From Candidatus Electronema halotolerans (GTDB lineage: Bacteria; Desulfobacterota; Desulfobulbia; Desulfobulbales; Desulfobulbaceae), in NCBI GenBank assembly GCA_942493095.1, contig OW818675.1, positions 2,850,001 through 2,882,000 on the forward strand: 32,000 bases of DNA, given 5' to 3'. Numbering within the stretch: position 1 is the stretch's first letter; every line of letters begins with the position of its first letter. Of this stretch, positions 1 to 32,000 are shown piece by piece. A model generated the notes under the pieces. The model had not been told where the DNA came from. It did no database searches and saw nothing but the letters and a program-made list of their open reading frames with translations. The position numbers and the translations under genes are program-made.

Positions 1-1
1 T

Positions 2-421
2 GCGGCCATTGGCGCGAAAATCGCCTTCCCGGACAAGACCGTCATCGACATTGCCGGTGACGGCTCCATCCAGATGAACATTCAGGAGCTTGCCACAGCC
101 AAGCAGTACGGCGCGGCAGTCAAGGTGGCGATTCTCAACAACAACTATCTGGGCATGGTCCGCCAGTGGCAGGAGCTGTTCTACAACAAACGCTATTCCG
201 GCACCCCGATGGAAGTCACGCCGGACTTTGTTGAGCTGGCCAAAGCGTATGGGGCAGTCGGTCTGCGGGCCAAAACCAAGAGCGAGGTTGAGCCGGTGAT
301 CAAAGAGGCTATGGCCATCAAAGATCAGGTGGTGATCATGGACTTTGCCATCAAGCGCGAAGAGTGTGTTTTCCCGATGATCCCGGCTGGACGGTCAACC
401 ACCGAGATGCTGCTGGCCTAA
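2..421 (+). CDS. ilvB: acetolactate synthase large (catalytic) subunit, C-terminal fragment; the 5' end lies outside the window
   Basis: The frame is open from nt 2. The translation AAIGAKIAFPDKTVIDIAGDGSIQMN...NNNYLGMVRQWQELFY has the ThDP-binding GDGS..MN / NN..LGMV motifs of ALS large subunits. The small-subunit gene follows 37 nt later. Confidence 0.9.
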   Translation, partial: AAIGAKIAFPDKTVIDIAGDGSIQMNIQELATAKQYGAAVKVAILNNNYLGMVRQWQELFYNKRYSGTPMEVTPDFVELAKAYGAVGLRAKTKSEVEPVIKEAMAIKDQVVIMDFAIKREECVFPMIPAGRSTTEMLLA

Positions 422-458
422 CCCATTTTTCTCAGGAACTCCTGCAAGGATTGACGCA

Positions 459-944
459 ATGATGAAACATACTCTTTCTGTTCTTCTTCGCAACAAGCCC
501 GGCGCGCTGTCGCGGGTGACTGGCCTGTTCAGCGGGCGCGGCTTCAACATCGAGAGCCTCTGCGTGGCCGTGACCCTTGACCCGCAGGTGTCAAGCCTGA
601 CTTTAGTGACACGGGGCAGCGACGCGATCATCGAGCAGATCATCAAGCAGCTCCACAAATTGATTGATGTCATCAAGGTGACGGATATCAGCGAGGGCGA
701 ATATGTGGAGCGCGAAATGGTGCTGATCCGGGTCAAGGCCGAGGCTGGCACCAGAGCCGAGGTGCTGCGGGTGATTGACATCTTCCGGGGCAAGGTGGTG
801 GATGTCAGCCCGACTTCCTATGCAGTGGAAGTCACTGGCTCAGAGTCCAAGATCAGGGCGGTGATCGACATTCTCCGGCCCATTGGCATCAAAGAGGTGG
901 TCCGCACCGGCACCATTGCCATGGCCCGCGCTCCGAAAAAGTAG
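459..944 (+). CDS. ilvN: acetolactate synthase small (regulatory) subunit, ACT domain
   Basis: 161 aa. The N-terminus HTLSVLLRNKPGALSRVTGLFSGRGFNIESL is the canonical ACT-domain start of IlvN/IlvH. It sits immediately downstream of ilvB. Confidence 0.9.
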   Translation: MMKHTLSVLLRNKPGALSRVTGLFSGRGFNIESLCVAVTLDPQVSSLTLVTRGSDAIIEQIIKQLHKLIDVIKVTDISEGEYVEREMVLIRVKAEAGTRAEVLRVIDIFRGKVVDVSPTSYAVEVTGSESKIRAVIDILRPIGIKEVVRTGTIAMARAPKK

Positions 945-977
945 CTGGGCAAACTATGCTCACAGCCCTTTCACAGG

Positions 978-1009
978 AGGCATGACAGGCGGTCATGCCT
1001 CTTTTTTTC
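978..1009 (+). terminator. rho-independent terminator after ilvN
   Basis: Stem AGGCATGAC (978-986) pairs with GTCATGCCT (992-1000) around a 5-nt loop. A C plus T7 run (1001-1008) follows. Confidence 0.65.
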
Positions 1010-1029
1010 TTTTTATCAAAGCATGTTGA

Positions 1030-1683
1030 ATGAAAACATCTGAATTTTCCATAGCCAAAGAAGGCATTCCCTTCATCCTTCTCTGCGCCTTCATCGCCCT
1101 GATTTGCAGCATTCTTCAATACAAGCACGCCGGACTGGGGGCATTGCTGGCCACCATTTTTGTCACCTATTTTTTCCGCGATCCAGACCGGATCCTGCCG
1201 GACGAGCAGAACGCCATAGTTTCGCCTGCGGACGGCAAGGTCATCCTGGTGGAGGAAATTTTTGACGACCGTTTTCTCAAGAAAAATGTGCTCAAAATTT
1301 CCATTTTCATGAATGTCTTCGATGTCCATGTCAACCGCATTCCCTTGGCTGGCACGGTGCGGCGGATTATTTTTCAGCCGGGCCGCTTTTACGCTGCTGA
1401 CAAGGACAAGGCCGTCTTGCACAATGAATACTGCGCCGTCATTGTCAGCCCTGCTTCCGGGCAGGAATACGCTGTGGTGCAGATTGCCGGGCTGATCGCC
1501 CGCCGCATCTTATGCCGGGCCGAGCCGGGAGATCAGCTCAAGACTGGGGAACGCTTTGGCCTGATCCGTTTCGGTTCGCGGGTGGATCTGTATCTGCCGC
1601 AAGGGACAGCAGCGGCGGTGCAGGTTGGGGATAAAGTCAGAGCTGGGGAAACGGTGCTGGCGCGGATGGAAGGAACAGTTTGA
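1030..1683 (+). CDS. psd: phosphatidylserine decarboxylase proenzyme (short form)
   Basis: 217 aa with an N-terminal TM segment. It has FMNVFDVHVNRIPLAG and the FGSR self-cleavage (G-S) site typical of short-form PSD. Confidence 0.85.
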   Translation: MKTSEFSIAKEGIPFILLCAFIALICSILQYKHAGLGALLATIFVTYFFRDPDRILPDEQNAIVSPADGKVILVEEIFDDRFLKKNVLKISIFMNVFDVHVNRIPLAGTVRRIIFQPGRFYAADKDKAVLHNEYCAVIVSPASGQEYAVVQIAGLIARRILCRAEPGDQLKTGERFGLIRFGSRVDLYLPQGTAAAVQVGDKVRAGETVLARMEGTV

Positions 1684-1839
1684 TCGTTGCAGGCATATTC
1701 AGGCATCACAGCACCTTGTCTGCTGCCTGAGGCATGAGCTGACAAGCCGGTTGATGCTCACGCCGGACTCAGCAGCTCATGTTACACAGCATTCCTGTCT
1801 TGCAAACAAAAATGCTGTGCATCTGTTGACCTGACTGCT

Positions 1840-4128
1840 TCAGCTTTCAGCATCATCCTGCTTCAGCATGAGCGGCTTATATTCCCGGGCACCCTGCATT
1901 TCATGATTATACTGGATGATATCCCAGCCATACGTGTTGGCAGCCCGCAGACAGATATGCAGTATGGCGCGTTTGATGCCGTCATACTTCAAGGCCAGTT
2001 CAGGAGCCGCCTGTATCCAGACCATGAACTTCATGGATTTTTCATCCAATGCTCCCAATTCGATCCACGGATTGTCAATGTCAATAATATGCTCCGCATA
2101 GGGCAATTTTTTGAGTTCCTCACATAAAAACGGAGTGAGTTTGTCAACAATTTCCTGATACTCTCTATGCTGATAGGACACATGGAAATTAATGCCTGCC
2201 CAGAACGGCGTTGCCAGACTCAGCAAAGTGCTGTTCGTGAACGTGCTGGTGGGCATGTATTCATCCATATTGCAGCCGTACCAGTCAAGTTTGACATACT
2301 GCGGCGAGATCATCAGCACTTTGCGCATGATGCTCCCGTTGATCAGCACCACATCACCGACTTTGCAGGGGAACCAGACCACTGTTTGCTCATCGTAAGG
2401 ATTTGAACGCATGCCGACCAAATCTTTCAAAGGCAGCCGCAGGGTGCCGCCGCAGGTGAGCAACGGATTTTTCAGATAACTGTAAACTCCCATCATTTCG
2501 ACTCGATAGGGCAGGCCGTCAACCATGACCGCTTCGCCGTGCCGGACCGGGCCAAATCCAAGCAGCAGTTTGATTTGGTCTGCAAACTCTGGCAGGGTGT
2601 TTTTGGCTCCCCAGATGATGCCGAAGACAAGCAGTAGGACTACCGCTAAAATCAACCAGTCGCCAGAGGTGAAGAGGACGGCAACCAGCCCGCCGGTAGC
2701 GACAAGAATGGCGAGCGCATAAAACATGACATCCACCAAGTTGGCCCAGAACATGTACTTGGGCGACTTGTGGAACGGACTGATCTTCCAGATGATGCGC
2801 TGAAGCAAGCGGAAGGCTAAATAGATGCCGACAAAGGCCAGCAGGGCGAAGAACATGCTCTTGCCCCGGTGCTTGACAAAGGACTCAAAAAAGACCTTGA
2901 AAGAAGACAGCAGCGACTTGCGCTCGTTTTCTAACTGAAGGAGCTGATTCTTGTTCGCCTCCAGTCGGGTGGCAAACTCTTTTTCGAGCTGATCCCAGTA
3001 GTCTTTCCACGACTCAAGCCGCTCTTTGACCTTCTGATCGTCAGTCTTTTCCAAAAACTTGGCAAGGTCTGCGGAAGCCTGCCGCACCTGCGGAAGGCGT
3101 TTTTCCAAATAGGCAATGTCACTGCGGAGCCGCTCCATCTGCCTCGGTCGCTCCGTGGTCTCCTTCAGTTCGACAATGATGGGTGAGAAGATTTCCTTCA
3201 GCTCTTTATCCCATTCAACGTCCTTGCCTTCTTTTTTAAGAAAGGAGTTGTAATCAATGCCGGTAGTGAGCACAGAAAAATCATTTTTCGCCTTATTCAG
3301 CCGTTCGTTCAGCTCAGTGATGTATTCAGAAATATTTTTCTTTTGCTCTTCCGAACCAGCATTTTTCAACTTCTGCTCATAGGTTTTAAGCTCTCCTGTG
3401 ATCGTCTCAATAGACTTGGTCATCTCAGCAAGAGTGACGATCTTTTTGGAAAACAGTGCCTGATTCATCAACCTCTCGCTGATGATTTCAGCATCATCGC
3501 CTTCATATCCGGCTTCCTGTAAGGCACGAGCAACCTGTTCGGTTTTGCTGCCGTCAACGCCCTCCATGATCTGCGCAAGCTGATGTGCATTTTTTTTGAG
3601 CTTATTGCGCTGCTGCCGGATATCTTTGGCTATTTTGCTTCTTTCCTCCTCGATCTGCGTTTTTTCCAGCAGCTCCTCCTGCGTCTTGATTTCCGTCTCA
3701 GCTTTGTCAACGGCCAAGGCGACCGGAGCCGCCGCTTTGACGGCCTGCGCCAGCTTGATGTCCTCTTGGACAATATTGAGCACGGTGCCAATCTCGTCAG
3801 CACTTAGTCCAGCGGTTTTGAGGGCTTCGGTCAGGCTGGCTTCTGAAAAGTCCTTATCCTTCAGCTCGCTGACTTGAGCAAACTTCTCCTCATCCAGCCG
3901 TTCTTCCAGATCAGCGACAATGCTGTCCTTCAGTTTAAACAGATTATCTTGCGTCTGGGGAGGCTGCTCCGCCGCAGGAGCTGCATTATCCAGCACAGAC
4001 TGCTGTTCCGCAACTACAGGTTCATCCTGCTGCAGCGCATTCTCCTGCCCTGCGGCCTGATATGCTGTGACAAGGAAGAAAAATCCCAGCACAGCAACCG
4101 ACAATGCAATGGTTTTCTTGATTTTCAT
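1840..4128 (-). CDS. large MscS-family mechanosensitive-channel-like membrane protein with signal peptide and a long N-terminal coiled-coil domain
   Basis: I place the start at the internal ATG 4126-4128 (MKIKKTIALSVAVLGFFFLV..., signal-like), preceded by AGGAG. The central part is K/E/Q-rich helical repeats. The C-terminal TM bundle is followed by KVGDVVLINGSIMRKVLMISPQYVKLDW...MPTSTFTNSTLLSL, which resembles the MscS beta-domain pattern (vGD.V.i.g..G.V..I....t.L...d....iPN). Confidence 0.6.
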   Translation of the reverse strand: MKIKKTIALSVAVLGFFFLVTAYQAAGQENALQQDEPVVAEQQSVLDNAAPAAEQPPQTQDNLFKLKDSIVADLEERLDEEKFAQVSELKDKDFSEASLTEALKTAGLSADEIGTVLNIVQEDIKLAQAVKAAAPVALAVDKAETEIKTQEELLEKTQIEEERSKIAKDIRQQRNKLKKNAHQLAQIMEGVDGSKTEQVARALQEAGYEGDDAEIISERLMNQALFSKKIVTLAEMTKSIETITGELKTYEQKLKNAGSEEQKKNISEYITELNERLNKAKNDFSVLTTGIDYNSFLKKEGKDVEWDKELKEIFSPIIVELKETTERPRQMERLRSDIAYLEKRLPQVRQASADLAKFLEKTDDQKVKERLESWKDYWDQLEKEFATRLEANKNQLLQLENERKSLLSSFKVFFESFVKHRGKSMFFALLAFVGIYLAFRLLQRIIWKISPFHKSPKYMFWANLVDVMFYALAILVATGGLVAVLFTSGDWLILAVVLLLVFGIIWGAKNTLPEFADQIKLLLGFGPVRHGEAVMVDGLPYRVEMMGVYSYLKNPLLTCGGTLRLPLKDLVGMRSNPYDEQTVVWFPCKVGDVVLINGSIMRKVLMISPQYVKLDWYGCNMDEYMPTSTFTNSTLLSLATPFWAGINFHVSYQHREYQEIVDKLTPFLCEELKKLPYAEHIIDIDNPWIELGALDEKSMKFMVWIQAAPELALKYDGIKRAILHICLRAANTYGWDIIQYNHEMQGAREYKPLMLKQDDAES

Positions 4129-4214
4129 CAAAAACTCCTGTGGAAAAATTGTTGACATGTTTTCTAAAAGACTCCTTTTCAGGATAGCACAAAGAAAGAA
4201 TGTTCCGCAACACA

Positions 4215-5036
4215 TTATATCCGTTTATCGCAGGTTATGACCGCAATGGCGGAGTGATTGTGAATGGATTCGACATTTTCTGACTCAATCGCATAGGCGA
4301 CGATGCGGTCATCCTGATTGAGCCGGACAGCAATATCCCGGACGATGTCCTCAACAAATTTTGGATTTTCATACGCCTTTTCCGTGACATATTTCTCGTC
4401 AGGCCGCTTGAGTATGCCATAGACTTCACAGGAGCCTGCCTGCTCAATGATTTTGATGATCTCCTCGATCCAGACAAAGCGTTTTATTTCCACGGTAACA
4501 GTGACATAAGAACGCTGATTGTGCGCGCCATAGCAGGAAATTTCCTTTGAGCAGGGACAGAGACTGGTGACAGGAACGACTGTTTTAACAAAAATCGCAT
4601 ATCTGCCATCAATCAGCTCGCCCATCAAGGTCACTTTATAATCCATCATGCTGCTTATGCCGGACACAGGCGCATTTTTCTTGATGAAGTAGCGGAAGGA
4701 CAATTCAAGATAAGCGTCTCTGGCATGAAGCATTTCCGTCATTTTTGACAAGGTCTCCTTGAGCGACTGCAAGGTGACGGCAAATTCTTCCGCATTCAGG
4801 ATTTCAGCAAAGCGCGACATGTGGGTGCCTTTGAAATCGCTGGGCAAGTTGACATACATGCTGCACTCGGCAACCGTGTGCTGTCCCTTGTTGAGCCGGT
4901 CTTGGACATAGACTGGCAGGCGGAAATTTTTAATGCCGACCTTGTTGATCGCGATGCCTCTCGAATCTCCCATATTTTGAATATCAGGAAGACTTTCTGT
5001 CGTCATGCGGGGAAGTGCCATTTTTTTCGTTGTCAA
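4215..5036 (-). CDS. folE2: GTP cyclohydrolase I type 2 (FolE2/MptA family)
   Basis: 273 aa. Motifs: [41 protein letters not shown], which are hallmarks of GTP cyclohydrolase IB. Confidence 0.85.
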
Positions 5037-5078
5037 GACAGATGTTATCTGATGAAGAAAACAAGATAAATTCCTGCT

Positions 5079-5462
5079 TCAATATATCAAATCAGGGTCA
5101 AGTTCAAGAGCGTACTTTCTGACAAAATAACGTTGATAAAAATCTTTATGCACCACTTTTCCATTCCACGCAATGATATCCAGATCAATTGTCCTTGGAG
5201 TAAACTTGTCTTTACTGCGGATTCTACCCAATTGTGACTCAACCTTTTTTAAAAAAAGATTGAAGTTTTCTTCATGGTAAAAGGTGCCCACTTTGAAAGC
5301 GCAATTAAGATAATCAGGCTGAGGAACATCACCTATGGCTTTTGTTCGGGTAATTGATGATGCCAACAAAAAGGTGTGCTCTTGAGCAATCAACCTGTTT
5401 GCTTGAGAAATGTTGTATTCAGGCTCAATGTTTGAGCCGACATCAATGATGACAATGTTCAT
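5079..5462 (-). CDS. folK: short 6-hydroxymethyl-7,8-dihydropterin pyrophosphokinase (HPPK)-like protein
   Basis: 127 aa. VGSNIEPEYNI...QPDYLNCAF...GRIRSKDKFTPRTIDLDII aligns with the E. coli FolK pattern IGSN...QPDYLNAA...GR.R...WGPRTLDLDI. The C-terminus is shorter than in classical 160-aa HPPK. Confidence 0.7.
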   Translation of the reverse strand: MNIVIIDVGSNIEPEYNISQANRLIAQEHTFLLASSITRTKAIGDVPQPDYLNCAFKVGTFYHEENFNLFLKKVESQLGRIRSKDKFTPRTIDLDIIAWNGKVVHKDFYQRYFVRKYALELDPDLIY

Positions 5463-5470
5463 GCTGCTCC

Positions 5471-5821
5471 TTAGTCTGTGGAAATTTCAATGCCAACAGA
5501 ATCACTGTAACGCAACGCCCCTGGTTTTTCCACTTTGACACGCGCCTTGAGAACTAAAGTATTTTCAGTGATAATATGCATGATTCTGGCAGAAAGTGCT
5601 TCCAAGAGATGATAAGATGATTCTTCAACTTCACGGATAATATGTTTAGTCAATGTCTTATAATTAAAAGCATCTTCTATTTTATCTGTTCTGGAGGCTT
5701 TTTCTGCATTATATTCAATGCAGATATTGATTACCACATCTTGCTTGACTGAGCGCTCCCAGTCATTTATGCCAATAATTGCACGTAATCTCAAGTTAGT
5801 TATATGAACAACTGTTTTCAT
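5471..5821 (-). CDS. folB: dihydroneopterin aldolase family protein (FolB; the FolX epimerase paralogue cannot be excluded)
   Basis: 116 aa. The pattern ...LRLRAIIGINDWERSVKQDVVINI...VKVEKPGAL matches the FolB/FolX fold pattern (IG....E......v.i......v.v.KP.a). Confidence 0.7.
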   Translation of the reverse strand: MKTVVHITNLRLRAIIGINDWERSVKQDVVINICIEYNAEKASRTDKIEDAFNYKTLTKHIIREVEESSYHLLEALSARIMHIITENTLVLKARVKVEKPGALRYSDSVGIEISTD

Positions 5822-5835
5822 AATCTGCCCCCTTT

Positions 5836-6594
5836 CTATTTATTGATATACGGACTATGGAACATTTCCAAGCTCTTCCCTGTGCAGTTCACCGAATCTC
5901 CACCATCCACGAAGAAAACCTGACCAGTTATAAAATCATTTTTTATGATATGCAGCAGCGTTTGTGTAATATTTTTTACACTCCCTTGTCTTTTTAAAGG
6001 TATTTCTTCGATTCTTTTCAATATGTTTTCCGTATCTCCTGCAACTGGAGGGAGAATGAATCCTGGAGAAATTCCATTAACACGTATGTACGGCGCAAGC
6101 TCAAGAGCAGCAGATTGAGTCAACTTTTCCAAAGCTGTTTTCGTCAGAAGATATGACATATAATGATAACTGTTAAATTTTGTCATCTTGTCTATAATAT
6201 TAACTATATTTCCATCTTTGCATCGTTTTGCAAATTCTTTGCTTAAAAAAAATGGCACCCTTAGATTAAGGGCAAATTGCGAGTCAAAAATATCATAATC
6301 TGTCTCTATTAAAGATGCTTTTTTGTATTCTGAAGCAGAATTGACCAAAAGATTAAGATACGGAAATGCAGCATAAACTTGCTCCATAAATTTGTCAAGA
6401 TGGACACACTTCAAGTCGGCATGAAACAAAAGGCATTTCTGACCGTAACTTTTTATAATATCAGCTACTTCCTTGGCATCGTTTTGAGATGAATGATAAT
6501 GGAGAGCTATGTCAAACCCATATTTGGCAAGAGCTAATGTCATCGCCCTTCCTAATCTGACCGCTCCACCCGTAACCAAAGCTGCTTGTTTCAT
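5836..6594 (-). CDS. short-chain dehydrogenase/reductase of the pteridine reductase / FolM type
   Basis: I place the start at ATG 6592-6594 (MKQAALVTGG...). The cofactor motif is TGGAVRLG, i.e. TGxxxRxG as in FolM/PTR1 rather than the classical TGxxxGxG. The catalytic YLLTK (YxxxK) is present. It lies inside the pterin gene cassette. Confidence 0.65.
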   Translation of the reverse strand: MKQAALVTGGAVRLGRAMTLALAKYGFDIALHYHSSQNDAKEVADIIKSYGQKCLLFHADLKCVHLDKFMEQVYAAFPYLNLLVNSASEYKKASLIETDYDIFDSQFALNLRVPFFLSKEFAKRCKDGNIVNIIDKMTKFNSYHYMSYLLTKTALEKLTQSAALELAPYIRVNGISPGFILPPVAGDTENILKRIEEIPLKRQGSVKNITQTLLHIIKNDFITGQVFFVDGGDSVNCTGKSLEMFHSPYINK

Positions 6595-6610
6595 TGTGTC
6601 ATAGAGTTTT

Positions 6611-7477
6611 TTAAATAATATACAATGCGCTGGCCCAACCGACAAGGCTCAAGATTACATAGACAGCCAGTCCGGCTGTCAGCAAGGCCAAAGTCACCTG
6701 TCTTGTCCGGCCCGCCGCAGGCAGGAGGAGCAGCAGGCTGGTCAGGACTGCCGGAACGGCTGCTCCAGCCCAGAAGGCGGGCAGAAGGCGGAGCAGTTCT
6801 TGCAGGCCAACGAAGAACCACGGTCCGCCGATATGGAGCAGGCCAAAGCGTTCCGGCTCCAGCGGGGTGCTGAGGACAGCCGCTGCCCCCAGAAGCAGGA
6901 GCACAAGGAGGACATGGTTGCGCCAGAGCGCGCTGTAGCGTTTGAGATGCGGCCAGAGGCAGAAGCCGCCCAGCAGCATCAGCCCGGCAAGGTGATGCAG
7001 ATAGACCTTCTGCACCCCTGCCGCGCTGACATCAAAGAGGAGTTTGTTCAGCGGCCTGCCGAGCAGAGGGATGGAAAGGACAATGTTTTCGGCAATTGCT
7101 CCGGCTGCCGCGCCAGTGGCATCGTCCCGGAGGATATAGCCAGTGAAAAGAAGCAAAAGGCTGACTGGCGCAATTGCGCTCAGGCGCAGCCACGCCGTCT
7201 GGCTGAACTGAGTACTGTTTTCCCAGATAACTACAGCAAAATGGACCAGCAGGAGGAGAAAAAATACTTGGCTGGAATAATAATGCAGCGAACGCCAGAA
7301 AAAACCAAAGGGCGCAGTGAGCTGGATGGTTGCGGTGGAATAGAAGGGTTCTGCCGGATTGTATTGCAGGCCCAGCACCAAGCCGGAGAACAGGGAAATA
7401 TAGAGGCTGATCAGCGCATGGCCGCCCCAGCGCACTGAAAGAAGCCAGTTTTTCACTGCCAAGAACCGCTCGCGCAT
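6611..7477 (-). CDS. cytochrome b-type subunit of a Rieske/cytochrome b complex (b plus a short subunit-IV-like tail)
   Basis: I place the start at ATG 7475-7477 (MRERFLAV...), which overlaps the Rieske stop as ATGA. Haem-ligand spacing reads H-x13-H (RSLHYYSSQVFFLLLLVH) and H-x14-H (HLAGLMLLGGFCLWPH). A PWFF.GLQELLR segment sits where PEWY normally occurs. About 8 TM segments. Confidence 0.75.
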   Translation of the reverse strand: MRERFLAVKNWLLSVRWGGHALISLYISLFSGLVLGLQYNPAEPFYSTATIQLTAPFGFFWRSLHYYSSQVFFLLLLVHFAVVIWENSTQFSQTAWLRLSAIAPVSLLLLFTGYILRDDATGAAAGAIAENIVLSIPLLGRPLNKLLFDVSAAGVQKVYLHHLAGLMLLGGFCLWPHLKRYSALWRNHVLLVLLLLGAAAVLSTPLEPERFGLLHIGGPWFFVGLQELLRLLPAFWAGAAVPAVLTSLLLLLPAAGRTRQVTLALLTAGLAVYVILSLVGWASALYII

Positions 7478-7956
7478 CAAACCGTCACCACGTAGCCGGT
7501 CACACTGCCGTTTTCGTCTTTCTGCACTTCCACAGGAAAAACTGGCAGATTTCGTTGCGCAGGCCCGGCCAGCCGCTCGCCCTGCGGGGTGAAGCGGCTC
7601 TGATGGCAAGGGCATTCGATGAGCTGCTTGTCTTCGAGGAAGTTGACCCGGCAGCCGAGATGGGTGCAGGTGCGCGACACTGCCCACGCCTTGCTGCGGT
7701 CTGTTCGTTCCGCAAAGAGAAAAAAATCCCGTTCAGCATGAACTCCGCTGCGCGGCAGGGGCGCGGCGATTTTCACATAGCGCGGCTCAGATTTGCGTGT
7801 GTGCCCGGTGAATTTGAGCAAAGGATGAATAAGCGCAATGCCGCTCAGGGCAGCGGCCCAGTGGAGAATGTCCGTCAGAATCCGGCGGCGGTCAGAGGAG
7901 GCAGGACAACGCATGAGATCGCTTCTTGTATAAAAGATGGGGCGGCTGTCAGCCAA
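7477..7956 (-). CDS. Rieske [2Fe-2S] protein
   Basis: CTHLGC (box I) and CPCHQS (box II) are present. The N-terminus has SDRRRIL (Tat-like) followed by a hydrophobic helix. Confidence 0.85.
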   Translation of the reverse strand: MADSRPIFYTRSDLMRCPASSDRRRILTDILHWAAALSGIALIHPLLKFTGHTRKSEPRYVKIAAPLPRSGVHAERDFFLFAERTDRSKAWAVSRTCTHLGCRVNFLEDKQLIECPCHQSRFTPQGERLAGPAQRNLPVFPVEVQKDENGSVTGYVVTV

Positions 7957-7985
7957 CTTTGCTTCTGCATCCGCCCCAAACTTTT

Positions 7986-8228
7986 CTATTTGGATTTATT
8001 GTGCTCTCTGCTGACAAAAAAGACAATCCATGCCGAATATGCTAAAGCAGATACGCCGAGTATGCCAAAAAATACCAATGCTTCTACAGAAGCTGAAGAG
8101 AATTTTGCAGCACCGAAAAGCAGAACTATTGGCACTGACAAAGCGACTATTGCGATAGCCAAGGAGGGATTTTTTACAAAATACGGAAACAATTCAGCAG
8201 CCTGCCTAATCTCAACTTTCATGATCAT
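7986..8228 (-). CDS. small hypothetical membrane protein (2 predicted TM helices)
   Basis: 80-aa ORF in an AT-rich islet, 29 nt upstream of the Rieske gene on the same strand. It has two hydrophobic stretches (LAIAIVALSVPIVLLFG and VFFGILGVSALAYSAWIVFFV). I recognise no family. Confidence 0.4.
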   Translation of the reverse strand: MIMKVEIRQAAELFPYFVKNPSLAIAIVALSVPIVLLFGAAKFSSASVEALVFFGILGVSALAYSAWIVFFVSREHNKSK

Positions 8229-8426
8229 AACTCCTTGTTAAGGCTAAAAATACCCTGTTATCCCAACGTAAAATTACGTTGAGACAGTGAAGGAAGGGCA
8301 TTTTAGCTAACTATGCGCTATGTCATTTTGTGTATCCGTATAAATGAATGATAGTGACTCATTTTACATCAATCACTCCTGATTCGTCAATATTTAAGCT
8401 ATGGCCTCATAGCCTTTCTGCTCTGC

Positions 8427-8927
8427 TTATCTGTCAAATTTTTCCTTCAGCGCGGCCAGCACATGAGCCGGAACCATGCCGCTGACATCGCCGCCCTGCC
8501 GGGCCGCATCTTTGATAATCGAGGAGCTGATATAAATCCAGCGGAAGCCGGTCATCAGGAAAACCGTCTCCACCCGCCGCTCCAGCTTGCGGTTCATCAG
8601 GGCAAGCTGGAGTTCGTAGTCAAAGTCAGAAACTGCCCGCAGACCGCGAATAATGGCGCAGGCGTTTTTTCGCATCGCGTAATCAACAATCAGACCGCTG
8701 GTCGTATCCACCTCCACCCGGTCATTGGCGGCAAAGCACTGCTGCATCAGGCTGATCCGCTCTTCCAGATTGAACAGGGGTGTTTTATTCGGGTTGATCG
8801 CAATGGTGACAATCACCCGCTCAAACATGCGCAGGGACCGGGTGATGATGTCCACATGGCCGTTGGTGATCGGATCAAAGGTGCCGGGATAAATGGCAAT
8901 ACCAGAACTGCGCAGTTTTTCAGTCAT
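8427..8927 (-). CDS. coaD: phosphopantetheine adenylyltransferase
   Basis: I place the start at ATG 8925-8927 (MTEKLRSSGIAIYPGTFDPITNGHVDII...). The conserved GTFDP.T.GH nucleotidyltransferase motif is present, and so is the conserved rsmD-coaD synteny. Confidence 0.9.
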   Translation of the reverse strand: MTEKLRSSGIAIYPGTFDPITNGHVDIITRSLRMFERVIVTIAINPNKTPLFNLEERISLMQQCFAANDRVEVDTTSGLIVDYAMRKNACAIIRGLRAVSDFDYELQLALMNRKLERRVETVFLMTGFRWIYISSSIIKDAARQGGDVSGMVPAHVLAALKEKFDR

Positions 8928-8937
8928 CGTTGTAAAG

Positions 8938-9510
8938 TCAGCTCTGTCGGTAGAGCCAGAGGCCGGTTTCCCCGTAGCTGCGCTGATCAGCGAGCCGCAG
9001 GCTGCCACAGTGCTCTGGCAGGCGAACGTTTTTACGCTCTTCCGCAATCAGCAGGCCGTCTTCAGCCAGCAGAGAGGATTGGGCAATTGCCTTCAGTGTA
9101 TGTTCCGCCAGACCTTGTTCGTAGGGCGGATCAAGAAAAATCAGCTCAAAATACAGCTCCGCAGGCAGCCTTCGGGACAGCTTGGCGATGCTGTCCGGCT
9201 TGGCAAGATCAAGCTGGAGCAGGGCCGCCTTGGCATCAACAAAGCTGCGTTTGAGCGTGTTCTGCATCAGTTCCAAAGCCTGCCGGGATTGATCAACAAA
9301 AACAACCGTTGCCGCGCCCCGGCTCAGGCTCTCCATGCCAAGGCTCCCAGTGCCTGCGTACAAATCCAGCACCCTACTGCCGGGAACCTTTGCCGCAATG
9401 ATGTTGAACAGGGCTTCGCGGACCCGGTCGCTGGTTGGCCGGATCAGCTTGCAGCCTGTTTTTGGTCCGCTGATGCTCCGGCCTTTAGCCGTGCCGCCGG
9501 TGATGCGCAT
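8938..9510 (-). CDS. rsmD: 16S rRNA (guanine966-N2)-methyltransferase
   Basis: I place the start at ATG 9508-9510 (MRITGGTAKGR...). Motifs RPTSDRVREALFN, LDLYAGTGSLGMESLSRGA and FLDPPY are present. Confidence 0.85.
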   Translation of the reverse strand: MRITGGTAKGRSISGPKTGCKLIRPTSDRVREALFNIIAAKVPGSRVLDLYAGTGSLGMESLSRGAATVVFVDQSRQALELMQNTLKRSFVDAKAALLQLDLAKPDSIAKLSRRLPAELYFELIFLDPPYEQGLAEHTLKAIAQSSLLAEDGLLIAEERKNVRLPEHCGSLRLADQRSYGETGLWLYRQS

Positions 9511-9515
9511 GATGA

Positions 9516-10259
9516 TCAGGCAGCGGGCGGCTGCCGTTTCCGCTGGATGAATTGATACAGGTCGAGCAGCGGCCCTGAGGCAGCATAGCAAAGGGCAGTG
9601 AAAAACAGGGTCACTGGCGGTTCAGAGGCTAAAAAGACCATTGCCAAAATAATGCCGACCACAGCCTGAAAACGTTTCTCGCGGGGGATGCTGATTTTTT
9701 TGAAACTCAGGTAGCGGTGCGCGGAAATCATCAGATAGGAGAGCAGATAGACCAGCAGGAGGATGGACAGGTGCTTGACCGTATCCTCTGCGCCGAGAAA
9801 GCGGAAGAACATCACCAAGGTGGCAATTGCCCCGGCTGCGGCTGGACAGGGCAGGCCGACAAAGTCATGGCTCTTCTGCTTCTCTGGCGGCTGCTCGGCA
9901 ATAGTGTTGAAGCGGGCCAGACGCAGGGAAGTGGCGGCAACATAGAGAAAGGCGGCCAGCCAGCCATAGCGTCCATAAGGCAGCAAGGCCCAGAGATAGG
10001 CGAGCAGGGCTGGGGCCACGCCAAAGGAGACCAGATCACAGAGTGAATCTAGCTGCATGCCAAAGTCGGAGGCAGAGCCGGTCATCCGGGCCACCCTGCC
10101 GTCAAGGCCGTCAAAGACTCCAGCGACAATGATGGCTGCCGCTGCCGGATAAAAGTCACCGTTGATCGAGGCGATGATTGAATAAAAGCCGCTGAACAGA
10201 CTGGCAAGGGTCAGGGTGCAGGGCAGAAGGAAAAAACGGTTCGGCTGTGGCAGTTCCAT
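9516..10259 (-). CDS. pssA: CDP-diacylglycerol--serine O-phosphatidyltransferase
   Basis: I place the start at ATG 10257-10259 (MELPQPNRFF...). The CDP-alcohol phosphatidyltransferase motif is DGLDGRVARMTGSASDFGMQLDSLCD. The protein is polytopic. Confidence 0.85.
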   Translation of the reverse strand: MELPQPNRFFLLPCTLTLASLFSGFYSIIASINGDFYPAAAAIIVAGVFDGLDGRVARMTGSASDFGMQLDSLCDLVSFGVAPALLAYLWALLPYGRYGWLAAFLYVAATSLRLARFNTIAEQPPEKQKSHDFVGLPCPAAAGAIATLVMFFRFLGAEDTVKHLSILLLVYLLSYLMISAHRYLSFKKISIPREKRFQAVVGIILAMVFLASEPPVTLFFTALCYAASGPLLDLYQFIQRKRQPPAA

Positions 10260-10430
10260 AGTTCGGCGTGGAGGCAGGAAGGGCGGACTTTGACTGAACA
10301 CAAGAAAGACCGGCATATTATACCGGCAGAGCCAAGATATGCAACCGAATAAGGGCCGCTCCGCCCGCATCTTGTTTCCGGCCCTGCTTCCGGGTATAGT
10401 CGGAGCAGAACAATCTGAACCGTCGTTGCT

Positions 10431-10512
10431 GTCATTTCGAGCACAGCGAGAAATCGTTGTGCGCTCTTCCTCGTTTCAAGCGGTTGAGATTCCTCGCCTT
10501 GTGCGGAATGAC
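10431..10512. repeat. REP/MITE-like imperfect inverted repeat in the pssA / ADP-ribosylglycohydrolase divergent intergenic region
   Basis: The left arm is GTCATTTCGAGCACAGCGAGAAATC (10431-10455). The reverse complement of the right arm is GTCATTCCGCACAAGGCGAGGAATC (10488-10512). The arms are about 25 nt and are separated by 32 nt. Confidence 0.45.
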
Positions 10513-10556
10513 AATGTCAATGACCTCTCTTTTTTGCCAACGCTCCCGACAAAACC

Positions 10557-11525
10557 ATGCCTGATCTTTTGGACAAATTTCAAGGCTGTCTGCTGGCCGC
10601 AGCTCTTGGCGATGCCTTCTGCGCTGGCCACGAAGGCGGCCTGCTGGAGCGGCTGCTCTGGCGGCTGCTTGGCAGGACACGGCAGGGCCTGCGCCGCTGG
10701 ACTGATGATACCCAGATGAGCATTGATCTGGCCCGGCATCTGCTCCGGCATGGCCGTGTCAATCAAGATGCGCTGGCCGCAGATTTTGCCGCCAGCTATC
10801 GCTGGTCGCGTGGCTATGGCCCCAGCACCGTCGCTGTCCTGCGACAGGTCAGGGCCGGGACAGACTGGCGGAGCGCAGTGACAGCCCGGCATCCGTCCGG
10901 CTCCTATGGCAATGGCGCAGCCATGCGGGTTGCGCCGCTGGCCCTGTTCCATCATGATCAGCCCAAGGAACTGGCGGAGGCGGTTGCGCAGGCTTCAGCC
11001 GTCACTCATGCCCACCCGGCAGCTCTTGCCGGAGCGCAGCTCATCGCCCAAGCCATTGTTCATGCTCTTGGGGATGCGGATTCGGCAGAGGCAGTCAGAG
11101 CACTGGCTGGGCAGTGTCAAGACCCAAACTTTGCCCAAGCCATGCAGACAGTCAGCAAGCTGCTCGCAGCTCCGGCCCTGCCTGAACCAGCCCGCCTGCG
11201 CCAGCTCCTTGGCACGGAAAGCACGGCCCTGCGCTCCTGTCCAGCTACCGTGCTGCTGGGCCTCAGCTTTCGGCAGCAGCCTCTGCCCGAACTGCTGGCA
11301 TACATTCGGCGCGGCGGCGGCGACACCGACACAGTCGCGGCAATGGCCGGGGCGATCTGGGGCGCGGCTGCTGGCAGAAGCAGGATTCCTGAGCCGATGC
11401 TCTGCGCTGTTGAGGCATATAAGCAGCTCCTGCATCTGGCCGGGCAACTGCACGGCAAGGCAAAGCACTTTCAGAAACAAAGCAATGAAACCAGAAATTT
11501 GTCTCAACATGATCGTCAAAAATGA
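10557..11525 (+). CDS. ADP-ribosylglycohydrolase family protein
   Basis: 322 aa. Motifs: GCLLAAALGDA, WTDDTQM, GNGAAMRVAPL and GGDTDTVAAMAGAIWGA, which are the di-metal site signatures of the ARH/DraG family. Confidence 0.85.
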   Translation: MPDLLDKFQGCLLAAALGDAFCAGHEGGLLERLLWRLLGRTRQGLRRWTDDTQMSIDLARHLLRHGRVNQDALAADFAASYRWSRGYGPSTVAVLRQVRAGTDWRSAVTARHPSGSYGNGAAMRVAPLALFHHDQPKELAEAVAQASAVTHAHPAALAGAQLIAQAIVHALGDADSAEAVRALAGQCQDPNFAQAMQTVSKLLAAPALPEPARLRQLLGTESTALRSCPATVLLGLSFRQQPLPELLAYIRRGGGDTDTVAAMAGAIWGAAAGRSRIPEPMLCAVEAYKQLLHLAGQLHGKAKHFQKQSNETRNLSQHDRQK

Positions 11526-13167
11526 AACCACGGTGCTGGGGCGGCTTTTTGACTCGGTCAAGGATGTTGTTGATTATTATATCATTGCTGACACCGGCTC
11601 GACAGACGGCACACCAGAGTTCATCGGCAAAGAAATGCAGCGGCACGGCATTCCCGGCGAAGTGCTTCATCATAAATGGGTGAATTATGGCTTCAACCGG
11701 AATCAGGCCCTCCAGCATGTTTATGCAAAAAAATGGCAAGGATGGGTGCTGTTCATTGATGCGGACGAAGAGCTGGCCTGCTCTGACCCCCTGTTTCATG
11801 CCAAATTGGAACCCGGTGTCACGTACCAGCTGCAAAAGCACCACGGCTCGCTGCGCTACTCCTTGTCCAATTTGGTTGATGTCAGCAGGACGCAGTGGGA
11901 ATGGAAAGGCGTGGTGCATGAATATCTGGAACACGTTGGCGGCCCGGTTGCCTGCCGAGAACTGCATTCGGCATGGATTATCTATCATGCCGGAGAAGGA
12001 GTGCGCTCGCGGGGCGTGAGCGATGCGGAAAAGTATCTTGCGGATGCGGCTCTTTTGAAGGCGGAATGCAAGAAAAATCCAACCGATGCCAGAAGCAAGT
12101 TTTATCTCGCCCAGTCCTATGACAATGCCGGACGACTGGAACAGGCGCTGCGTCATTATCAACAGCGGGCGGCCATGCTTGGCTGGGATCAGGAAAATTT
12201 CGTGGCGCAACTGCGGGCCGCACGGCTCTGTGCGCAGCTCAAAAAATCTGATCAGGAAGTGGTCCGCGCCTTTCTCAAGGCGCATGAGATGTGTCCGCAG
12301 CGTGCCGAGCCGCTGCATGATCTGGCTTCGTATTATCGAAACAGGAAGCAATTCAGCCAAGCATACAACTATGCGAAAAAAGCAGCGGCGGTTCCGTTGC
12401 CAAGCGACACATTATTTGTAGAAAAGGATATTTACGACTGGCGCATCTTGGATGAAATAGGAGTGGCTGCGTACTGGACAGGCCGTTACCATGAAGCACG
12501 CAAGGCTTGTGAAACTGTTCTTGCGCGACAGGAACGCGGGGAAATTCGGCTCAACAAGGCAACAGTTCAACGGATTCAGGACAATCTGGGATTTTCTCTC
12601 AAAAAAGTTGAGGAACAGCAGGTCAAGGTGGACCGGAACAGCTCTGCGGAGCTGCTGCTTGGTTCTGGTTCACGCGCCAAGAAAGACCTGCTCCTTGCAG
12701 GGATGTCGGCAGAGTTTTCCAACCTTATCCGCCTTGATCAGAACAAAGATCATGAACCGGATCTGGTCTGGGACCTGCGCAGCCATCCGCTGCCTTTTGC
12801 TGACAGCTCTTTTGACGAAATTCATGCCTATCAGGTCCTCCAGCATCTGGCGCAGCAGGGTGATTACCAGTTTTTCTTTGCCGAGTTCAGCGAATACTGG
12901 CGCATCCTCAAGCCGGGCGGCCTGTTTCTCGCTTCAGTTCCAGACCGCTCTCTGGCTTGGGCTGATCCTGCGAACAAGCGAATTATTCAACCGGAAACTT
13001 TGGCATTTCTTGACCAAGATGAATACGCGCAACAGGTCGGCACAACCACTATGCGTGATTTCCGTTACCTGTACAAGGCCCACTTCAAGACTGCATATTC
13101 ACAGGTTAGTGAGGGTGTCTTTTACTTTGCGCTCAGAAAAGTTGTGCAGGAAAAGAAAGAACGATAA
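11485..13167 (+). CDS. multidomain protein: family-2 glycosyltransferase, TPR repeats, C-terminal class I SAM-methyltransferase-like domain
   Basis: I place the start at ATG 11485 (MKPEICLNMIVKNE...); ATG 11509 is an alternative. It overlaps the ARH gene by 41 nt (or 17 nt). GT2 signatures are MIVKNE, IIADTGSTDGT and FIDADEEL. The middle is TPR-like (KFYLAQSYDNAGRLEQALRHYQ...). The tail reads FDEIHAYQVLQHL...ILKPGGLFLASVP, like a methyltransferase. Confidence 0.75.
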   Translation: MKPEICLNMIVKNETTVLGRLFDSVKDVVDYYIIADTGSTDGTPEFIGKEMQRHGIPGEVLHHKWVNYGFNRNQALQHVYAKKWQGWVLFIDADEELACSDPLFHAKLEPGVTYQLQKHHGSLRYSLSNLVDVSRTQWEWKGVVHEYLEHVGGPVACRELHSAWIIYHAGEGVRSRGVSDAEKYLADAALLKAECKKNPTDARSKFYLAQSYDNAGRLEQALRHYQQRAAMLGWDQENFVAQLRAARLCAQLKKSDQEVVRAFLKAHEMCPQRAEPLHDLASYYRNRKQFSQAYNYAKKAAAVPLPSDTLFVEKDIYDWRILDEIGVAAYWTGRYHEARKACETVLARQERGEIRLNKATVQRIQDNLGFSLKKVEEQQVKVDRNSSAELLLGSGSRAKKDLLLAGMSAEFSNLIRLDQNKDHEPDLVWDLRSHPLPFADSSFDEIHAYQVLQHLAQQGDYQFFFAEFSEYWRILKPGGLFLASVPDRSLAWADPANKRIIQPETLAFLDQDEYAQQVGTTTMRDFRYLYKAHFKTAYSQVSEGVFYFALRKVVQEKKER

Positions 13168-13252
13168 TTCAAGAGACGGGATGGTCAGCTTTGCATGGCA
13201 ACAGCAACCTGAAACAATGCGTTAAAGTGAATTTACACCCTGTGATGACTTG

Positions 13253-13283
13253 CAAAAAAAAGCCCCTTCCGCAGAAGGGGCTT
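13253..13283 (-). terminator. rho-independent terminator of rpoD (possibly bidirectional for the convergent GT gene)
   Basis: Stem AGCCCCTTC (13261-13269) pairs with GAAGGGGCT (13274-13282) around a 4-nt loop. It is flanked by an A8 run (13254-13261), which is the U-tract on the minus strand. Confidence 0.7.
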
Positions 13284-13309
13284 CAGATGGACAGAAACGT
13301 CGGGCAGCT

Positions 13310-14638
13310 TCAGTCGAGAAAAAAGCGCAGTTTTTCCCGGCGGCTGGAGTGGCGCAGCCGGTTGAGAGCTTTTTTCTCTATTTGGCGGATGCGCTCGCGG
13401 GAGACATTGAATTTCTTGCCAATCTCCTCCAGCGTGTATTCCGCCTTCTCGCCAATGCCGAAGCGCAGGCGGATGATCTTCTCCTCCCGCTCAGTCAGAG
13501 TGGCTAACACTTCAGTGACCCGGTCGGCCAGCTCGCGGTTCTCAACCGTGTCATAGGGCGACTCAGCCTCCTGATTCTCCAAAAAGTCGCCAAGGGTGGA
13601 ATCATCGTCACCAACCGGAGTTTCCAAGGAAATCGGCTCGCGGGATGCCTCCAGAATGGCGAGGATTTTATCCATTGGCAGATCAGTCAGCTCGGAGATT
13701 TCGGTCGGGGTTGGCTCCCGGCCCAGCTCCTTGAGCAACGAATAAAATGCCTTGAAAAACTGACTGCGCAATTCGAGAAAATGCACGGGCAGCCGGATGG
13801 TGCGGGTCTTGTCCAAAATCGCCCGCGTGATCGCCTGCCGAATCCACCACGAAGCATAGGTGGAGAACTTGTTGCCCTTGGTGTAGTCAAAGCGGAACAC
13901 GGCCCGCATCAGGCCGAGATTGCCCTCCTGAATCAAATCCGCCAAGGTCAGCCCTTGGTGCATGTAGCGTTTGGCAATCGAGACCACCAAGCGCAGGTTG
14001 GCCCGAATCATGCAGTCCTTGGCATTCTCAATCGAGCGGCTGTAAGCACCGAGCCGGGTGTGCAGTTCGAGCAGCTCCCGCTTGTCCGCATACTTGCCTG
14101 CCGCCTTTTTCACGCACTGACGCATGTGATTGAGCTGCTGCTTTTTCGGCTTGAGCGAAGGGTCGCGCCGTTCCCACAGCTCAATCCGGTCCCTGAGAAT
14201 TTTCATTTCAGGAACACCGGATTTTTCTTCCCGAACCGCATTGACAATCGCGCTGAACCCTTCCCGGATGGCCTTGGAATACCGGGCCTCCTCCTCCGGG
14301 GTCAGCAGCTCGAACTGCCCCATTTCCCGTAAATACGTGGTCGTGGTCTCCTCGGCTTCATGATCTTCGTCGCCGGAAACAACCAGACCGTCCTCGTCGC
14401 TCTCGTCAACGTGCATATCTTCCTTGCCTGTCCATTCCTCGCCGGAAAGGGTCCTTTTCCGCCCCGACTCCTCGACAGTAACAATTTCAATGTTATGCGC
14501 GTTCAGGAAATCAAAAACAGCTTCAATGGCTCCGGGGTCTTTCACATCATCCGGCAGCAATTTGTTAAGATGTTTGAAAGTGATGCAGCCCTCGCCCTGT
14601 CCGGCCTTGAGAAGGTCTTCCTTAATACTTGCAAGCAC
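13310..14638 (-). CDS. rpoD: RNA polymerase sigma-70 family primary-like sigma factor
   Basis: 442 aa. Region 2 reads DLIQEGNLGLMRAVFRFDYTKGNKFSTYASWWIRQAITRAI. Region 4 reads TLEEIGKKFNVSRERIRQIEKKALNRLR. Confidence 0.9.
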   Translation of the reverse strand: MLASIKEDLLKAGQGEGCITFKHLNKLLPDDVKDPGAIEAVFDFLNAHNIEIVTVEESGRKRTLSGEEWTGKEDMHVDESDEDGLVVSGDEDHEAEETTTTYLREMGQFELLTPEEEARYSKAIREGFSAIVNAVREEKSGVPEMKILRDRIELWERRDPSLKPKKQQLNHMRQCVKKAAGKYADKRELLELHTRLGAYSRSIENAKDCMIRANLRLVVSIAKRYMHQGLTLADLIQEGNLGLMRAVFRFDYTKGNKFSTYASWWIRQAITRAILDKTRTIRLPVHFLELRSQFFKAFYSLLKELGREPTPTEISELTDLPMDKILAILEASREPISLETPVGDDDSTLGDFLENQEAESPYDTVENRELADRVTEVLATLTEREEKIIRLRFGIGEKAEYTLEEIGKKFNVSRERIRQIEKKALNRLRHSSRREKLRFFLD

Positions 14639-14833
14639 CTGCTTTCACCCTCCCTGCGCATGGCGTATGGAAAGAAATATGACGGCATAAAAAAAGACGC
14701 TGCTGCGTCCAGTGTAATGAATAAAATATTTATATATAGTATATTTTATCTGAAAAAGCAAAGCAAGATTTTTCAACCCAGTTTTTCAGGCTGGATGCAG
14801 TTCCTGCCTGTCTTCCGTCCCTTTTGACCACAA

Positions 14834-16444
14834 ATGACCATGACTGACAAACATGCAGCATCTCCGCAGCCGGACAGCAGCCTCTGCGCCAGCAGAGCTT
14901 CTGGTGTTCTTCTCCATATTTCCTCCCTGCCCAGCCCACACGGCATCGGCGATCTCGGTCCGGGCAGCCATGTTTTTGTTGATTTTCTCAAGGCGGGCGG
15001 CCAGAGCTTCTGGCAGGTCCTGCCGCTGGGGCCGACCAGCCTTTCCTCTGGCAATTCTCCGTATATGAGCAGCTCGGCCTTTGCTGGCAATCCGCTGCTG
15101 ATCAGCCCGGAATTGCTGGTTCGGGACGGCTGGCTGCAAGAGAAGGAGCTGCCGCCTCAGCCTGCCGAATTCTCTGAATATTTGGTGGATTTTCCAGCAG
15201 TGACCGCATGGAAGGAAACGCTGCTGACCTTGGCTTGGCAGTCGTTTCAGCAAAGAATGACGGCAAAAGAGCAGGAAAGCCTGCTGGCGGAATTTGCCGG
15301 GCAGCATCCTTGGGCCAAAGACTATGCGCTGTTCATGGCCTTGAAAGAGCAGTTCAACGGTCAGGCGTGGCTGGACTGGCCGGAGGAGCTGCGCCTGCAT
15401 CAGCCGGAAGCAGTGCGGGCGGCGGAACAGGAGCTGGGCCAGACAGTCCGCCGTCATCTCTTTGTTCAGCATCTTTTCTTCAGCCAATGGCAGGAGCTGC
15501 ATGATCATGCGGCAGCCAACGGTATCCGCCTGATCGGCGACCTGCCGATTTATGTGGCCCTTGATTCCGCTGATGTCTGGGCTGATCAGGAAATATTCAT
15601 GCTGTCGCCAAAAACAGGCCGTCCCACGCATGTCGCCGGGGTGCCGCCAGATTATTTCAGCAAAACCGGCCAGCTCTGGGGCAATCCCCTGTACCGCTGG
15701 CACAGCCGCACTGCGGGCGTGAAGGAGCGGCTTTTTGACTGGTGGGAGCAGCGGCTGCGGGCGGTGCTCTCTGCCGTGGATGTGATCCGCATTGACCATT
15801 TCCGGGGCTTTGAAGCCTACTGGTCGGTTCCGGCCAAAGAGACCACTGCCCTTGATGGTGAATGGAAAAAAGGGCCGGGCCTTCGCTTTTTCAAGGACAT
15901 GGAAGAGCGGCTCGGCAGCCTGCCGGTCATTGCTGAGGACTTGGGCGTGATCACCCCGGAAGTGGAGCAGCTCCGTGACAGCATGGGCTTTCCTGGCATG
16001 AAAATTCTTCTCTTCGCCTTTGACGGCGACCCTGAAAACGCCTATCTGCCGTGGAACATGCCGAAAAACTGCGTGGTTTATACCGGCACCCATGACAACG
16101 ACACCGCCGTGGGCTGGTATCTGAGCGGCGAGGTGGCGCAGGAAGTCAAGCAGCAGGCCAAAGTCTGTGTCAACCGCAGTGACGACGCATCCCGCTTTCA
16201 TGAGGACATGCTGTATTTGGCTCAGACCTCGCCAGCCGGACTCTGCATTCTGCCTATGCAGGACTTGCTCGGCTTTGGCAATGACTGCCGGATGAACACG
16301 CCTGGAACTGCTGAAAATAATTGGCGATGGCGTTGCGCGCCCCGTTTCATCACCACTGAGCTGGCCGAGAATCTCAGGCGGCGCACCGCCCTGTTCGGCA
16401 GGCTGCCTGCGGCAAAAAAAGAAAAAGACGAAAATCCTGCTTGA
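14834..16444 (+). CDS. malQ: 4-alpha-glucanotransferase (amylomaltase)
   Basis: 536 aa. Motifs: GVLLHISSLPSPHGIGDLG, FWQVLPLGPT, SPY.SSSAFAGNPLLIS, IRIDHFRGF and GTHDNDT, a GH77 pattern. Confidence 0.9.
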   Translation: MTMTDKHAASPQPDSSLCASRASGVLLHISSLPSPHGIGDLGPGSHVFVDFLKAGGQSFWQVLPLGPTSLSSGNSPYMSSSAFAGNPLLISPELLVRDGWLQEKELPPQPAEFSEYLVDFPAVTAWKETLLTLAWQSFQQRMTAKEQESLLAEFAGQHPWAKDYALFMALKEQFNGQAWLDWPEELRLHQPEAVRAAEQELGQTVRRHLFVQHLFFSQWQELHDHAAANGIRLIGDLPIYVALDSADVWADQEIFMLSPKTGRPTHVAGVPPDYFSKTGQLWGNPLYRWHSRTAGVKERLFDWWEQRLRAVLSAVDVIRIDHFRGFEAYWSVPAKETTALDGEWKKGPGLRFFKDMEERLGSLPVIAEDLGVITPEVEQLRDSMGFPGMKILLFAFDGDPENAYLPWNMPKNCVVYTGTHDNDTAVGWYLSGEVAQEVKQQAKVCVNRSDDASRFHEDMLYLAQTSPAGLCILPMQDLLGFGNDCRMNTPGTAENNWRWRCAPRFITTELAENLRRRTALFGRLPAAKKEKDENPA

Positions 16445-16492
16445 CAGCGCAGCGCAAATGCTGTAAAAAGGCGTTCACGCATCATTGAATGC

Positions 16493-16567
16493 GGCCCCAT
16501 CGTCTAGCGGTTAGGACAGCGGCCTCTCACGCCGTAAACAGGAGTTCGATTCTCCTTGGGGTCACCA
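16493..16567 (+). tRNA. tRNA-Glu (anticodon CUC), CCA encoded
   Basis: Manual cloverleaf. Acceptor GGCCCCA pairs with TGGGGTC. The D arm is GTCT-AGCGGTTA-GGAC. The anticodon stem GCGGC/GCCGT carries the loop CT-CTC-AC. The variable loop is 4 nt. The T arm is AGGAG-TTCGATT-CTCCT. Discriminator A plus CCA follow. Total 75 nt. Confidence 0.85.
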
Positions 16568-16577
16568 AGCAAAATCA

Positions 16578-16614
16578 GGGAGATAGAGCAGAAATTGCTT
16601 TATCTCCCTTTTTT
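16578..16614 (+). terminator. rho-independent terminator after tRNA-Glu
   Basis: Stem GGGAGATA (16578-16585) pairs with TATCTCCC (16601-16608). A T6 run (16609-16614) follows. Confidence 0.6.
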
Positions 16615-16787
16615 GTTCCCCACCATATTCCCCACATTTTTTCCTGTTTTCGCGGTATGGGGAGTCTGCTTTCTTGCCACAAAAAATATTTCTTGGGGTG
16701 GGGAATCGCGGGCTGAAGAGAAAAACGAGCTGACCCGGCAGCGGGCGAGCATGTCAGTCATCAAGCAGAACAATCCGGGCGGGATTC

Positions 16788-16844
16788 TCAAGGGCCAGAG
16801 GGAAGGTAGAGCGGCGGCGAGGTGTTGCTGACAGCTTCAGGCAT
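16788..16844 (-). pseudogene. 18-codon stub of a PIN-like (DUF3368-type) toxin gene, partner of the UPF0175 antitoxin
   Basis: Its ATG overlaps the antitoxin stop (ATGCCTGA). The translation MPEAVSNTSPPLYLPSGP* resembles the ..VVSDTSPLIYL.. N-terminus of DUF3368 PIN-like toxins, then terminates. No long frame continues downstream. Confidence 0.3.
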
Positions 16845-17070
16845 GTTTCGTCTCCAGCTCATCCAGTTCCGCCGCCAGAGGAAAGACCTTGAAGCGGTTC
16901 AGGTTGAGCAGGAATTCCACTCTGGACATGCCTGCAAGCTCGGCAGCCCGCCCGGATGACAGCCTGCCGGTCTCAAACAGTTTGATTGCCGCCAGCAGGA
17001 GAATTTCACGCCCAAAGGACTCGGCATCTGTTTTTTCCTCCAGCAGCACCTTGTCAGGGCAACCGACCAT
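16837..17070 (-). CDS. UPF0175-family (COG2886-like) putative antitoxin with HTH
   Basis: 77 aa. AAIKLFETGRLSSGRAAELAGMSRVEFLLNL matches the UPF0175 core (KLYE.GKLSLGKAAELAGMS..EF). It starts 2 nt after the Abi stop. Confidence 0.7.
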   Translation of the reverse strand: MVGCPDKVLLEEKTDAESFGREILLLAAIKLFETGRLSSGRAAELAGMSRVEFLLNLNRFKVFPLAAELDELETKHA

Positions 17071-17072
17071 GT

Positions 17073-18007
17073 TCAGAGAATCCCGAACAGCTCCCGTGGA
17101 AAACCGGAATTGTCCGGGAAGCCCATTGCAGTGAAGGGGCAGGGATCAAGAGCAGGCTTGCTGTCCACAAGATCGGCAATCTTGTTGATCCAAGTCGAGC
17201 TTGGCCCGATCTTCTTCACAAGATACCAGACAGCCGCCACCTGCCCGTATATTCTGCGTCTTGCATTAAGATCGAGATTGAGGCTCTGAAAATACTGGTC
17301 TGCTTCAAATCCCTTCAGGCTGATCGGGTTTGCGGAGGCACGGTTCCAGATTCTGGCATGATGGGCGCATTTGTTGCGTAATATATTGATCTCGGCAAGC
17401 CAATTTATCAGCGTGGAAGGTTTTGCGAATCCTATGCGTTGAATTATCTTCTGCTGGCATCTACCGTTCAGATTTTCAAAATATTTCGACATCATACCGA
17501 AATCCCAGCACTCGATAACAACCCAGAAAGGAATAGGCAGCCCTCTTTCCCGGTGCCAGACTATGCAGTCTTCCTTGCTGCTGTTTATCAAATTGCAAAG
17601 CCTGCTCATCCATTCATACCAGTGGTTGACGGCCTTGCCGTTTTTCTGTTTCGTTGCGGTGACTTTTGGATTTACAAATTCTTCCTTCTCATAGGCGAGC
17701 GGATCAATCTTCCCTATTTCATGGGCAATGATGCTGCGCATATAAATTTCAATCCGTTCGATCCCGTCCAGCATGAGCTGGCGCAGTTTTTTATCAAACA
17801 GATACAGGTTGATTATATCGTTAAAATTGATATTGTCCTGAAATCTGTCATCCCGGACAGGCAGGCCCGTCTGTGAATCTTTGAGGAAATTGCCGTTATC
17901 GTCAAATTTTGGGCATCTGCACGGATACCAGAAACCGCTTAACCGGTAGTATCCGATTTGAGACAGCTTGCGGATTGCCCTTGCCTCGTCGGGAATAAAC
18001 ATTCCCC
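17073..18007 (-). pseudogene. Abi-like (AbiD/AbiF, Abi_2-type) abortive infection gene, 3' portion (codons 25-333), severed from its 5' end by IS insertion
   Basis: The residual 309-aa ORF begins MFIPDEARAIRKLSQIGYYRLSGFWYP, which is the Abi_2 core (L..IgYYRLsgY). The missing N-terminus is found at 20881-20955, beyond the IS66-type element. Confidence 0.75.
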
Positions 18008-18011
18008 GTAA

Positions 18012-19193
18012 CTACTCCTTACCATCCATCACTTTTTCGCAATGTAAAAAACAAGGGAGGCAGGGGACGGAGCATCTGAGCGTATCTTCTGAGCAGCCTG
18101 AGTCCTCTTTTGAAATAAGAACAGACACTTCTCCAAGTTTTTCTGACGACTGGCGGCAGCTCATGCTGTTCCGCATCCTTGTCGGCAACGTCGTCAAATC
18201 CGAAATTTTCAGTTTTTTTTCTCTTAGAAGCGGGTTCCGCATCCTGTCGCGGAGTCCGGCGAGTACGCACCAGTGCATGGCGACCGAGAGGATCAGCATC
18301 AGTCTGGCGATTCTGTCGGCGCGCTCCAGTTTTGTGTCCTCCAGACCGAACCCCCTGGTTTTGAAATCGCTGAACATGGCCTCGCATCCCCAGCGCATGC
18401 CGTAATCAAGTGTTTTATAATAATTTGGCTCAGTTCCTCCGACTGCCAGCAGCCAAGGCTCATCATGTCCCGGCTCCTGGAGAATGCTTAAATTTGTCTG
18501 AACCCGCTGTTCTGTCAGATAAATATTTTTCATAAGCAGTTCCTTGCGACCTTTCTTTTCAGCAGGAACAAGGTCCGCAAGAGATGTCTCATCGCCGGCC
18601 TCATTGAAAACTTTAAGATTTTCCTTGAGGCGGAGCCGATAATCCCAGCCGCTGCGGTGGCAGAATGCAATCAGCGGCGCTTGACCGTAAAAACGGTCGC
18701 CGAGCAGCAGCACTCTGCTGCCCTCTGGAAGGAATGATTTTATTTTTTCAAGAAGTTCCATGCAGATATCCGAGCCGATATTGCCCTGTCCTTTTCGGAC
18801 CCGCCATAGCAGAGGCAGGGCCCGACCGCCGAAGCGCAATGACAGCGAAAGAATGCCGAAACGGTCGGATAGCTGCGTCTGGTCAATGCACAGAATCAGC
18901 GTTTCTCCCGAAGCGGAGGCCGTCTCCAATGCCTGACGGATGAAAGGCCGCATCACATCATCATTGTCGATTGAGTCTGTGCTCAGGAAACGGCTTAACC
19001 ACTGATATCGCATGTCAATCCGTTCTGTTTCCAGCGGAAGGACAGCCGCCATGTCCATAGTATTGCAACTCTGAACTTCCAAAACCGCCGCCGCGCACAA
19101 GCTTAACTTGCGCAGAGGATTCCTGTTAATTCCGGGCAAAACGTCCCGCAGGCCGGACGAGATTTCCTCTGCCAGATGACTGATCGTGCTCAT
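18012..19193 (-). CDS. IS4-family DDE transposase
   Basis: 393 aa. The Y-x2-R-x3-E-x6-K signature is present (YGMRWGCEAMFSDFK), along with LLGDRFY. The stop codon lies in or just beyond the terminal repeat. Confidence 0.8.
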   Translation of the reverse strand: MSTISHLAEEISSGLRDVLPGINRNPLRKLSLCAAAVLEVQSCNTMDMAAVLPLETERIDMRYQWLSRFLSTDSIDNDDVMRPFIRQALETASASGETLILCIDQTQLSDRFGILSLSLRFGGRALPLLWRVRKGQGNIGSDICMELLEKIKSFLPEGSRVLLLGDRFYGQAPLIAFCHRSGWDYRLRLKENLKVFNEAGDETSLADLVPAEKKGRKELLMKNIYLTEQRVQTNLSILQEPGHDEPWLLAVGGTEPNYYKTLDYGMRWGCEAMFSDFKTRGFGLEDTKLERADRIARLMLILSVAMHWCVLAGLRDRMRNPLLREKKLKISDLTTLPTRMRNSMSCRQSSEKLGEVSVLISKEDSGCSEDTLRCSVPCLPCFLHCEKVMDGKE

Positions 19194-19282
19194 ATTTCAC
19201 AGAGTTTGAATAAACGAATTGTTTTTTCAATCTTTTTACTCCGGCGTTCAAGCTCTGTCAAGAAAAGTGATGGATGGTAAGG
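18017..19282 (-). mobile_element. IS4-family insertion sequence nested in the left end of the IS66-family element
   Basis: It has perfect 20-bp terminal inverted repeats CCTTACCATCCATCACTTTT (18017-18036 and the complement of 19263-19282). An 8-bp direct repeat TAACTACT flanks it (18009-18016 and 19283-19290). Length 1266 bp. Confidence 0.85.
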
Positions 19283-19345
19283 TAACTACTCAGGCATCCG
19301 CCAAGCCTCTTGACAAAATCAACAGGTAAAGATTATGCTGCCGTT

Positions 19346-20818
19346 ATGAATTTCAGTGTTCCTAGTGAAAAAGAAGTCCGTGCTGCATACGCAGAAGGCG
19401 AAGAAGCGGTCGTCGCCCTGTTTAGCAGTATAACTGCGCAGGTTGAAAACCTCGCCGCTCAGTCAGCCAAGCAGTCCGAGATATTGAAGGATTTGCAGGC
19501 CCGGCTGTCGAAAAACAGTCGGAACAGCGGAAAACCGCCTTCGAGCGATGGATACGGTAAAGCGAAGCGAACGGAAAGTCTGAGAGAGTCCGGCAGGAAG
19601 CCGAACGGCGGCCAGCCAGGTCATCAAGGGCATACTCTTGAGCGGTCTGCGGCGCCGGATTCTACGGAGAGGTATAAACCCGAGGAATGCGCGGCTTGCA
19701 AAATGTCGCTTGCGGATGTCGTCGCTGTCGGAGAGGAGGAACGGCAGGTTTATGATATTCCGGCGATTCGGATTGAAGTGACCTCGCATCGAGCGGAAAT
19801 AAAAATCTGTCCCGGCTGCGGCACGGAAAACAGAGGCAAATTCCCGGAAAACGTCGGACAGGGCATCCGTTACGGCACGGGGGTAAAAACTTGGGCGGCA
19901 TATTTCGCGAACCAGCATCATATTCCGCTTGAACGGGCTGCGCAGATTATCGAAGACCTGACCGGGCATTCCGTCTCCGAGGGTTCGCTGCTGAAGGCAT
20001 CGGAAGAGCTTTGCGGATGCGTGCGTCCTTCAACGGAAGCAGTCGAAAAACTGCTCATGAATACCGATGTGTTACATGCCGATGAAAGCGGAGTCCGCGT
20101 GAAAGGGAAGCTGCACTGGCTGCATGTCGCTTCGACGAACTGCCTCACCCATTATTCGGTGCATGAAAAACGGGGAAAAGAGGCGATGGACGCAGCGGGA
20201 ATCCTTGGAAAGTTCACAGGAACAGCGACGCATGATCATTGGAAATCGTACTTCAGCTATGAAAACTGCGGTCATGCGCTGTGCAATGCGCATCATCTCC
20301 GGGAACTCAAGTTCATAGAAAAACAGTACGGACAAGTTTGGGCCGACGAGATGGCCGAGCTGCTGCTTGAAATAAAAGGCGCGGCTGAAAAGCTGAAGCC
20401 GGATCGGGACGGCTTCACGCCGGAGAAGATCGAAGAATTTGAGCGGCGGTATGATGAAATCGTCCGACGGGGTTTTGCGGACAATCCGTTCACTCCGCCT
20501 AATGAGAAAAAACGAGGACGGGTGAAGAAGACTCCGCCGCTCAATTTGCTGACACGGATGCGTGATTACAGGGCGGAGACCCTCGCATTCATGTATGATT
20601 TCCGGGTTCCGTTCGACAACAACGCGGCGGAAAGAGATGTGCGGATGATCAAGGTCAAGCAGAAGGTTTCCGGCTGCTTCCGAACACTTGAGGGGGCAGA
20701 ACGATTCGCCTGTATCCGGGGATATATCTCCACGGTCCGTAAAAATTCAAGAAACATTTTTGAAGCGATCAAAGATGCTTTCCTTGGAAGTCCTTTTATC
20801 CCCGATGCCGCAGTATAA
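19346..20818 (+). CDS. IS66-family transposase (TnpC-type)
   Basis: An N-terminal coiled coil is followed by KNSRNSGKPPSSDGYGK, a CxxC...CxxC zinc-finger region (CAACK, CPGCG) and HADESG..V.GK.HWLHV, all typical of IS66 TnpC. The ORF track uses TTG 19310. I prefer ATG 19346. Confidence 0.85.
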   Translation: MNFSVPSEKEVRAAYAEGEEAVVALFSSITAQVENLAAQSAKQSEILKDLQARLSKNSRNSGKPPSSDGYGKAKRTESLRESGRKPNGGQPGHQGHTLERSAAPDSTERYKPEECAACKMSLADVVAVGEEERQVYDIPAIRIEVTSHRAEIKICPGCGTENRGKFPENVGQGIRYGTGVKTWAAYFANQHHIPLERAAQIIEDLTGHSVSEGSLLKASEELCGCVRPSTEAVEKLLMNTDVLHADESGVRVKGKLHWLHVASTNCLTHYSVHEKRGKEAMDAAGILGKFTGTATHDHWKSYFSYENCGHALCNAHHLRELKFIEKQYGQVWADEMAELLLEIKGAAEKLKPDRDGFTPEKIEEFERRYDEIVRRGFADNPFTPPNEKKRGRVKKTPPLNLLTRMRDYRAETLAFMYDFRVPFDNNAAERDVRMIKVKQKVSGCFRTLEGAERFACIRGYISTVRKNSRNIFEAIKDAFLGSPFIPDAAV

Positions 20819-20825
20819 AACGAGT

Positions 20826-20862
20826 AAGGCCGTCTTCAGCACTTCTGAAAACGGCCTTTTTT
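20826..20862 (+). terminator. hairpin plus T-run inside the right end of the IS66-type element
   Basis: Stem AAGGCCGT (20826-20833) pairs with ACGGCCTT (20851-20858) and runs into T6. Confidence 0.55.
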
Positions 20863-20880
20863 GTCAGGCTGAGTAGTTAC

Positions 20881-20955
20881 CATTCCCCGTTCTTTGAGAC
20901 GGGCAACCAGTTCAGAATATTCTAAATGAGGCTTGACGACAGGAGGGGAAGGCAT
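20881..20955 (-). pseudogene. 5' fragment (codons 1-25) of the IS-disrupted Abi gene
   Basis: The minus-strand translation is MPSPPVVKPHLEYSELVARLKERGM. After removing 18008-20888 it joins in frame to FIPDEARAIRKL..., giving a 333-aa Abi_2-like protein with the usual ..L.Y.E.V..LK.RG. N-terminus. Confidence 0.75.
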
Positions 20956-21029
20956 GGGCAGCAGAAACAAGAAGGCCCGACCGTGATACAGATCATGTCT
21001 GTAACAGGGGATCGGGCACGGTTATGTAT

Positions 21030-21057
21030 ATAATACAACAACAGGGTAATTTGTCAA
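21030..21057 (-). promoter_or_regulatory. candidate sigma-70 promoter of the Abi gene
   Basis: On the minus strand, TTGACA (21052-21057) is followed by 16 nt and then TATTAT (21030-21035), about 75 nt upstream of the Abi ATG at 20955. Confidence 0.4.
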
Positions 21058-21098
21058 TATCTGGAGGAAGAACCGCTGTTTTTTTATCATGCAAGAAA

Positions 21099-21395
21099 TT
21101 ACCCGTGCTGGCGAATTGCTCCGAGCTGTTCGGCAGTTCGGGTCAGCAGACAACCCAAGGCATTAAGGCGTGCTCCCGCAATTTGAAAGTACTGTTCATC
21201 TGCCAAATATACTTCATATCTCAAGCGGTCAAAAGTTTTCTGGTGCATATTCTTGGGCTTGAACAGAACAAGTTCCATCAGGCTTTCAGAAGCGTTTAAC
21301 CGTCTTCTTATCTTTCTGGATTTGCGGGCAAGCCGGGCGCATCTGTCTTCCTGCTGGCTTGCATATAAACATTCAGGCCATGAAGGAAAGCAAGG
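21099..21395 (-). pseudogene. 5'-truncated and frameshifted remnant of a small conserved hypothetical gene (..YASQ.E...KIR.RL...KPKGMH.RT.ERL.. family)
   Basis: Directly after the hsdR stop, in the same frame, the sequence reads PCFPSWPECLYASQQEDRCARLARKSRKIRRR*. After a 1-nt shift it continues (L)NASESLMELVLFKPKNMHQKTFDRLRYEVYLADEQYF...RQHG*. From memory, both halves resemble one widespread hypothetical-protein family. Confidence 0.3.
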
Positions 21396-24300
21396 TCATC
21401 TTGCCGCTGCATTCATCCGAGCATAGACCTTGTTCCGCATCCATGTCCTGACCACGCCGCCGAACTCTTCATTCCCCAATATCTTTTCAAAGAGCTGCTG
21501 GTTCTGCTCCATGCGTTCAACAAGCATTCTCTCGAACAGCTCATCAAAGGGATATTTGAAGGTGTCAACGCTGTTGGCCTCAGCCTGTGTCTGCAAGGTC
21601 TGATCCTGCATCAGGCCAGTTTCAATCTGATCAAAGAAGAGCCGGTCGGTTTCATTCAGCTCCGTGCCGAACCGCTCATTGAGCAGCTCGATGATTTCAG
21701 AGAGGGCCGCCTTTTCCTCCTTGTCCCTCTTGATTCCCGCTTCAGTTATTCCGTCCAGCTCTCCATCCGTGTTTGCCGCAAGCTCTATAGCCCCTTCTTT
21801 GATCTTTTGCAGGCGGTAGTATTCCAAGGCAATTTCATCAGTCACCCGCATCTGTTCGGACAAATCGCCCTTGGGCAGCTTGCTGCATAACAGGCGGGCA
21901 TAGGCAAAAAACTTCTCAAAGTCCGGCTCATGGAAGGGCATAATCTGGGCCATGAACGCATACAGCTTGCACCAAGTGCGCAGCCCCTTCCTGAATTCGT
22001 CCTTTTCCTCTTGGCTTGCTATGGCCGTATAGCGGTCAACAGCCGGATCAAGGCAGGCGTTCAGCTCGCCCTGCGTCCTGCTGCTCATCCGGGCGGCAGG
22101 CTGAAAGTAAATGCGGGCGAACGCCTCAACTTCAGACTGCCAGTAAATCTGCTTGGCATCCAGCTTGCCTTTCAGGTCATAGAGATGATTCGGGGACGGC
22201 TCATCTTTGCCTGCGGTCAGCTCATAGTAGGGCTGAAAGGATTGCAGAATGGTCTCCCGGTCATTGGCAAAGTCCAAGACAAAGGTGTCTTCCTTGCCCG
22301 GACAGGTGCGGTTGAGGCGGGAAAGAGTCTGCACCGCCTTGACCCCGGCCAGCTTCTTGTCCACGTACATGGTGTGCAGGAGCGGCTGATCAAAGCCGGT
22401 CTGAAACTTGTCGGCGCAGATGAGAATTTTGTATTCATCGCGTTCAAAGAGTGTCGGCAGCTCACTTTCACGGCAGCCGGTGAGCTGCGGTTCAGTCACG
22501 CCGTCCGGGGAATCATCGTCAATTACCTTGCCGGAAAAGGCCACCAGAACCTTGATATCGTGACAGTGCTTCTCGGCAAGCTGCCGTTTGAACTCATCAA
22601 AATAGCGTTTGGCATGAAGCCGGGAGCCAGTCACCAGCATGGCCTTGGCTCTGCCGCCTATTTGCTTGCTGACCACTTCCCGGAAATGCCTGATGATGAT
22701 TTCCGTTTTCTGGGCCAGATTATGCGGATGCAACGAGATGAAGCGGCCTATGGCCTGCGCTGTTTTCTTTTTGTTGAGCTGCGGATCATCTTCAATGGCT
22801 TTGGAGAGCCGGTAATACAGCTCATAGGTGGTGTAATGCGCCAGCACGTCGAGAATGAAGCCCTCTTCAATCGCCTGCCGCATCGAATAGAGGTGAAAGG
22901 GCTGCGGCCTGCCTTGGCTGTCCTTCCGGCCAAAGACCTCCAAGGTCTTAAATTTCGGCGTGGCGGTGAACGCGAAAAAAGACAGGTTTTTCTGTTGGCC
23001 CCGGACAGCGCAGGCTTTCTCCACCATGTCCCGGATTTCATCTTCCGGGTCATAGTCAGAGGCTTCCGCCTGCTCCGCTTCCTCCAAGGATTTGGCCATG
23101 AGCGCGGCTTTCATTTTATTGCTGGCCTCGCCGCCTTGGGAGCTGTGGGCCTCATCAATGAGCACGGCGTAGCGGCGTTCCGGCAGGTCTTTGACCGCCT
23201 CAAGGACAAAGGGAAACTTCTGCAAGGTGGTGATGATGACCGGCACGCAGCGTTGCAGAGCCTCGGCAAGCTGGCTGCTGCCCTTGTCGATTCGCTGCAC
23301 CACGCCGGTTTTATGCTCGAACTGATAGACCGTGTTTTGCAACTGCTGATCCAAGACCCTGCGGTCAGTAACCAAGATCACCGCGTCAAAGATGCGCTCA
23401 TCTGCGGCATTGTGCAGGCTGGCCAGCCGGTAGGCCAGCCATGCGATGGTGTTGCTTTTGCCTGATCCGGCGGAATGCTGAATCAGATAATTTTTGCCCG
23501 CGCCCTGCTCCCGGACATCTGCGGTTATTTTCCGCACTGCATCAAGCTGATGAAAGCGGGGAAAGATCAGCTTTTCCTTTTTCACAGTGCGGTTGTCCAC
23601 CTGCTCTTCTTCAACATGCAGATGAGCAAATCGCTGCAAGATTTCCAGCAGGCTGTCTTTGGCAAGAATTTCCTCCCAGAGATAGGCGGTTTTGCAGCCT
23701 TCCCGCGTCGGCGGATTGCCTTTGCCGTGGTCACAGCCGCGATTGAAGGGCAGCCAGAAGGTCTGGGAGCCGTTCAGCCGGGTGGTCATCCAAACTTCAT
23801 CTGCATCAACCGCGAAATACACCAAGGCCCGTTTTTTGAAGGCAAAGAGCAGTTCCTTGCTGTCGCGGGTGCTGGCGTACTGGCGTTTGGCGTGGTTGGC
23901 ATTCTGACCGGTGAGCTGGTTTTTCAGCTCGACAGTGGCCACCGGCACCCCGTTCAGAGAGAGCACCAGATCAACGGAGTTCTTGTTTTTGCTGCTGTAA
24001 TAGACCTGCCTGCACACGGCAAGACGGTTCTGGCGGTACAGCTCGGCAGTGTCCGGGTTCAGGCCGCTTTCCGGCTTGAAACAGGCCATGCGGAATCGGA
24101 CTCCGTACTCAGTGAAGCCGTTGCGGAGAACGTCGAGAGAGCCGCGCAAGTCCATTTCCTGACAGAGGCGGTGAATCACCTTGCCTGCTGCCGCGTCGCC
24201 GTGAATGGCGGCAAGACGCGCCCAAGCGTGCGGCTGGGTGCATTGCAGGAAGGCAAGCAGCTCCTGCTTGAACAGGCCGGTTTCCGGGTCATACTCCGCA

Positions 24301-24413
24301 GACTGGCCCTGCGCATAGCCGCCGCGTTCAGTCAGGCTGGCGACTATGGCGGATTCAAAAGACGCTTCACTGGTGATGGAGATTGGAGAATTGACAGTTG
24401 ACAATGTGTTCAC
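21396..24413 (-). CDS. hsdR: type I restriction enzyme, R subunit
   Basis: 1005 aa. It has an N-terminal nuclease region, helicase motif I (HSAGSGKSNT) and a DEAH box (LIDEAHSSQ), plus downstream SF2 motifs. The annotated start is GTG 24411-24413. TTG at 24402-24404 has better spacing from a GAGGGG. Confidence 0.9.
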   Translation of the reverse strand: MNTLSTVNSPISITSEASFESAIVASLTERGGYAQGQSAEYDPETGLFKQELLAFLQCTQPHAWARLAAIHGDAAAGKVIHRLCQEMDLRGSLDVLRNGFTEYGVRFRMACFKPESGLNPDTAELYRQNRLAVCRQVYYSSKNKNSVDLVLSLNGVPVATVELKNQLTGQNANHAKRQYASTRDSKELLFAFKKRALVYFAVDADEVWMTTRLNGSQTFWLPFNRGCDHGKGNPPTREGCKTAYLWEEILAKDSLLEILQRFAHLHVEEEQVDNRTVKKEKLIFPRFHQLDAVRKITADVREQGAGKNYLIQHSAGSGKSNTIAWLAYRLASLHNAADERIFDAVILVTDRRVLDQQLQNTVYQFEHKTGVVQRIDKGSSQLAEALQRCVPVIITTLQKFPFVLEAVKDLPERRYAVLIDEAHSSQGGEASNKMKAALMAKSLEEAEQAEASDYDPEDEIRDMVEKACAVRGQQKNLSFFAFTATPKFKTLEVFGRKDSQGRPQPFHLYSMRQAIEEGFILDVLAHYTTYELYYRLSKAIEDDPQLNKKKTAQAIGRFISLHPHNLAQKTEIIIRHFREVVSKQIGGRAKAMLVTGSRLHAKRYFDEFKRQLAEKHCHDIKVLVAFSGKVIDDDSPDGVTEPQLTGCRESELPTLFERDEYKILICADKFQTGFDQPLLHTMYVDKKLAGVKAVQTLSRLNRTCPGKEDTFVLDFANDRETILQSFQPYYELTAGKDEPSPNHLYDLKGKLDAKQIYWQSEVEAFARIYFQPAARMSSRTQGELNACLDPAVDRYTAIASQEEKDEFRKGLRTWCKLYAFMAQIMPFHEPDFEKFFAYARLLCSKLPKGDLSEQMRVTDEIALEYYRLQKIKEGAIELAANTDGELDGITEAGIKRDKEEKAALSEIIELLNERFGTELNETDRLFFDQIETGLMQDQTLQTQAEANSVDTFKYPFDELFERMLVERMEQNQQLFEKILGNEEFGGVVRTWMRNKVYARMNAAAR

Positions 24414-24483
24414 CCCTCGCTGCGGTCGAACTTGATAACCAAGGTGCTCTTGGCAGGCCTTGGGTTAGGCGTTACGCAGTTGA

Positions 24484-24561
24484 GCATGGTTTCGATTCAA
24501 TCAAATGCATGCATTCGTGCCAATCAAATGCATGGTTTCGATCCGATCAAATGCATGCATT
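24484..24561. repeat. direct repeats in the hsdS-hsdR spacer (2 x 32 bp; the 12-mer ATCAAATGCATG occurs 3 times)
   Basis: GCATGGTTTCGATTCAATCAAATGCATGCATT (24484-24515) and GCATGGTTTCGATCCGATCAAATGCATGCATT (24530-24561) match at 30/32. ATCAAATGCATG sits at 24500, 24523 and 24546, a 23-bp period. It contains the palindrome ATGCAT. Confidence 0.85.
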
Positions 24562-24567
24562 TGTATG

Positions 24568-25257
24568 TTACGAATGCGTAGAGTTGTGTTGTACGGAGGC
24601 ATAGTCTCTTACGTCAATCTTGCCAGTCACGGCTTCGGAAATTAATGCGGTGCGGTATTCCTTGAGCAGCTCGATTTGCCGCTCTTTCTTGGCAATCAGG
24701 CTGTCTATTTCTGCGGTCTTGCGGTCAAGGAAAGCGGCAATGGTGGTTTGTTCTTGGAGACAAGGGATTGCACAATAAAAAGATTTATATTTCTCAACAG
24801 AAAGGGATGGAACAGCCCCAGGATTAACAAACCAATCAAAATCAATAATGCTATGTAGGTAGAAATTAAAATTCCAATTCAACTTATCTGGTTCTATTCC
24901 AATACAATTATTATCAATAATACACGATTTTAAGATTATTTTTCTATGATTTTTCCTTAAAGATTCACCGATCTTAGCCGTTACAAGTGAATTCACAGGA
25001 ATAAGATTCCAATTATGCTTTTCAATGGTATCTTTAGAAACATAATTATTCGCTTTTTCAACATATTTTTCATTGCCGTTAATATCGCTAACCTTTAAAA
25101 AAGGTATATCTCCATCAAGATTACCTTGCTCATCATGAGGAAAGCCATTTCCTGAATGATCTTTTACAAGGTATTTTACCTTTACAACTGCCCACTCTTC
25201 AGGTAATTCACCAATCCACTCAACCCCTGAATCTTTGTATTTCGGATAAGGCTTCAT
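24568..25257 (-). CDS. hsdS: type I restriction-modification specificity subunit, half-size (single target-recognition domain)
   Basis: 229 aa. The N-terminus is the typical GVEWIGELPEEW..VKVKYL. There is one AT-rich TRD and then one conserved helical region (LQEQTTIAAFLDRKTAEIDSLIAKKERQIELLKEYRTALISEAVTGKIDVR). The start overlaps the hsdM stop (ATGA). Confidence 0.85.
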   Translation of the reverse strand: MKPYPKYKDSGVEWIGELPEEWAVVKVKYLVKDHSGNGFPHDEQGNLDGDIPFLKVSDINGNEKYVEKANNYVSKDTIEKHNWNLIPVNSLVTAKIGESLRKNHRKIILKSCIIDNNCIGIEPDKLNWNFNFYLHSIIDFDWFVNPGAVPSLSVEKYKSFYCAIPCLQEQTTIAAFLDRKTAEIDSLIAKKERQIELLKEYRTALISEAVTGKIDVRDYASVQHNSTHS

Positions 25258-27056
25258 ATCAGCACCTCCTTTTCCAACTCCGCCGCTTCTTCTTCCAGCT
25301 TAAGAATATCCGCCCGGATTTCATCTAACGAGCGCAGCGGCTTGAACTCGTAGAAATACTTGGTGAAATTAATTTCATAGCCGGTCTTGGTCTTGCTTTC
25401 ATCAATCCACGCATCCGGCAGATGGGGCAGCACTTCGCGGGCAAAATATTCCTCAATCGTCTGCGGCACCAGCTTGCCGCGCTCATCCTTGCGCAGAAAA
25501 GGAATGTTCTCATAATCCCGGAGCTTGGGATCAGGTTTGAGCCTGCCCTGCCGGTCTTTTGCCGCCTTGCCCTTGGCATTCTGCAAAGGCTGCTCAACCG
25601 TGACCCGCCAATAGCCAAAAAAGGCGTTGGGATAGATTTTGCAGAACTCGTTCTCCTGAAAGTCGCCGTACAGATTGGCAATAAAACCAATGCCTTTTTC
25701 CGTGCCGTTCTCGACAATGGCCTTGCGCTTGTTGCCCAAGCTGCGGGGCATCTTCTGCCAGAAGCGGTTGAAAGGCAGACTGCCCTCTTTGACGGCTTCC
25801 TCATCCTTGGCCCCGGTCGCATTGACAAGCTGCACTTTGCCCTTGCGTTCCCCGCTCTTGTGATTGGACAAAATCCAAATATAGGTTGCAATGCCGGTGT
25901 TGTAGAAAAGCTGATCCGGCAGGGCTATGACCGCTTCCAGCCAGTCGTTTTCAATAATCCATTTGCGAATGTCGCTTTCTCCGCTGCCAGCCTGTCCAGT
26001 GAAGAGCGGCGAGCCGTTGAAGACAATCCCGATACGGCTGCCGTCGGGCTTCATTTTGGCCAGCATGTGTTGCAGAAAGAGGAACGCGCCGTCATTGATC
26101 CGGGGCAGGCCCGCGCCAAAGCGTCCGGCGTGGCCTTTGTTCTCATGCTCCGCCTTGATGACCTTCTGGGCTTTTTTCCAATCTACACCAAACGGCGGAT
26201 TGGACAGCATATAGTCGAACCGCTCGCCGTCCAGCCCGTCTGCGGTGAAGGTGTTGCCGAACTTGATCCGGGCCGGGTCTTGGCCCTTGATGAGCATGTC
26301 TGACTTGCAGACCGCATAGGATTCCGGGTTGATCTCCTGCCCGAAGACCTCCAGCTTGGCCTTGGGGTTGAGGTCGCGCAGATAGCTTTCCGCCACAGAC
26401 AACATGCCGCCCGTGCCGCAGGCCGGGTCATAGAGCGTTTTCACCGCGCCCTCTGTGGTCAGTGAATTTCTGTCCGTGATGAAGAGCAAATCCACCATCA
26501 GCCGGATGACTTCGCGGGGCGTGAAGTGCTCTCCTGCGGTCTCATTGGACAGCTCGGCAAACTTGCGGATCAGCTCTTCAAAGACATAGCCCATTTCCAT
26601 GCTGTCCATGCCGGAAAGGTCAATTTCAGCAAAGGTTTTGACTGTCTGAAAGAGCAAATCCGCCTTGGGGTCGTCCATCCGGTCAATTTGGGCCTCGAAG
26701 CTGAAATATTCCAGTATCTCCCGCGCTTCCGCAGAAAAGCCGTTGATATAGCTGCGCAAGTTGGCGGCGATATGATCCGGCTCGGCAACCAGCTTGGCAA
26801 AGTCAAAGGGGCTGCGATTGTGAAACCTGAACCCGGCAGCTTTGTTCAGCACCGCATCCTTGGCTTTGTCAGACATGCTCTCGACCTTGGGCAACTGGTT
26901 CAGCACGGCCTGCTTGGTCGGGGCAAGCACAGAGTCTAACCGCCGCAAAACCGTCATAGGCAGAATGACCTTGCCATAATCTGCCTGCTTGTAGTCGCCG
27001 CGCAGCAGGTCGGCTGCCTGCCAGATGAGATTTGCCTTTTCTTGGAAATTGTTCAT
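25254..27056 (-). CDS. hsdM: type I restriction-modification N6-adenine DNA methyltransferase subunit
   Basis: 600 aa. It has the N-terminal HsdM domain (LWQAADLLRGDYKQADYGKVILPMTVLRRLD), the AdoMet motif (DPACGTGGML) and the catalytic NPPFG. Confidence 0.9.
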   Translation of the reverse strand: MNNFQEKANLIWQAADLLRGDYKQADYGKVILPMTVLRRLDSVLAPTKQAVLNQLPKVESMSDKAKDAVLNKAAGFRFHNRSPFDFAKLVAEPDHIAANLRSYINGFSAEAREILEYFSFEAQIDRMDDPKADLLFQTVKTFAEIDLSGMDSMEMGYVFEELIRKFAELSNETAGEHFTPREVIRLMVDLLFITDRNSLTTEGAVKTLYDPACGTGGMLSVAESYLRDLNPKAKLEVFGQEINPESYAVCKSDMLIKGQDPARIKFGNTFTADGLDGERFDYMLSNPPFGVDWKKAQKVIKAEHENKGHAGRFGAGLPRINDGAFLFLQHMLAKMKPDGSRIGIVFNGSPLFTGQAGSGESDIRKWIIENDWLEAVIALPDQLFYNTGIATYIWILSNHKSGERKGKVQLVNATGAKDEEAVKEGSLPFNRFWQKMPRSLGNKRKAIVENGTEKGIGFIANLYGDFQENEFCKIYPNAFFGYWRVTVEQPLQNAKGKAAKDRQGRLKPDPKLRDYENIPFLRKDERGKLVPQTIEEYFAREVLPHLPDAWIDESKTKTGYEINFTKYFYEFKPLRSLDEIRADILKLEEEAAELEKEVLI

Positions 27057-27257
27057 GCTGATCTTGAGCCGTTGTCGGGGAAGGGTTGATCATTCGGACA
27101 GAAGGGGTTTTAAACACTGCCGCACTGTTTGGCAAGGATTATTTGCAGGCCCGGTCTGCCGCTTGCAACCCGCAGGTTTGTCTGCTCCTTCCGGGTTTAT
27201 GGCCGACAGTCCGGGCATTTCATACGGGGGCTTGCGCTCTCCGTCCTACCCCTGCGC

Positions 27258-27517
27258 CTGATCGTTGATTTGTTCTGCGGCAGCAAAAACACTGCTAAAG
27301 TTGCTAAACTTGCTAACGTTGCTGATATTATTCAACATCCGTTTGCTAACTTTTTGCTAACTTTTTGCGAACACTGCTCACGCCCGCCGCTGATCGTTGA
27401 TTTGTTCTGCGGAAGCAAAAACACTGCTAAAGTTGCTAAACTTGCTAACGTTGCTGATATTATTCAACATCCGTTTGCTAACCTTTTGCTAACTTTTGCT
27501 AACTTTTTGCGGAACAG
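27258..27517. repeat. two tandem ~120-bp direct repeats (period 132 bp), each built from TTGCTAA-like iterons
   Basis: Cores 27258-27350 and 27390-27482 are identical at 92/93 positions. The copies extend to about 27374 and 27517, and copy 2 has one extra ~10-bp unit. TTGCTAA or one-mismatch variants occur 7 and 8 times: at 9-bp spacing (27292/27301/27310/27319) and then at 10-11-bp spacing (27343/27354/27365). Confidence 0.9.
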
Positions 27518-27627
27518 CATCGTTTCAGGAAAATGATGCAAAAATTACTTGGTTGCCCCAGCCCGGCGGGGGATGTTACAGTAAAGGAAGACGCGGGGAG
27601 ATAACTGACAGGATGGAGGAAGAAATC

Positions 27628-27780
27628 ATGGCAACCAAAATCAAAGAAACTCCTGTGCTGAAAGGAGAGGCGGCCCGCCGTTTCCTGAAAACTATCCGGG
27701 AAAATGAACAGAAAAAGGTGCCGAAAGAAGACTATGAGCGGGCAAAAGAGGCGTACCGGAATTTTAAGGTTGTCTGCTGA
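27628..27780 (+). CDS. small charged hypothetical protein (50 aa)
   Basis: ATG 27628 is preceded by GGAGGA with 6-nt spacing. The sequence is MATKIKETPVLKGEAARRFLKTIRENEQKKVPKEDYERAKEAYRNFKVVC. ATG 27613 is an alternative start. I cannot assign a family with confidence. Confidence 0.5.
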   Translation: MATKIKETPVLKGEAARRFLKTIRENEQKKVPKEDYERAKEAYRNFKVVC

Positions 27781-27813
27781 GGAATCATATCTACAATTAT
27801 TCCGTTAAACTCC

Positions 27814-28557
27814 ATGTCTATTTGTTTAGTTATAGCAGGTTGGGTTGTTTGTTATTTTATAATTACATTAACTGCAACATATATTGCTGACCCGCTAATT
27901 TCCTATATTGAAGATGGTTCTCTGGCAAGATGGATAAGAAATGTTTGGATATATATTAAGAAACCGGTTTGTAAATATCGTTGTTATTTGATTTGTTCGA
28001 CAGGAATTCCTGCTCTTTCCTTTTTTATTTATGGATATAGCAGTAAGAGTCTTTTGTTTTCTGGTGGAATATTTCAAGCGATAGGAACTTTCGTGGCCGC
28101 TCACAGTATATATACTACCGCAAAAGAAAAATTTAACAAAAATCCTATAAGAGAATTGATGCAATCCTTTCCAAGGATAAAACCAAAGGTTCGTCCATGC
28201 CCAACCTGTACGGGAATACAGGAAACACGCGGGGTAGCTTCTCTTCGTCTTGATATCATTGAAGACAATAAGAATTCATCTATAGATGATAGATTGTCAA
28301 TTATTTATGCAAATCAAGAAAAAATAAAAGAAACAGTTAATTATTTATGCAAGAGAGAAGAGGAATATATGTTTTTAGAAGAAAAAATAGATGAAGAAAC
28401 AGAAAATAAAATTCGTGAAGTTGCAAGAAACATTAAGCTTTTCCTTGAGGATATACATCTTTCTGATTTCACCCCAACTATCATTGGTCTGTTTTGGATT
28501 GCATTTGGCGTAATTCTTGCCACTATCGGGTCATTGTTGCCCGCCGCCGCGCCTTAA
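27814..28557 (+). CDS. hypothetical membrane protein: 3 N-terminal TM helices, ~120-aa charged/coiled-coil region, C-terminal TM helix
   Basis: 247-aa ORF in a strongly AT-rich block, 33 nt after the small ORF. Hydrophobic segments are at about aa 2-24, 56-75, 79-99 and 221-242. The middle is E/K-rich (KREEEYMFLEEKIDEETENKIREVARNIKLF). There is no obvious SD, and I recognise no family. Confidence 0.6.
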   Translation: MSICLVIAGWVVCYFIITLTATYIADPLISYIEDGSLARWIRNVWIYIKKPVCKYRCYLICSTGIPALSFFIYGYSSKSLLFSGGIFQAIGTFVAAHSIYTTAKEKFNKNPIRELMQSFPRIKPKVRPCPTCTGIQETRGVASLRLDIIEDNKNSSIDDRLSIIYANQEKIKETVNYLCKREEEYMFLEEKIDEETENKIREVARNIKLFLEDIHLSDFTPTIIGLFWIAFGVILATIGSLLPAAAP

Positions 28558-28872
28558 TCTCCTGCCATTTCCGCCAGTCATCCGGGTTGAAAATCTCGTT
28601 GACGTGATGCTCCAGCTCTTCATCCGATGCACCCAATTCAAGCGCGGTCTCAAAAGGTGACTGCCCATCCTGCCACCAACGATATTTTGGCTCACAATCG
28701 CAGGGAATCCGCAGCCTGCCCTGATCGTCAAGATAAGGGGCTTTAGGCCGGGCGGCGTGCAGCTCCAGGTCACAAACTGCGGAAAGGAGACAAGCACCGC
28801 TCCGGCGGCCTCCAAGGGATTTGTCCTTGCCTTTCGCAGGGCAATGACGGTACTATGTTGTTTTCTCATCAT
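28523..28872 (-). CDS. uncertain ORF or possible decayed gene upstream of the cytochrome gene (two competing frames)
   Basis: The listed 113-aa frame (28531-28872) becomes R/G/S/T-rich after about 35 aa. A second frame is open for 109 codons (28526-28852). It reads ...PKAPYLDDQGRLRIPCDCEPKYRWWQDGQSPFETALELGASDEELEHHVNEIFNPDDWRKWQEI... and looks more protein-like, but has no ATG/GTG/TTG before codon ~72. Confidence 0.3.
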
Positions 28873-28913
28873 TGCCGCAAAAGAGATTGTCCAACCTCAA
28901 GGAGAATGCAACA

Positions 28914-30086
28914 ATGAAGCCCAGATTCATTCTGCCCGCCGCTGCAGCCCTGCTGCTCATGAACCTGCCTGCCGCCCAGGCGCACGAGGTGCCAGAGGGA
29001 GCCGCGCCGTTCCAGCAGGCAGAACAGTGCGCTGGCTGCCATTCGCAGATTTACAAGGAATGGCAGGAGTCCTTTCATGCCAAGTCCTCAGTGCATAAGG
29101 ACTCGGCCCATAAGGCCGTGCATCAGGCTTTCAGCAAGTTCCTGACTGACAAGGGCAAAACATCCAACTACCACTGCGCGACCTGTCACGCGCCCATGTC
29201 CGACAATCTGAAGGAGCTGATGAGCGGCGCGGCCCAGCCGGACAGCAGCAATGCGACCCAGCTTGAAGGCGTGGGCTGCACCTTCTGCCACCGGATTGAG
29301 GCAGTCAACAAAGGCCAGAGCTTTGATCAGTACAAGCTCAACAAGGACGGCGCATACCATACCAGCCGCCCGGCCAATCCCAAGGCGCCGCACAAGACCG
29401 GCCCGTCCTCGCTCTTTGCTGTCGGCCAAGTCTGCATGGGCTGCCACAGCCAGTATATCAATCCGCACGAGGTGCCGATCTGCGTGATGACCGAGGAGGG
29501 CATTGGCAACTGCATCACCTGCCACATGCCGCAGGCTGAGGGCGGCCCGGCTGCCGGTTCAGAGGCCAAGACCCACCGCTCGCACAGCTTTCCGGGCGGC
29601 CATGATCTGGCCATGCTACAGCAGGCCGCTGATCTGGAGGTCAAGGCTGAGGGCAAGGACGGGGAATGGCAGATTGTTGTGACCGTGCGGAACAAAACTG
29701 AGCACACCTTCCCATCGACTAATCCGATGCGCATGGCCTTTGTCAAAGTGCGGGCCAAGGATGCAAAGGGGAATGTGGTCTGGGAAAATTTCAAGAGCGA
29801 ACCGCTCAAGGAGGACAAGCAGGCCGTGTTCTTCAAGGCCTTCAAGGCGGGTGATAAAATCGGCGTGCCGTCATGGGAGGCCAAGACAATGGCCTTTGAC
29901 ACCCGGATCAAACAGGGCGGAAGCCGCACCCTGACCTATCCGCTCTACGGCAACCAGGTCAAAGAGGTGGAGGCGGAGCTGATCTATTTGCTCTTCCCGC
30001 CCAAGGCCTTGGATGCTTTCGGCATTCCCAAGGACGGGGTGAACGACAAACGCTATTCTGTGGCTAAGAAGTCGGTCCAGCTATAA
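28914..30086 (+). CDS. periplasmic pentahaem c-type cytochrome
   Basis: I place the start at ATG 28914, with AAGGAG 10 nt upstream. The signal peptide is MKPRFILPAAAALLLMNLPAAQA. There are five CxxCH motifs (CAGCH, CATCH, CTFCH, CMGCH, CITCH). The C-terminal ~150 aa carry no haem motif. Confidence 0.85.
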   Translation: MKPRFILPAAAALLLMNLPAAQAHEVPEGAAPFQQAEQCAGCHSQIYKEWQESFHAKSSVHKDSAHKAVHQAFSKFLTDKGKTSNYHCATCHAPMSDNLKELMSGAAQPDSSNATQLEGVGCTFCHRIEAVNKGQSFDQYKLNKDGAYHTSRPANPKAPHKTGPSSLFAVGQVCMGCHSQYINPHEVPICVMTEEGIGNCITCHMPQAEGGPAAGSEAKTHRSHSFPGGHDLAMLQQAADLEVKAEGKDGEWQIVVTVRNKTEHTFPSTNPMRMAFVKVRAKDAKGNVVWENFKSEPLKEDKQAVFFKAFKAGDKIGVPSWEAKTMAFDTRIKQGGSRTLTYPLYGNQVKEVEAELIYLLFPPKALDAFGIPKDGVNDKRYSVAKKSVQL

Positions 30087-30136
30087 GGAGGAAACCGGCT
30101 TGCTGCTGAACAATGCGGCCAGCCGGTCAGCCTGGT

Positions 30137-30958
30137 TCAAAAGACACTGCGCTTGCGGCGGTGATTGCGGGAATAGGCCACCCAATAGACAGCCCCGACC
30201 TGCACTGCGCCGCCGACAATGTTGCCTGCGGTGGCCATGATGATGTTGGTGATCGAGCCAAACAGGGAAACCACGCCGCTGTCATCCAAAATCAGGCCAA
30301 AGGGCAGGAAGAACCAGTTGGCAATGGAATGCTCAAAGCCGATGGCGACAAAGGCGGCCACAGGCAGAAGGATGGCCATGATCTTGTCCACCACGCTGCG
30401 GCCTCCCATTGCCAGCCAGATGGCTAAACAGACCAGCGCGTTGCAGAGCATGCCCCGGAGAAAGGCTTCGCAGAGGGTCAGGTCAGCCTTGCCTGCGGCG
30501 ATGTTCACGGCAGTCTTGGCCACTTCGCCGTTGCCCAGCTCGGCGACTCCGGCCAGCACCACAAGCTGCACCGTGATCAGCGCGCCGATCACATTGCCGA
30601 TATAGGAATACAGCCAGTTGCGCAGCAGGCTGACAGCACTGATCTGGCCGCTGGCCCAAGCCATAGTCAGCAGGTTGTTGCCGGTGAACAGCTCGGCCCC
30701 GCCGACCACCACCAGAATCAGGCCCATGCTGAAGCTCAGGCCGCCGAGCAGGCGGGTCACGCCAAAGCCGAGTTGGGAGCCGGTCATCACCACGGTGCAG
30801 AAGAGCGCGCCAAGGGCGATGAAGGCCCCGGCCAGCATGGCTAAAACCAGCAGGGAGAGGGTGTCAACATGCGCCTTCCTGACTCCCATGCTCTCAACCT
30901 TGCGGGCAATGTCATCTGGGGAATAGGCATCGCTGAGGCCTTCGTGCGCGGTTTCCAT
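30137..30958 (-). CDS. formate/nitrite transporter (FNT) family channel
   Basis: 273 aa with six TM segments. GAELFTGNNL and the FNT-type hydrophobic repeats are present, and the N-terminus is like FocA/NirC. Confidence 0.85.
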   Translation of the reverse strand: METAHEGLSDAYSPDDIARKVESMGVRKAHVDTLSLLVLAMLAGAFIALGALFCTVVMTGSQLGFGVTRLLGGLSFSMGLILVVVGGAELFTGNNLLTMAWASGQISAVSLLRNWLYSYIGNVIGALITVQLVVLAGVAELGNGEVAKTAVNIAAGKADLTLCEAFLRGMLCNALVCLAIWLAMGGRSVVDKIMAILLPVAAFVAIGFEHSIANWFFLPFGLILDDSGVVSLFGSITNIIMATAGNIVGGAVQVGAVYWVAYSRNHRRKRSVF

Positions 30959-31198
30959 GAAACATCCTCCTCCTTGTTTGAGTCATCTTCAGCCGCCGGA
31001 CAGCGGCCCCTTGTCTTCACTCAAAATGATGCCGCATTTCATTTTTAATGATACTGCAACGGCCTGAAAAGGGAAAGCGCCCGCCCAAATAAAAAAATTG
31101 ACACCATCAGGCGGTGCTGCTCGGTTGAGAAAACCGGAAGCTGCTTCTCAACCCGGCGGCATCAGACAGGAATCCCTGCAACAACACGAGGAGCGCGC

Positions 31199-31996
31199 AT
31201 GAACGAGAAAGAATTGTTTGACGTGGTGGAGACGGAACAGGTTCCCGGAGCAAAGTTCGAGGTTGTCCAGTACAAAAGTCTGAAAGGCTCAGACAATCTT
31301 TATGTGGCGGAAAAGATGTTCCTTGCCAGGCAGGCGGATATTCACCTCAAGATGATCCGGGTCACGCTGGAGCGGAGTGAAGTCCTGATCGAGCCGGGCG
31401 CGCTCTATTTCATGAAAGGCGACCTGCACTTGGAATCAAATATGCAGCAGGGATTGAGCACGGGCCTGATGCGCAAATTCACCTCTGGCGAAACCCTGTT
31501 TCAGTCCCGCATCCGGGGAACCGGCGAGGTCTATTTGGAACCGAGCTTTGGCCATTACTCGCTCTTTAATATTGAGGAAGACGCGCTGATTGTTGACAAG
31601 GGCGCGTTTTACTGCGCTTCCGGCGGGCTGGAAGTCAGCGCCAAGATGCAAAGCAATATTTCCAGTGCCTTGTTTGGCGGGGAAGGGCTTTTTCAAACCC
31701 AGATCAAAGGCAGCGGCGTGGTGGTGCTGGTCTCACCCGTGCCGACAGATGAGCTGCTCATCTATCAGCTCGCGCCAAAAGAAAAACTTTCGGTTGATGG
31801 CAGCTTTACCTTTGCCAGAACCGCCAGCGTTGCCTTTCATGCAGAAAAATCAGGCAAAAGCCTGCTTCAGTCCGTCACCAGCGGCGAAGGACTGCTGCAA
31901 ACCTTCACCGGGCCGGGCGTGGTCTGGATCGCCCCGACCGAAGAAGTGTATAAACGTCTGGGCGCGTTCAGCTATACGATGCAGGCAGGCAGATGA
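31199..31996 (+). CDS. AIM24 family (DUF124/TIGR00266-like) protein
   Basis: 265 aa. EPGALYFMKGDL...SGETLFQSRIRGTGEVYLEPSFG...GEGLFQTQIKGSGVVVL...GEGLLQTFTGPGVVWI is the repeated beta-rich pattern of AIM24 proteins. Confidence 0.75.
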   Translation: MNEKELFDVVETEQVPGAKFEVVQYKSLKGSDNLYVAEKMFLARQADIHLKMIRVTLERSEVLIEPGALYFMKGDLHLESNMQQGLSTGLMRKFTSGETLFQSRIRGTGEVYLEPSFGHYSLFNIEEDALIVDKGAFYCASGGLEVSAKMQSNISSALFGGEGLFQTQIKGSGVVVLVSPVPTDELLIYQLAPKEKLSVDGSFTFARTASVAFHAEKSGKSLLQSVTSGEGLLQTFTGPGVVWIAPTEEVYKRLGAFSYTMQAGR

Positions 31997-32000
31997 GCAG

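Follow-up and report, generated by a model that had tools for sequence, protein, structure and literature searches.

The GNAT/RHH class of type II toxin-antitoxin (TA) systems, represented by KacAT, TacAT and AtaRT, couples a GNAT toxin to a small antitoxin, such as those of the DUF1778 family. Type I restriction-modification (R-M) loci can carry accessory effectors of their own, an example being prrC, which lies within the type Ic locus EcoprrI and is switched on by the Stp peptide of T4. Among mobile elements, the crr region of the satellite P4 consists of two direct repeats of ~120 bp that bear octamer iterons. The origin architecture of the PICI elements has also been described (PMC6092414), as have partner-swapping TA networks with membrane-depolarising toxins, such as PanA/PanT and the RmrT toxin of RosmerTA (PMC10440598). 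Here, we analyse a two-gene locus of the cable bacterium Candidatus Electronema halotolerans that can be compared with these systems. The locus lies in a window of 32,000 nucleotides (contig OW818675.1, positions 2,850,001 to 2,882,000), whose relevant features are listed in Table 1.

Table 1. Position of the two genes under study and of their surroundings, numbered from the first nucleotide of the window.
Feature	Position	Strand	Basis or remark
tRNA-Glu(CTC), left end of the island	16493-16567	+	ARAGORN
Type I R-M operon, divergent from the pair	21396-27056	-	PADLOC and Pfam
hsdR	21396-24413	-	PADLOC/Pfam
hsdS, 229 aa, 37% G+C	24568-25257	-	PADLOC/Pfam
hsdM	25254-27056	-	PADLOC/Pfam
Two tandem iteron-bearing units	27248-27365, 27380-27497	+	starts ~132 bp apart
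Shine-Dalgarno GGAGG of the small gene	27616-27620	+	sequence; 7 nt before ATG
Small gene, 50 aa, antitoxin-position family	27628-27780	+	ORF list
Membrane/coiled-coil gene, 247 aa, unnamed family	27814-28557	+	ORF list
3′ remnant of an element gene for 256 aa, of which the last 75 codons are left	28541-28765	-	tblastn

A first-pass annotation, made from the sequence alone, had described a small ORF with a good Shine-Dalgarno (SD) sequence followed 33 nt later by an AT-rich ORF of roughly one-third G+C. The coordinates were confirmed, with both ORFs on the same strand, and the G+C content of the second gene is 34.4% (GC3 0.25), against 55-59% for hsdM and a cytochrome gene. No SD-like sequence precedes its ATG, the preceding bases being ...CCGTTAAACTCC. 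The architecture proposed for its product, with three N-terminal transmembrane (TM) helices, an E/K-rich helical middle and a C-terminal TM helix, also held: segments 1-21 and 223-241 are strongly hydrophobic (Kyte-Doolittle 2.4 and 2.3), and the weaker segments 57-75 and 81-99 (both ~1.3) align with clear TM helices of its relatives. The AlphaFold2 model of this protein, a weak one (mean pLDDT 63), contains a 60-residue helix at positions 157-216, a stretch with 16 D/E and 10 K/R residues. Two motifs, GxxxQxxG and WxKxFPxWK, are also present in the protein, and the TM helix at its C-terminus is invariant (DFTPTIIGLxWIAxGVILATIGSL). As anticipated, neither this protein nor the 50-aa one belongs to a named family, since both lacked any match in Pfam, NCBIfam, PADLOC and PHROGs. 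The modelling and Foldseek comparison that had been suggested for the two proteins produced a model of each and a structural relative of neither, with all PDB matches of the 247-aa model at E > 1; sequence and profile searches of the PDB with this protein were empty.

Both ORFs are genuine genes, as follows from the dN/dS of the small gene (0.04-0.06, that is, strong purifying selection, also in the membrane-linked state) and, for the 247-aa ORF, from its homologues in three phyla and from its being held open. The latter ORF has remained open at ~15% nucleotide divergence, an outcome seen in 0.7% of neutral simulations. Its dN/dS ranges from 0.36 to 1.24 overall, near 1 in parts, and falls to 0.24 in the C-terminal TM helix; the raised values could partly reflect relaxed constraint.

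The small gene (47.7% G+C, GC3 0.53) has relatives in 35 protein clusters of 70-96% identity, which come from cable bacteria and phage contigs. Their N-terminus, MATxIKETP, is nearly invariant and predicted to be flexible, and the AlphaFold2 model of the window protein (mean pLDDT 72) comprises a flexible stretch at 1-13 followed by helices 14-29 and 33-49. Remote similarities stayed below threshold, with the Arc repressor as the top PDB sequence match at E 0.034 and a probability of 17% in hhalign against RHH; Foldseek against the PDB gave no match for the model, nor did Pfam, DUF1778 included, for 21 family members at E up to 10. The assignment of the small protein to the DUF1778 antitoxins was discarded at an hhalign probability of 1.2% against TacA, KacA and AtaR, and so was its identification with the C-terminal, toxin-binding half of DUF1778, a by-eye alignment that hhalign recovered with a probability of 1%. 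The 5′ leader of the gene (27552-27627) is nearly invariant in the four loci compared, and its fold (z = -1.5) indicates that it is not a structured RNA; Rfam found nothing in the region 26900-28900.

Genes lying downstream of the small family are diverse. A GNAT gene follows in 13 loci, either after a gap of 2-3 nt or with an overlap of 8 nt, and encodes a protein of 170-183 aa whose best PDB matches are KacT, TacT and AtaT. Besides the 247-aa gene, no fewer than five other partners occur downstream of the small gene, and in cable-bacterial elements small proteins 90-96% identical to that of the window precede the 247-aa gene, a GNAT gene and genes for proteins of 293 and 287 aa. A resemblance of the 287-aa partner (L030/L031) to Abi-alpha was considered, but neither Pfam nor PADLOC confirmed it.

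As two small, co-oriented and closely spaced genes, the second without an SD sequence, the pair has the layout of an operon; a scan for sigma-70 promoters and terminators remained at chance level, with no above-chance promoter in the 33-nt gap. Regarding the conservation of the pair as a unit, for which a check had been advised at the outset, the two genes are kept together in all five close relatives (the five closest contigs) and only there, whereas the small gene is absent from every membrane-family locus outside Electronema (at least 10 loci), where there is often no small upstream ORF. The pair is thus not conserved as a unit across the homologues of both genes. Searches with tblastn in annotated phage and plasmid collections gave no match. 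The composition of the two genes bears the signature of a swap (G+C 34% in the membrane gene vs 48% in the small gene, GC3 0.25 vs 0.53, and no SD in the former). The cassette is a chimera, each of its two families having a history of its own.

The divergent position of the pair with respect to a type I R-M operon was verified, with hsdM, hsdS and hsdR on the opposite strand. The first-pass annotation had also placed the pair in a tRNA-linked island with an Abi gene and a TA remnant: the tRNA-Glu and an Abi_2 gene are indeed present, but no recognisable TA remnant was found beside the pair. On its right side the island is truncated. The 3′ remnant in Table 1 corresponds to residues 181-255 of a protein of Electronema sp. 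JM (locus L001), with 97% identity in tblastn, and overlaps the final codons of the 247-aa gene; the DNA homology between the window and L001 ends at 28766, and the remnant marks the deleted right end of the island. No direct (att) repeat of the tRNA-Glu 3′ end was found at this right end, and the island of the window has neither integrase nor primase. The element of L001 carries an integrase and a Toprim/DUF3987 primase.

The iteron array upstream of the pair is as unusual as first described, with seven exact TTGCTAAC boxes vs 0.76 expected by chance. Its two units are 95% identical over 118 nt, and in each a short AT-rich spacer (GATATTATTCAACAT) separates one set of boxes, 9 bp long (CTGCTAAA/GTTGCTAAA/CTTGCTAAC), from another, 10-11 bp long (TTTTGCTAAC). 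Iteron copy number varies from one in L001 to two in the window, and L017 has 10 boxes. In L001 one copy of the unit precedes the small gene and another, in inverted orientation, lies immediately past the 3′ end of the primase gene. Such an adjacency to a primase gene was found in this locus only; the window has no primase. Beyond this subset of cable-bacterial loci, no iteron unit was found upstream of small genes. The idea of the TTGCTAAC boxes as a conserved operator of the small protein fails because they are missing at most small-gene loci, and the units would most likely be origin-type primase binding sites of the element.

The membrane family comprises 159 representatives in an exhaustive profile search at E<1e-3. 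Their shared architecture combines 3-4 TM helices and a coiled coil on the cytoplasmic side, and the motifs and the C-terminal TM helix of the family are conserved across phyla. PADLOC and Pfam gave no significant match for 40 members; PADLOC produced scattered matches of the coiled-coil type, each in 1-2 of the 40 and none better than E 3e-4. Genome contigs were scanned on the basis of a closer subset of the family alignment, and the resulting context sample is small, with ~12 independent loci. Homologues near defence genes, which the first-pass annotation had proposed to look for, were found: type I R-M genes adjoin the membrane gene in 8 of the 14 loci (the window, L001, L012, L014, L015, L016, L050 and L052), and homologues occur recurrently near known defence systems in this 14-locus sample. 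Its surroundings further include SIR2/HerA, a reverse transcriptase, GmrSD, a PDC-S64-like gene and satellite genes, with R-M subunits as the only ones common to several loci. In four loci (L010, L011, L013 and L048) the membrane gene lies among housekeeping genes or has no recognised defence neighbour.

The locus is plausibly a phage-defence module, its status as a TA system being not proven. In our preferred reading, to which we assign a probability of about 0.4, the membrane protein would be an effector of defence or exclusion that works alone and whose gene was swapped in downstream of an antitoxin-family gene that the element retained. The locus would constitute a chimeric accessory module inside a decayed integrative element of the integrase/primase type, similar to the P4 or PICI satellites. 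The usual downstream partner of the small family is a KacT/TacT-type GNAT toxin, whose gene would have been replaced, in an ancestor of the Electronema elements, by a low-G+C gene acquired elsewhere, encoding a member of an unnamed family of inner-membrane proteins. This membrane protein would be the working part, acting alone, as its relatives must. It would be anchored by 3-4 TM helices with small-xxx-small motifs, and its cytoplasmic coiled coil of ~60 residues would be tethered at both ends. A phage-related cue may then drive its oligomerisation, and the oligomer would either permeabilise the membrane (abortive infection) or block the entry of DNA (exclusion). As for the small protein, which is kept under strong selection, we infer a regulatory role: the control of expression, or some other function for the element, would be likelier than the one-to-one neutralisation of this partner.

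A classical TA pair is less likely than a stand-alone effector, and on the whole somewhat unlikely. Under this explanation, the membrane protein would be a constitutive toxin that depolarises the membrane, the 50-aa protein would neutralise it and repress the operon, and the loss of the labile antitoxin upon infection would free the toxin, as either a type II TA or an Abi system. Such a module had been favoured from context by the first-pass annotation, and three points speak for it, namely the antitoxin position of the small family, found before KacT-like GNAT toxins, the strong ties of the membrane family with defence islands and type I R-M loci, and the conservation of the pair in all close relatives, whereas a conserved two-gene unit at the family level is not supported. 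The linkage kept in five contigs, the purifying selection on the small gene after the swap, the location in a defence island and the precedent of swapped partners and membrane-depolarising toxins in other antitoxin families (PMC10440598) are all in keeping with a TA pair. On the other hand, small proteins that differ by at most four residues are paired with unrelated proteins, which is hard to reconcile with a specific protein-protein neutralisation, and the small protein has no detectable similarity to DUF1778 antitoxins (hhalign ~1%). Moreover, the small gene of L046/L047, a single lineage known from metagenome assemblies, is interrupted in frame by a TGA at codon 24, next to an intact 247-aa ORF, so that the supposed antitoxin is not indispensable in this lineage in the presence of an intact toxin gene. 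This premature stop, together with the absence of the small gene from every membrane-family locus outside Electronema and the many partners of the small family, argues against a membrane protein that is toxic at all times and that the small protein is obliged to neutralise specifically.

An explanation outside defence is unlikely as well. The module could be leftover cargo of a dead element under relaxed constraint, or the membrane protein could serve the element (in the tethering of replication or partition, or in a lysis or holin-like release) or take part in general envelope physiology. The island without integrase, primase or att repeat and with a deleted right end, the dN/dS near 1 in parts of the gene, a frameshifted copy of the family in L050/L051 and the family members that lie among housekeeping genes would fit one or another of these roles, as would the position of the pair in L001, between two origin-like units and beside the primase gene. 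However, the ORF has stayed open against the neutral expectation of 0.7%, and its C-terminal TM helix and motifs are preserved from phylum to phylum. The association with R-M and defence genes also seems far above that of a random gene, as read from 14 loci. Furthermore, no member of the family was found in viral contigs scanned with the patterns used, which argues against a lysis gene.

Quite improbable is a role of the membrane protein as a type I R-M accessory, be it a PrrC-like guard that the Hsd complex keeps silent until a phage anti-restriction protein attacks that complex, or a membrane anchor that brings the enzyme to the sites of DNA entry, with the small gene as an incidental neighbour. 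The membrane gene begins 1-17 nt past hsdS in L014, L016 and L052, a subclade where the linkage has outlasted a divergence down to 58% identity in the membrane proteins and to 36% in HsdS, and the Hsd families beside membrane genes, the sole recurrent neighbours, are unrelated (the HsdM of the window and that of L001 are only 27% identical). Nevertheless, R-M genes are missing from the neighbourhood of about half of the loci, and in the window the gene points away from hsdM across a spacer of 570 bp and has an upstream gene of its own. Defence cargo of all sorts gathers at type I R-M loci, so that adjacency need not mean cooperation. A bolder version would be a long shot: a previously unrecognised family of R-M accessories, which would act as a tether of restriction at the point of DNA entry or, in the manner of PrrC, as a guard that makes the membrane permeable once Hsd is disabled by a phage. 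In cable bacteria this family would have come to lie behind a minimal GNAT-type antitoxin of 50 aa, which now would gate its expression.

If the membrane family were a defence effector, as in our preferred reading, an unnamed family of three phyla, absent from Pfam and PADLOC, would be added to the defence repertoire, and it would become testable whether back-up or guard components that act on the membrane are part of type I R-M operons. The 50-aa family, for its part, would provide GNAT toxins of the KacT/TacT type with a minimal antitoxin that differs from DUF1778. Near-identical small genes before unrelated cargo, with homologues in phages of cable bacteria, also offer a compact case for module swapping in mobile elements. 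To our knowledge, cable bacteria are as yet neither culturable nor genetically tractable, and thus little is known about the biology of their defence and mobile elements.

With the GNAT/RHH systems KacAT, TacAT and AtaRT, the locus shares a small family located upstream of, and tightly coupled to, GNATs of 170-183 aa. However, the window has an unrelated membrane protein in the place of the GNAT, and its small protein measures 50 aa, as opposed to ~90 aa in the DUF1778 antitoxins, and has no significant similarity to TacA, KacA, AtaR or the Pfam DUF1778 family. As in PanA/PanT and RosmerTA, one antitoxin-type gene precedes several unrelated genes in a defence-linked setting, at least one of them coding for a predicted membrane protein (247 aa), whereas neither Panacea, Rosmer nor any further known antitoxin domain is present, the window-type small proteins barely vary between partners, and the membrane family is mostly solitary elsewhere. 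PrrC in EcoprrI is likewise the product of an accessory gene, and the membrane family recurs in or beside hsd operons of different families. Unlike PrrC, the 247-aa protein has no ATPase or anticodon-nuclease domain and is predicted to be embedded in the membrane, with a coiled coil, and the R-M link of its family is not universal. RexB, Kiwa KwaA, SLATT, the 2TM effectors of CBASS and retrons, and the lactococcal Abi membrane proteins are also predicted multi-TM proteins of ~200-250 aa from defence islands, but the family described here follows a different order (TM-TM, cytoplasmic coiled coil and C-terminal TM), with significant PADLOC or Pfam matches in 0 of 40 members. Finally, although the window has no primase or integrase and its box sequence differs, the iteron array resembles the replication origins of P4 satellites and PICIs, with octamer boxes in two sets around an AT-rich spacer, copies of ~120-130 bp and, in L001, a copy directly 3′ of a P4-alpha-like primase gene.

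The first-pass annotation had described a small ORF with a good SD, followed 33 nt later by an AT-rich ORF; both stand as described, and its estimate of about one-third G+C for the second ORF agrees with the measured 34.4%, against 47.7% in the small gene and 55-59% in the flanking chromosomal genes (GC3 is 0.25 in the 247-aa gene vs 0.53 in the small gene). No SD was found in the sequence before the ATG of the 247-aa gene. Its product is 100% identical to the hypothetical protein GCAAIG_12850 of the cable bacterium Ca. Electronema halotolerans, and the proposed arrangement of TM helices around a helical middle is recovered as two strong TM segments in the hydropathy profile (residues 1-21 and 223-241), two weaker ones (57-75 and 81-99) that match clear TM helices in aligned relatives and, in an AlphaFold2 model of mean pLDDT 63, disorder at 121-156 and a 60-residue helix at 157-216. 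Neither product has a match in Pfam, NCBIfam, PADLOC or PHROGs and, as had been suspected, by sequence comparison both proteins fall outside every named family in the libraries searched. At its 3′ end the 247-aa gene runs into a convergent gene remnant, its six final codons (LPAAAP, GC-rich) sharing DNA with the 3′ end of that remnant; the allele of L001 (Electronema sp. JM) ends six codons sooner, at 241 aa.

Coordinates of the features discussed, in the window and in the comparison loci
Feature	Locus	Position	Strand	Remarks
Small gene	window	27628-27780	+	50 aa; GGAGG 7 nt 5′ of ATG
247-aa gene	window	27814-28557	+	33-nt gap behind small gene
Last six codons of 247-aa gene	window	28538-28557	+	
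256-aa element gene remnant	window	28541-28765	-	last 75 codons; overlaps end of 247-aa gene
Region homologous to L001	window	27390-28766		
Tandem repeats, three of 23 bp	window	24484-24564		GCATGGTTTCGATTCAATCAAAT-type
IS4/DDE_Tnp_1-like transposase gene	window	18012-19193	-	
IS66-family transposase gene	window	19310-20818	+	
DNA after tRNA-Glu	window	16617-16878		
DNA after tRNA-Arg(TCT)	L001	2691-3059		
Iteron units	L001	9593-9734; 11630-11738		inverted pair
Small-gene/GNAT pair	L002	7521-8697		
Gene 3′ of membrane gene	L009	8712-9530		272 aa
Stop-bearing small gene	L046	1386-1538		
Stop-bearing small gene	L047	2-121		
Alternative downstream gene	L030	129-992		287 aa
Alternative downstream gene	L031			283 aa
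Alternative downstream gene	L022	486-1367		293 aa
Alternative downstream gene	L028	4168-4860		230 aa
Alternative downstream gene	L026	1742-2068		108 aa

Small proteins form 35 clusters at 70-96% identity in Electrothrix, Electronema, Desulfobulbus sp. TB and phage-like contigs, with remoter relatives (43-67%) in metagenomes. In 13 small-gene loci, which include nearly all of the most distant relatives with a downstream gene, the next gene encodes a GNAT of 170-183 aa, after a gap of 2-3 nt or with an 8-nt overlap. Pfam confirms three of the linked GNATs, and their best solved-structure matches are the toxin-antitoxin (TA) toxins KacT, TacT and AtaT, so the small family holds the antitoxin position of a GNAT TA system. 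The small protein showed no match to the DUF1778 antitoxins; its AlphaFold2 model has a flexible N-terminus and then two helices, the sole fold hint being a sub-threshold match to the Arc repressor. One small-gene/GNAT pair (L002, Electrothrix gigas) forms a minimal tRNA-linked islet without iterons, some 400 nt behind a tRNA-Arg(TCG) gene and ahead of a MauJ-like gene. Among cable-bacterial contigs with small proteins 90-96% identical to that of the window, the gene 3′ of the small gene is the 247-aa gene in the window, L001, L017, L046 and L047, a GNAT in L019 and L020, a 293-aa gene in L022 and a 287-aa gene in L030 and L031, and relatives at 59-64% identity precede 230-aa (L028) and 108-aa (L026) genes. 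The five alternative downstream genes gave no significant Pfam match, and those tested none in PADLOC or PHROGs; they are candidates for further unnamed cargo or effector genes. Homologues of 60-84% identity are also present on phage or IMG/VR contigs (L006/L044, L008, L042, L043, L045), without GNAT or membrane gene, and in L045 the ORF directly downstream, of 859 aa, begins within the small gene and looks like an intein-containing large terminase. The phage-borne proteins could imitate antitoxins; alternatively, they could be small DNA-binding proteins that serve the phage.

A word-indexed search with the membrane protein yielded one fragment and no more than four close relatives (72-73% identity, Electronema-type); an exhaustive profile search (E<1e-3) gave 159 representatives, mostly of 205-230 aa. 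The common plan in a 40-sequence alignment begins with one strongly hydrophobic TM helix, followed by a glycine-rich TM helix (GxxLQxxGxxxAIxGL), a basic motif (WxKxFPxWK), a variable segment, ExRxxxIxxN, a long helix, LHTxD and a C-terminal TM helix (GLxWxxxG); one extra N-terminal TM helix is restricted to the Electronema proteins and a few relatives. As the basic stretch follows the glycine-rich TM helix, the coiled coil would be cytoplasmic under the positive-inside rule. The 40 members matched no Pfam or PADLOC family beyond coiled-coil noise, and Foldseek gave nothing significant against the PDB for the membrane protein. In the library protein P0091 (412 aa), a family member is joined, by fusion or misassembly, to one more TM helix and to a C-terminal domain some 150 residues long.

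The most economical reading, to which we assign a probability of roughly 0.4, is a chimeric accessory module, in which an antitoxin-family gene would be the retained part of a GNAT TA cassette that a satellite-like element carried in its cargo region, and a member of the membrane/coiled-coil family would have been swapped in behind it. The membrane protein would be the effector, with permeabilisation or exclusion favoured because of its TM helices with small-xxx-small motifs and its doubly tethered coiled coil, and the small protein would act on expression or on another target. The strongest alternative, though an unlikely one, is a classical TA pair, for which both partner swapping and membrane-depolarising toxins have precedent (PMC10440598). 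The idea that the two genes are conserved as a unit holds among close relatives: in all five contigs with close membrane-gene homologues, the small gene stands 33-35 nt 5′ of that homologue and its leader hardly varies, and in this membrane-linked state the dN/dS of the small gene is 0.04-0.06 at dS of ~0.2-0.5. It fails, however, beyond them, since the membrane family is solitary outside Electronema, where neither tblastn nor a profile search (E up to 0.1) found a small gene at its loci, and the small protein is nearly unchanged between unrelated partners. Moreover, an in-frame TGA, which arose by two substitutions (CGG GAA to TGA GAA), interrupts the small gene at codon 24 in L046 and L047, whose assemblies may share one source sample, whereas the 247-aa ORF is intact. 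Also against a unit, the differing composition and missing SD show that the membrane gene came later to a site usually held by a GNAT.

A non-defence or decaying remnant is a slightly less likely explanation. The dN/dS of the membrane gene between alleles is 0.36-1.24 (linker 1.06, coiled coil 0.67, C-terminal TM helix 0.24) and its ORF is still open at a divergence where 0.7% of neutral simulations stay open; the gene is therefore maintained but fast-evolving, which fits a protein in an arms race, or else helical segments under loose constraint. The island itself is a truncated remnant: the homology to L001 (84.5% identity) stops within the 256-aa element gene, the primase and integrase of L001 are missing from the window, and no att repeat of the tRNA-Glu was found there. 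The two transposase genes between the Abi_2 gene and hsdR (18012-20818) fit a decaying island. The DNA after the tRNA-Glu is 90-96% identical to that after tRNA-Arg(TCT) in L001, and related islands therefore adjoin different tRNA genes. The window hsdS, separated from hsdR by the tandem repeats, is short (229 aa, a single Methylase_S stretch) and low in G+C (37%), and is thus perhaps a specificity gene of half size or one changed by recombination. The iteron array that precedes the small gene is made up of two tandem units ~132 bp apart; in each, a short AT-rich spacer separates two sets of TTGCTAA-type boxes. L017 has ten boxes, and in L001 one unit precedes the small gene and a second, inverted, adjoins the primase gene directly on its 3′ side, so that the two enclose the small and membrane genes together with the 256-aa gene. 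Since only this subset of cable-bacterial loci carries the boxes, which are absent from small genes elsewhere, an operator of the small protein explains them less well than origin-type sites of the element do. The architecture resembles that of P4 ori/crr. It is also similar to the PICI origin architecture (PMC6092414).

The surroundings of the membrane family were compared in 14 loci. In the window the gene is divergent from hsdM, in an island with Abi_2 and tRNA-Glu, and L001 holds HigBA, hsdM with MNT/HEPN, the pair, the 256-aa gene, a Toprim/DUF3987 primase and an integrase. The gene stands between hsdM/hsdR with an AAA_22 gene and SIR2 with HerA in Oleiphilus (L012), 7-17 nt 3′ of hsdR-SLFN-hsdM-hsdS in Shivajiella (L014, additionally with a reverse transcriptase and GmrSD) and metagenome contig L016, 1 nt behind hsdS in metagenome contig L052, and next to hsdR in satellite-like elements with Terminase_2 and HTH_17 in Algoriphagus (L015, with a D5_N primase) and metagenome contig L050. 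Elsewhere it is flanked by housekeeping genes (L010, Methylococcaceae; L013, Sedimenticola), has an ISL3 transposase nearby (L011, Sedimenticolaceae), or follows ORF6N and HTH_3 genes (L048) or a trypsin-like protease and a Terminase_2 fragment (L053) in metagenome contigs. In Ca. Thiodiazotropha (L009) it was inserted between rph and an ADH gene together with a gene 61 nt 3′, whose product matches the PADLOC candidate PDC-S64 (E 8e-25) and, weakly, DUF3644. An all-against-all neighbour comparison yielded type I R-M subunits as the only recurrent neighbours and no other conserved partner. These subunits are of unrelated Hsd families (27% identity between HsdM of the window and L001), and in an hsdS-linked subclade the linkage is kept despite divergence to 58% identity in the membrane protein and 36% in HsdS. 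A working partnership of the membrane protein with type I R-M, as guard or anchor, seems doubtful, and the reading as a guard or tether effector of type I R-M is the least probable proposal, albeit of high interest if true. Family members from different phyla look like stand-alone cargo of defence islands, with a strong preference for type I R-M operons. This link corresponds to no system of the libraries searched. Cargo made up of a small gene plus an effector is of a familiar kind in defence islands.
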